Shown here: piece by piece, positions 1 to 64,000 of the stretch | Position numbering within the stretch: position 1 is the stretch's first letter | Layout: each line of letters begins with the position of its first letter | Source: Amoebophrya sp. A120 | Taxonomy: Eukaryota > Protista > Dinoflagellata | NCBI GenBank assembly: GCA_905178155.1 | Contig: CAJINV010000005.1 | Span: forward strand, 2,048,054 to 2,112,053 | DNA length: 64,000 nt | Direction of reading: 5' to 3' | Program-made: the position numbers and the translations under genes | The notes under the pieces: model-generated | Seen by the model: only the letters and a program-made list of their open reading frames with translations | The model's database searches: none | What the model was told of the DNA's origin: nothing

Positions 1-191
1 CTAGAAGAGTTTCATCCGGTGAAGATGGTACAACTAGTAGCTTCTAAAATTGTAGAACACTGTCGCTCGAAGGTGTAGCTCGAAGGTGTCGCTGGTGAGG
101 GTGGACCGCCGTCGTAGTCGTGCCGCTGGTCAGCTTAGCTTTCACGAGAGGTGGAGGACAGTGGTAGCTGCAGGTCGACGTTCCCGGGGGC

Positions 192-1220
192 GTGGTTAGC
201 TTTCAGGGGGAAGGGGAGGGGATTCTCCTGGGGGCGAAAACTCTGCAGGCGCAGGGCTTTTGAGTGCGCCGGAGCCCCCTGGAGGAAGACAAAGGCGTGA
301 CAGCGGCCCGCCCCAGGCCCCTGGAGAAGGAGAAGCACCGGGAAACCGAAAGAACACCCGGGGCGAGCCCACCCTGGGAGGGGACGAGCCCTCCAGGGTG
401 TTCCCAATTTGCGAGCACCCCCCCAAGTTGCGAGCCTTAAGGGCGGCCGCTCGTCATTCTAGCTACGCCCCACTCTATTTCTAGTTACGCCGCCAAGGCG
501 GTGGGGCTGCTTTCGACGGAGCCCACAGGGCCGCAGCTGCGGAAGCTGCGCGACAAAAAACCTGGCCAGCCAGGCAGGTGCAACCAGCCCAGGGGGACTA
601 GGCGCACTGTGTGTGATGGCCATTCCTTCGGGGCAGCGAGAAAAGGCGCCGCTTTCTTTGCGCAGGGCGGCGGGGGCATCCACACGAGGAGGGGCCTCCG
701 CCGCGAGGCAAAACGGGGTAGCCCAAACAAAGCGCAAAGCCATCCCGGGCACCGTGGCCGGGCCGGAGCTGCTAGTTCGCCTGCACCTGCGGGCGCAGCA
801 GCGCGCAGCGCGCCACCCTCAGTCAGACAAATAAGCCCTTTCCCTCCCACGGCTGCGCCCCCTTTTCCCAGGAACGAGCGCCACGTCCCGCGCTACCACA
901 CAGACACGGGTTGCTCGGCGCTAGTTTCTCCACAGGGGGCGAGGGAAGCCAGCAGCGCTGGCGAGCTCTGTGGCGCAAGCTCGGGGCGAGCCGACCCGCG
1001 CGCGGGGCAATGGGGGCGATTTTGTACTAGTAAGCTTTCTCCTAGTAAACTCTCTACTAGTACGCTTACTAGTAGTTTTTTTCCTTCCGTGTCACGTTAA
1101 ACTTACTAGTAACGTTGTTCACTAGTAAAATTCTTGGATTTTCCTTACTAGTAAGATTTTACTAGTAGAAATCGGGCCATGCGTCAATCACTTTCCTTGC
1201 CGTATAGTATATAGGGTATT
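192..1220. mobile_element. Insert I1 (ACTAGT-cluster family)
   Basis: Last ~170 bp homologous to the end of insert 2055-2717 (ACTAGT cluster, then GCCGTATAGTATATAGGG); both end at the same target base. Confidence 0.7.
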
Positions 1221-2054
1221 GTGCCGCTGGTCAGCTTAGCTTTCACGAGAGGTGGAGGACAGTGGTAGCTGTAGGTCGACGTTCCCGGGTTACTTGGGTA
1301 AGGCCCGCAGCATCTGTGAAACTTTTAATCGCGCGGCAAATTCTTTGTTTTAAGCCTTAAAGTGCCTAATCTAGGAAATCGCGTTCATAAGGTTTAAGCA
1401 TTAGAACGCCTAATCTAAGAAGTCGCAATTTAAGCACTCGAGCGCTTAAACTCACGGAAACGCAGATTGCAGCAATTTGCTCTAGCAAATTTCAAATTTG
1501 TCCACACAGCTTCAAAGATAGCCAGTCAATTAGCCATTCGAATGCTTAAAATGACTGCTTATTTTCAAGCAGTTAAGCACTCGAATGGCTAAACTGATTA
1601 TTTGTCTGTGAAGTTGCGTGAACAAATTTGAATTTGCCCAGCAGAGCAAATCTCAGACGCAGATTGCAATCTGTGTTTCCGTGAATTTAAGCACTCGAAT
1701 GCCTAAACGCTATATCTACCCCGAGCGCGAGTGCTGTTGGTGTTGCTCGAGAGACAAAGAGCTCTCGCACCATGGGAAACAAAAGCTCCGCCGGTGCAAG
1801 AGCGCAGAGCCTGCCAAAGCGTCCCGCGGCGCTTTTGTCAAGTGCCCGCCCGGCGCAAAACCGCCGTGGGCGTCGTGATCCCCCCAGATCGCGACGCCTG
1901 GGGCAATTTGCCCCATTGGGCCCCCTGCGGGCTTCGATGCACAATGCTGCAGCGCGGCGCGGGCGCCTGGCGCGCGAGGGCGAGGAGGCGAATTCAAGAG
2001 CAAGGCGCGGCGCTTAGCTTTCACGAGAGGTGGAGGACAGTGGTAGCTGTAGGT

Positions 2055-2717
2055 ACCTAGCACGGGCGGTCGTCGTGGTATCTAGCACGGGCGGTCGCTC
2101 CGCGACCGCCGGAGAGGTATGGAGTAGACAAGGATGCGATGGGCCCGATTTCCTAATAGGAAGGTTGCAGTCCTCGCGGGGAAGGGGCAGGAGGCGATAA
2201 GCGTCTAGGCGCGCTTGTCCCAGGCGCCGGCGCCCACTAGCGCCCACGCCCCAGGGTCCGCCGCGAAAGCGGGTGGGCGACGAGCCTTCTGGGGGGTTTG
2301 CAAGTTTTTGCGAGCACCCCTTAAGGTGGGTAAGCTACTATGTGCATTTTGCTGAAGCCCACGGGAAAGTGGCGCCTGCCTAAGAAGCCCTACTTACGCA
2401 AAGGGACGGGGCAACCTCCATGCGCAGCGGCCCGCCCCCCGCGACGGGAGTGGGCACGGTGCACATGAGAAGCGAGCGGGGCTGGAGGAAAGGGGCGGCC
2501 TGCCCTCCTGAAAGGCAGGAATACCCACACCACGGGGAATACCCACACCACGTCCGTGTTTTACTAGTAGATTTTTTGCTCGCCTGTCCCGTTAAACTTA
2601 CTAGTAACGTTTTTTGCTAGTAAAAATTTGCGGACTTTTGTTACTAGTAAGGTTTTTACTAGTAGGAATCGGGCTAGGCGCCAATCGCATTTCTTGCCGT
2701 ATAGTATATAGGGCATT
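2055..2717. mobile_element. Insert I3 (same family as I1)
   Basis: Shares TTGCGAGCACCCC block and the ACTAGT/TATAGTATATAGGG right end with I1. Confidence 0.7.
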
Positions 2718-2815
2718 GTGCCGCTGGTCAGCTTAGCTTTCACGAGAGGTGGAGGACAGTCGTAGCTGTAGGTGGCGGCGCGGGTGGGCAGTATTTCTGG
2801 CGCCCCGCCCTTTGA

Positions 2816-3421
2816 GCGTTTTTCCTTTCATACTGCGGTGTCCTGGCGAAACTCCAACCCCCACCAGCGGATCAGCCACAGCATATCTTCTTCCCCGAAC
2901 CAGTTCCACTTCCGCGTACCGACCAGCACCGAGACCGGTCACCACGGCGTGGACCAGCAGTAGTACAGCAAGGAGCAGGCGGTTACAACCAGGAGCCCAA
3001 GCTGATAGAGCGCCAGAAGGGAGTCGCCAGAATCCCCGAGCGAGAGCTGTGCCAGGTTTACTGCTCGCTCTGTGACGAGCTTCTCGCCCGTATCAACCTG
3101 GGAAACTGCACCAAGGCGAAGACAGGACTGCGGATGACGTTGAAGAGGGTGGCGGACAAGGAGGAAAAAGAAGACGAAAGTCAGTACCTCCCGGAGGACA
3201 TCGTGGCACCAGGGGAGCAGCAACAATTCTACACCACCACTGGCATCTTCAAGGACGACGACCAGCGAAACTGGAAGCGCATCCAGGCGTGGGTGCCAGG
3301 GCGGAAGATTCGATGTCCATGTAGGATGGACGTTGACAACGAGAGTCAAGACATCAAGAGGCTCTACACACTGAAATCAGGACAGGACTTGAACTTTGAC
3401 CCGGACCAAATCCAGTGCTGA
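2816..3421 (+). CDS. Possible cargo ORF in insert I4 (stop-free frame of ~200 codons, first ATG at 3134), Cys-rich
   Basis: Frame open from 2816 to stop at 3421; includes CQVYCSLC and RCPC; followed by an A-rich tract; no recognised family. Confidence 0.35.
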   Translation, partial: AFFLSYCGVLAKLQPPPADQPQHIFFPEPVPLPRTDQHRDRSPRRGPAVVQQGAGGYNQEPKLIERQKGVARIPERELCQVYCSLCDELLARINLGNCTKAKTGLRMTLKRVADKEEKEDESQYLPEDIVAPGEQQQFYTTTGIFKDDDQRNWKRIQAWVPGRKIRCPCRMDVDNESQDIKRLYTLKSGQDLNFDPDQIQC

Positions 3422-4035
3422 GCAGCAGTCGATAAGCACCCAAAAATAAAAAAAGTTTAAACCCCCAAAAAACAACCTTTTTTTTTTCGCGTGTTCTGGT
3501 GGTACAAAATTTTTGTAGAGATGGCAAAATTTTTCTCCCCTAATTTCACGAGAGGTGGAGGACAGTCGTAGCTGTAGGTCGACGTTCCCGGGGGCTTAAG
3601 ATCTTCCGTGGTGGAGGAGGGTCATCAAGTTCTTGAGGTGCTGCAGTACAGATTACAACCACACCGGCGTCGCGAATACAAAAAAAATCTTCTGTTCTTC
3701 TGGTTTTGACTCCACCAGCACGATTCGCGCAATCATTAAAAATCTCGTTTTGACGGCGCGATGGACCTTTTTTAAACTTGTTCGTAGTTGCGACGCTCCA
3801 CTTTCACCGCGGTTGGGTAAGTGGCAGTTGTGGTTCGTGGTTCTTGTGGATCATACATAATTCTTCCAACGGTATTGTTGTATCGTGAAGCACACCGGGC
3901 GGGTCGTCGTCGTCGTCGTGTTGTTCTTCCTTGAGCTAATGTAAAAAAAAAACTTTCTTCTCCAGCGAAAAAATTGTGGAGAACTTATTCAGATCAGACA
4001 GGGCAGCAGCAGCTTTTATCAAAAATAACAAGTAG

Positions 4036-6339
4036 TGTGTTCAGATATTGTTTCGTCACACTAAATGTTTTCGTAAATAATGGACGTCCAAGGAATCAAG
4101 TTGGTCAAATTGTTGGAATAAAGTTGGTAACTGGAATCAAGTTAAATGGAATCAAGTTGGACTCTGGAATCAAGTTGACTGGAATCAGGTTGGGTCCTGG
4201 AATCAAGTTGCGTGTCCCGTTTCCCGTTTCCGCGAGAAGCACTGCGCGGGCCCCGTTATCTCCTCCACCGCCAAACGTTATTCACCATGCACGCGCCAGC
4301 CTGTGCTTCGGCCCCCCGCCTTCCTACCTTTACCGAAGGCTGGCCTGCCTTCCGACGGGCCATGCATGTTCCGGGGCGGGGGCGTAGATGTGACGAGGCC
4401 CCGGGACACAAAAGAAAAAACCCGGGGCCCCCGGCGCAAAAGCTGTAAGCACACGCGCACAGCCCCGGACAGCCGCAAACCTGCGCGCTCCGAAGCCGAA
4501 TCCAAAACGCCTCGGCGAGCCCGGGCACAGAAAAACCCCGAACCACCCACGTCGCGCAGGAGGTGTCAATGAGCTCGGGCCATTCATCAATCTGGAGTCG
4601 ATGGCGAAAGCTTCGCGCCAGCCAGGAAATAAACAACTCACACTCCCCAGAGAGGCAATCAAGCAGCGGTCCTTCCGCCAGGGAGAGACCTACCAGAGGG
4701 CAAGGAAGGCGAAATGGCGGCCCCCGAGACACCTTCCGCAGGAAGGCAAAACGGAATCCCCCGAGACTGACACCATCCCCAGGAAGGCACTGTGGCAACA
4801 AAACCTGCCGACTTGTAACATTTCTCGCCACGTCTCTATCGACCAGAGGAAGAAAAGCCAGACGCCTTTGATGAACGTGGCCGCCTTTCAAAAAAAATAG
4901 CGGAGAACTTTAGGCACGAGGGTGTGGCAGCCACAAAACACAAAAAGCGCAGCAGCTAGATTCTTCCAAGGAGAGGCATTGCGAGGCGAAGGACTGATGG
5001 GGATGAAGTTGTGGTGGTTTACTTGATTTCATTCCACCACTTGATTCCAGGTAGTAACTTGTGTTCAGATATTGTTTCGTCACGCTAAATGTGTTCGTAA
5101 ATAAGAACCACTCCCCACGACTGCGTCGTGGGGCAAGGCTGATTTGAATTGCTGCTGGGCCAAGTTTGGAGTTATTGCGTGTATTGCAAGCGCTTTCTGC
5201 TTGGTTAGTGAAAACAGGCGACAGGTAGTCAGAGGCGACGCCGTCCGCGGCCGGGCTCACTGACCAAGCTCCAGGTAGTACTCAACTGCCAAGAAGAACC
5301 AAAAAAGAGAAAAAAAGCCGACGTCTCCAGGGCAGGGCATTCACCGCGGCCGAAGAAACTGCTTTTCAGAGGCAAAAAGCAGCACAGGCCTCGACACAGA
5401 ATGGAACCGCAGGCGCCACCGGCTTTTTTTTGATGCAAAAGTGAAATCCCAAAGGGGAGTTCGAGAAAAAGCACAATAGCAGAGCAAGCAGCTGAACAAT
5501 AACTCCCCAGCGCGTCCTGTGAAAATATGTTCTAGCACAAGCAGCGCTCTTTCATCGCACAAGAAAGCAAGGCGCGCACTAAGTCGTGCCTGTGGGCACT
5601 TTCGAAATGCGCGCGCGCGCCGGTGGCACTTTCGAAATAGGCGGCGCGAGCAATGCTTTTAAAACGCCCAACAAAGCAATGCGCATCAGAAAAGCTTTTG
5701 AGCACTTTCGTGCGTCTTGCGTATTTTCTGAAGAGTCTTCAGAAGCTTTTCAGTCTTCAGAAGATTCTACAGAAGAGGGTCTTCAGAAGGTCAAAGCTTC
5801 TGAAGAATGCGGAAAAAAGGACGCAAAAAGTTGTCGCTTTGGAGACACAATTGAAAAACCTTCTGAAGGTTTTCAACCTTCAGAAGGTTGGCCAAAATTG
5901 CGACACTTCACTGCCTTTTTTTGTCTAAAAAGTCGGAAAGTCTTCTGAAGGTCAAAAAAGTGCCACCTTCTGAAGGTTTTCAACCTTCAGAAGATTTCAA
6001 AACGGTCATTTTTCACCTTCTGAAGGTTTTTTTGCTCATTTTCCATCTTTTTCTTCTGAAGGTCAAAAAAAACCTTCTGAAGGCGTGACCTTCAGAAGAA
6101 AAAAATGCTCACGGTTAAACCGATGGTATGCTCGCTCAAAAAAAAGAGGCTTTTTTCCATTTCTTCTGAAGGTTCCAGTGATGATTTTGGACCTTCATAA
6201 GACCTTCAGAAGAAAAAGCTTCTGAAGGTTCAGCAGCAATTTTGCCAAGCCTGCCCCTTATAGTTATTAGCTTATGATGAGGGAGATGTTGTTGTGTTCA
6301 GATATTGTTTCGTCACACTAAATGTTTTCGTAAATAATG
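4036..6339. repeat. Array 2: three copies of a 45-47 bp direct repeat separated by inserts of ~0.98 and ~1.19 kb
   Basis: TGTGTTCAGATATTGTTTCGTCAC(A/G)CTAAATGT(T/G)TTCGTAAATAA at 4036-4082, 5060-5104, 6293-6339. Confidence 0.92.
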
Positions 6340-6821
6340 ATGAGGGAGATGATTTGATGGCTCTTCATCCCGGTTCTATTCTTTTCGAGTAGACATCAGC
6401 GAAATGTACTTATCAACCGTGAACTACCAGAAGATCATATTCTTATTCGTCCTGCAAGGAAATGACGATTGTTCAGCCCAAGAGTAGCTCGTACAACTTA
6501 CTGCTGCGGTCATGTGCTGTGGATCCTGACAGCTACCGAAGAGTGTTCACTAGGCCGCGACTAAAGAAATCTCTACAATGACTAGCGAAAGGTAAGAAAA
6601 CCCATTATTTAATAGTATTCCGCAATAGAAACAAAGAATAGAAACGAAAAACAAAAACAAAGAATGGAAACGAAAAACGACAACAAACAATGGAAACGAA
6701 AAACGAAAACAAAGAATAGAAACGAAAAATGAAAACAAAGAATAGAAACGAAAAACGAAAACAAAGAATAGAAACGAAAAACAACAACAACGAAATGCAG
6801 ACAAAGCGCCCAAGCTTCTAA

Positions 6822-7455
6822 GCGGCGAAGCCTTGAAACGAAGAGGCCGCGAAACGCCTAAGCAGCGAAGCCTCGGAGCAGCGAAGCCTCGAAGCTGCGA
6901 AGCCTCGAAGCAGCGAAGCCTCGAAGCGGCGAAGCCTCGAAGCGGCGAAGCCTCGAAGAAGCAGCGAAGCCTCGAAGAAGCAGCGAAGCCTCGAAGAAGC
7001 AGCGAAGCCTCGAAGCGGCAGCGAGGCCTCGAAGCAGCAGCGAAGCCTCGAGGCAGCAGCGAAGCCTCGAGGCAGCAGCGAAGCCCCGAGGCAGCAGCGA
7101 AGCCCCGAGGCAGCAGCGAAGCCTCGAGGCAGCAGCGAACCCTCGAGGCAGCAGCGAACCCTCGAGGCAGCAGCGAAGCCTCGAAGCAGCAGCGAAGCCT
7201 CGAAGCAGCAGCGAAGCCTCGAAGCAGCAGCGAAGCCGCGAAGCCTCGAAGTGGCGAAGCCTCGAAGCAGCGAAGCCTTGAAGCAGCGAAGCCTCGAAGC
7301 AGCAAGCCTCGAAGCAGCAAAGCCTTGAAGCAGCGAAGCCTCGAACCAGCGAAGCCTCGAACCAGCGAAGCCTCGAACCAGCGAAGCCTCGAACCAGCGA
7401 AGCCCCGAACCAGCCAAGCCTCGAAGCGGCGAAGCCTCGAAGCGGCGAAGCCTCG
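6822..7455. repeat. Minisatellite, 16-19 bp unit GCAGC(AGC)GAAGCCTCGAA
   Basis: Directly visible tandem array. Confidence 0.95.
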
Positions 7456-9030
7456 AATTTGTCGTTGCGCCGGACCGGAGCGACAAATCCAGGGGTCCCC
7501 GGACCCGCGAATTTGTCGTTGCGCCGGACCGGAGCGACAAATCCAGGGGTCCCCGGACCCGCGAATTTGTCGTTGCGCCGGACCGGAGCGACAAATTCAG
7601 GGGTCCGCGGACCCGCGAGTTTGTCGTTGCGCCGGACCGGAGCGACAAATTCAGGGATCCCCGGACCCGCGAGTTTGTCGTTGCGCCGGACCGGAGCGAC
7701 AAACTCACGGGTCCCCGGACCCGCCAATTTGTCGCTGCGCGGGACCGGAGCGACAAACTCAGGGGTCCCCGGACCCGCCAATTTGTCGTTGCGACGGGCC
7801 GGAGCGACAAACTCAGGGATCCCCGGACCCGCCAATTTGTCGCTGCGCGGGACCGGAGCGACACATTCAAAGGTCCCCGGATCCGCGAGTTTGTCGTTGC
7901 GCCGGACCGGAGCGACAAATTCAGGGATCCCCGGACCCGCGAGTTTGTCGCTGCGCCGGACCGGAGCGACAAATTCAGGAATCCCCGGACCCGTCATTTT
8001 GTCGTTGCGCCGGACCGGAGCGGCAAATCCAGGGGTCCCCGGACCCGTCATTTTGTCGTTGCGCCGGACCGGAGTGACAAAATCAAGGGTCCCCGGACCC
8101 GCCATTTTGTCGTTGCGCCGGACCGGAGCGACAAAATCAGGGGTCCCCGGACCCGCCATTTTGTCGTTGCGCCGGACTGGAGCGACAAAACCAGGAGTCC
8201 CCGGACCCGCCATTTTGTCGCTGCGCCGGACCGGAGCGACAAAATCAGGGGTCCCCGGACCCGCCATTTTGTCGTTGCGCCGGACCGGAGCGACAAAATC
8301 AGGGGTCCCCGGACCCGCCATTTGCATTTTGTCGGTCGTTGCGCCGGACCGGAGCGACAAAATCAAGCGTCGTCGGACCCGCCAATTTGTCGTTGCGCCG
8401 GACCGGAGCGACAAAAGCGGGGTCCGTCGGACCCGCCAATTTGTCGTTGCGCCGGACCGGAGCGACAAAAGCGGGGTCCCCCGGACCCGCCAATTTGTCG
8501 TTGCGTCGGACCGGAGCGACAAAAGCGGGGGTCCACGGACCCGCCACTTTGTCGTTACGCCGGACCGGAGCGACAAATTCATGGGTCCCCGGACCCGCGA
8601 ATTTGTCGCTGCGCCGGACCGGAGCGACAAACTCAGGGGTCCCCGGACCCGCCAATTTGTCGTTGCGCCGGACCGGAGCGACAAATTCAGGGGTCCCCTG
8701 ACCCGCCAATTTGTCGTTGCGCCGGACCGGAGCGACAAATCCAGGGGTCCCCGGACCCGCGAATTTGTCGTTGCGCCGGACCGGAGCGACAAATCCAGGG
8801 GTCCCCAGACCCGCCAATTTGTCGCTGCGCCGGACCGGAGCGACAAATCCAGGGGTCCCCGGACCCGCCAATTTGTCGTTGCGCCGGACCGGAGCGACAA
8901 ATTCAGGGGTCCCCGGGCCCGCGAGTTTGCCGTTGCGCCGGACCGGAGCGACAAATTCCGGGGTCCCCGGACCCGCGTATTTGTCGCTGCGCCGGACCGG
9001 AGCGGCAAATTCAGGGGTCACCGGACCCGC
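7456..9030. repeat. 54-bp tandem repeat, ~29 copies, with internal inverted repeats
   Basis: Unit AATTTGTCGTTGCGCCGGACCGGAGCGACAAATTCAGGGGTCCCCGGACCCGC(G/C); 18-aa periodicity in the ORF track. Confidence 0.95.
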
Positions 9031-10883
9031 GAAGCCCGGTGCCGGACCATGGCCGCCGAGCCGGTGCCGGACCATGGCCGGGCCCGCCGCCCGGCGCCAG
9101 ATCGCGGCTACGCCGGTGCCAGCATGCAAGATGGCGGCAAAGGCCAACCTGCCAGCCGCGCCGGTGCCGGATCGTGGCCAAGCCAGTCTGGCGCTTTCAA
9201 AATCGCAGGCGGGTGGGCCTGCCTGTGCTGAAGCGCCGGAACCGATTTTCCACAGATAGACGCTGAGTTTGTGCTACTATTCATCATCATCTAGCGGAAT
9301 ACTATTAAGTCTGCAGGTTACTGGACACGGGAAGCGGGATAAGGCTAGTAAAGGAAGACCATCCAAATCATCTCAAACTTGTACAGTGCCTAATGAATAG
9401 AGCAGCCGTGGTCGTGACGTGCCATTGACGTTCACTCAATACGTGTATTGATGATCTTGCACGTTGTTCAGAACGACCTGCGTGTCGTGAATAACTAGAA
9501 CCAAAATCGACCTCGATTCGCAACGCATCGCACTATATCAAGATCTTTTCCATGCCGCTGGCTCATGCAAATTTGGTAACGCTAACGATCTCTTTCACGC
9601 ATGATAATGTGAAGATCAAGATCTCCGCCTGTCCAGGCTTGATACATCTAGAGTGTGCGGCTGTGGTAGTGGTCGTCCTTGCGTCTATTAAAGAAGTTAC
9701 GCTAAGCAAGCACACGCATCTTTTTTCGGGGAGCGATCGCGCGAACAACGCAATTCCAGTACGAGAACGTTGACTCATCTTGGCTGGGGCGGTATGCCCT
9801 CGGCACGACAAGTTTAAACGAATAAGTAATTATTTTCCGACTGTACATGTTATCATTCTGTTCGATCATCAGCTTTCGTTCTGTTTGATCAAAAACGAAA
9901 AAACAGTTCGCAAGTTCAAGAAAATTGTCGACCTCCCGGGTCACAAACCCAATCTTTTTGTACCTCGGGTAATTTTTTCGAGGAGCCTCATACCTCTCCC
10001 CTTCTTTAGTGGAACGTAAATACCTTTCAAGAAAAAGCACCTCCTACTCATACATAAAACTTCGTAGAAACGTGATGTGGTTGTCCGTCTGTGCAGCGTT
10101 TCTAAAGGACCACCTAGGACAAAGTTATCAATATCAACTCAAATCTTATTTGCGTGTAATAATAATCACGAGTCCCTACTTTTTTTAAAATCAAGCTCTG
10201 CAAATTCAAATCAATGTGTGTGTCCTGTATTGCGCGAATAAAGCGTTCCACTGTGACTGATGCGTTTGGAGGACTCACATGACAAAGACAAATTTGAATC
10301 TCATATAACAGATTACGCATGCCAATGAAGTTTGTTTCGCATGTACAGGAGAATTTTCCATGCGTGCCCCCCAAACGAAACAAACTATGCACCGCTGAGA
10401 ACCCCCAACCAAGCGAAAGAAAAACTGCGCTGTTCCATGCTCTGCATCACAAATTCACAGTAGAACAGTTTTTTCTTGCGATATCCCGCACACAAGGTCA
10501 ATCAAGCTCAAATTAATCATGAATTTTGGGTACGAAAATTAAAGTTCAGCATCATCTTCTTGTCAAAAAAAGCTCTAACTCATCCATTGCGGTTAACAAC
10601 ACTATAGTGCTTTTCGCCACTTCTCAATAGCAACATCTGGGAAAAACTATACGACCACTAGGCTTCGTGTATCCATTTTATTTTCAAGTACTAGTATTGT
10701 AACTTGATGAATGAACTTTTTGCATAGTATTTGCAGGTTCAGCACGGAATTACCACGTCGAGACTTGTCCAACAGAGCGCCACGACACAAAAGTCAATTT
10801 CTTCTCAACTGCAATCAAAGAAAATCCAAATCGCGAGTGCTGATTCAAATCTGGTAAAGAACCCAACTGCAGAAGCCCCGCGC

Positions 10884-13800
10884 TCACCGTCGCACCCCGT
10901 AGGGGTCACAGGCATCGATCAGCGTGTCCCGGCGATTCACCTTCTCCGAGATAGACTTCGTTTTGTTGTGGCTGATGTAGTTGTGGCTACACTGGTCGCC
11001 GGCGGGGTTACAGTAAAACGGCTGTTTGTAAATCTTCTCGATTACCTGCATCTTCCGTTCGCGGTTCGCCCATCTATCAAACAAGAAAAAAACTACTTAG
11101 TAGCACGTCTTCTCCAGGCATTGGAGCAAACAAGGTTAAGGAGACAGCAAAAATACTAAATCCGCAAAAAAAACTGTCATGGAATCTACATATCCCCATA
11201 GAATGCTGCTTAAAGCCTTTTCCATAATTTTTCTGCGTGCAACGTTGATGTGTTCTTGGAATATCGATGTGCTTCAACAGTAGTTTTTTTCTGCTGGATA
11301 CAACCGCTCCAGCGGGGTGAGATCGTAACTTCCCGGACAGCACGACGCCGCGTTCCTGCAAGCAACTTGGAGGTTTAAGACACGGCGCTGCTCGTTGTTG
11401 GTGAAAATCTTCAGAACGCTTTTGCAGCTGCCCTGCTTCTTGTCAGAGTGGTCGTCCTTCTCCCCATTCATGCTGAAGATCTCCTCGATTGATTGTCTCT
11501 TTTCCAGCAACTCCGCCCCATCGCCAACAGCATCACAACTCTTGACCACGCGGCAGCCGGTCATCTTGTTCCTGGTGGAGTTGCAATTGCTCCCCCCGCG
11601 CAGCGCCGGCGGGGACTTCACGTTCAGGATCAGGGCATTTTTCATGGTGCGGACATTTTTCTCGCTGCTCTCGCCGATAAACTCCCTCGAGGTAGTAGCA
11701 GACACGGCGTCGCTGATCTCGTCCGGAACTAGCCGCATGCGGTGCCCGCAGACCACCAAATCGTGGCGGATCGTGTAGAAATATCAAATGCAAAAATGTC
11801 TGGGTCTGGAAGATTGTCATGCTAGTCTGGCATGACTCTGCACTCTGTATTGCGCGGCCACCAAGAGGTCCTCTTGCCTGTCATGCAAAAGCGCAGTTTC
11901 TCATGCGAAATACGCATCACAGAAGCACGAAAAAACTTGTCGTGCTTGGCGGCGCATTACAGAGCACTTATTGTTCACGGACTTGCATCACAAGTTTCCA
12001 GACCCAGACATTTTTGCAATGCATAAGAAATCGCCGTCGGCAATATCAAAATCTTCATCGTCCACTTCATCCTGGTCGGCGTCCCGCCGCGGCGTGACTT
12101 GCACATTCAAAATCTCCGCTTTCTTGATCTGGCAAAAGTCGGAGAGCTTCAACGTGGTTTTGCGGGCGGCGTATGTCGCCCCGTGATGAAATTTGTTCTT
12201 CTTGTTGTTCATGACTTTGTTCTTTCCCGAAAAGACTTTGGAGGTTTTGATGCTGTCGTAGTTCTTCCCGAGACGACGAAAGTTGTTTTGCTTTTCCAGA
12301 AAGTATCCCAGGAAATAAAAAGCTCGTCTTTTACAGTTGTCTATACACACTTCATTTGATGCACCAGATACTTATTCAGGAGCGACTTAACAGACTTTAT
12401 TTCGATTGCACGCCACCAAAAATTTTGTTCCATATCCATTTCCATGGGAGGGATCATTACAAAAGGAAACAAACCAGGAAAAAAAGAGGCTCCACCCGCC
12501 GAGCATTTCGAGCATGACAGCCTTGCTTGTTGTCCTGCGAGATGAACAGCACAATGTGTAATAAATTTCTGTTGTAAAAGACTTTTTTTCTGCGTAGAAA
12601 GCAGGCGTTGTTCAACTCCCAAGCCACGTCCGCAGGACACACCTCGCCTACCAGCTCGTTGTTATTTTCGGAATTTTGACTGTTTTCACCGCGGCTATTG
12701 GCGTCCGGCTGGATCTTCGTGAAACAGGGTTGGAAGGAGATCCGGCCTGCTCCGTCGCTCGACGAGGGTGCTTCGTTTTGTTCCTGCACCTGCGGCAACG
12801 AATCCTCGTGTTGCAGCTGCTCTTGGGTAGAGGTCATATTGTTGCTGACGCCCCCCAAAGCGGGGCTCTGCAGCAGCGGCGTGTTGCTCATCAGGGTCAT
12901 AATTTTCAGCACATTACTGTCCCCGGAAGAAGTTAGACTGTTAATTTCCTGCTGCTCGGGCGAAGCCAGCAACAATTCCTCCAGCTTGTGCGTCGCTCCC
13001 CCGGTCGAGGAGTTCATTTTAGAGGTCTTGTCCAGGTCGTCGGACGCAGAGAGCGGCGCGGAAACACTGGTGGTGCTGCTTTTGTCCTCGTCGACCGCCG
13101 CCGTGGTCGGCGTGACGCTCGACTATCCTCTGTAAAAACGTCCCCGCGGCGGGGGCCCAGTAATCCAGATCTTCATGGGGATTTCGATTTCTGCTAGACA
13201 TCAAACTTCTGATCTGCAGTGCAGTGGCGATTGCCAAGCTTGGCCGCATCAGAAAGCGGCCAGCACTTGGACTTGCCCATGTATCTAGAACCCAGCATGA
13301 CAAACGCCAGAACGATGACTCGCAGTAGAAAGAGCCGCATGAGAAACATTAACACAAACATCCTGAGCATGCGAGCTTGCATGAAAAATCTGGGAAGGTC
13401 GTGTAGACGTTTTTACACAGGATAACGAAGCCTGGTGCTCCTTTCCGGCTCCTCCCGTCGACCCCGGGGGCGAACAGGTCGTAGTTGCGGTCGTATGCAT
13501 TGCAAAAGCATCGCTCATCTAGTGTAGGTAATGGTAATCCTAATCATACATTTATTGCGCAGCATAAAAATAAAGACTGTGCGACAACAGCGCGCAAAAC
13601 GGAATCTGTATAAAATGCTGGTTTGGCTTAGGGGGAACATTTGTGGTCGAGATGAAGGGTTGTATAATCATAATGCCGTCTTGCGATATTAACTAGTACG
13701 AGTATACGATTTATTTTTGCACTGGATAGGCTGTTGCAGGTCCTCCGCCGGTTGTAGTAGTCCTCGTCTTCAACATCTTTTTCCCAGAGGTTCGGCGGAA

Positions 13801-14226
13801 AAAGTTCTTGAACGTCCACAATTTCCGGCTTTTTTCTTCCTGGTAGGGCTTCAGGAATTTGGGGATGTCCTGCTCGAACGGCGGGGTCTCGGTCAATTCC
13901 TGCACGAAGCTCCCGATCGACTCGCCAGGCGAAACGTCCAGGGCAGAATGCGGCTGCGTTTTCGGTTTGTTCGGACAGACATGCAGAACAGATTTCTGAT
14001 CTTCCTCTTGACCCGCAAGCCCCTCCTGCTTTTCGAATTCGTGATCGTGGTCGACGTGTTCTTTCTTCAGTGCAGCCGCCTTCCCCCGGTTAGCAGTAGT
14101 TGTGCCTGCGAAATCATTATCCGCTCCAGCACCACCACCGGCCTCCGCAATCGCGGCACGGTGGCGCTTCCAGAAAGCCGAGGCCCGGTCGGCCTGCTTG
14201 GTCTGCGGTTGCGCGGTGGAGAGCAT
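10884..14226 (-). CDS. Hypothetical protein, 6 exons split by 5 introners
   Basis: Removing elements 13494, 13124, 12304, 11782 and 11075 (each plus 5 nt) joins the ORFs continuously (e.g. IADGDF|YTIRHDLVVCG) from ATG 14226 to TGA 10884. Confidence 0.75.
11075..11300. mobile_element. Introner (diverged)
   Basis: TATC..GATA, flanks ccatc/caacc, frame restored. Confidence 0.7.
11782..12025. mobile_element. Introner family A (TIR contains TGTCTGGGTCTGGAA)
   Basis: TSD agaaa, frame restored. Confidence 0.93.
12304..12596. mobile_element. Introner (diverged)
   Basis: TSD gaaag, frame restored. Confidence 0.75.
13124..13424. mobile_element. Introner family B (TATCCT.TGTAAAAACGTCCCC)
   Basis: Flanks tcgac/acgaa, frame restored. 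Confidence 0.85.
13494..13728. mobile_element. Introner
   Basis: Flanks ggtcg/ggctg, frame restored. Confidence 0.8.
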
Positions 14227-14987
14227 CTTGCCTCTGCTTTTGCTGTTGAAGTACTAAGCTTCCCAACAAGAACTCAGGAAAGAGGTGTCTCGCTACTTAA
14301 AACAAAACAAAGATCCTCGCTCACGATGTGCCAGCACAAATAAAGATGAAATCACGGTTGCAATGCTGAACGATTGAGTCAGCACGTTCTGCTCTTTATT
14401 TGCACTAAGTATTCACCTGCTACTACAGAGTGCTAGCGTAATACCCAGTCGCCATTTTGTTTGCCACGGGGACGAGCCCCCTTTTCTCTCTACTCAAGGA
14501 GCGCCTCTCTTTTGCCAAAGCCGCTTTGGTAGTTTCTCGAGAAAAAAAAAAACGCTTCCGTTTCTTTCATCAATTTGATTTGTTCAGCTCTATCATATTT
14601 CATCCTGTAACTCAAAAGATCAGGATGACTTTACTTCTTCGGGTGTAGTAGACAGTTGTAGAAAAGCACGCTCGTTCACAAAGTCATTTTGCTATTGGTT
14701 AGACACGGCTCCGCCGCCGGACCGATAGAATGTCGTAGCTACAGAGAGTAGCAAGAATGCAAATTCTACTTTTTTACTTTTGCGTCCTTTCACTTTTCGT
14801 GAGCAGAACAGTAATTCTTTACTCTACGACTCGGCCAGCGCCAGCATTTGATGTTGCATTGGCATTTACTGAGCTCCTGCTCGACGTCTGTTCTACTTAG
14901 ACAGGAAAACGACTACCACGCGCGGAGTCTTTCAATGCTGTTGCGACAGACTGCAAAATGATCAAGTACTTACTAGACCATCTTCCT

Positions 14988-17900
14988 TTAATATCTCAAG
15001 CTGGTCAGCCCGACCGCGTGTACGGTGAGCGCTTTTGCGATCGCTGCGAACCGCTTCTCCCCGGGCGCTCTGCTGTACAACCCGGGATCGTAGTCCATGA
15101 CCGACACCGCCAGCGGGGGGAGCCTCGCGTTCTTGAAACTGTCACTCACGTCAGGAATCTCCTCCACAACGCATTTGACCAGGGACGCGTGCCCGACCAG
15201 CACCACGGCGTCGTATCAACTGCAAAAGTGTCTGGGTCTGGAAGAATGCAGACTTGTCACGCAGGTTTTCCATGACCCATGAGGTCTGGTATGTAGGACA
15301 TAGGATGACAGATTCTGTGAGAGTTCTATCATGCCTATTCTGCATGAGAAACTGCCTCTCGATTAGGTCAAAAGTGACCACCTTTTGGTAATCATGCAAC
15401 ACAGATTTTTGGATGATTCAGATTTAGCATGACAAGTTAGATTCTTCCAGACCCAGACATTTTTGCATTTGATACGTCGCACGCGGAGTCCAAAATGTAG
15501 GACCGCAAAACCAGGTCCAGCACCGTGCCCACGCGATGCCGCCTATGCAATTCGCGAAAATGTCGAAGATTATCGGGGTCTGGAAATTTCTGCTGCTGGT
15601 TGGAAAATCACGGGGACAAGGCCTTCATTTTTGACGGCCAAAAACTTAATATGACAAGTTTTTGACTTATTGCAGTCTGGTGTTCCGCATGACAACACTA
15701 AACTGCGTTTCTGCGTGACAGAAAACTGAGCGCTTTGGGTGAAAACGTGCATGACAGACGGGAGCATCATTCTGGCCGAGCATGACAAACAAGTTGCATC
15801 TTTTCAGACCCGGACTAAAACATTTTCGCCATGCATACCGCACCTGGGCCTGCGACTCGCCGCCGTGGTCGCACCAGGAAGGGTTGGTGCGCCACTTTTC
15901 GATTTGGTTGGGGAAATACTTCTATCTAATGCAAAAATGTCTGCTCTGGGCCCGCTGGAAAGCTGTTGACATTGTCACGCAGCTTCTGCCTCACCGAGAA
16001 GGTCCAGAACGCACAGCATAGCATCACAGGTTTTCTCAACAAGGCCCCCCCAATGTTTATTCCGCATGAAAAACTCAAACTCGCTGTCCGTGTGGCAACA
16101 ATAAAAGAACAACAAAAAAAAGAGGTCGCGCAAAACAGATTTTCGTGTTACTGCCAGCGAGCATCACAAGTTTGCATCCTTCCACAGGACGCAGACATCA
16201 CGTTTGCAGTTGGTAGCTTCTCCACCTCCGCTTCGGTCAACCCCGTCCAATCGCCGACATCCCGAGCGGTAAGCTCGTTCAACACGATGGGCACCTCGTG
16301 AAACTCCGAACAAAACATCGCTGCCACCGCCCGCGCTCGTCTTAACGGGGAAGAAGCAATGACATCCTGCGCAAAAACGTGTACTACTGCTACCCCAGTA
16401 GCAAGATCAAGATGGCATCAATGATTTTTCTGCTACGCAATAAATTGTTCTGCAATCCTGATTAGGGCATCTTCATAAGTAATTTTTACAAACTATCAGC
16501 TTCAGCTTTTGAGAATGAGGCTGCGCATAAGACATCTGGACCTGCACAAGAGCTTCCATGATTCTTAGAACCCAGCAGAATTTCTAATTCTATGTCAGAT
16601 TTGCATGACAGGCCTGAACCGCAATCAGTACGTTTTGGCGCATGGGATAGATGACCACACGCTTGGCCTTGTTCGCCTTGAGCACCTCCGCTAGCTGCAC
16701 CGCCAGCTGCGCACCGGCCGCCAACGTGTTGGGGGACGGCTCCGGGTCCAGCCTCCCGGTGAGCAGGTCGCCGCATCGGAGCGAGACCAGGAACAGCTTC
16801 ACCTTCTTGGGCGGCTTCACGTGGTGCTGCGTGTAGCTGTTTGTCGTCGTCGTGCCGGGACCGGCACTGCTGTATCCTGAGGAAAAACGTCCCCATACCA
16901 GAGTCAAGATGGAGAATCTGCTAGACAAATGGGCCAACTTTGGCTGTTTCGCATGACAAGTTTGTCCTCGTAGTGTGATCCTGAGTAGCTAGCTCAGCAG
17001 CATCACAGATCTAGCGCATCATGCTATTTCTAGCATCACAAATCCCAAAACACGACTAGAAAAAGCTTCTCATGGCGCTTTGCATGAGAAACTTTTTTGG
17101 CATGCAAATTTGCATGGCAACTCTGGGGTGGGGACGTTTTTAGTCAGGATATGCTGCTGCGGATCCACATCACCATGTCCACGGTGCTTGGTTGCTCTTC
17201 CGCACCGGATATCAGATGCAAATATGTCAAGGTCAGGAAGAGTGCGCGATTTGTCGTGCAGTTTTTCCATGACCCATGAGGTCTGGAATGCAGGACCTAG
17301 CGCGACAGATTCTGTGTGATCTCTATCATGCCTATCCTGCCTGAGAAACTCCCTCCCAACTTGGTCAAAAGGGGACGACTTTTGGTAATCATGCAACACA
17401 GATTTTTGCATGATTCAGAAGTAGCATGAAAAGTTGAATCCTTCCAGACCCAGACATATTTGCAATGCATACCGGATTTGCTGCTGCTCCGAAGCACGTC
17501 GGCGCTGGTTGTCGTGCTGTCCTTGGAGAGTCTCTCCTCCCGTTCTCGCTCCGTGCTCTCTTCCAGACTGCGCAGCCGCTGGTTGCTGTGCACACGGTAG
17601 TTGAGAAACAGGTCCCCCTCCCGCTGGTACAAAGGCAGCACGTCCGCGTAGCGGTCGCGCTCCAGGCAGAACTCCACATCCCGGGTATTGAGAGGAAAAA
17701 TCCCCCCTCCCCATATCGAAAACGAAATTTGTGATGCTGTATTTGAGGTCACAAACCGACTTGTCATGCTAGAAGGCCAAGAGCCGCAGTCGTGGCCTCG
17801 TTTGCAGGCAATTTGTCATGCTTAACAGACTGCGCGACTAAAGCCCGGGGGGGTGCGGGGTCCGAGGGGTGCACTAAGCACTGCCCGGAACACCCGAACA

Positions 17901-20900
17901 TGCCCCGCGACTGGCACAGGACCAGCAACACAACTAGAATCGCCGATCTCAGTTTGTCGATCACGACGTAGCTGCGAAGCCGTCCATACGCCTGGCGCCC
18001 CAAGCACAACCCCACCTCCGAGGAAAGGCCTCGACCCAAGAGGAATTGCTGGTGAGCTTGCGGCACGACGAGCTGGGAGCGCCTGTTACTGAGAAGGACG
18101 ATACTTGAAGCTTATCCCCACCGCAACACTGGAACTGGCTGGAGAGCGCCGGAATGCGGGAAACTGACGGATTGTTACACAGAAGAACGTCAGCATATGA
18201 AACGGGAGGATGGTGGTCCAGCAGCACGCGAGACGCAGGTACCGGCGCGGCGCAGTCGGAGGGACGGGTGGCCCTGCAGGAGCGACGTGAGGCACTCGCC
18301 GGGCGGAGGGGCATCGAGCTGTCGGTTTTGCCATAGAACCGCGGAGATGAAAGACAGCTGCGAATTGCCGGTCGTAGGCTGGTGAGGCGGGTTTGGTGGC
18401 GTGGACAGTCCTCCACTACCTACTGATCGGGCGGCTACCGTTAGTGTGCGCGTACACCTTGGAGTTGTGGGCCGCAGCGGTATGTCACGGAGATCGGACC
18501 CAGAGAGACGTGTACGACCCTGGGCATCTCGCGATAGTCGTCGGCACAGTGCGAGCGGGTTGTGAGGCGGACTGATTGAGCGGCACCGCAGCGGACGGCT
18601 TAGAATCTATCTTCATGGCGAGCTGGAGGCTGACGCTGGCTCTGTGCGTATGCTGAGGAAGAAACACGGAGGTGGGCTCTTCGAGACACGTTCAGCTACG
18701 TGGCTGGTAGCACCGAGGCAGGCGTCATAGATAGAAGAGAGATAACTGAGGCGAAAACAACGGGGACTATCTTGCCCTACATCTGCGAGAAGCCATACAT
18801 ACTCGCACTGACATGCATAGTCTACCGACGTTGACTGACAGATCTCAGCCCACTTCCGGCTCTTGGATGCACAGTCCGTGGAAACGGCTTGCTGGCTCAC
18901 CGATTCGTCGCGCGGCTCCGCAGCGCGTTCCGCTGGCTCGAGTCTCCTGCGGCTCCTGACTTAGTGATTTTGTTATTGGAAGAGGACACAGAGAGACTAT
19001 TTCATGAGGCTTCTACTTCGTCATGCGTGGGCTCCATCAACAACACAGGCCCGCGGTCCTCTCTTAGGCCGCAACTATGCGGCAACCACGCCTTCGTCCC
19101 TATTATGTACTTTTAGATGTCATGCAAGGGGCCGGAGCAGAAAACCAAAAAACAGACGCAGAGCAGAACTACGAAGTAAACGAAAGTAAGACGAGAAGTG
19201 ACAGTCGTACGCTTTTAGCATTGCCATAGTCGTGCGATTACAGCCTGCTTTCCGAAAGCCACATGTTTGCCGGCTGGGCCCTAGCAGGCCAGGTACGAAA
19301 AGGACGATGACAGACGACGACGATGATAAAGTTAGTTTTTGCGGTGACGGGCGACAGTAGCTTTCTTTTGACTTTGTTCTAACTTGAAGCTATTTAGTGC
19401 GTCGGCGTCGAGCGCACTTTTGCCGAAGCAGCATGCTATGGCGCCAAAAGCCTATCTTAATGTTGTTGCGGGATTATGCTCGTGCGCGGGGCTCCTTTTC
19501 TCTCAGCTTCGAGCTCATGTCGCTTCTACGTTTCATGCTGTTTCCCACTCTCAGCTGCCTCCTATCATGCTGAAGATGCAAGGCTTCCCCACGCCACCCA
19601 GCACTACAGTCCGCATCTTTTCCCGTGTAGCATGACAAAGCTGATTTGTGACAACAAATCTGCATCACAGATTTCCGCTTTGATATGGGGAGGGGGGATT
19701 TTTCCTTGTGATACCGGGAGAGCCCGATCCTCTGGAGCTCGCGCGCCCCCGGCGTGGCGGAGAACTTCTCGCACAGGTCCCGCCACTGCGCCAGCGCGAC
19801 GCCGGTCCGCATCAAAATGGACGTGGCCGCCACGTCCAGCATGAGCTTCTGCGGTCGCGGGATCTCCGCGAGCAGGGTGCGCAGAATGTACGCAGCACAA
19901 ATCTCGTCGTCGAACGATTCCCGCAGGCCCCGATCCTGCCCGGAGCAGACCAGCAGAATCGACCGCACCCGCCCGCAGTTCGCGATCACGAAGCGCGCGC
20001 ATGCGGACACGTTCAGAAAGGACCCGAGCACCAGAAACTTCGCACGCCGGACCCACGGCAACGCCCGCGTTCCGTTCGTGGTCAGGAACAACCCGACCCG
20101 ATCGGCCCCCGGCCGCCGTTTCGTCGTTTTCTGTTCGCCCGTCGCGGTCTGGTTCGAGAGGAAATCTTCGTGCGCCGGGAGAGTGGATGATGGAATTTTT
20201 TTCCCATTCCCTGACGCGGGCGAAAGAGAGTAGTTCGCATCTTTCTTGCCTTTCCCAGCACTCCCGGAAGCTGGCGGGAGACAAGCCCCTTCTGGCGCAT
20301 CTTCTGGGCTAGCAAAACTTCGCTCGGAGAACGACGACTGCGCCGAGGATGTTTCCCGGCTGAGTGCCGCGTCGTGTGGCGGCATTTTCAATTCGGGTGT
20401 CGTCGGCCCGACTACACCATTTGTACTTCGTTTCGTGCCGCCGCCCCCGCCGGCGCGCAATTCTACCGCCGACGTTTTTGCGTGGACGGCGGTGGTAATG
20501 TCTCCGGGCAGGTAGCTCAGGGGGGAGTTGTCCCTATCGAACCCGGGCATGAGAGTCCGCTTCTGTTCCCCACCGAGCAAGCAGTCCCCAGGCACGTACT
20601 GCTGGCTCGCGTGCTTAATCTCGGCCACGGACGAAAACAAACGGCAGCTGTTCAGGCCCTCGCCCATCGCGGTGACAACGGTGGAACTCATTCGTAGCAC
20701 GTCAATCAAGATAACCAAGGCGTCCGGCAGGTGGTGCTCCGGCGCGAGTCGGCCGGGGGTCGACACGATGGAGATCAGGGTCGACGCTTCGTTTTGCGCC
20801 GACTTCAGGTAGTTCACTTGCTGGCCCAGCAAACTCGCTGCGCTCTGGTTCAACAGCTGCTGTGACGCTAGCAGCGAAGATGAAGCAGTTGCATTGTGGG

Positions 20901-23900
20901 CCGCCCCTGGAGGGGCTGTCGCCGGTCCACCGGTGGCTGGATTTGAAGCAGACGCTGCTGAGCTGGGTGCTTTTGCACCGTCCCGAACAGTTGCTGTGCC
21001 ACTACTCCTATCCTGTGCAAAAGTATCGCATCTATTTTAAGTAGAAATCCTCCTCAGCATGAGAAATGAGCTTTGTAATGCTGAATCAGGTAGGAAACCG
21101 CATCTGTCGCGCATGCTCGCAATTCCTACGAGTACGAGCACAATACTTTTGCAATGCATAACTCCCCACCGGACTGGTGCCTGCGGTTGCGACTGCGGCA
21201 TCGTACTCTTGCTCCCCCCCGGAGCGGAAGACGTCAAAGTCGGGCAAGGGCTGCGCGTCTGGCGCCAACACATCAAAGGGCGCGAGGAGCACCTCCGCGT
21301 TGTGCTTCATGTTCATCGTCGCGGTCGCTGTTTGTCGGTACAAGGCGTTTTCGGGATTGTTTTGCGAGGTGTAATATGCATTGCAACTGCGTCCGCGTCT
21401 GTAAGAATGCTTCGTTATCTTCGTTTCGAGTACTAATGATAAAGCCACCAGAATCTGTGATGCACGAACCGGACCTGCGCCACATAGTGGTCTGTCGTGC
21501 AAATAAAGTGCGACTCCTTCATCTCATGCTATAAAAAATCGACACGAAAATAAGTATTATCCCTCAAGAAATACTTGTCATGCTAAGGTACGTCGTACCA
21601 AAGTGCGTTTCTCGGGGAGCCGCGACTAGCATCACAAGTTCTTTGTCTTTCCAGACCCAGAGAGACACGAACAGAGTTCTTGAATTTTATGCATATGTAG
21701 AAACTGGTATCGGACTCCGGAGTATGCATTGCAAAAGTATCGTACTCGTACAAATGCATTACAAATTTCCTCAGCATGAGAAAGAAAATTTGTAATGCGG
21801 ATTTGTAATGCATGTTTGCAATCACTACGAGTACGATACTTTTGCACAGGATACGGAATGTGGGACCACGACTTCATCAGAGACCGCAGATTATCAGGTG
21901 TAAAAGTGTCTGGGTCTGGAAGAATGCATGTTTGTCATGCTTGTCTGGCATGACTCTATAAATCTGTCATGCACGTTACCCAAGAGCTCCGCTTTTCTGT
22001 GATGCAAGAACGCAGTTTGTCATGCAGAATAGGCAACACCTAGAAGGAGCTCAGAAACTTGTCATGCTGAGCCAGCATTTGTGGCTTCATCATGAGACGC
22101 CACCCGGCATCACAAGTTTCCAGACCCAGACATTTTTACATTTGATACAGATTCCGCTGCGTGCTCCTCCGCGTGTTTCCCGTCAGCGACCCGGTTGGGG
22201 TCTATCATATGTAAAAACGTCCCCACCCCATAGAAGTCAAGTTGGAAAATTAGCAACACAAATCCAGAAGTTTTGGGAGCCAAGCATGACAAGCTGCAGT
22301 CCGTAGTGTAGTGCATGTTAGCAACGACAACCGCATCACAAATCCATCTGCTTTATCCTCTTTACAGCATTACAAATTCCAAAACACGATTGGAAATGCC
22401 TGTCATGGAGATACGCATTTTTACAAATCTTCCTGTAATTGCAAATCTGCAAACAACTCTGGGGTGCGGGCGTTTTTACACAGGATAGGGTCGGGGTCAA
22501 ACTCAGACTCTGGCCCTCGAGGTGAACCGGCGTGCGGGGAGCTACCACCCCGCCCAGGTTTATGATTCCCGAGTCACCGCTCGGTAATTTCGGCAGCAGG
22601 GGGTGGCCGCCGTGTGGTGCTGCCGTTGGTGGAACCTTCGCGCCGGCGCATGCTGTTCCGCCCGAGGCCGCCGAACCATCGCGCCCTCCCGCGAGAGCTG
22701 CGGTCAAAGCACCGGGGGTGGCTGCACTAGTCGCCGCGAGTGCAGCCGGCGCACTCGTCCCAGTCAAGAGGTCTTCTAGGGCGATAGACGACGACTCCTT
22801 ACTGGAGGACCGCAGATTGGACGCCCCGTCCTCAGAAAACTCCTGCAGACACAGCCGGTCCGACTATCCTGTGTCAAAACATCTCCACCTCATACTTCTC
22901 GTCACGCATCAAAACTGCATGCCTAAAAAATTGTGTGTCAAGCGCAGGAGCCGCCCCATCAGAAGCGTTTTCTAATGTTGTTTTGTAATTTGTGACGCTG
23001 GAACAAGGATAAGCTGATCGAAGTTTCATGCGGCTCGCTGCACTAAGTAGCCAAAGAGGACCACGTACAGCACGAGCCCAAACTTGACAGGTGCAAGAAC
23101 AGGCAAAACTTTTTAGTCTGTGTAGCAGTGCCCGCATCGTGACACTCTGGGGAGATCAACATGGGGACATCTTTACACGGGATACTGACTTGGCCTTCGT
23201 TATCTGCTCCTGAATCGCTTGGAAATCCACCGCGCGGCGGCCGACGTAGCTCACCTCGCAGGACTTGTGCTCCACGTCAATCTCCAGCAGCGATACACTG
23301 GACGGCGGGATGGACGCGCCGAGGTCCACCCACTGAGACTGCGAGAGCCCGGCGAGGAGGCCGATCATGGAGCAGACGATGCTGCAGTGGGTGACCACGC
23401 ACACTATCAAATGTAAAAATGTCTGGGTCTGGAAACTTGTGATGCTGAATTGCGCATGATTGAAGCGCTTCCAATGGCAGCCAAGCATGACAAGTTTTTG
23501 AGAGGTCTGCTGATGCCTAGCACGCATTACAAATTGCGTTTTCGCATGACACAGAAAGCCTCTGTGTTGCTGCTCATGCAACACAGATTTTCCAGGAATG
23601 CATGACACGCATTACAAGTTCCAATTTTCCAGACCCAGACATTTTTACATTTGATACACACGTTCGCCGTACCGGGCACGTTGTTCGGATCCACGGCGGA
23701 AGACCCGGCGCCCGCCGCCGAACCACTCCCGCCGGTGCTGCTGTTGTATCCCGCAACGAATTCTGCGGGGTATATGGATTGTAAAAGTGTCTGGGTCTGG
23801 AAACTTGTGATGCTGGGTGGCGTATCATGAAGAGGCCACAACTGCTGGCCCAGCATGACAAACTTTTGAGCTTCTAGGTGTTGCCTATTCTGCATGACAA

Positions 23901-26900
23901 AGCGCGTTTTTGCATGACAGCAAAACGGCTCTCTTGGGTAACGTGCATGACAGATTTAAGAGTCATGCCAGACAAGAATGACAAACATGCACTCTTCCAG
24001 ACCCAGACATATTTGCATTTGATAGGGTAGAGGATGCAGCGACGCAGGATCTTGTCCATGGAGTCCTTGACCCGGCGGATCACCTCCACGTAAGACTCCC
24101 CCCCGTGCTCTATCCTATGTAAAAAAGTCCCCACGACCCCATAGTCAAGATGGGGAATCGGCTAGACAAGTCCACCAGTTTTGGCTGTTTCGCATGACAA
24201 ATTTGGGCTCTTAGTGTAGCTCTGTTTGATGTAGTTCAGCAGCATCACAGATCTGGCATATCATGCTGATTGCAGCACGACAAATTCCAAAACACGATTA
24301 GAAAACGCTTCTCATGGAGCTCCGCATGACACACACTTTCAGCATGCCGCTTTGCGTTTACAAGTACGACTATGGCGTGGGGACGACGCTTTTAAATACG
24401 ATATGCTCCCCCCACTGCGGATCTTCGCACCACCGCTGCCAGTCCCCGGGGAAGTACCGCTCGATCTCCGGGAGGGGCAAACCGCTCCAGTCCCCCCGGT
24501 GGATGGCGACCAAGTCCGTGTCGATTTGCGGCGTCAGCGCGTGCGGAGCCGCTATCAGCTCCGCCGTGACTGCGGTCCGCAGCAGCGGACTGCAAATCAC
24601 CAGGGTCAGCTATTACAATGAAAAATGCTCCCACCCCCGAACTTCAAAGCATTTGTATTGCAAACCTTTCCAAATGAAACATTCGCCCTCTTGCATGTAT
24701 CAGCATCACAGATTTACGATCGTGAATAGCAAAAATTTGTATTGCAAAAGATCCCAGCAAAAGCGGTGCTTGTCATGCAAGCGATGCGAAACAGCATTAG
24801 AATCTGCATCAGAAAGATTCATATTCCTTTCATACATGACAAAAAGGTTTCATTTGGAAACTTCGCATCACAAATTTTTGCAACTTTGGGGGTGGAGGCA
24901 CTTTTCACTGTAATATCAGCTGTTCCTGCGCCAAGCAATTCGCCAGCGCGGTTGCCTCCGCCATGCCCTCCGCGGAGAGGGTGGGGTTCATGAGGCCCAC
25001 CATGGACTTCGCCACCGATTTCTCGTAGTCCCCGTGCCTATGGATTGCAAATATGTCTGGGTTTGGAAAGATCCGAACATCATGTGATGCGCATTTCACA
25101 TCACACAAAAATCTCTCATGCATGGACAGCAAAAGATGCCCATTTGAAGATCTTGTCACCGAAACAAGAGGCGATCTGTCATGCGCATATAGGCATTGCG
25201 AAGCCTTCGCAAGATTTGTGACGCTAGACCCGCATTCCAGACCTTCCAGGGCATCCAAAACCTGCATGACAAACCTGGCAATCTTCCAGGAGACCCAGAC
25301 ATGTAGTCTGCATTGAATAGTGCCGCATCGCGAACAGTCTCACCTTCTTCAACGACGCAGACCGGTCTAGACTCCCGAACTGGTCGTCGATTCGGAAGAG
25401 CTTGTTGTGAAAGGCGCGCGAAGAAGATAAAGCACTCGTCCCATGATCAGGCGAGAGTGGGTGGGCCGAGAGGCGCTTTCGGAAGGAGCTGGAGCGCTGC
25501 GTCGGCGTCGGAGAGCGAGAGGAGCTGGCCTGCTGCGTCGGGCTGCTCGTATGGTCTGCGCCGGCCGCGGAAATAGTTCGCTCTTTTCCCTTGTCACGGC
25601 TGCTGGGCGAGGAGTCGGCTTTATCCTCCTTGATGTTCTTGTAGAAGTCGTGGTCGACGTCCTTACGATTGCCATTTGTTCGCACCTCAGCCACTTTGAT
25701 CATGCCCTCCACCGTCGGGGCTGAAGCGTTTTTTTCTTCCCTTGCGCTGCCGCCGGAGAACGATCCGCTTGATTCCTCTTTATTTGACGCCGACGTGGTC
25801 GCAGGAGCGCGACCATGATGACCCTGCTCTTATCATTTGTAAAAACGTCCCCACCCCAGAGTGAAGATGGAGATTATGCAACACAAACCTTGAAGTTTTG
25901 GGAACCACGCATGACAAATTGCAGGCTGTAGTGTAGTGCAGTTTAGCAAGGGAAGCCGCCTAACAAATCCATCTCCTTATGCTGTTTACAGCATTACAAG
26001 TTCCAAAACACGATGGATAATGCCTCTCATGGGGATGCGCATTACAAACGCTCTTGTGCTTGCAGATCTGCATGACAACTCTGGTGTGGGTACGTTTTTA
26101 CTCAGGATAGCTCTCTGGAAATCTGTCGCGACTTCGTCCCCGCCGCCTTCCGCCTCTCACTCGGACTTTTGGAAGAACCACAATCTGCCTTATCAAGTGC
26201 AAATATGTCATCGAATGCCCCACGTGTTGAGATCACACAGATGACCTGGCATGCAGAAGCGCACAGATACAGAAGCAAGCATCCCAATAAATTTTGCAAG
26301 AGGCACCAGCTTTCAATGCCTAATATCCCGCAGCAGCAATTTGCCCGTCGCGTTTTCAGCAGGAAGTTCCCAAGAACATTGTTTTGATGGCGTTCATGTT
26401 GCAAGAACACAGATATTTTTGTGCGCTTGACTTACCATAACAAGTCGCTCTCTTGCAGACCCAGACACCTAACTCACTTGCAGTGCATATGCCTCGTCGC
26501 TGGACAAGTCGTCCTCGTCGCCGCCGGCTAGCAGTTATCAAATGCAAAAGTGTGTGGGTCTGGAAGATTCTGAGACTTGTCATGCATGGTCGGCATGAGC
26601 CATGACGTCTATGATGCATGCCCTAGCATCACAGGTTTTTTGAGGGATTCTTGATGCCTATTCCGCTGCTGCTCATGCAACACAAATTTTTTAGACCTCC
26701 AACTGCAGCATCACAGGTTCCAACCTTCCAGAGGACCCAGACATTTTTGCATTTGATAGCAGTTCACTCAGGGCGAGAACTTTCCGCTCGCCGAGCTCCA
26801 CCGCCCCCGCCACCTCCTCGGTCGCGACAGACTTGATGAAAGTCCGATTCTTCAAAACCTCGTCCGCATACGCACTTGCGGCAGCCTCTGCGACGTCGTG

Positions 26901-29900
26901 GTCCACCCCTGCCGGTATTTCTAATGTAGAAGTCGTTCCCCCAGCAAGAGGTGGAACAGGACGGCCGCCGGTCACGGCCGCGTGTTGAGACACGCCGTCT
27001 TGTGTGCTTTTGTTCGAACTGGTGGCCGTGCCGCTGTTCTGATCAATCACCGACTGCTGTTGCCCTTTACCTCGACCCTCGGTGGATTCCTTACTCCCCT
27101 TGTCCGAGGAGGCCTTCTGGGCTCCTTCCGGAAAAGCACTTCCTTCGGAGGAGAACATCTGCCCGATCTGGCCCGCCGCCGCCGGCGCCAAGGAACCACG
27201 ACCGGCGAAAGACCCGGCGGCGGCGCTTGCGGCGTGCAAATTCGGCGGCACCAGCACCGACTGGTGCTGTCGGAGAAACAGCCCGAGTAAGGGACAGTAC
27301 ACCGGCAGCGTGCTCTATCGCAAGAAAACACGACTGTTGTAAACTTGTCGTCGTGGGGTCCAGAGAATGCAACACAGAAGTCTGTTTGTCTTGCTAAACA
27401 TAACATGGTGCATCCCATTTTTGGATTTTTCAGTGTGCAGTTTTAGGAAGCACGCAATGCAACTTTTTCTTGTCAGGTCCCGCCTTAGGGATGTGATGCA
27501 AAATGATCTTGCCAAGACGAAGAACTCGTATATTCCATGAAACAGTTCAATATGTTCCGTGCGATATGCTCGGAAAGTAGTCGATATCCAGCAGAAAATT
27601 CACGTCCGTGATCGCCCCCTCCCCGAACTGAAACACCGTCGGGCCCTTCCGAAACCGGCGGCGCAGGTCCGTGACCACGTCCTTGCTGTCGACTTGCTGC
27701 ATCACCAATCTCGCGGAATCGTCCAAGAGCAGCGACGATGGGTTGGGCACGGATTGCATGAGCATCCAGAGCAGGTACGCAGTGACCAACTCGTCCTCGG
27801 AGCTCCGATTTTGGCCCCGGTTGTAGCCACAGCACACGAAAATGATGGGCGGCGGAGTGGTTTGCTCGCCCGCATCCTGCCGGTCCTCGACGCGCTGCAG
27901 CGCGGACTGCGCGCCGGTGTTGGCCGCGGCGCCGGAGGTGGTGGCGCCGGAGGTGGTGTAATCTTGCACCAAGGCTGAAATCACCGCGGACGCGTTCAGC
28001 AGGGAACCCAGCAACAGCCTCTTCGCGTCGCGGACCCAGGGAATCGCACGGGTTCCGTTCGTCGTGTAGAGCAGTTATTCCAATGAAAATAACCGCCCCA
28101 CGACCCCCGAAAGTAGATACTAATTGTTCTGATGCAAAGTTTCCACAGTACATGGACACAGACACCGTTTGTCTTGCATGAAAGGTGGACTTTGGGTCTT
28201 CCTGAAGATGTAGAGGCATCTTCCAAGAAGTCACAGGCCAGGCTGTTGCTGGGGGCCCTTTTTGCAGTGCAGATTTTTGTTGCTATTCACCACTGGAAAT
28301 TTGTGATCTTGAGGCATGCAAGATGACGACTGTTTCCGTTGGGACGAACAAGCTTTGAAGATGCCATACAAATGCTTCCACGTTCTGAGAAAGATCATAG
28401 GGGCACAACTGTTCAATAGGATAACAACACCGTTTTGTTCTCTACTTTAGGATCCAAAAACGACTTCGCGTCCACGCCCTTGTCAAACCGCTTAATGCGA
28501 TCGCCCTCGGCTGTGACGCCGCAACGAAGCGTTCTGTCCGGGTCCAGCCCGTCCGCGACCTTGTTCAGAGCGTACACCGACCCGCACAGCTGCACGGCGT
28601 TCGCGCCCGAGCCCAACGCCGTCACGGCCGCCGACAACACAATGTGCTGCACCAGCACCACGACGCTGTTCTGCACCTCGTGCCGGGGCGCGACCTGCCC
28701 CGGGAGCAAGACCACGGACACCTTGCGTTGTGTCAGCGGCACCACCGCACCGGGATCCGCCGCCCCGAACCGCGCCATCGAAGTACTAGTATACGGCGAC
28801 GGCAGCCAGGGTGTCGTGCGCGCAGTGAAAGTGCTGGAATGTTGGGGTAGTAATTGGTGGCGGAGTCCGTACGCACTTGCACTTGAAGATGTCAAGGCCG
28901 TCAACGTCGCCGGGTTACTCGTTACAACCGGGGTTGGTTGTTGTTGTTGACCCCCGGTGGTGGAGGTCCCGAAAACGACCTTGCTGCCGCTGTTGCTTTT
29001 GGCGGGGAGAACTACACCTTTTATTCTATTAGAGCATCTAGATCTAGAAGCTATTGTATTTGCGAAGTAGTGGACAAGAAGGCCCCCGTCGTCGAGGACT
29101 TCTCCTTGTCCCCCAGCAGCATATATGCTTGCTGAGCCAGCATAAAAATTACGATTGGTATACTAGAGACCACAAGTTGCGAACACCTGCGCACACACCA
29201 CAAGTTGCGAACACCTGTTAAAAACCGGAAACGCACACAAGCACTGGAGGAGATGGCGGAGGACCTCAAGGAGAGGCTTGGCAAAGTCGAAGACCGGCAG
29301 GACCTGCAGCAGAGGGCACACGAGGAGCTGACGGAACGCATTGGAAATGTCGAGGAGGAAATTATGCTCGCGCTAGAAGACCAAAATAAGGAAACAAAGG
29401 AGGTCAAGAAGGCGGTCAACGAGCGCACCGGCGGCATCCACCAGGCTATTCAAAATATCGAGATTCTCATCCGCAACTGGCAGATCAGCACGCAGCAAGG
29501 AGAAATCATCAGTGACATCCCCACCGAAGAGAAAAACGTCTCCGCTGATAAAGTCGCTGCGTCGCAGCTGCAGGCTCTAGTGCAAGAGCAACAGCAGCAA
29601 TCGTCGCAGCAGCAGGCGGGAAGCGGAGCCAGCAGTAAGAACAAATCCAACACGGCGAAGCGCTCCAGCACGACCGGCGTTTCCTCTTCAGCGGCAAGCA
29701 CACTCTCTTCGAAGAAAAGTAATCAGGTCTGGGTGACCAAGGACAAAAACGCAGAAAATTATACTCAACATATATCCCTATAATCTGCATTATACTCAAC
29801 ATTTCAGAATCTGCATCGGGTCCTCTAGAAGATGCAGCTCCATTGTATCCCTAGGGTCATCTAGAAGCTATACTCAATCGCTCTTCATCATTCTATTCTA

Positions 29901-32900
29901 GAAGCTGCCGCTGTTGCTCTTGGCGGGGAGAACAGCACCACTAAGAGCCTGTACGATTAATCGACCCCCTTCTCGATACCGAGAAGCCCCCCCAAATCCG
30001 GATCCTGACCGACCTTACCCCCCTACGCCCCCCTTCTCGAAATCGAGGGGCTTTTTATCGCGAATCCTGTTTCCGAAATTGAACGCCGGTGCTACGGCGC
30101 ATTTTGCGCCATTATTTTCTTTTTGTGAGATTACAGCGCCAGGCGCGGTTTCGCTTCGAGTAGATGCTATTTAATACCAAGCGAAACACATATCGCCCGC
30201 GCTGTGGCGCTTTTTCTACTTCGTGCAGTTTTTCCCAAAAGAGCGCAGTCAGGTGGTCTCTGGCTCGTTTTGCAGTGCTTGCCACAAAGCAAAATAGCCC
30301 TCTGCTTCTGCTGATGTCTGCCACTATTCTCGCTAAAACGACCAGAAAGTCTCTTTTCGGAGAGCAGTCGTAGCGCAACTATTTCGCAACAGAAACACGC
30401 TGCGCGCACGCAGTAAAACAACAGATCCGCTCCCAAGTAGATCCCGGACACCCTTACTCTTTCGCAGCCCGCGGCCCCTTTTTCAATCGGGCCGCTTTTT
30501 GTAAGCTTCTCTAGAAACTTGTCCTCTCTATGGAGGTGGTGCTTGATGTATTTCCTCCTGATGTGGCTTCTAAAAAGTCATCTTGGTGCTAACCACACCA
30601 AGAAAAGCTTCTGCTCCACTAAGAAGAGAAAAAAGCACAACCGCACTACCACCCCGCACCCATATTTTCTGGATTTGCCATCTTTGGTGCGGTGGACGGG
30701 GGAGCTCCGATTTTGCGCGCGGCCTCATAGTTGTGCTTTTTGGACACGACTTTTGTAGCAAAGCAAGAGGAGCAACGCCGAGAAACTGGAGCTAGGTTTC
30801 TTGCGTGCCCTGCCTGGCAGTTATCATCTGAGTACTGAATCACTACTGCGTTGCCTTTGTCCTAAGCTGTTGCTTTTGGCGGGGAGAACTACACCACTAA
30901 GAGATGATGAACTTTGCGTACTATTTGCCATTTGCGTCGGCGACGTGGCAGACGGATCGGGAAAACTCTGGTTCACCGGGGTAGCAGACCCAGCCCCCGC
31001 GGCGCGAGGGGGAAATAAATGAACATCCCGGTCCTTCGGCGCGGTGGCGGTGGCGGGGTCGTCCGGTACTAGTGCCGGTTGAAGATGCAGGGGAATCAAG
31101 GGCTTCAGCTCCGGTAGTTCCCGCTGCTTCTCCAACTCGGCCATCCACTCCTCTAGGTCGGCGTCCGTATTGTGAGGAAAGATCCCTCACTCCCATATCA
31201 AAACAAAGTTTGGATTTCTAATGCTGGACCTCCGTACACAGGTCAGACTTGTCTTGCGGTAGAGGACTGCAGGCATATGCCAAGCCTGAGCAGAGAGGTC
31301 TTGATGTAGGCCCCTAGCATGACAACAGTCGACACTGTAAGCCCAAAAGCATCACAAACCGCCCGCATAATTCGGCGGACGCTCTGGATTTGCATTCTTG
31401 CAAGACAGCCAGGATTTCATTTGTGGTCACAAATCTGCATCACAAATGCGCTTTCAATACGGGGAGGGGGGATTTTTCCTTTTGATAGTCCGTGACCACT
31501 CCCTTGGTCAAAACCTCCTCCTGACACAGGGTCTGCGCCACGTCGAGCCGCGTCTCCGGAATCTTGTGCAGCGACACGATCACGTAGCGGCACCCCCCCA
31601 TCCAGACCGACCGCGCGCGGACGATGCACCACGACTGGTTGGCCTTCGCGATCCGCATGGTGGACACCCATTTCATGCAGCCCCGATTGTCGTTCATCGT
31701 CTGCTGCAGCCGAGACTTGGCCTCCCGAGGGTTCTGCACCCACGGCGCAAACTATGACAGTGCACAACTCCCCCTCCCCCTCATTTGTCATGCAAAATAC
31801 CCAATCCACCCTTTGCCTCTTGGCACTGTTGGCATGACAAATTCTGGCACTAGCCCAAATAGCACTACAATCCAGTGCAAATTTGTCATGCATACCCGAC
31901 TGCACCACATCAAAAACCTTTGCACCGTCGCCGCAAGCAGCTACGGACGCAGGAGATCTAGGGTCAGAACCTTTGTCATGCAAGACCGGCAATCTTGCTG
32001 ATGCTTGTATTGCCGAGAATGCTATACAAATGAGAGGGGGAGTTGTGCACTGTCATACAAACTCCACCGGTTCGAACACCGTCCAGAAGGATTGGTCAAC
32101 GACCGATATTATGCACATTGCATACATATCTAGGTCTGGAAAAGGATGCAAACTTGCCTCTGATGGTACTACGCAGTCGGGTACGCACAAAGTAGACAAA
32201 AGTCTGTGTTTGCAAGAACAACGATCTTCTTCGCCGCCCACTTATTTTTACCAAGAAGTAGAAGTAAAGGGGCGATTTATAGTCGGATAAAGGGGTTGTA
32301 CTTATTAGGCATCGAGAGGCCTCCTTCTGCCCAGTTCGTGTAGAACTACAAGAAGTGCTTGTACCATGTGCATTCCAGGTCTCCCACCTGCGAGGACCCA
32401 GATATTCTATAATCTTTGCATTTCCTACAGGTCAAGATCGTCGCCGGAGAGACGGCGGCAACATAATCTTCACTAGTGCAGCCAGTACTAGCCGCGTCCA
32501 CAACCTGCCGCGGTCCTCCAGCTGTTAAACTGCTCCCGTTGCCCGGCCCCGCAGCTCCGGTACTCGTCGCGGCAAGCAGCGCTCTCAACCCCTGGGAAAT
32601 CCCACACACCACGCCGTCTCCGACGAGAAACTGCGCTTCCTGCTGTGGCGTGATGAAGGAAAGTGCCAAGGTATCGCCTGGAAGCAAAACGCAGCACCCA
32701 CGACCCCCGAGTGCTTCTCATGCAGATTTGCATTTGAAGGAACATGTGTCCTTACCGTCATGCGCCCCCTTGAGAAAAACCAGACGGGAAGCGTTTTCGC
32801 TCGATAATAATTCGAAAAAATGTAGTTGTAGTTATCATGCTCTAATCGCGCTAAAAAGCACCAGATGGCTTTCTCGTCGTGCGAGTGTGGTGCACGCTGG

Positions 32901-33428
32901 CCCGCTCTGTAATGATACATACCCATACAAAAGTCCTGATGCGCCGCAAGAATTCGCAACAAATGAAGTGCAGCACTTGTCTAGCAGGCTTATTCATCCC
33001 ATGTTCTTCACTCTGGAACGCGTAGTACGCGGCTTTGACAGAGGATACAAGGCCCGGTGCTGGTTCCGCTCTTCCTCATTCTGGTCCAGAGACAGCGATC
33101 GCGCGGAGTCGCTCCGCGTGGCGGACGGGTTCGAACTGATCCGACGCATGATGAGTCGCTTATCAAGACATGGCAACGGTAGCGGTAGGCACGAGGGGGT
33201 CTTAAGGCTGGACAGATTGAAAACTCCGAGGTCGTCGTAGACAATCACAGTAAGAGTAGCAACTCTCTCCTCAACGCACACAGCACCGAACTTCCTATGG
33301 TGGAAAAACAGTACGTATGAACGAGTTCCTTAGAGCAAGATCTTGAGACACTTAATACACTTCCACCACATAAAACCGAAGACTGCATCTTTTTGTACGT
33401 ACATTTACCGAGCGAATAAAGCGATCAT
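14988..33428 (-). CDS. Large fusion: degenerate ComB-like domain + histidine phosphatase (PGAM/CobC-like) + 2-phosphosulfolactate phosphatase (ComB) + degenerate histidine phosphatase
   Basis: Continuous frame after removing 27 introners, a GT-AG intron (33408-33295) and array 3. Motifs: IDVLRMSST, LLGGE..GFDRDNSP, TTNGTRA (ComB); AMRHG, SPLLRT, GDWSG, HGGES, VVTH (His phosphatase). Start codon inferred. Confidence 0.85.
15214..15474. mobile_element. Introner family A
   Basis: TSD cgtcg. Confidence 0.93.
15544..15837. mobile_element. Introner family A-like
   Basis: Flanks ccgcc/ccgca. Confidence 0.85.
15923..16215. mobile_element. Introner family A-like
   Basis: Flanks acttc/gcttc. Confidence 0.85.
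16363..16649. mobile_element. Introner
   Basis: Flanks aatga/gatga; restores VVIASSPLRRA. Confidence 0.85.
16873..17151. mobile_element. Introner family B
   Basis: TSD tgctg. Confidence 0.92.
17210..17471. mobile_element. Introner family A
   Basis: TSD ccgga. Confidence 0.93.
17686..19713. mobile_element. Introner family C (TATC...GAAAAATCCCCCCTCCCCATA) expanded by a nested insert
   Basis: TSD ccggg; removal restores RIGLSR|DVEFCLERD of ComB. Confidence 0.9.
17823..19532. mobile_element. 1.7-kb insertion nested inside an introner, 7-bp duplication TCATGCT
   Basis: Flanks 17686-17822 and 19533-19713 align with the two halves of intact element 51904-52214; TCATGCT at 17816-17822 and 19533-19539. 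Confidence 0.75.
21009..21160. mobile_element. Introner family D (TATCCTGTGCAAAAGTATCG)
   Basis: TSD actcc. Confidence 0.92.
21375..21695. mobile_element. Introner
   Basis: Flanks tgtaa/tgtag. Confidence 0.85.
21723..21853. mobile_element. Introner family D
   Basis: Flanks cggag/cggaa. Confidence 0.9.
21892..22147. mobile_element. Introner family A
   Basis: TSD cagat. Confidence 0.93.
22203..22487. mobile_element. Introner family B
   Basis: TSD gggtc. Confidence 0.92.
22865..23184. mobile_element. Introner family B-like
   Basis: Flanks ccgac/ctgac. Confidence 0.88.
23405..23656. mobile_element. Introner family A
   Basis: TSD cacac. Confidence 0.93.
23773..24024. mobile_element. Introner family A
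   Basis: TSD gggta. Confidence 0.93.
24111..24403. mobile_element. Introner family B
   Basis: TSD tgctc; restores EHGGES. Confidence 0.92.
24611..24915. mobile_element. Introner
   Basis: TSD tcagc. Confidence 0.92.
25039..25319. mobile_element. Introner family A-like
   Basis: TSD gtgcc; splits the catalytic RH|G motif. Confidence 0.92.
25831..26109. mobile_element. Introner family B
   Basis: TSD gctct. Confidence 0.92.
26191..26489. mobile_element. Introner
   Basis: TSD tgcct. Confidence 0.9.
26536..26758. mobile_element. Introner family A
   Basis: TSD gcagt. Confidence 0.92.
27316..27566. mobile_element. Introner
   Basis: TSD tgctc; restores DYFPSTLPVY. Confidence 0.9.
28076..28423. 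mobile_element. Introner (old, TSD decayed)
   Basis: Imperfect 24-bp TIR; removal plus 5 nt restores TVLLYTTNGTRA. Confidence 0.8.
28983..30903. repeat. Array 3: three copies of 36-44 bp of coding sequence separated by 885 and 918 bp inserts, inside the phosphatase gene
   Basis: GCTGTTGCT(T/C)TTGGCGGGGAGAAC..CACC at 28983-29018, 29904-29947, 30866-30903; collapsing restores SLSGVVLPAKSNSGSKVVFG. Confidence 0.92.
29253..29783 (+). CDS. Possible cargo ORF (176 aa, coiled-coil N-terminal half) in an array-3 insert, antisense to the host gene
   Basis: ATG-initiated, heptad-like E/K/L-rich sequence MAEDLKERLGKVEDRQDLQQRAHEELTERIGNVEEE; wholly inside insert 29019-29903. Confidence 0.45.
   Translation: MAEDLKERLGKVEDRQDLQQRAHEELTERIGNVEEEIMLALEDQNKETKEVKKAVNERTGGIHQAIQNIEILIRNWQISTQQGEIISDIPTEEKNVSADKVAASQLQALVQEQQQQSSQQQAGSGASSKNKSNTAKRSSTTGVSSSAASTLSSKKSNQVWVTKDKNAENYTQHISL
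31168..31487. mobile_element. Introner family C
   Basis: TSD gtccg. Confidence 0.92.
31753..32057. mobile_element. Introner
   Basis: TIR TATGACAGTGCACAACTCCCCCTC, TSD caaac. Confidence 0.93.
32110..32427. mobile_element. Introner (old, TSD decayed)
   Basis: Degenerate family A ends; frame restored. Confidence 0.65.
32672..33047. mobile_element. Introner
   Basis: TSD caagg. Confidence 0.88.
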
Positions 33429-33755
33429 CTCAGAGGATGCCGAGTCAGAAACTGGAACTGCTACCAGGTGGAACGGGAAGAAACAAAGCTACAGACAACA
33501 CGAAGCTGCCAGCAGCTTCGAATTCTATTAGAGCACAGATCTGGTACGGTCGAATACATGGATTTGCGCGGTCATATTGCTCCACTGTAGCTGACATCAA
33601 CGTCCTCTCAGTGGTTTTGTGTTTTGTAGTTTCTACTTTGTTCCATATTTAGTAAAAAGCATGCCGACGCCACTGTTAATGCAGCCCTGTCACATGTACG
33701 GCACAGCAGCAGGACCATTTTTTGGAGGCTGATTCAATCGCCATTCGCATGCGCC

Positions 33756-34949
33756 TCATCGATGCGCCTCATCGTGCGCGGCGTTGTGAGTCCACATGTT
33801 CGCCGCGCCACTGGGCCTGCTGGATCTTCGGCTCGGCGGCGCACCGCCCCCACTGTTCGCTGCCCGATCGTTCAGGTCGGAAGTGTCGCCAAGTTGGTTC
33901 ACCTGTCGAAATTCCTTGCCATCCCGTTGGTGCGCCTCGAATCGAACGATCTGTGCCTTGAGATCGGCTGCTTTCTTACCCGACGCGGTCTTGGCCTCCC
34001 GTGCCTGCCGTTCCTGCTCGAACTCGCTCTCGGCCGTCAGGTGTTTACGTCGTCGTGTGCCAGCAGCTGCAGCAGCAGAGCCCAAGCCGACAACAGCAGC
34101 GGTGGCGATTCCGACGTCCCCGTTCACACGCTCCTCTTCGAGCATCGCCGAGGCCGCGGCCTGACTCCCGTAGTGCAGCTCGAGAAACTGCTGCGCTCGC
34201 AGGCGGCGCTGTTCTTGCACAGAAGCGCCGTGGTCCCCTCGTACAAGATCGGCAACAACTTCAGCACTAGTCTCAACCGCGGTCGGCGCGCCAGGTACTA
34301 CAGCGAAGTTCTGCTCGCCTTCTCCTGTTGACACGTTTTCTTCCGCAACCTCGTGCGCGGCCGTCGCCGTCCACCTGCGATTACTTTCATTTTCGCTTCT
34401 CGAAAGTCCTATAATTTTTTCACCGTCCGCACGAGATGGCATTCCACTTTGTGGTGGAGATGTTGCGCCAAGAGATGGTGAAACGCCAAGAGAATTGAAC
34501 TTGTTCTGCCAAGAAATGATCTTCCAGTTGCTCGGAGCAAGCCCGCAAAGTCCTGATCCGACAAGGCAAAAAATCGTGAACAAGAAGAGCATCGCGAAAA
34601 GAAGCGCGCAGAAAAGCACTCCTCGGTATTTCCTCGGGTTCCCAATGATCGAAGCAAAAAGCGCCTCATCTGCGTTCCTGTTCCAAGAACCTCCTCGCAG
34701 CAGACGACCACCGAGCGACGTTGTAGCACGACCAGGGCAGTCGTGAGAACAAGAAGCATCCCTTGATGTACTACCGTGGCTGGTTGAACAACAATCTTTT
34801 TTACTCCAAGTAATTACAACTTCGTCGCTAGTAAAAGGACAAGAACTTCTCCCGTTCTGTTGCATCGACGTGATCTTGTGCTGCCCTGTCGCCGCAGAAC
34901 CCGGAATGAAGTCGAAACTGGGAATGTTATTTTCCTCTGCAATCTTCAT
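33756..34949 (-). CDS. Hypothetical single-pass membrane protein
   Basis: 397-aa ORF with hydrophobic segment GVLFCALLFAMLFLFTIFCLVG; same strand as neighbours. Confidence 0.6.
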   Translation of the reverse strand: MKIAEENNIPSFDFIPGSAATGQHKITSMQQNGRSSCPFTSDEVVITWSKKDCCSTSHGSTSRDASCSHDCPGRATTSLGGRLLRGGSWNRNADEALFASIIGNPRKYRGVLFCALLFAMLFLFTIFCLVGSGLCGLAPSNWKIISWQNKFNSLGVSPSLGATSPPQSGMPSRADGEKIIGLSRSENESNRRWTATAAHEVAEENVSTGEGEQNFAVVPGAPTAVETSAEVVADLVRGDHGASVQEQRRLRAQQFLELHYGSQAAASAMLEEERVNGDVGIATAAVVGLGSAAAAAGTRRRKHLTAESEFEQERQAREAKTASGKKAADLKAQIVRFEAHQRDGKEFRQVNQLGDTSDLNDRAANSGGGAPPSRRSSRPSGAANMWTHNAAHDEAHR

Positions 34950-36118
34950 CCTGTAGAAGTACTGGAGAAGTGCGTAAGTTGTAGCGCTGTGTCAACCTCC
35001 GCGTGTCAGAGCCGTAGTGCGCAGGGTCGTGTGCTTCGATCGTGCGACAGGACGACGAAAAGCGGTTCAGGTTGAGGTTCTACTTCTTGTGCATGATTTT
35101 ATCATCTTTTTGCGCTCCTAAAGTTAGTGGCAGATGTTTAATTCTCAACTAGCCCTGCGCGTATTGTATTTCCTGACATGATCGGAAGCTGGTGCTGCGA
35201 AGAACGGGCGCTGGTGAATAAAGTTCCACTTCAGCGACTCGCTTCCACCTATCTGTCAGCTGCCCTTGCCTGCTAGGATCTAAAAGCGACAAAACCAAAA
35301 AGCCGCCGTTTTGTGAGGATGCAAAAACTGTACTCCCGTCCGAAAAAAAAATCTAAGTCCATTTTGAGGACAAACAGGGCCATAAATTAGTAATACAACC
35401 TACGAACCACCAAACGACAGCGACAAGGACAACATAAAATAAACGTCGACCATCTTCAACTTCAACCAGTGCCACTTACACGTCCCGCATGACGGGAAAG
35501 ACCACTATATTCATGAGGAGAGTCTACTTGAATTATGTCCTATGCTAGATGTAGATTTGATATTTTGGAAGGATCCCGACGACGGCGTTTTTCTTTACTA
35601 TTTTCACGAAAAGCAAAAGTAGATAAAGACGGCGGTGGGTAGTGTTGCCGTGCACGATAGTACGAATGGACTGATACGACGATGTTCGGTAGAAGTCCTT
35701 GCACTTGCTCGATTTTTTCTGAATAAAACCCACACGTCGACCAGATCATCCTTCAACCAGAAAACCACAATGACAACTGACTGTTAAAACAAAACTTGAA
35801 ACCTGATGTTTCCCCATTCCGCCGCGAAACTGTAGTACCGGAGCATGCAAACGAACCCAAAAGAACATCCTTTTTACGAAAGACGTTCAAATACCGGCAG
35901 TGAAGCAACGCAGGTAGGGGTACTTGCACTTGATCAAACAAAAGCAGACAAATGAACTCCTGCTATACCATCTTCCACAGATGAAGCAAGCGAAGTATTC
36001 AGTTTGCAGAAACAGGCAGATGCACGCCTACAGATTGATAAGAACAGTTTTACATACTACATCATTTTTTTCAACTTTTAATACTCGACCTCCTCGCATC
36101 AAGCTTCACACTTTCGTC

Positions 36119-39100
36119 TTATCTCGCCGATGGTTCGTGGTCTGTCACACCTTTTTTAATTTCTGCCCCATTTTTGCTTTTTCCCAGCAGTTCCTCCGTC
36201 TTTTTGCGCTTCACAATCATCCCACCCAGCGCCCGGTGCACCACAGTGTTTTCATCTTCCTCCAAAACACTCTTCAAAGTGGACCCCTTGGTGGCCCGTC
36301 CCGCGCCCGCGGCAGCTCCCGGTGCTTCTACTTCTTGCGCTGGTGGTTTTTTATTACTGCTATACAGTGCGCGGGGGGCCTGCTCACGATGAATCTTGAG
36401 GGAATCGTGCGAGGCCAGCAGCTATGCATTGCAAAAATGTCTGGGTCTGGAAGATTCTGTCTGAGACTTGTCATGCACGTTTTGCATGAGCCATGAGGTC
36501 TGGAATGCGAGACCTAGCATGACAGATTATTTGAGGCCTCTATCATGCCTTTCCTGCATGAGAAACTCCCTCTCAATTTGGTCAAAAGCGGACAGCTTTT
36601 GGCACTCACGCAACACAGATTTTTGCATCATTCGGATTTAGCATGACAAGTTGCATTCTTCCAGACCCAGACATTTTTACATTTGATAGCAGCCCGCGCG
36701 TGTCCCCAATCATGATTTTGTTGTCCGTTCCGTCCCCCGCCGGTACCGCCTTCACGGCGCCGGCGCTCGGTAAAAAAGCCGGGTGGAGTTGTAGGGAGCC
36801 CTGCTGCGCGGCTGCAAAAGCAGAGGGACCGGAGGAGGAAAGAACAGATGCAGTTTTAGAAGTAACGAGTGTTGGTTCTTTGTCATCCTCTATCATTCCT
36901 GGTGCCAGTGGATCATGTGCAACATTCATCGCTGGCCTCCCTGAAAAATGTTCTTGCTCATGCGGTGCTGCTTTAGTATTTTCGTCCAGCGCAGCTGCTT
37001 TGGTTCCAATTTGATCCTTCGTTTGGGGGCCGTTGTGTATCGATTTCATGTAGTTCCAGGTCCAAACGGTGCCTACCGGCGCGGCGTGGATCAGGTCCAT
37101 GCAGACGTTCTCGAAGGTCAAGTCGTACTTGTCCGCGTATTGCATATAGAAATCCATCAACGGTAGGATCTCCCTCGGACACTTCTCCTTCAGCTTCACG
37201 CGCAAAGCGGCTTCCTCCTCCATATCGCTTTCCGGTTCTGGCTATGCATTGCAACTACGTCTGAGGCTCCCGCAAGGGTTGCACTGGTGACGCTTGTAGT
37301 AAGATTATGTCCTGCATTCCGGTCCTGCAAAATCTGTGTTACTTGTAAATATGACCAGCAAGACCGCAGCTTTCTTCGTCCTGCGAAAACGCCAGTTATG
37401 AAATGGGCACCGAATGATCACAGAGCGTGGTAGAAAGTTCTCATGCATGGCAGCCTCAATCAGGACTACTCCGAAGTTCATCAGCGTCGTCACAGGTTTA
37501 ATATTCCAGACTCAGACTTAGTTGCAGTGGATATTGGCTTCCCTTCTCGTGCTGGTTTGAGCTTTTCCTGCTCCTCGAGTGCAGCTTGCTGCTTGCGGAT
37601 CCCGTCGATCAGCGAGACAAAGATCGCTGCCGCCTCCGCCTTGCACTTCACGCACTTGCAGTGAAACCCGTAGCCCGACCAGAGCTCTTCCTGCCGGTAG
37701 GCCAGCGTGCAGTCTTCATCGATGTAGCTCATGTAGATGTTTTCGCCTGCCCGTATCCTTCTCGTTGCCTTGCCCTGGATTCTTCCCGTTTCCCCAATTC
37801 GGCAAACCTCCATGTTCGGATAGCAAGAGTGATTCGTGAAGGCCACCACCCGGCACACGCCTAAACCCTCGAAGCTGGGAAAGATCTTGCCCGACTGTTT
37901 CCACGATTTCGCAGACACCTCAATGTTCTCCTGTATCAAATGCAAAAATGTCTGGGTCTGGAAGAATGCGCGATCTGTCATGCAGCTTTTCCATGACCTA
38001 TGAGGTCTGGAATGCAGGACCTAGCATGACATTGGTGGTCTACGGGCAGGACGTCCCGGTGGCACGAAAGCCGATAGTACAAGTTACTATAAACATGTAA
38101 AAAAATATAATATAAACAGGACCTAGCATGACAGATTCTGCGCGACCTCTCTCATGCCTATCCTGCATGAGAAACTCCCTCCCAACTTGGCCAAAACTGG
38201 ACGACTTTTGGTAATCATGCAACACAGATTTTTGCATGCTTCAGATTTAGCATGACAAGTTGCATTCTTCCAGACCCAGACATTTTTACATTCGATATCC
38301 TGACTGTCCTCATGATAGTCCGCACAGGTCGCAAGCTCCGCGTCGGATATTTGACCTGAGATTATTGATTACCAAATGTAAAAATGTCTGGGTCTGGAAG
38401 AATGCAACTTGTAATGCGTATTTCAGAACACAGAAAAGTCTCTCATGCATACGTAGCAAAAGCTCCCACTTTTTGCCAGCAAAATAGGGGACTTGTCATG
38501 CGGATTCGGCATTGCGGAAGGTTCTCGAAACCTGTGATGCTAGAGCTTCCATGCCAGACCTTCTGTGTCATGCAAAAACAGCATGACTCTTCCAGACCCA
38601 GACATTCTTACATTTGATATTGATCGTATGACTTCGATGGACCTCAACTTACTTTCTTCGCCGAGGCCCAGGTCAACAGCACAGCGGGGTAGTGGGGCAC
38701 TTGCTCTTCACCAAAAAAATACCGAAAAAGCAAATGCGCTGCACTACTTATATCATCGCAATAGAGTAAGTACGTTCCGTCTGCCGCCAGCTGAGCGCGA
38801 TGTGCCCCCACAAGAGTTTGCAGGTTTCTATCCAACTGAAAACAATGTCGTTCTTTCATCTCGAGTGCTTTTTACTGGCATATCCGCGACATGCCCAGTG
38901 TGTTGAAAATGCCGAAACAGAAACAAGGAACTGAAATGCGCATATCAATTAAGAAACCCCAGTGTGCAGGAGTCTTCTCAACATTACATGTTGGGTTACT
39001 GACTCGCAGAGGAGCAGTGGTGCCGGGGACAAGCAAAATGAATTATGCATGATGTTGCGAAAAGAGAATCGCGCACCCATCTACTCAAGAGGAAGAATAA

Positions 39101-42100
39101 CTATTGGTTTTCACACTCTGCTACTTTCGTTAATGAATTTCCGGGATTTTGGGTCTACGCGGGCGTGGATGATTTGTTTGTTGATCGCGTTTATGCAATG
39201 CAACAGCATCGAAATACTTGTTGAGTGGTGAGAATCGCATGAAAAAGAAAAACATTTCTTTCAAAAGAAATAATAAAAGAGAAACTCGTCATGCAGCAGA
39301 GTCCGTCAAATACGAAAAATCTGTACATGCAATTTTACACGAGTTGTACTTCTACGATGCTTTTGCGTCGAGGATAGGATTCGACGCGGTCAGGTCCTTC
39401 GATGTTTCGTCACACAGGCCCAACAACCTATCCCACTCCTCCTCCGTGCACAGCGCCGGCAAGACCCGGTCCGGGTAGAGATACGAGCTCGGAACAGCTC
39501 CCGTCTGGTCTTCCTGCTCGCCTTCCTCCTTCTTGCTGGCCTGCTCTCGCGGTGGAACAAGTGCAGGTCGCGGCGCGCCACGGTCCTCTTCTATGGTGGT
39601 ATTTTTCTTCTTTGTAGGATCAAGAGGGCCAGACACGACACTGGGCGACACAGCATCATTTTCGGCACGGCCCGTTGTCTGGTGGTCTTCCGGTGGACCA
39701 GAAAACGCAACGGTTGGTTTCCTGGACGAGGTGTCTTCGCGTCCATCCAGGCTGACGAGCGCGTTTCCACTTCTTGTATCGTGGGCCGAAGCTGCTTCGT
39801 CCATGTTGCGCAATGCGCTGCTGCTGCTTTCATTCGCCTTCTGCCTCTTTGGCGAGCAAGAATCCACCATCGCTGCAGCCACCGCCGCCGGCGGTGGGCC
39901 TTTCAGTGACGAAAAGGCGTCGGAGGGCAACGGCGGGCGGTTCGCGCCGTCCTCATTGGCAGAGTCGTCTTCGTCCGACGCTTATCGTCCGCAAAAGCAC
40001 TTCTATCGTAGGCGTACTTGCAATACAGAGTCATAGATACAAACCTCGATTCTTGATTTTGATAAATGATTCCTTTTCTTACCTGATCCAAAAGAACGAG
40101 GCGAAGTTTGTATTTTATAGGTCGATGCAATCTGTGCTAGCACGATTTGTACTTTTGTAAATTGCATATTGCCACGCCGGCGAACTCTTCGCTGCCGGTG
40201 CGCCGCATCTTCTCCAGTGTCTGCAGGTCTTCGTCGGGCACCCCGGCGCCGGTCACGCCGCCCGCTGCCACTTTGGGTGAGCCGCGCGCAGAGCTTGCAA
40301 AGGACAAGGAATTGCCGCTAAGGGGCTGCTCCTGCTGCTTCTCCTGCTGTAGAAGTCCACTTGTACTATTGAAACGAGCAGAATCGTCCTGGCCAGCATC
40401 GGCTTTGCTACAAGAAGTAAATCCAGTGGTGGAACTGGTACCACAACCACCAGCACCCCCGCCAAAGGGCGCGATGTCTGAGGGCAGGTTGTTCATCGTG
40501 AAGCTCTCCACCCGGTCCCCGCACACAAAGGTCAACTCGGCATCCTCGATTATTTTCGCCTTCGACTGACAGTCCGTTTCCAGCCGGTCTTCAAACATCT
40601 GCGGCCGGGTCTCCGCGATTTTCACTTCGTTGCGGTTCCGCACCTCCTGCCAAAGGTTCTGCAGGTGCTTGTACGACGTCTTGACGATCTGGTAGATATT
40701 TTTTTTGATGAGGAGAAATTATCATCCACGACGACCACTTGTGTATAATGTTTTTGTGCATCAGAAACAAAATCGCATATTTTCGCATATACTAATAGTG
40801 CATGATCCTTGTTCTGGGTAAGTAGTATTATTTTTGCAATAGGCGTGGGCCTGTAGGCGTTAATTCGGGGTGGGTTGGTTGGTCGGTTGGTTGGTTATGC
40901 AAATTTCCCGTGGAACCAAACCCGCTGCGCTGTATCTTGTGTTTTTCTGAGATTCATCTAACTACTATCACCGTTGAAGCTGCCTACCTACCCACCTACC
41001 GCCCCTCTTTACGATCGTACTACCGTGATCGCGCCGACCCAACTACCTACCTACCCCTTTCCACCCAGAGGAGATCGGTGACCACGCCTACCGACCCACC
41101 CACCCACCTGCCGGGTGGGTGGGTGGGCCGAGCTTGCGTTGCCTATTGGCCACGCCTACCGACCTACCCACCCACCTGCCTGGTGCGGGGGGCAAGGGTG
41201 CGCGGCCTATGCATTCACTGGCCACACCTACCGGCCTACCCAACCACTTGCCTGGTGGGCGGGTGGGGTGAGCGTGCGTTGTCTATTGGCCACGCCCAAC
41301 GACCTACCCACCCCTCTGCCTGGTGGGGAGGGTGGGGCGCGCGTGCGTTGCCTATTGGCCACGCCTACCGACCTACCCACCCACCTGCCGGGTGGGGGGG
41401 GGCAGGCGTGTGCTGCCTATTGGCCACGCCTACCGACCTACCCACCCACCTGCCTGGTGGGGGGGTGGGGCGAGTGTGCCTTGCCTATTGGCCACGCCTA
41501 CCGACCTCCCGGCCCACCTACCTTGGCACGGGTGAGCATGCGCTGCCTGCTGGCCACGCCTACCGACCTACCGACCCACCTGCCTTGGCACGGGTGAGCA
41601 AGCATGCGCTGCCTGCTGACCACACATGCCGACCCACCCACCCACCTTCCCTGGCAGGGGTGAGGGCGCGCCCTAAAGGTTCAACGCTTCGACCAGACAC
41701 AGACATACTTGCACCCAATGCGATCCCAGGCACTTAAGTTTGTTCTTGGTTCTCAAATTGATTCTGATCCTCAGTGACTTTGTTGTGAGTGGCACAATCA
41801 CAACGAGAAAAGAAAAACAAATCCTCTGCCTCAGGGTCAGGCCTTCATTGGTGCGCTGGCTTGGTTCGTTTCATTCTCACAAGATGAAGCCGAGCTCCTT
41901 CGGCGGGAGGAAGAAAAATGTCGCAGCTCGTTCTCTCTGGCCCTGGCCTGCGCACGCAGTGCGCTTTGTGGCGAGGGTGGAGGAGCGCCGCGCATAGACG
42001 TATCGCCTACCTCAGTGTATGTAGTTCACTCTATCGCAACTAAAACCCCGATCACTTGCGAGGGGAAATCTAAAAGCTGCCATAGCAGTGGGGTTCTAGA

Positions 42101-45100
42101 CTTCAAGTGGCGCCCCGCGGATGCGGTCGGCGTTGTGGCCGTGCCGCGCCGATGGGCCCCGGGCAACTAAAAGCGCCACAGGCTGCTAGATCAAAGACCG
42201 CCCTTTACGGGCGGGGCGCTTTTCATCAGGATGGGCATCATTTCACCCATTTCGGTGCCCGCGATAGCAAACCGTTTACGCGGGAGCCTTTGCGGGCCAC
42301 CACACACGGGCCAGGCGTCGCCGGCCTGCAGCCAAGACTGTCTCTGAGCAGTTGTAGTTCTTCATCACTTCACTCTAACTGGGCGCTGCCCCAGCTCCCG
42401 CATTTTCGTTGTCACACGCATCAAGAAGTAGGTGGGTGGGAAGGTAGGTGTAGACGCGCCTCCGTTGCGCCCCGCAAGTGAAAATCGCCCACACCTGGAG
42501 GACACGCGGACGCATCATTGTCCAATGACGACCAACCAACCCACCTACCCACTGCTCAGCCACGAAGGAGGGCGTGATCTTTTTTGTTTCGGTTGATTAT
42601 GAATGGACGAGAGGAGCGTCAGTATCACGAGGTAGGTAGGTAGGGAGGTAGGTGGGTAGCGTGCATCTCATTCCCGATATCAAAGCACAACTTTCTCCAG
42701 CTTCGATTGTGGGAAGCAGAACGTCGCCGACAGACTCACGTACATCAGGATAAGCGAAATAGCGACACCGCGACGCCGAATATGTCTCCGCCACAATACG
42801 TCCACCACCAAACGCAAACCAGACGCACGTCGACCTCACCACGCACTGCGACTCCGGAAGAATGTTTTTCTATAACCCGCGACGGCCCGCCGTCTTCAGC
42901 ATTTGCATAACCAACCAACCGACCAACCAACCCACCCCGAATTAACGCCTACAGGCACACGCCTACTCTATTTTTGATACAAACTGTAACTGGTGCTTTC
43001 TGTTTCTATCTACATTTATTGCCTTCCACGAGTACACAGCACGCGCGCTACACAATCAGTCGTGCCGTATCTGTAGATAAAAAACGAGTACCTCTCTCCG
43101 CACCACCCGCCACTCTTCTTGCAACGGCTCCAGTGGAGCTGGTGTCGACGGGGACCAAGCAGCACGCTTCGCCTGAAGCGTGCCATGGTGGGGACCTACG
43201 AGGCAGCACGAAGCGCCTCTGCAGGTGGTGCCGGAGGGCCACGCAGCATGCTTCGAAGAAGCGCGCCGCCATGTAGACCTGCGGAGCCGACACCAAGCCC
43301 CTGTGGAGTTGGTGGCAACGGGGACCACGCCGCACGCTTCATTCGAAGCGTGTCGGGCGAGGGACCTGCGGAGACGACGCCAGGGAGTTCCTAATGCGGA
43401 GCTGGTGCCGGCGGGGACCACGCAGCGCATCTAGCCCGATGCATGCCGTAATAGGGGCCGGCGCAGCGCGCTTCTTTCGAAGCGTGCCGTCACGGAGACG
43501 CGAGCACACTATGCCAGGCCTCTGTCCGAAGCACTGCCATGTCGTGCAGATCTGCGCACAGCAGCAGCACTACCTTGGCGTGCGTGTCGCGCGTCCACAC
43601 TTGCTGCTCGCGCAGGTGGGACTCATTGATTTGTTGCGCGCGGCTTGCGGTCCCACCCCAATTGGGCGCGGGTCGTGTGGCGGAGTGCGGTAACGCGCGT
43701 CATCATTGGAGTGCACCTGCTTGCCAGCACATCCAACAAAGACCTCCCGGGCGTGCAGCTCGGCTTCCGCCGCAGCACAGCCCGGGAAAGCGTTTCCGAA
43801 ACTCTCTCGCGCGCCTTCACTGGAGTGCACCTGCGTGCCAGCACCTCCAGATCCAACCCCCCGGGCGTGAACCTCGGCTTTCGCCGCAGCACCACCCGGG
43901 AGTGCATGGCAGAGCATGGCCGGCGCGTCTTCACTGGAGTGCACCTGCGTGCCAGCACCTCCAGCTTAGACCTCCGGAGCGTGCACCTCAGCTCTCGCTG
44001 CAGCACCACCCCGGAGTGCGTCGCATACATCTGCCGCCTCGCGCGCCTTCACTGGAGTGCACCTGCTTGCCAGCACCTCCAGATCCGACCTCCCGGGCGT
44101 GCACCTCGGCTTTCGCCGCAGCACCGCCCGGGAGTGCGTGGCAGAGTGCGATCTGCGCGTCTTCGCTGGAGTGCACCTGCGTGCCAGCACCTCCAACTTA
44201 GACCTCTAGGGCGTGCACCTCAGCTTTCGCTGCAGCACCACCCCGGAGTGCGTCCCGCACATCTGCCATGGCTACTCTCCTTTTTCTTTTTTTTTTGGTG
44301 ATAAACGGCGCAGGGCCGCCGCGGGTGTGTACTTAATATTCCAAAGCCAGACCGTGCAACACCACACGCAGAGGGGAAACGACAACACGCGCCCGGCGCG
44401 CGCCGTTGCCCCTACAGCGGTGTCGCTCCCGTTAGCTGGCAGCGCTTAACCTCATTTCGCTATTGATAGATATGTTGGACGCGAAATACCAAATAAAAAA
44501 CGAGTACCTCTCTCCGCACCACCCGCCACTCTTCTTGCAACGGCTCCAGCTCGCTCCACTTTGGCGAGAATAAATGGTAGAGTTCCCCAACCTTGTCTGA
44601 CAGCATGCACTTCAACGCCAGCAAGCAGTGCCCGTATCAAATACAAACATCCCTGGACGACTGGAAGATTGCGAGACTTGTCACGACGCAGTGCTTTTTT
44701 CCATGACCCATGGGGTCAGGCATGGAGGACCTAGCATGACAGATTCTGCTGTGAGAGTGAGACCTCTATCACACAACTTCTGCATGAGACGCTGGCTGCT
44801 CTCAACTTGGTCAAAAGTGCGCGACTTTATATATTTGGCAATCATGCAATAGAAATGCTTGTACGATCCAGACTTCGCATGACAGGTTGCAGTGTTCCAG
44901 ACAACATCCAGGGATATTTACAATGCATAGTTCGTGTGCCTGCACTACGTACTCCTCGAACATGTCCCAGACGATCCCGGTCCGCATATGCGTTGCAAAA
45001 GTAAAAGTATCGTTGTCGAGATTGCATTACAAATTTCTGCAGATGAAGCAAGGAAAAGTAGAACTAATTTTTTCTGATGGTGAATTATAGAATTTTTAAT

Positions 45101-47332
45101 GCTGAGTTAGGTGGTAAACCAAATCCGTCATGGTGTTCTTGTGCCGCAATCAGTACGTGCTGCAGTTGGTACGATAAGGGTAGGTACTTTTGCAGGGGAT
45201 ACCGCCGTATCAAATGTAAAAGTGTCTGGGTCTGGAAGAATGCGCGATTTGTCATGCAGCTTTTCCATGACCCATGAGGTCTGCAATGCAGGACCTAGCA
45301 TGACAGATTCTGTGCGATCTTTCTCATGCCCATCCTGCATGAGAAACTCCCTGCCGACTTGGTCAAAACTGGACGACTTTTGGTAATCATGCAACACAGA
45401 TTTTTGCATGCTTCAGATTTAGCATGACAAGTTGCATTCTTCCAGACCCAGACATTTTTACATTTGATACGCCGCAGATACAGCAGATTTTTGTGAATGT
45501 CGTCCGTCTCGTAGCACTTTTGGCTACAGAAAATCTCCCCGTCTTTATCAAATGTAAAAGTGTCTGGGTCTGGAACGTTGCCGGGTTTGTCATGCATATT
45601 TTACATGACCCAAGATGTCTGCAATGCATCACCTAGCATCACAGATTTTTAGAGGGCTTCCTGATGCCTATTCCGCATGCCAAATGCCCTCTGCGCGTAG
45701 CAAAAACTAGACTCCTCTTGCTGGTCATGCAATACAGATTTTTTTAGAGTCCAAAGCTAGCATCACAAGTTCCAACCTTCCAGACCCAGACATTTTTGCA
45801 ATTGATAGTCTTCCGGCGCTCGCAACAGTTCCTCGTACCGCAGCTGTCGCTTGGAAGAGCATCCAAGAAGAAAAAAACACTGTACACATGCACTACCTGC
45901 AACCTGACCACAATTGCACTTCTAGTGCTGGTGAACCTCCTCTGCATGCGGAGGTTCTACACGACGCGAAGATCTTGATGTAATGCTGCTCACACAAATT
46001 GAACAAACAAACTTTGGTAAAAAACTTAAACTATCGCTTTCATAATACAAATACGCTACAACAGTCTACTATTTTTCCTCGGATAAGAAGTAATCCAGGT
46101 CCAGCATGGGATGGAAGGCGGCTTCAGGGAACTCGGTATCAAAAGGAAAAATCCCCCCTCCCCATATTGAAAAGGTATGTTGCCGAAAATTTGCGTTGCT
46201 GATTTGAGGTCACAAATCGTCTCTGTGTTGCACGAACGCAACTCCCCAAGCTCCGCTGCATTCTACAGGCGGTTTGTCATGCTGTTTTAGCTACAGCGTC
46301 GACGTCTGTCATGCTAAGCGCCTAGGCCAAAACCTGTACACTCAGGCTTAATATGGACCTGCAGTCCTCGCCAGCAAGACAAATCTGATTTGTGACCGCA
46401 AATCCAGCATCAGAAACTTCGTTTTGATATGGGGAGGGGGATTTTTCATTCTGATACTCGGACTCGAAAAACTTGGGCCCTGCGCGGTCCGCCCGCAGGA
46501 CCTGTCCGATCCGCGTCCGCAGCGACCCCACGGTGCGGAGGCACTTGTGGCAGACGGGCAGGCAGAGTCGATTGTACTGGTGTTGCAAGGCGGCGACGGG
46601 GTTCTCGCGGAAAATGATCTCGCCCACCTCGATGTCACGTTTCGCCACGATCCCGCGGTCGTAGCTGCCGCCGAGGTTCTCCACTCGGAACAGTGTCTCC
46701 ACGTCGCGCTCATATTCCCGCTGCGCACGGTCCAGGGTTTCTACCTTTTCACACCGGTTGGAATGTTATTGCGAATAAAATTTGGACGAACTCATAGTAC
46801 ATGAATCTGAGCCTCGTGCGGAAGAATCTGAGCATCATCAAATTACAGTTGCTGTCTGATGTCGTTTTGTTCTTGCTCAACAAGTAGAACTCTGCTATGT
46901 ACTTCTTCTGTCGTGTCGTTCTTTAATCCACAACATCTTGCGGTAGATTGCCCCGACATGAGGAGGATGGACGGAGATGACACGATAAAGATCTGATAAG
47001 ATATTATGCTTATCATCGATCCTCACAGAGAGTTCCTTAATACGCTCTCTGTAAAAATAAGCGGGCGAGGAGTCGATAAAAGACATAGCGTAATTTTTCG
47101 GTAGTTCTTGTACTCGTGCATTCACCATGTTGCGCAAAAACGGGTGCACAGAGGTGGGCGCATCATCCCGCTGCTCGGCAAGACAACCTACATCTCCTTC
47201 CGCATGAAGATCCACGTCCATGGGCATGACGGTGCCAATATTGACTTTGTGGCTCGACGCTGCAAGGTCATCACTCAGAAAATGGCCGTCAAGCTGCATC
47301 TCGCGATCGGCCTCCGTCACGGCGTCTGTCAT
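36119..47332 (-). CDS. SET and MYND domain (SMYD-type) lysine methyltransferase
   Basis: Split SET domain: RGIVAKRDIEVGEIIFRENP ... CHKC ... FCSQKC (MYND-like) ... FTNHSCYPN ... GENIYMSYID ... YGFHCKCVKC (post-SET). At least 11 introners plus GT-AG intron 44507-40689. Exon joins at 38640-39360 and the first exon are uncertain. Confidence 0.85.
36423..36688. mobile_element. Introner family A
   Basis: TSD gcagc. Confidence 0.93.
37243..37533. mobile_element. Introner family A-like
   Basis: Flanks ctggc/ttggc. Confidence 0.85.
37934..38297. mobile_element. Introner family A with nested 85-bp insert
   Basis: TSD tcctg. Confidence 0.93.
38032..38116 (+). mobile_element. 85-bp insertion with A-rich tail and 17-bp target duplication, inside an introner
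   Basis: CAGGACCTAGCATGACA at 38015-38031 and 38117-38133; host element is 102 bp longer than sibling 45208-45469. Confidence 0.8.
38370..38619. mobile_element. Introner family A
   Basis: TSD ttgat. Confidence 0.9.
39983..40168. mobile_element. Introner family D-like (TSD decayed)
   Basis: TATC..CATA ends; frame restored. Confidence 0.72.
40842..42963. mobile_element. Non-autonomous DNA transposon, 63-bp TIRs, TA flanks (Tc1/mariner-like signature), intronic
   Basis: TIRs at 40842-40904 and 42901-42963 (1 mismatch); TA at 40840-41 and 42964-65; no transposase ORF recognised. Confidence 0.85.
41080..41660. repeat. Tandem ~60-70 bp repeat (GCCTATTGGCCACGCCTACCGACCTACCCACC core) inside the TIR element
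   Basis: About 9 visible copies. Confidence 0.9.
43077..44549. mobile_element. 1359-bp insert flanked by a perfect 57-bp direct repeat containing an exon end and splice donor
   Basis: Copies at 43077-43133 and 44493-44549; insert contains five ~114-bp tandem units (43700-44265). Confidence 0.9.
44635..44929. mobile_element. Introner family A-like
   Basis: Flanks gcccg/gttcg. Confidence 0.85.
44987..45201. mobile_element. Introner family D
   Basis: Flanks ccgca/ccgcc. Confidence 0.88.
45208..45469. mobile_element. Introner family A
   Basis: TSD cgccg. Confidence 0.93.
45546..45807. mobile_element. Introner family A
   Basis: TSD gtctt. Confidence 0.93.
45860..46085. mobile_element. Introner (old)
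   Basis: CATC..GATA ends; frame restored. Confidence 0.6.
46137..46456. mobile_element. Introner family C
   Basis: TSD ctcgg. Confidence 0.93.
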
Positions 47333-48581
47333 GGCTCATCTATGTTCTCTTCTACTCGGAGATGAGGAGGAAGAATTTATTTCGGTGTTACTTCCACAGT
47401 TGACACGCTGTTCCACCAGGAGCCCATTGACGCTTTCGCTTCTCACCACCTGGTGGTGGCACTGGTTCTAGTCGACTCGTGGCTTTTTAATATTTCTCCG
47501 CCGCTGCGCTGCAATATTCCATCCTGCAGGTCCTGTTCCTGCTGTTGTCGAAAGTAGTGCTATTTTTCCTACGTCACGTCGTTGTCGGCGCAGGAGAATT
47601 TCTTTTGGCGAATAAACAGAAGGGCATGACCATTTGTAGTGCCCCCCGTCGCGAGGTGTGCGACGAGTGCTGAAACCTTTTTTCTTCCCTGAGCTGCGCT
47701 TGCGGTGTTTTGCTGCTCGTGGTCGGCTTCTTGTGGGAACTTTGTACAAAATTTCAAAATGTCGCCTGTCGTGATTCTCCACCTGGAGAAGAAGTGGGCC
47801 ATCCGGTGTGGGTCGTAGGAGGTGCAGCTTCTTAAGATTATAGTAACACCACCTAATAACAGTACAAATAACACTTGCGATGAAAACAAAATGGGTTTGG
47901 TAGGTCAATGGACAAAATAAGTTTGGTACCAGAAGTACTATTCGTATTGATTTACCGAAAATTCCGGGAAACGAAAAAACAAAAAATCGAGAAATTCAAA
48001 GTAGAGGGCCGCGGTAAGGAAATCATGCGCTACGAAGTTCTAAAAAGCATATTAAAACGCCTGCACGGAGCAGAAAAGTGACAATCCTTTGAAACTAAGA
48101 TGTTGCAAGGGAATCGCATAGCCATATAGTGCCTAGAAAAAACCCTACGATCTTGAAACTGCCATGCACGCGCAAGGGCAGGTAATTTACTATACTGCAC
48201 TGCCGTACTACGAATAAATATAAATCACCAAGCAGTTGCAAAAAGTGAAGACCCGCTGCTGCTCTACGTACCGGGTGCGTCAATCGAAAACTAATCAGGG
48301 CTAGCATAATTGTTCTAAGTGTTAATATAATGAATTCAGATCTGTACAGGGGACCTCTCATTCGAACACATCAACAAACTGTTCACTGTTTATTCCCTGC
48401 TCTCTACAGAAATTATACGGAAGCCGTTCCAACATGAAACTGCAGAACCCGTCGAACGCAAGACGACACGCAAAGCTGGTATTGCTTGCAATAATATAAA
48501 ACGAAAAGGATGAAAACAACAGCTGCATCCATGCTGATCAACATATGTACTCCATACTTACTATCAAAGGTTATAACGTAC

Positions 48582-50303
48582 CGTGACGTCTTTTCCCTTG
48601 CACTTGAACACGCCACTGTCCGTAGCAATCGGCTCGAACGTGGCCAGTTCTCGTTGCAGCTCCGGGAGCGATAACGAAGCAAGCACCGGGAACCGGGCGA
48701 CATTGGTTGGATTGTCCAGAAACCGCCGCGCCAGCGCGAATCGATCCTCGCCGTCGTGCTCGTTCCCCTTCTTGTTTTCCTGAGGCGCCGCGGCCGCCTC
48801 CAGCGCGGAGGACGGGAGGGTTGCACCGGATTCGACGATGCCTTCTTTGGAAGCAGCACTTGCTGGCGCTACCCCGTCATCTTCCTTCTCCGTTGTGGAG
48901 CCCGTGTCTGATAGATGTTCAAGATCCGAAGTTTCTTGACGATCTAAAAAATCGGATTTATCTACTTCGATAGAATTAGCATTATGATTATTTACAATTA
49001 CGATAGGATCTCCAGCATTGAAATAAGTCTGTTGTCTCGCTGTAAAACTTTAATGATTCAGATTCACTGGAAACCGACTACACGACGACCAAGCGACCCT
49101 TATCAACTGCAAGTCTGGGTCTGGAAGAATGCCCCTGAATGCATCTTGTGCACGACTACACGGATGCTCGGCTCTGGAAAAATGCACACAAAAGCATTAC
49201 AGATTTTGCGTACACTTCTCACCTCCTATACCGCATGAGAGACCATTCCCGCTTTGCGCAGCACAAAGTGGGCACATCTTAGCGTTCATGCAACACAGAT
49301 TGATCTTTTTGTTCGACCCAAGTTCAGCATAACAAATTGCACTTTTATTCCAGACCCAGTCGTATTTGCAACGCATAACCTTCTACCGGTCGCGAATTCC
49401 AGACCCCCAGCCGTGGTCTTGGACTCCATCTCTACCTCGACAAGGGCCGCAATTATCCCACGACAAAACTGTCTCAGTCCCAAACCTTTGCAGATGCAGA
49501 GGCACGAATATTGCAAATTCGCTCAGCGTGGTCACACACAAAACCTGTGATGCGTCAGACACAAGAGAATAAATTGTAAAACACCTATAAATTATGACTT
49601 CCTTGCATGTAGCCCTCGAGCATGACAAAAGACTGTCTCAAGGAAGTTCCGCATTGCAAGTTGAGACTGAGGCAGTAGTTTTTTCTCGCGATAGAAATTC
49701 TTGAGGTCATTCCACTAGTGCCACCCCTCTCGTCGTCACTCCTCCCACGAGAAGCTGCTGCTGCTGCTATCCGCGCAGCCGGCGACGTGGCTGAAACATT
49801 CTCCTCACGATTGCCAGACGAGCTGTCCGTGGTCCCTCTTCCTCCAGGAGGTCCCGTAGAAGACGTCGACGACCCATCTTCATTTATCATTTCGCTTCTT
49901 GTACCAGAGGAACAACCACTCCCGCCGCTAACCTGCTGGTCGTGGTTCTCCAGCCTCTGCAGAAAAGTCTCCCGTAGCTGCCGGTTCTCTTCAAAAGCGT
50001 AAGGATATCGTTTGCAAAAGTACTATCGCACGGTACTCCTCACTGAAATCCTGCGTGACCACATCAAATCTACTTTCTATACCAAAATCAGCACTACATA
50101 ACTTCCATTTTCCTATGCAATTCACTACAGTCGTAGGAAGATACAAATTTTGCGATGCGTAAAGTCGCTTCCACGTCGATCTTTTCTCGGGCCTTGCTGG
50201 CGATCGCGCGAATTTGCCCCACGATTTCCGCCTGCCTCTCCTTCACCGCGGCAAGGGACTCCAGCATGCGGCGACGCTCCGTAACGTCCGGATCTTCGCC
50301 CAT
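48582..50303 (-). CDS. Hypothetical protein (3' end not resolved)
   Basis: ATG 50303; frame restored across introners 50006, 49454 and 49101; probable GT-AG intron to an exon at ~48943-48582. Confidence 0.55.
49101..49377. mobile_element. Introner family A-like
   Basis: Flanks accct/acctt. Confidence 0.85.
49454..49693. mobile_element. Introner
   Basis: Flanks gcaat/gaaat. Confidence 0.8.
50006..50161. mobile_element. Introner family D-like (diverged)
   Basis: Flanks aagga/aagtc; frame restored. Confidence 0.65.
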
Positions 50304-51029
50304 CTTGCTATGTTAGTTAATCATGCAGTTCTATTGTATTTTCAGTTGTTATTTATCGTACTGTGACCACTTCTTAAACTTCTCAAGACGCCACAACGAC
50401 AAAACAAAGCGTCAACTTCACACCACAATCTTGCTCAACGAAAGAGAAGAAACGAACAAACCACGCGCTGCACAACACCTGCAACGAAACAACATACGTA
50501 TTAATTGCGCTCTTATTCTTGAACCGGTACACCATCGCTTGCTTTCCGTCTGCCACGAATAAACTTGCAGCTCACGCTCAAACTTTCTTTGATTTTTCGT
50601 TCCCTCGCCAGGAGTACGAAAACGCAGTGAGGAACCCAGGCAACAGGAGCCTGAGCTGCGCGTCCCTGGTTACAGATTTTGATGCTCCTGGTACAGAAAA
50701 ATCAAGGCTCCCGTACTGAAACACTGAACGTAATACTTAGAAGCGTCGAAAATCTTTTTTATGCGAAAAATAATTGCGTGCGTGTTGTACACCTGCACTG
50801 TTGACGCAGGGATCTTGTTCAGATTATGCACTGTTTTCACTCGCACGAAGAACGTGCGCAGGGAAAATGAAGATTATGTATCCGGTTGGTCGCTGATAAA
50901 ATCTCAGCTAGTTGTATCGCGGACCGGATTTTGAAGATTCGGTTTACGATTATTTCCGCCTCGGAGCGCCCGCCCGAAACGTCAAATGACCGACTCCCCC
51001 GTGAACAAGAAAGCGAAACGTGTTCTTGT

Positions 51030-54000
51030 CTACAGCAGATTCGCAATGTCGCAGTTCCCGCTGTCTTCTCCGGAGGCTGCTAGCTGGCGCATCTCCGCCA
51101 CGAGCCCGTCGCAGAAGATGAGGTTCTTCTTGTTGCGCCGCAGGAAATCCGCCCCGCATTGCTCAAAGTCGTCGGACTCGGTGAACCGCACGGTATCCCA
51201 AACGTTCTCGTCCAACTGCACGGTCAGAGCCAGCTGTCGCTCCGTCCGCACGTAGGCAGGACCCTGCGCGCCAAAGTATCCGATCGGCGGCGGTGCGCGA
51301 GAAGTACTAGATGACCCGCCGATAGAAGACTGCTGCCCGGGAGAGCTGCCGCCGTGCAGCTGCGCGGCCTCGTACGAGGCTGCCGCGCCGCCCCGGTCGC
51401 CTTCGTGGGCGGCAGCTGCGGGGGAAGTGGAAAAACCACTACTTTTCATCTCCCCGCCGCCTGTTGTGTTCATCGTGTTCTTGTTCCCTGATGCAGAAAT
51501 TGTTCTTATTTCCGGATTTTTTTCTATTCCATACACGCTGGCAAACGGGTCGTAGCTCGTTGCGTCCTGCCTGTCACGCGGCGCTCCAGCGTGAAGAAAA
51601 TCTGGCGGAATAATTTCATCTCCGTGCAGTACTAAGTCCGGCGCAGTAGTTTTCGCGGAAGTTGTGATTGTAGCTTGATGGTTGTATTGTCCTATCGACG
51701 CCGGCCGGGTGGGCGGGAAGAACTGCTCCCTCGGCTCCTCTAACAAAGGGCTTCCGGCAGTGCGGGACACGGGGGACTCGAAGCTGAAGTACGTGTCCGC
51801 GTGCACAATGTGCTGCTGCGACGAAGCCTGCGACCCGATGGTCTGCTGCATGTGGTCGACCACCAGCCTGCCGCTCGGACCAACATCAACTCTCGAACTC
51901 GTATATCAAAAGGAAAAATCCCCCCTCCCCATAAGAAAAACGAAATTTGTGTTGCTGTATTTGAGTACACAAATCGTTGTGTATTGCTAGAAGGCCAAGA
52001 GGCGCAGTTGCTCCCTCGTTTGGAGGCAATTTGTGATGCTATTTCCCGTTTCCAGTTGCTTCCTGTCATGCTGAAGACGCAAGGCGTCCCTGCGCCAGCC
52101 AGCACTACAATCCGCATCTCTTCCCTTCTAGCATCACAAAGCTGATTTGTGAACACAAATCTACATCACAGATTTCCGTTTTGATATGGGGAGGGGGCAT
52201 TTTTCATTGTAATATCGTGTTCCGCATGGTTTCGGTCGTCGGCGGAACTCTCGGCGGCGACCGGTATCAAAATGAAAGATCCCCCCTCCCCATAATAAAG
52301 TCGAAATCTGTGATGCGGGATTTGTGTCCACAAATCAGCTGTGTCTTGCACTAAAGGAATGCAGGCAGATACAAAGCCTGGGCGGGGATGTTCTGGCGTG
52401 GGCTCTTAGCATGACAGAGATCTTCCCTGTAGGTCTAGCAGCATCACAAACCGCCTGGAAAATGCGGCGAAGTCTCTGGATTTGCCTTCTTGCAATACAG
52501 AGACGATTTGTGGCCACAAATCAGCATCACAAATTTTCAGAAGTGTCCCCTTTTGGTATGGGGAGGGGGGATTTTTCCTCACGATAACCGGGGCTTCATG
52601 CTCTGTCCTTGCGCCTGCGGCTGCTTTTCCACCGGCGCGCCCGGGGGCGGTTTTGGCTGCTGGGAGATGAACATCTTCAAGTCTGGCACGTGGCCAGAAA
52701 TGATGGCTGACGGCGTCACCAGCGGCCCCGCGGGAGGAACTACACTCACCGTGGCGCCCAGCGTGTCTACTTGTACTTGGTGATTCAGCGTGTAATTATT
52801 GAGCCCGGCGGACGCGGACCCAATAGCTGGTCGGTCACCACCTGGTTGCAATAAGCCCGAGCCACTAGCGCTCGAGCCGGAGAGGGAGGAAGAAAGGTTG
52901 AATTTCCCGACGAGTCCGCCCCCAAGCGTGGTCCCCGTTCCCACTTTGAACGCCCCGAAACCGGAGGGTTGCCCGTTCCCAAGAGGAAACCGGCTGTCCC
53001 CCGCCCGCCCCACGGTCGCCATTAAGTTGCTAGGCGGCGGATTCGGATTCGTGGAGGAACTTGACGGATAATTATGAGGCCCCCGCAAAAGCTGCTGCTG
53101 CGGCTGCGCCTGCTGCAATCCGGCGCGCGGGGTGCTTTCGCTGACTCCGGCAGAGGACGATGCTGGCGGCCCAAAAAAGCCACCCGGCGGCAACACGTTA
53201 ATCGTGCCACTCAGCAACGAGCCGGCCCCGAAAAAGGGAGCTGCTGGCCCGGCTGCTGCACTTGCACCAGCCGCGCCTGTTGATGTCGGTAACACCGTCA
53301 CCGTGGCGTCCAGTGCAGCTGCTGTCGTGGGCGGATTTTTCGTTCGCTTGAAGTAGTTACTGAACCGCTGCGGCTGATGAGAAGCATCTTGCTTGTGCCC
53401 ACCCGACCCGGCTGCAACCGCCCTTCCCTCCCCATCGGACGATTCGTAGCCCCGCGCGCTCGGGATCCGCCCGAGGGTACCCCCGGATTCCAGGGCGAAC
53501 TGCGTCGGCGGCGAGATTTGCAGTTGAAAATTCGTTGGCGGAACAATGGGTTGCTGCTGCAGTGACGGTCCTGCGGACCTTCTTGTTGCCCCCTCCTGTC
53601 CACCCAACACGGCTACGTTCGACGTGGTGTCCATCGCGGTCGTAGTTGGCGGAATTTGAAACCCGGACTTCTCAAACTCCACCTCCAACGGGTCCTTGTT
53701 CACCGGCGTTGCGGTCCGCGCCGCGGGGGTCAGCGCCGGACTCGAGGACACTACGTCCATCGTCATGCCAAGATCTTTATCCATTGCAAAGACGCGTCAT
53801 GTCAAACCTACATCTGAGTTGCACGTAGAATATCTGTGTTGCGTGAACGCAAAAGTTGCCAACTTCCTTCGTGCGCACGAACTGGCGAACAATTCCTCAC
53901 GCGGGATAGGCATTGGAGAGCTCACCTCGCAAATAAATCTGTGAAGATTCTTGTTGTCGTTGTGTACTACTAGCTACTATCCATTCCAGCCGCCCAACTG

Positions 54001-57000
54001 TAAAAACTGTGAGAAAGATGCATCACGAGGAACAACACGCGCATCCATTATATTTTTCCGAAGAACCCATTTGCAGTGGATAATCTTCGACATGGTCCAC
54101 ATTGATCTCCCCTGGACGCTTCTCCGCGTTCGCCTGCATCGCGTGCGGGTAGATTTCGATCGTTCGGGTCGATAGGGTGTCGAAGTCGTTTGGCTTTTTC
54201 TGGGAAAAAAAATTCTCCCGTTCCAAAAGCAGCTCCTTGGGAATCAAGTCTTCCGTGGACATATCAAAGGCAAAAAATAAGTCTGGGTCTGGAATAAACT
54301 TGTAACGCTGAGCGGCGATCATTGCACATACTCCTGGTCCTGAGTGCAACCAAGCATGACACACTGTTCAGACACTTCCTCATGCGTAGTGCGCATTAGA
54401 AACTGCGTTTTTGCGTGACAAAAGAAGCCTCCTTGTGGTTGATGTTGGTCATGCAATTACACAGGTTTCACAGGAATCCAAGGCACGCAACACTTGTTCC
54501 ACTCTTCCAGACCCAGACATATTTGCAATGGATAGGACAGCTTCAGCTCGCCCTCCTCGGGGATCGACGGCCCCTTGTTCCTACTATTTCCAGCTGCTGC
54601 CCTGTTGTGATTATTGACTACAGCTTGGTGTTGTACCTGATTTCCGTTCTTCATACCCGGCGGTGGCGGCCTTTTCATCGTCCGCGGGTCCGGAACAATC
54701 GCGAAGTCCTTCATCGGCACTTGCTTTCTTGGTCTATTGTTCTCTGGCACAGCTGCAGCTCCTGCCGGTGTATTAGCTCTTCTACTGGTAGTAGCGTCCC
54801 CTTGCTGTGCTGCTGATGTCGGGACGAATGGCTTCGACCTCTCCGCGCTCTTGCCGCTGCGCACACTGGTCGTACTCCCGCCCGAGGAGTGAAGCTGCTG
54901 CTGCCGTTCTTGGTCCTGTCGATTTCAAAGAAAACCGTGAAAAAGTTCAAATTATGCACCGCGAAAGAAATAAACTTCTGGTACTCAACACCAAGAGCTG
55001 TCCGACTCTGTACACGAAGCCGAACTCCACCTCCGACCTGATGACGCGGGATATTAGTGCTTCGGCGAAAATGATGTAATAATTGATGTTCAAAGCAATA
55101 CTATCTACAGTACGCCACCACGTTGGAATTGGACGGTCGCGTATTAGTACATAGCACAAAAAGAAGAAATCTCACCCACCTGCGTTTTTTCTGCGACAGG
55201 CTTTGCCAAAATTTGGTCCATCCAATTCGCCATCCTCTTCGTCTGTGCCTCCTGCATGCGCTGCCGTGCGTCCAGGGGTGCTGCGCTGGGTGGCGACGCG
55301 GATTTCGGCGTTAGCTTGGAAGTTGTAGACGCATGATTATTACCATGTGGGAGCGCGGTGGGCGCTTTAATAGTTTTACGCCCACTTTTCGATGGCACAA
55401 CGGACAACGTTGCACTCGCGCTCGCCATCGACCCGGCTTTCGCTGCGACCGGAGGCTTCGCGGCCGTCGCACGGAGAAGGGGCACCGGCTTGGCGCTTTC
55501 GTGTCCTGTTCCCGCAGCAGACGCTGGTGCGAAAGCGACTCTGCCAGCACTGGCTCCTTTTTGTTGTTCGGACGTCGTGATAATCCGGGTCGTACTTTCC
55601 TGCTCCCTCGTGCCTTCCGGGCGGCCGCTCTCGAGGCTACGTGGAGAGGAGGACTCGAACACAGCTGTACCCCCCGACTTTTGCTGTTCCTGGTGCTTTA
55701 TTTGCGCAGGAGCGTCCTCGTCCACCGGAACCGCCGCTGCTGCTGGCTCTACTCCGACGATGTCGTGGGAGGTCTGTTTTGCGGATGAAGAAGTTGTCGG
55801 TGCTGGCACAACTGTGGTCTTAGACACACGAGGACCAACATCGTCCGCGGGAGGCCCAGGAACTACAGCAGCCCGCCCTCGCTCCGTCTGGACATCGTGG
55901 AAAACGATATTGTCCTGCTTCATGATCGACGTCGCCGCCCCTTTCTCTACGATCGTGGGGGAGTCTGCTTTTTTTTCCTTCGAACTACTGAAGTTCCGCA
56001 GAATAGCAGCGACGTCCACTTCCTGCTCTTCAGCGGGGGACGCAGATGTGGCAACGTCGAAGCTCCTCGGGAGGAGATCTTCCGCAGCGGGTTGCGTTGT
56101 CCTCGCCGCATCTATGGAGCAGGTGGGCGTCTTGTTTCCTACTTCTTCCCCATCCATTGTAGTGGCAGTTGGGAAGTCGTCCGTCCTGCTCGCTCGGAAC
56201 CTGCAATCATTTTGTGGTCCCCGACTGCACATCAAATGAATCTCATCTACCACTCAAACAATTGTAGTCGGTCACTACCATGTCCTCTCAGTAGAATCAT
56301 TATCATTCTTCACGAAAATGAAATCTATCAGACCATACTTACGTGCTGTAAGCTTGCGCGAAGCCGCTTTTCTTCTTTTTCGCTCCACCCTTCGCTGCGG
56401 AGGTTTTCATCTGCAGCGGTATCGCCGCCGGCACACCGACTGAGCTGCTGCTGCTCAGCAGTAGCCCGTCTTCATTCGTTTTCGTCGACATAGCCATCGT
56501 GACTCCGGTAGCACTTCCTCCTGTCGGGCCGCCGTTTTCATTCGCTACCGCAGCAGTAATATTTCCCCCAGTGCTGGTCAGCACAATCTCCTGCTCAGCT
56601 TTCCTATTCACTTCGACCGGTTGATACTGGTGGCTCTCCGCTGTCGTGGTCGGTGCAACTTTGTCATCACAGTGCACGGGTGGAGCGGTCGTCGCTTCCT
56701 CTGCTGCAGCACCAGCCACGACCTTCTGCTGCTTCATCGCTTCCTCTTCTACTTTAACTTTCTTAGATGCACTAGAACCACTACTACTTGCCGCTTCGTC
56801 GTATCCAGCCGCGGCTTCCCGCTCCCCAGCGGCCGCAGTACTTCTCCTCCCGTTCGGTGCAAGGACGACCTGCTCCGCTGCTGCTGCACGACCACTACCT
56901 CCAGACACGATTACGATTCTTGCCCCCTCCGTCTTCGGGCTGTACGCCTCTTCCCCGTGGTAACCCGTCAGCTCGTGCAGGTACTGCTGATCTGGGTCCT

Positions 57001-58668
57001 CCACGAAACTGCTGGTGCCAGCACTCTCGTCGTGACCTTCCCCGGCGGTCCGCCGCACCGAACCGGACGAGGACTCGTCGTGCACCTTCCTGCCAGGACC
57101 GGCACCTGGCGTGGCTTTGTTGCTTTTCTTCGTCGCACCAGATTCATCATGATCATCATCTTGGCACTTTGGCTCATCTCGCTCATCTCCCGCCTTTACA
57201 ACTTGAGCATCTGCCGCGACGGGTGAAAACCCCTGCTCAGCCACCGGCTCCACCCCAGAAAATGTTCCTGCGTCGTTGGCGGTCGACTCCAAAGTCGTGG
57301 CGCCGGCGTCCACGGTGCTCGCATAGTTCGAGTGCTGCTTCTCGTGACCACCTCCTGCCGGGGCAAGAAACTTCGAGGGCGTCCCGTCCTTTTCGACCAC
57401 CGTGACAACGGGATGATCAACACCAGCATCCTGAGCACAAACAGCCAATCCGGGCACCGTGTTGGACAGGGAAGCCGGGGTCTGCGCGCTCGAGGCGCTG
57501 TGCGCGCCGCGCATCGAGGACAGGAGCAGAGCGTCCACAACGCGGATCTGCTTCGTGCGCGGATCGACTTCCACGGTCGGGCTGAACTCGGAGAATGAAT
57601 AACAACCAGGCAGCGGGGAAGGAGGAGCAGGGAATGTTGCATTAGCATTGCCCTCTACAACACCTGGGTCGTGGTCTCCTCCTGCAATAGAGCCAGACCG
57701 CACGGCAAACCGGTACAACTTGCCAACCTGCAATCCCGCGACGGAATACTGCTGCTCTTCAACGTCCGCATTATGCGGCACCTGGAACCGGCGCGACCGC
57801 GGGAGGCTTCTCTTCCCGTGGTCCTGCAGAATGATGTCTTGCTGCACTTCGAAGAAGAAATTTGTATTTTCTCCCCCTTCCACATCCTCCACAAACCAGG
57901 TCAAGCGAACTGCGGTGTAATTCATCTGGTCCGTGAACTCCGCAAAGAAGTCTTCCGGGGCGGGTGGGCAGTAGTTCCGGGACCCACCATCCTCGTCGTG
58001 CGCCGCCCCTACTGCTCCATCACCATCTCCTCGTCCTGGGGCAGGGCTCGTCCTACTAGAAGAAGTTGCAGACATCACCATAAAGTTCTTCGGTCCCTGT
58101 GCAGAAGCAGCCACTTCCGGTTGTTGTTCGAGTGCTGGTCTCGCCGTGTCCTCTGAGACCTCCAGTTCGACCACCTGGCCCTCGTCGTTGATAAACAAAT
58201 TGTCCATCACGGAAAAATCCTTCTTTTCCAGCCTCTCAATCGTGTCATGCAGCAGATTATGCATCGCAAATACGATACTTCTGGATCCTCTGGAGCTGGC
58301 CATTACACCATTTAATAAGATGAACTATGACTTCTATTCAGTGATCATGCCGACAAGTTGGGATCACGATCCAAATCTGATCATACGTGTTCTTGGATCA
58401 TGAGCTCGAAAATATTAACAAGCTCCAAAAATACACGACCTCCGTGCGTGGTGTTTGCAAACAGCTGCGGAATTGGTGTTCCGCGCCGTCCCACCAGACC
58501 AAGACATATTTGCACGCGATACAGCTGCTGCTCCTTCGTCAACACAATACCCTTTTCTTCCAACTGCTCCAGCTCGCTTCTCGCTACCTTCAACTTGTGC
58601 CCCAACACGATCTCCTTCTCCTGCAGGGCAAGCAGGTCGAGCTTTTGGAGAGCCGCGGTCGACAGCAT
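51030..58668 (-). CDS. Large low-complexity protein with N-terminal coiled coil and a fibronectin type III-like domain
   Basis: FN3 pattern VRLTW...FFFEVQ...YSVAGLQVGKLYRFAVRS...FSEFS; frames joined across introners 58258, 54262, 53778, 52265, 51904 and probable GT-AG introns near 56340 and 55180; true start may be slightly upstream (~58854). Confidence 0.65.
51904..52214. mobile_element. Introner family C
   Basis: Flanks tcgta/tcgtg. Confidence 0.92.
52265..52586. mobile_element. Introner family C
   Basis: TSD accgg. Confidence 0.93.
53778..54082. mobile_element. Introner
   Basis: TSD atctt. Confidence 0.88.
54262..54534. mobile_element. Introner family A
   Basis: TSD ggaca. Confidence 0.92.
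58258..58521. mobile_element. Introner
   Basis: Flanks cagat/cagct. Confidence 0.85.
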
Positions 58669-59522
58669 TTTTGATTCTTTATTCCTGGTCCTTCAGTCAA
58701 GATTGGATATCATCTTTTTTACCTATGCATCGTAAAACTGCACGGAGGACACGGAGCTGGTTTAAGTAGGAAGCAGGATAAAAAACCCGAAGTCTAAAAT
58801 ACCAAACCTCCCTTACAGATACTTGCACAGTGGCGGTGCAGCTCCGGTCATCATATCTAGCAACGACTCGCAACCGCTTCAGTACTCTAGCATTACTGCG
58901 CCGGCCAAGAAGAACGCGCTTCCGAGCAGGGGCGAGCAGCGACGAGCAGCTACTCACAAAGGGGGACTTCATCCGCACCGGTGTAGTACGTATCCAGTAC
59001 CATTTTGACCGAGAGCAAGTGGTGAAACCGGAACCACAGGTGCGTTGTCCCTGCTGTGTCGCGACAAAGCACTTCTGATAAAGCTTTTCAAAGATGAAAC
59101 CGAGGGTGTTCGAAAATTCGAAACCAAGAAACTACCCAACAAGGTCGAAACGTCCTTTCGTGATTGTCGGCAACAGTAGAACACGCGGCGTGGGGCCCGT
59201 TATGTGGGCAGTATGATTGTAGCGCCGCACAGCAATGGACTTCTGTATTGTCTTACGTGGAGTATTAGCCGACTCATGAAGTCGTATATAAACTAGTTGA
59301 GAATACGTCGCCTAAACCTACGCATGTTCAACTTCAGCCATACACACCGGCAGCACGACATTTGCTGTCGCTACAGCCATGGGTCGTGGCGTCCTTCGGT
59401 CATATGACGTTTCTGTTTCACTCGCCCCCGCCGTACTTCTTCTACTTGTCGCAGCCGCCGGCAAGTAGGTTCTCGCTGTCTTCTCCTCAAAAAGACACGA
59501 AGACCACGAAAGAACGCACAAG

Positions 59523-61877
59523 CTACCTCCCCACACGTCCCAGCGCCCCGTCGGTCCTCGGATCGGCGGTAAATTGCTGCAGCTTGTTGATGGTCTCGTT
59601 GATTCTCTGTTGAAAATCCCGCATGTTGTGGTTGTGCAGAAACCTCAGAAGCGCGATCGGCGCCTGCAGCTGCCTCTTTTCCTGTGGCATCGAACGCAAA
59701 TACACGTCTGGGTCGGGAAATAGAGCCGTGCATGGAAAGATCTTCATCTTCCCGATTGCATTTGCACGTCGTGTTTGTCACTTTTAGTACTGTCACACAA
59801 AAATCATAATGCGCATAACAGACTTGTCACCTCACTATTCTGAGTTGCATTTGAGGATGCAATTTAGCTGCCCCTGATGTTGTATTTGCGCGGCATATGT
59901 TCCGTCTCCAGCTCAATCCCAATTGGCACGGTTTCTAGTTGCATCTGGTCGCTAATCGCGTATCCCGGAAGAAAAACTGAACTGATGCACCATAGAATGA
60001 AGAAACAAATTATATCTGCCTCGCCACAATACATAGATCGATTTCTCTCATAGCAAGTACACGCTGCTTGGGCTCGCAGAAGTTGCCTGCGCACCACATT
60101 GTAGTACCCTCCTGCATTCATTCATTTTTGCATATTTCAAGCTTTCTTCCTGGCATATGGCGTCAGACATGTTCACGTCCGGCGGGAAATGGCGGTTGTG
60201 CAGCAGAGACTATGCACCTTGCAAACATCGATCTGGCTCACTTGAACTACTTCGTATTTTTCATGCGCTTTTGATTACAGGACCAAACTTTGGTAAGCAG
60301 CCAAGCATGACGAGAAATTCATTTACATCTACATGATGCTGAGGATGACAAGTCAACGTATTGGTATTTGTGCATTGGAAAATGCGAGCCCCATTCGGCA
60401 GTCTGCAGAAAAACAGCTTTGCACGCATGCGAGCAACGCATTTCCTAATTTCACTTGCCATTTTTCCAGAACTACCGGATCGATTTTTATACTTGCAATG
60501 GATAGAGACACCGCTGCGACAATGTCGTCGTCTCCCACGTCGTCGGTAAGTGTAGGGAGCGAGTTGTCAGCAAGAATCTGTAAAAATTTCCCATTGAATT
60601 CTGGTGAAGCAAAACTTGACTGTTCATGAAATGATGTTAGAACCTCAAGGGACCAAAAAAAGGAAAAGTGCTTGTGTCAACACAATAATTTCTTCTTCTC
60701 GCGATCTTTCATTCTTTCATGACAATAGTAGATGACCAGTATGAACATCAGTACTTACCTTGTTCAGCGGCTCGATAAGCTGACAAAGCTCCACCGCTTT
60801 CGCCAATCTGGCAGCGGCGTTCGGATCCGCCTCTTCCGCCGCCGGGAGCTTTATCCTCTTCTCCTCGATCGCGTCTTGATACTCGTCGTGCACGGCCATG
60901 GAGGTGGGCATATCAGGTTGAAAACGAAAACTCAAATGCACTTCCCAGCAGTTGTAGAAGCAAATAAGTACTAGTTCCAGAGGCTCAATCACAAAAGCAG
61001 CATGACGTTCTTTCGAATGGTGCGTATCATCTGTAGCACAGTGTTCTTACTTTTTTAAGCGCGAGATATTGCATAGGAAAAAATCAGTTCGCCTTCGTGA
61101 TGTACTTGCTCAACAATTTTTCCACCTGATACAGCACATCCAGGACCTTGAGCTTGACATCCGGCGGGGCCTTGTCTGAGAGGGAATCGCACAGCGACTC
61201 ATCTAGACCTGTGGTACGTACAGAAGGGTCAACAGAAGTCGCGCTTGTCGTGTGCAGGGGAGTAGAGAGCATCTCCAGTGCCTTGTCCTATGTACAAATC
61301 CCTACTGCAATACAAACTTCTGCAGGCCTAACAACGAACCTACTCTTACCGAGCTCCTTGAGATATTCCTTGGTTGCTCGGTACCACTGCGGCCGCTTGT
61401 TCACCTCCCGCAGGTGATCAGAGAGAAAATTTGTCCACATGTTCTTTATACTAAAACATGCCTGAACAAAATAAGATCTACGTCTACCTTCCTTCATTTC
61501 TTGCAAAATACCTAAGAATACAGTCAAGGGATGCCCGCCATGCCGTGCGAGAATCTGGCAATGTGCGGAATGCAAGAGTGCTGCACATCTGCTGATTTTG
61601 ACTAATTCATTTGAAAATAGATTGATGCAAAAAAATGAAAAACATACGAAATTGGCATTACCAAGCTAGTTGTACAGCAATTACTTGAAAGTTCTCTCTG
61701 ATACATCTTGGCTCGTTCCGCGACGGTGTAGAGCCGCACCTTTTCTTCTTCCAGCCACAACACTATTCGCTGAAAGTCGTCCAGGGTGGGGGAAGCCTGG
61801 GGGCATTTTAGCGTCTTCAGTTTCCGCTCGAGGAACTTGGGCAGCTTACCCGAAAAACTGGAGGACGAGGAGGACAT
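59523..61877 (-). CDS. RTRAF: RNA transcription, translation and transport factor (CGI-99/C14orf166 family; tRNA ligase complex subunit)
   Basis: N-term FLERKLKTL..FQRIVLWLEEEKVRLY, middle LDVLTSMAVHDEYQD and C-term LRFLH..MRDFQQRINETINKLQQFTADPRTDGALGRVGR* match the remembered family pattern. Confidence 0.88.
59688..59897. mobile_element. Introner in RTRAF
   Basis: Flanks tgtgg/tgttc; frame restored. Confidence 0.75.
59961..60157. mobile_element. Introner in RTRAF
   Basis: Flanks tcgcg/tggcg. Confidence 0.82.
60211..60504. mobile_element. Introner in RTRAF
   Basis: TSD gagac. Confidence 0.88.
60911..61131. mobile_element. Introner in RTRAF
   Basis: TIR TATCAGGT(T/G)GAAAA; restores conserved LDVLTSMAV. 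Confidence 0.85.
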
Positions 61878-63339
61878 TTTGTTTTTGATTGATTTCCTCC
61901 TTGTAGCCGGAGGTGCCTTTTTATTTATCGAGGGAAGTTGTGGAACTCGAACTTCTCGCTTAGCTTTTTCGTTTTATCAACTCTTCATCAATTATACCGC
62001 CACTGGATATAGCTCTAAAATCAAGTTCGTCAACTAGGTGCCGAGACCTAATCCAAAACACAGCACCAGTTCGAATTTCAGCATCTACTTCTGGAGCAGG
62101 CGGAGTAGTCAGTACTACAAAAAAGACAAACTCGGAACAAACACCAGCGTGCTGCGAGGACAAAAGTTGTGCTTAATTATAATATAAAAAAAAGCAGCAC
62201 GTTGCTGCTGAACGACAAATAATTCCAAAGGTGTGCAAAACGCTTCGCCACGGCAAGCGTAGCGAGAGGGACAGAAATTGCGATCAAAATTCTAGACCAT
62301 GTTCTTCACGAAGAGTAGAACAATTTATGATCGTACCTACTTATGTCGAAGAATCTTCTTGAACTCTTGCTTTTGCCTCCAAGACAAGGACACTATCCTA
62401 GCACTGACACAGGACTCGCCTGCTTTTTCATTCATCTTGCCAAGATGTTGCAGGTCAAAATGTTGAGAACGGGGCGTGTGTACGCATTCGTGTCTTATTC
62501 ATCATGACAAGCATGTTATAACTTTCCCAGTCTGATGAACAAATCCGCCTGTTCGTACATCTTCTTGCAGATCTTGTTTCAACCTTCTTTTATTCACATC
62601 CAGACACGATAAGTATCTGTCGCAGGGGAAAGCACCACTGCTGCAAAAATGCTTACGCCCTCACCTGCAGCTCGTGCTGGTACTTACGTCGGTACGGATG
62701 CTTCTCGTCGTAGCAGACGGCGAAACAGTGGCGGACTTTTCCCAGCGCATATTCCCGCTCCGCTTCCAAATCATTCCTTGTTGAGGGGCATCCAGTGCAA
62801 AAATCGGTCCAGGTCGGGAAGGAAGAAGAAGCTTTATTTGTCATGCATACCCATAGCCGTCCGAATAAAATTTGTCATGCTTGGCTGCGTAAGAAATATG
62901 TTTCAAGTGTCTGAACTCCCATAATTCACGAACCCTTATTGCAACTTTCCTCCAGAGTAGACCCAGACACGATATCTGCAACTGTCGGATAAAGTATCCA
63001 ACTTCGGATGCGTATAATTATCTTCCAACAGCGCTGCAATATGGAACTGTCAGGATCGAAATCAAGAAAATCGAAATAATTTGTGATGCATAAAATCTAT
63101 ACCAGTTGGCGCCTCAGTTTCTAAGTGGCGCATGACAAATTTTGGGAGCAACAAAATTCAGTCTGTCATGCTGCTTGAGCAAAAAGACTGCTCCTGCCAT
63201 GCTACTCTAGCAGCATATCGTCTTCCCCTAAACAGGCTTTCACTCGGTCTTATTTGCCTGATCCCCAACACAGGTCATGCGTGCCCTACATTTTATGCAT
63301 TACAAATTTTTAGATTTTGTCGATTTCAAACCTGACACA

Positions 63340-63906
63340 TCCATATGCAACTTCGTCGGCGTACTCCTCCCAACTCAACCCGGTGGCGGGCGAATTCGCT
63401 ATGGCCTGCTCAAATCGGTTACCATCTCAAACGTTACAATAGAGTCTGGAGCTTTTTGTGTTGCATGATGAGCATGACAGACTCGCACAACGTTCCACCT
63501 TTTGCAATACAAATTTCGCCAGATTGTCGTGGGGTTTGGGGCTCCGGAACTTGTGGTCATGCGCAATTCTATGAGAGTTGCCTAGATCATGCAGTCTTGC
63601 ATCACAGATTTCCAGACTCTATTGTAACCGATTTGAGTATTGTAACACCTGAGCAGGTCATATTCGCGGTCAGGATTTTTTCCTGGTTTTCGCAGTACTG
63701 TCGCAGCCTCTCCACGGCTTCCACCCGCTTTCCCAGGGCAAAGTTGCACTGGATCTCAAAAGACGTCAGCTTGTGCATCAAGTAATGGTGCTCCGGCGGC
63801 AGGAGAAGTCGAATTCGCTGGCTTGCCCCGCTCGGACTTGTTGCAACAGTTTCCTCGGCAGTGAGTTCGCCTCGCAGCGACAACAGCCAGTGGAACGCCT
63901 GCGCGG
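63340..63906 (-). CDS. Internal exons of a gene continuing beyond the window; helical, possibly a SMYD-like C-terminal region
   Basis: LLPPEHHYLMHKL...ALGKRVEAVERL...TAN|SPATGLSWEEYAD joined across introner 63400. Confidence 0.45.
63400..63662. mobile_element. Introner with ~50-bp imperfect TIR
   Basis: TSD ttcgc. Confidence 0.9.
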
Positions 63907-64000
63907 TATCAAAAAGAAAAATACCCCCCCCATATCAAAACGAAATTTCTGATGCTGGATGTGGATACACAAATCGCGTCTGTCTTGCAGCAGAGGACTG
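63907..64000. mobile_element. Introner family C, truncated by window end
   Basis: Left TIR TATCAAAAAGAAAAATACCCCCCCCATATC. Confidence 0.8.

Follow-up and report, generated by a model that had tools for sequence, protein, structure and literature searches.

What history leaves one short stretch of DNA in five partial copies, wrapped around four inserts? The locus that raises this question, referred to below as the main array, lies at positions 120-3595 of the window, by which we mean the whole stretch of 64,000 nucleotides of Amoebophrya sp. A120 DNA that was analysed. Its repeated segment is 72 bp long and is called T here. The parts of the array are as follows.

120-191, no strand: T copy 1 (T1-72), which runs on into the native left flank
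192-1220, minus strand (putatively the RNA sense, which is uncertain): insert I1, of the dispersed I1/I3 family
1221-1289, no strand: T copy 2 (T1-69)
1290-2011, minus strand: insert I2, of a second family, with a constant left end and a truncated right end
2012-2054, no strand: T copy 3 (T14-56)
2055-2717, minus strand: insert I3, an I3-type member of the I1/I3 family
2718-2773, no strand: T copy 4 (T1-56)
2774-3543, plus strand: insert I4, a left-truncated, ORF-bearing relative of TIR transposon family X
3544-3595, no strand: T copy 5 (T21-72), which runs on into the native right flank

Results

Structure and integrity of the main array

The recomputed coordinates exactly reproduce the five partial T copies and the four insert sizes (1029, 722, 663 and 770 bp for I1 to I4) that an earlier note on this DNA had reported. 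The T copies extend over 72, 69, 43, 56 and 52 nt, with 0-2 mismatches each, and junctions are re-used as that note had described, with T1 following directly after both I1 and I3, and with I3 and I4 both starting after T56. In the 115.5-Mb genome of Amoebophrya sp. A120, T is found in five places, all of them at the main array and nowhere else, so chance is excluded as the origin of the array.

A more trivial origin would be an error of assembly, or the plain segmental tandem duplication of a single unit. The assembly is repeat-rich and based on long reads, and the share of main array junctions found in independent short-read contigs (public runs, same organism) is three out of eight, namely T/I1, T/I4 and I4/T/flank. 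However, these junction-spanning contigs show no differences from the assembly, and RNA/DNA contigs covering 3303-3600 and 3550-4082 span the right side of the array. The adjoining inserts between T copies have no relation to one another, the T copies vary in single bases as well as in extent, and the same architecture is seen at 13 sites with a unique target each time. We consider an artefact or a plain tandem duplication very improbable.

Long duplications and re-used sites across the genome

The earlier note had pointed to similar architecture at three other loci in the window. All three exist, two as arrays (4036-6351 and 28983-30903) and one as a single insert (43077-44549). Their targets are called T' and T'' in the second and third arrays.

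4036-6351, no strand: second array, with three long T' copies and a 15-bp T' fragment
4036-4082: T'(..47)
4083-5059: insert J1
5060-5104: T'(1-45)
5105-6273: insert J2
6274-6288: T'(45-59)
6289-6292: 4-nt filler
6293-6351: T'(1..)
28983-30903, no strand: third array, with three T'' copies, within a minus-strand coding exon; in order, T''(..36), insert K1 (29019-29903), T''(1-44), insert K2 (29948-30865) and T''(7..)
43134-44492, no strand: single insert M1, with a perfect 57-bp duplication at 43077-43133 and 44493-44549

J1 and J2 belong to dispersed families and share up to 98% identity with other copies, while in K2 a TIR element of ~1.67 kb is present as a truncated copy and K1 is mostly unique. 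M1, truncated on the left, belongs to a family for which we see at least 10 right-end-anchored fragments.

Measured over 42 junction pairs, the target duplications are 15-83 bp long with a median of 52 bp, and the median insert is 1032 bp (interquartile range 832-1116 bp). The long duplications around inserts are real and are also present elsewhere: looking up other copies of I1/I3 and I2 with their flanks, a check that the earlier note had proposed for each insert, we see that 17 of the 21 copies examined lie between long duplications of a target that is unique and unrelated to T. Three or more target copies are present at 13 of the 26 sites examined, compared to less than 2.4% expected from random placement, and so the suggestion that used sites are preferentially re-targeted is borne out far above random expectation genome-wide. 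The 13 arrays each have a different unique target, they are up to four inserts deep, and left or right break positions recur within them. A simple history of nested insertion fits 11 of the 13; it fails for the main array (I2 against I3) and for the array at L015. Such an array is a pile-up of transposon copies.

The earlier note had compared the long duplications with CRISPR spacer acquisition, and one could think of a dedicated CRISPR- or integron-like machinery for archiving foreign DNA between repeats. The likeness ends with the repeat-insert-repeat appearance. Each repeat is a unique local sequence, different from locus to locus and variable in extent, the inserts come from dispersed repeats of this very genome, and the window holds no leader, fixed repeat or associated genes. 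Because the length that is duplicated varies and the inserts are endogenous mobile elements, we abandon the acquisition reading, which is the least probable of all the origins weighed in this study.

The inserts are copies of mobile-element families

The inserts are copies of mobile-element families, not anonymous cassettes. I1/I3, I2, J1, J2, M1, K2 and the partner insert at L013 each belong to a dispersed repeat family, and copy numbers of these families in the genome range from 8 to more than 35. The inserts are heterogeneous and free of reverse transcriptase (RT) or integrase coding, as previously noted, but they are not arbitrary captured DNA. I1 has 31 matches in the genome at 76-93% identity and lacks ~110 bp of the left end of its family. 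The right-end ~160-200 bp are common to I1 and I3, and the left-end ~110 bp of I3 are common to other I1-family copies; the earlier statement that the inserts lack shared termini was therefore wrong. The inserts have neither poly(A) nor a clear simple-repeat tail. The I1/I3 terminal hairpin module is present in 42 genomic copies and the I2 left terminus in 8.

Truncation is frequent, and one element end is constant where the other is often truncated (I2, the I1 family and the M1 fragments). The I1 family includes 7 right-truncated and 2 left-truncated copies. The right end of I2 is cut at family position 722, with full copies being ~1.05 kb or longer, and truncation points in this family fall at positions 722, 671, 624 and 203. 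I3 carries an internal deletion of ~430-530 bp, with a 15-nt duplication at the deletion junction (about 2519-2556), and 17 nt of its left end are self-duplicated (2055-2077). There are no terminal inverted repeats at the extreme ends of I1/I3 and I2, and those of I1-I3 are subterminal only; subterminal inverted repeats and iterated palindromic motifs, typical of DNA transposons, occur in many of the families.

Judged by its sequence, I4 is a truncated transposon relative. Its open frame stops at 3418-3420, and an X-type right terminus (3439-3543) directly abuts T21. Canonical copies of family X have TIRs and 4-5-bp duplications, whereas the inserts of the array have duplications of 36-72 bp. 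We also considered that I4 might be a host-gene retrocopy fused to a MITE fragment, but rejected this, as the same layout of ORF plus terminus is found in the L072, L074 and L075 copies. Pfam searches with the I4 ORF, its paralogues, the K1/M1 ORFs and the window ORFs returned a ComB-type phosphatase gene only, and an ESM Atlas search with the I4 ORF family gave no match above chance.

In RNA contigs, J1 and J2 are spliced out at non-canonical sites that adjoin inverted repeats. An excised intron RNA as the template for J1 is unsupported, since other J1 copies begin at position 1 and the spliced-out part begins at 31 or 82.

Junctions bear the marks of target-primed synthesis

The junctions bear the marks of polymerase-driven, target-primed insertion, among them the pairing of a constant with a truncated element end described above. 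Microhomologies of 2-9 nt are found, and of 5-9 nt at the constant end of I1/I3. At the left junction of I1/I3, 8 of 12 copies have a target that finishes in GTA or TAT, and in 8 of 10 the right end is followed by GT. Marks of template switching are seen in the I1 filler, where the first 15 nt of the insert (192-206) repeat a 10-nt stretch of T (about T16-25), as well as in the I3 end duplication and the I3 deletion junction; a T5-18 fragment inside L074 is taken as a further case. Some duplications are 'empty', having no insert: L007 (64/-21), L031 (63/1) and, in the window, 6288/TTGT/6293. In another group, comprising I4, L072, L074, X in L049 and K2, an intact TIR-element terminus lies exactly at the target junction and the other junction is messy. 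We infer which end of an element is the 3' end, and the structure of L007 would fit the opposite polarity.

Search for an enzyme

As the inserts carry no coding for RT or integrase, the enzyme must act in trans, in agreement with the earlier note. The genome has 106 RVT_1 matches, among them an APE+RT LINE with a 5'-truncated copy that has a 15-bp duplication. APE LINEs lie at C1:9930715 and C1:11117227, and roughly 12 weak RVT_1 matches fall in frames of 700-900 aa. In a search limited in the amount of genome DNA read, the 42 copies of the I1/I3 terminal hairpin module and the 8 I2 termini all lacked an RT match in their vicinity, and LINE 3' ends do not resemble the ends of the insert families. 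GIY-YIG matches occur in three places (C2:452428, C25:26428 and C5:2277347), in open frames of 1259-1535 aa, with no RVT_1 match beside them. We see no transposase gene linked to the insert families and no spliced-leader relic at the inserts. With Rfam, no hammerhead was found in 1-6500 at E up to 1, nor at gathering score in the whole window; across the whole window (gathering) and 1-6500 (E up to 1) the matches were chance microRNA-like ones on palindromes, with no ribozyme.

Discussion

How the arrays may have formed

The reading that we favour, and to which we give about an even chance, is that an array consists of independent non-autonomous insertions piled up at a hot spot by a trans-acting, polymerase-driven, target-primed pathway, most likely using an RT encoded elsewhere (LINE-type or other). 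One target strand would be nicked beside a short motif, the I1/I3 target reading ..GT(T/A)GTA at the break, and the nicked 3' end would anneal to the constant template end and be extended. Synthesis would often end early or switch template. The new strand would then be joined by microhomology to the opposite strand, broken 15-83 nt away, and fill-in after joining would duplicate the interval between the breaks. If the preferred, sequence-determined break sites are kept in the duplicated target and several families share the machinery, then the site would be hit again and arrays would grow. For the main array, where I2 and I3 mutually block one another in the order of events, a single step of unequal exchange or homology-guided resolution among the T copies would have to be added.

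Several observations count against an RT. The intact TIR-transposon termini at junctions (I4, L049, K2) are explained at least as easily by a transposase-initiated DNA route, insert size is narrow (interquartile range 832-1116 bp), the subterminal inverted repeats and iterated palindromes are DNA-transposon-like, there is no poly(A), and no partner LINE was found. A rival reading is DNA-level 'one-ended' or replicative transposition, initiated by a transposase and completed by a polymerase. The transposase would join one precise terminus of a DNA element to the target, and the free 3' end of the target would be extended by copying the element, with abortion or switching after ~1 kb. Repair to a distant nick would then leave a long duplication of variable length. 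Such a route would account for the truncated TIR elements that keep an intact terminus right at the T junction (I4, L072, L074, X in L049, K2), family X otherwise making 4-5-bp duplications, and for the subterminal inverted repeats and clustered, iterated palindromic motifs in several families; the 'empty' duplications could also be excision footprints. However, microhomology of 5-9 nt where I1/I3 have their constant end speaks for annealing-primed synthesis rather than transposase strand transfer, I1/I3 and I2 are without terminal inverted repeats at their extreme ends, the end-anchored M1 fragments resemble 5'-truncated retroposons, and no transposase gene is tied to these families. We know of no documented case of this mode among eukaryotic transposons, and regard it as rather unlikely.

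A further reading is generic capture during break repair. Recurrent staggered double-strand breaks, as paired nicks, at fragile motifs would be filled in and sealed by microhomology-mediated end joining, either empty, as a tandem duplication, or with whatever cDNA or extrachromosomal transposon DNA was available. In its favour are the 'empty' duplications, the 4-nt fillers and templated ones of the kind that polymerase-theta-type joining typically leaves, the re-use of break positions and the presence of several insert classes, the mostly unique K1 included. Yet whole families (13-15 copies examined for I1/I3) have spread with precise, family-specific ends, which indicates transposition, the target microhomology is family-specific, and insert sizes are narrow rather than random. 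Break-repair capture is improbable.

A broader reading, possible but doubtful as a whole, is an undescribed pathway of low specificity in which nearly any mobile template would be copied for roughly 1 kb from a single precise end. Its templates would be retroposon-like 1-kb families, TIR transposons or introners, and ORF-bearing relatives. Microhomology would resolve it across breaks 15-83 nt apart, and sites would be re-used, giving arrays in about half of cases. Its enzyme would not be of the classical LINE or transposase kind, and candidates would include a transposase-initiated, polymerase-completed reaction or the reverse transcription of excised introner RNA.

Significance

The second-strand step of target-primed insertion is poorly understood even for R2 and L1, and the long, variable duplications and re-used sites seen here offer a natural setting in which to follow second-strand breakage and joining. 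The 40-80-bp direct repeats that bracket kilobase-size inserts are also substrates for unequal exchange and precise loss, and gene structure could therefore be unusually fluid. The non-canonical splicing of at least two elements, together with an array in a coding exon, bears on fast intron gain in this lineage. Were the low-specificity pathway to exist, its products would be removed by non-canonical splicing and insertions into exons thereby tolerated, giving a second engine of intron gain. Most repeats in this type of genome are unclassified (Farhat et al., PMC7789003), and the insert families define a large share of the repeats that had gone unclassified so far.

Comparison with known systems

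Amoebophrya introners, which average ~240 nt in A120, lie between short direct repeats (Farhat et al. 2021, PMC7789003; Gozashti et al. 2025, PMC12130899); those of A120 include some of non-LTR origin and some whose mechanism is not known (Gozashti et al. 2025, PMC12130899). J1 and J2 are like them in being removed from RNA at non-canonical sites beside inverted repeats. Introners differ in being shorter and in their short direct repeats, and the MITE copies here have 4-5 bp. The main texts of both papers (PMC7789003, PMC12130899) make no mention of long duplications or stacking. Unlike TIR transposons and MITE introners, I1-I3 have no fixed short duplication and no TIRs at both ends. One end of I1/I3 is Helitron-like, in that a hairpin with a stem of 9 bp sits 10 nt from a ..CTAG terminus, but the copies lie between long duplications and have no TC at the start of the other end. 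CRISPR and casposon (Cas1) integration is unlike what we see, in that repeat extents differ here (72, 69, 43, 56 and 52 nt) and the inserts are endogenous.

Penelope-like elements make variable and long duplications. They are also frequently truncated, form complex multi-copy insertions and have 30-40-bp 'tails' at insertion ends (PMC8557442). All of these are points of likeness to the families studied here, in which there are, however, no pseudo-LTRs, no head-to-tail copies of one and the same element and, in the Rfam searches, no hammerhead ribozymes.

Among non-LTR systems, R9 of bdelloid rotifers reportedly makes an exceptionally long duplication, as the title of the report quoted in citing papers has it. 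The target duplication measures 126 bp in R9 and 49 bp in SLACS of trypanosomatids, and these elements and the CRE group show that target-primed insertion with nicks tens of bases apart is possible. CRE/SLACS, R9 and R1 are autonomous, strictly site-specific in multicopy genes (rDNA, spliced-leader) and fixed in duplication length, whereas here the targets are unique and the length varies. Two non-LTR features are present in our data: target duplications that vary in length (15-83 bp, with a median of 52 over n=42), and a constant, putatively 3' end with truncation at the other in I2, the I1 family (7 versus 2) and the M1 fragments. LINE-mediated retroposition in trans, as in the L1-type mobilisation by target-primed reverse transcription of SINEs, processed pseudogenes and chimeric retrocopies, shares with our families non-coding passengers, constant and truncated ends, variable duplications, far-junction microhomology and template-switch chimeras. 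It differs in that there is no poly(A) here, the median duplication is 52 bp versus 7-20 bp, no partner LINE whose 3' end matches was found, and TIR DNA transposons are among the passengers.

The closest likeness in overall architecture is to double-insertion tandems, described for R1 with 33-nt rDNA target copies and as P-element and jockey dimers (McGurk & Barbash, bioRxiv 10.1101/158386). All 13 arrays share with them the order element, target copy, element, as well as re-use of a preferred site, and later unequal exchange between target copies is possible in both. The earlier note knew of no description of the pattern; element-target copy-element structures were in fact already known (bioRxiv 10.1101/158386), but the arrays reported here differ in that up to four inserts from different families are stacked, between target copies of 15-83 bp and varied extent, at half of the sites examined.

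Stacked inserts between long target duplications

The array at 120-3595 was found to be exactly as an earlier note on this DNA had described it, with five partial copies of a 72-bp target segment, T (T1-72, 1-69, 14-56, 1-56 and 21-72), separated by inserts of 1029, 722, 663 and 770 bp (I1 to I4). The copies show 0-2 base differences between them, and T has zero occurrences beyond these five in the whole genome (115,520,608 bp, 401 contigs). Independent short-read contigs from the same organism span the T/I1 junction (141-405 and 1-244), the T/I4 junction (2744-3495) and the passage from I4 through T into the right flank (3303-3600), all with zero differences. The three further loci to which the note had extended this architecture are also real:

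4036-6351: array on a second target, T', with inserts J1 and J2
28983-30903: array on a third target, T'', with inserts K1 and K2
43077-44549: single insert M1 (body 43134-44492), with a perfect 57-bp duplication

Just 3' of the second array lies a block of nested tandem repeats (6600-9270; periods of 13, 8/16, 19 and 54 bp), in which the 54-bp unit is present as ~29 units in two runs.

Long duplications are characteristic of the insert families: 17 of 21 I1/I3- and I2-type copies at other loci have direct repeats of 15-72 bp on both sides, of unrelated, locus-specific sequence. Duplications compiled from 42 junction pairs range from 15 to 83 bp (median 52). Long-duplication inserts in the window and the other loci have a median length of 1032 bp (interquartile range 832-1116 bp), and this narrow size of ~1 kb is also seen in unrelated, unique or truncated inserts. 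The preferential re-use of a site that the note had proposed is borne out in the window and ~215 kb of other loci, where 13 of 26 sites carry at least three target copies; even with 20,000 inserts, random placement would give fewer than 2.4% a neighbour within 70 bp. Array partners are mutually unrelated, and one of the partner families numbers at least 35 genome copies.

Identity of the inserts

I1 has 31 genome matches at 76-93% identity. I3 matches I1-type copies over ~110 bp on the left and ~160 bp on the right, and differs in the middle; a 15-nt duplication marks the junction of its internal deletion, and its left end carries a self-duplication of 17 nt. A third family has only the ~35-bp terminal hairpin module, found in 42 genome copies, in common with I1/I3. 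I2 corresponds to the leftmost 722 bp of a ~1.05-kb or longer element; eight copies of its family have a constant left terminus, and right ends in the family are cut off at varied points. J1 and J2 belong to young families, with identities to other copies of up to 98%. K1 is mostly unique sequence, K2 is a truncated copy of a ~1.67-kb TIR element, and M1 is a left-truncated member of a family with many right-end-anchored fragments elsewhere in the genome. MITEs with TAT...ATA inverted repeats (ends TATCAAATGCAAAAATGTCTGGGTCTGGAAG...), which are the introner type commonly found in this genome, have at least 13-16 copies in the window, between 11782 and 54534.

The DNA of I4 is unique apart from its last 105 bp, which correspond to the right terminus of TIR transposon family X (856 bp, ends TTAGGGGAG..., duplications of 4-5 bp). 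Two 100% identical X copies on different contigs (L043:1501-2356 and L044:749-1604) point to very recent activity. Relatives of the I4 open frame were found at four other loci, and three of these (L072, L074 and L075) end in the same X-type terminus; this makes I4 a left-truncated copy of an ORF-bearing X relative and not the retrocopy of a host gene. Four copies of this lineage-specific ORF family lie directly upstream of an X-type terminus:

window 2972-3543
L072:1364-2619
L074:818-1962
L075:1334-3303

The family has a conserved C-terminal block (TTTVGI...NWERI...CxCRMD...GQDL) and gave no match in Pfam and Atlas searches. It is probably the protein of an autonomous relative of the X MITEs.

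Junctions and order of insertion

In the I2 family, the I1-type copies and M1, one end is constant and the other often truncated; seven I1-type copies are right-truncated versus two left-truncated. In 8 of 12 copies of I1/I3, the target bases that directly precede the constant end are ..GT(T/A)GTA or similar, and where the target is without this motif the element supplies it. Past the opposite end, the next bases are 'GT' in 8 of 10 copies. The junctions also carry templated fillers: part of T is repeated in the 15 nt at 192-206, T5-18 in the filler at L074, and at L007 21 nt of native upstream flank sit between a T copy and the element. Three arrays contain insert-free or 4-nt-only duplications (64 joined to -21 at L007, 63 to 1 at L031, and 6288 to 6293 through TTGT in the window), and J2, inside a T' copy, lacks its own duplication but has end homology of 6-8 nt. 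Taken together, these features are marks of target-primed synthesis that ends early, switches template and is joined by microhomology. T copies at L031 also contain MITE insertions of the ordinary kind, with duplications of 5 bp. At the left junction of M1 (43126-43142), the target end GCTCCA is followed by one base and then its reverse complement TGGAGC, a pattern that chance or a snap-back templated start could account for.

Insertion into an existing target copy must leave fragment boundaries nested. We see this in 11 of 13 arrays; nesting fails at L015 and in the T array, where no order of removal undoes the series T1-69, I2, T14-56, I3, T1-56. One unequal exchange between an I1+I2 haplotype and an I3+I4 haplotype would resolve the order, and such an origin fits position T44, where copies 1-3 have G and copies 4-5 have C. 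Alternatively, the order may reflect homology-guided resolution via the right ends of I1 and I3, which are almost identical. Identical break positions are often used again, both in the T array (T1 and T56, each twice) and at T', L017, L031 and L049, and this is best explained by sequence-determined nicking together with identical element ends picking the same microhomology.

Proposed mechanism

Our best reading is that the inserts were made by target-primed copying of templates in trans, in which the polymerase is most likely a reverse transcriptase (RT). Matches to the RT domain RVT_1 number 106 in the genome and include an APE+RT LINE whose protein is 63% identical to that of a second copy (L060). 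The LINE copy and, separately, matches to the GIY-YIG nuclease domain lie at:

L059:298-2997: RTE-like APE+RT LINE, 5'-truncated copy, 15-bp duplication, 3' UTR of only ~30 nt
C2:452428, C25:26428 and C5:2277347: GIY-YIG matches in open frames of 1259-1535 codons, no detectable RVT_1 alongside

A genome-wide search for RVT_1 next to the GIY-YIG frames found none; these frames could be Penelope-like or other nuclease-bearing elements. The search for a partner enzyme found no RT match in the genome near the termini of the I1/I3 hairpin module or of I2, and an Rfam search of the window gave no hammerhead ribozyme. A serious rival is a DNA route, wherein insertion is initiated by a transposase and completed by a polymerase; truncated TIR transposons with one exact terminus at the junction occur among the inserts, and several families have subterminal inverted repeats and iterated palindromic motifs. 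That the underlying pathway is of a so far undescribed kind we regard as possible but rather unlikely.

RNA and coding context

In RNA-type contigs (runs X3 and X4, presumed RNA), J1 is skipped from 4113 or 4164 to 5057, with ends TT..AA or CT..AA, and J2 from 5106 to 6275, with ends AA..AT, so that neither removal uses GT-AG. These joints were not seen in the DNA run, and the contigs showed no splicing of the T array itself. J1 and J2 resemble Amoebophrya non-canonical introns in having inverted repeats near their ends.

The K array interrupts a minus-strand frame (28416-31187), leaving two broken frames of 249 and 120 codons. In silico removal of the array and one target copy gives, by translation, a continuous minus-strand ORF of 298 codons; the array therefore lies inside a coding exon and must leave the RNA, as otherwise the gene is disrupted.

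Comparison with known systems

Amoebophrya sp. A120 has abundant TAT...ATA inverted-repeat introners with 5-bp duplications and non-canonical splicing (PMC7789003), all of which this genome shares. Its repeats amount to 23.8% and are mostly unclassified (Farhat et al. 2021, PMC7789003), and its introners are of non-LTR, LTR, TIR and unknown origin (Gozashti et al. 2025, PMC12130899). The searchable main texts of these papers make no mention of long duplications or stacking. Repeated insertion at one site is described for R1 tandems with 33-nt target copies and for P-element and jockey dimers (bioRxiv 10.1101/158386). Our arrays have this same architecture, and repeated insertion at one site and long duplications are per se already known. 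R9 and SLACS/CRE make long duplications as strictly site-specific elements. What is new here is the variable duplication of 15-83 bp at unique targets, a signature common to several unrelated families, truncated DNA transposons among them, and stacking at about half of the sites.
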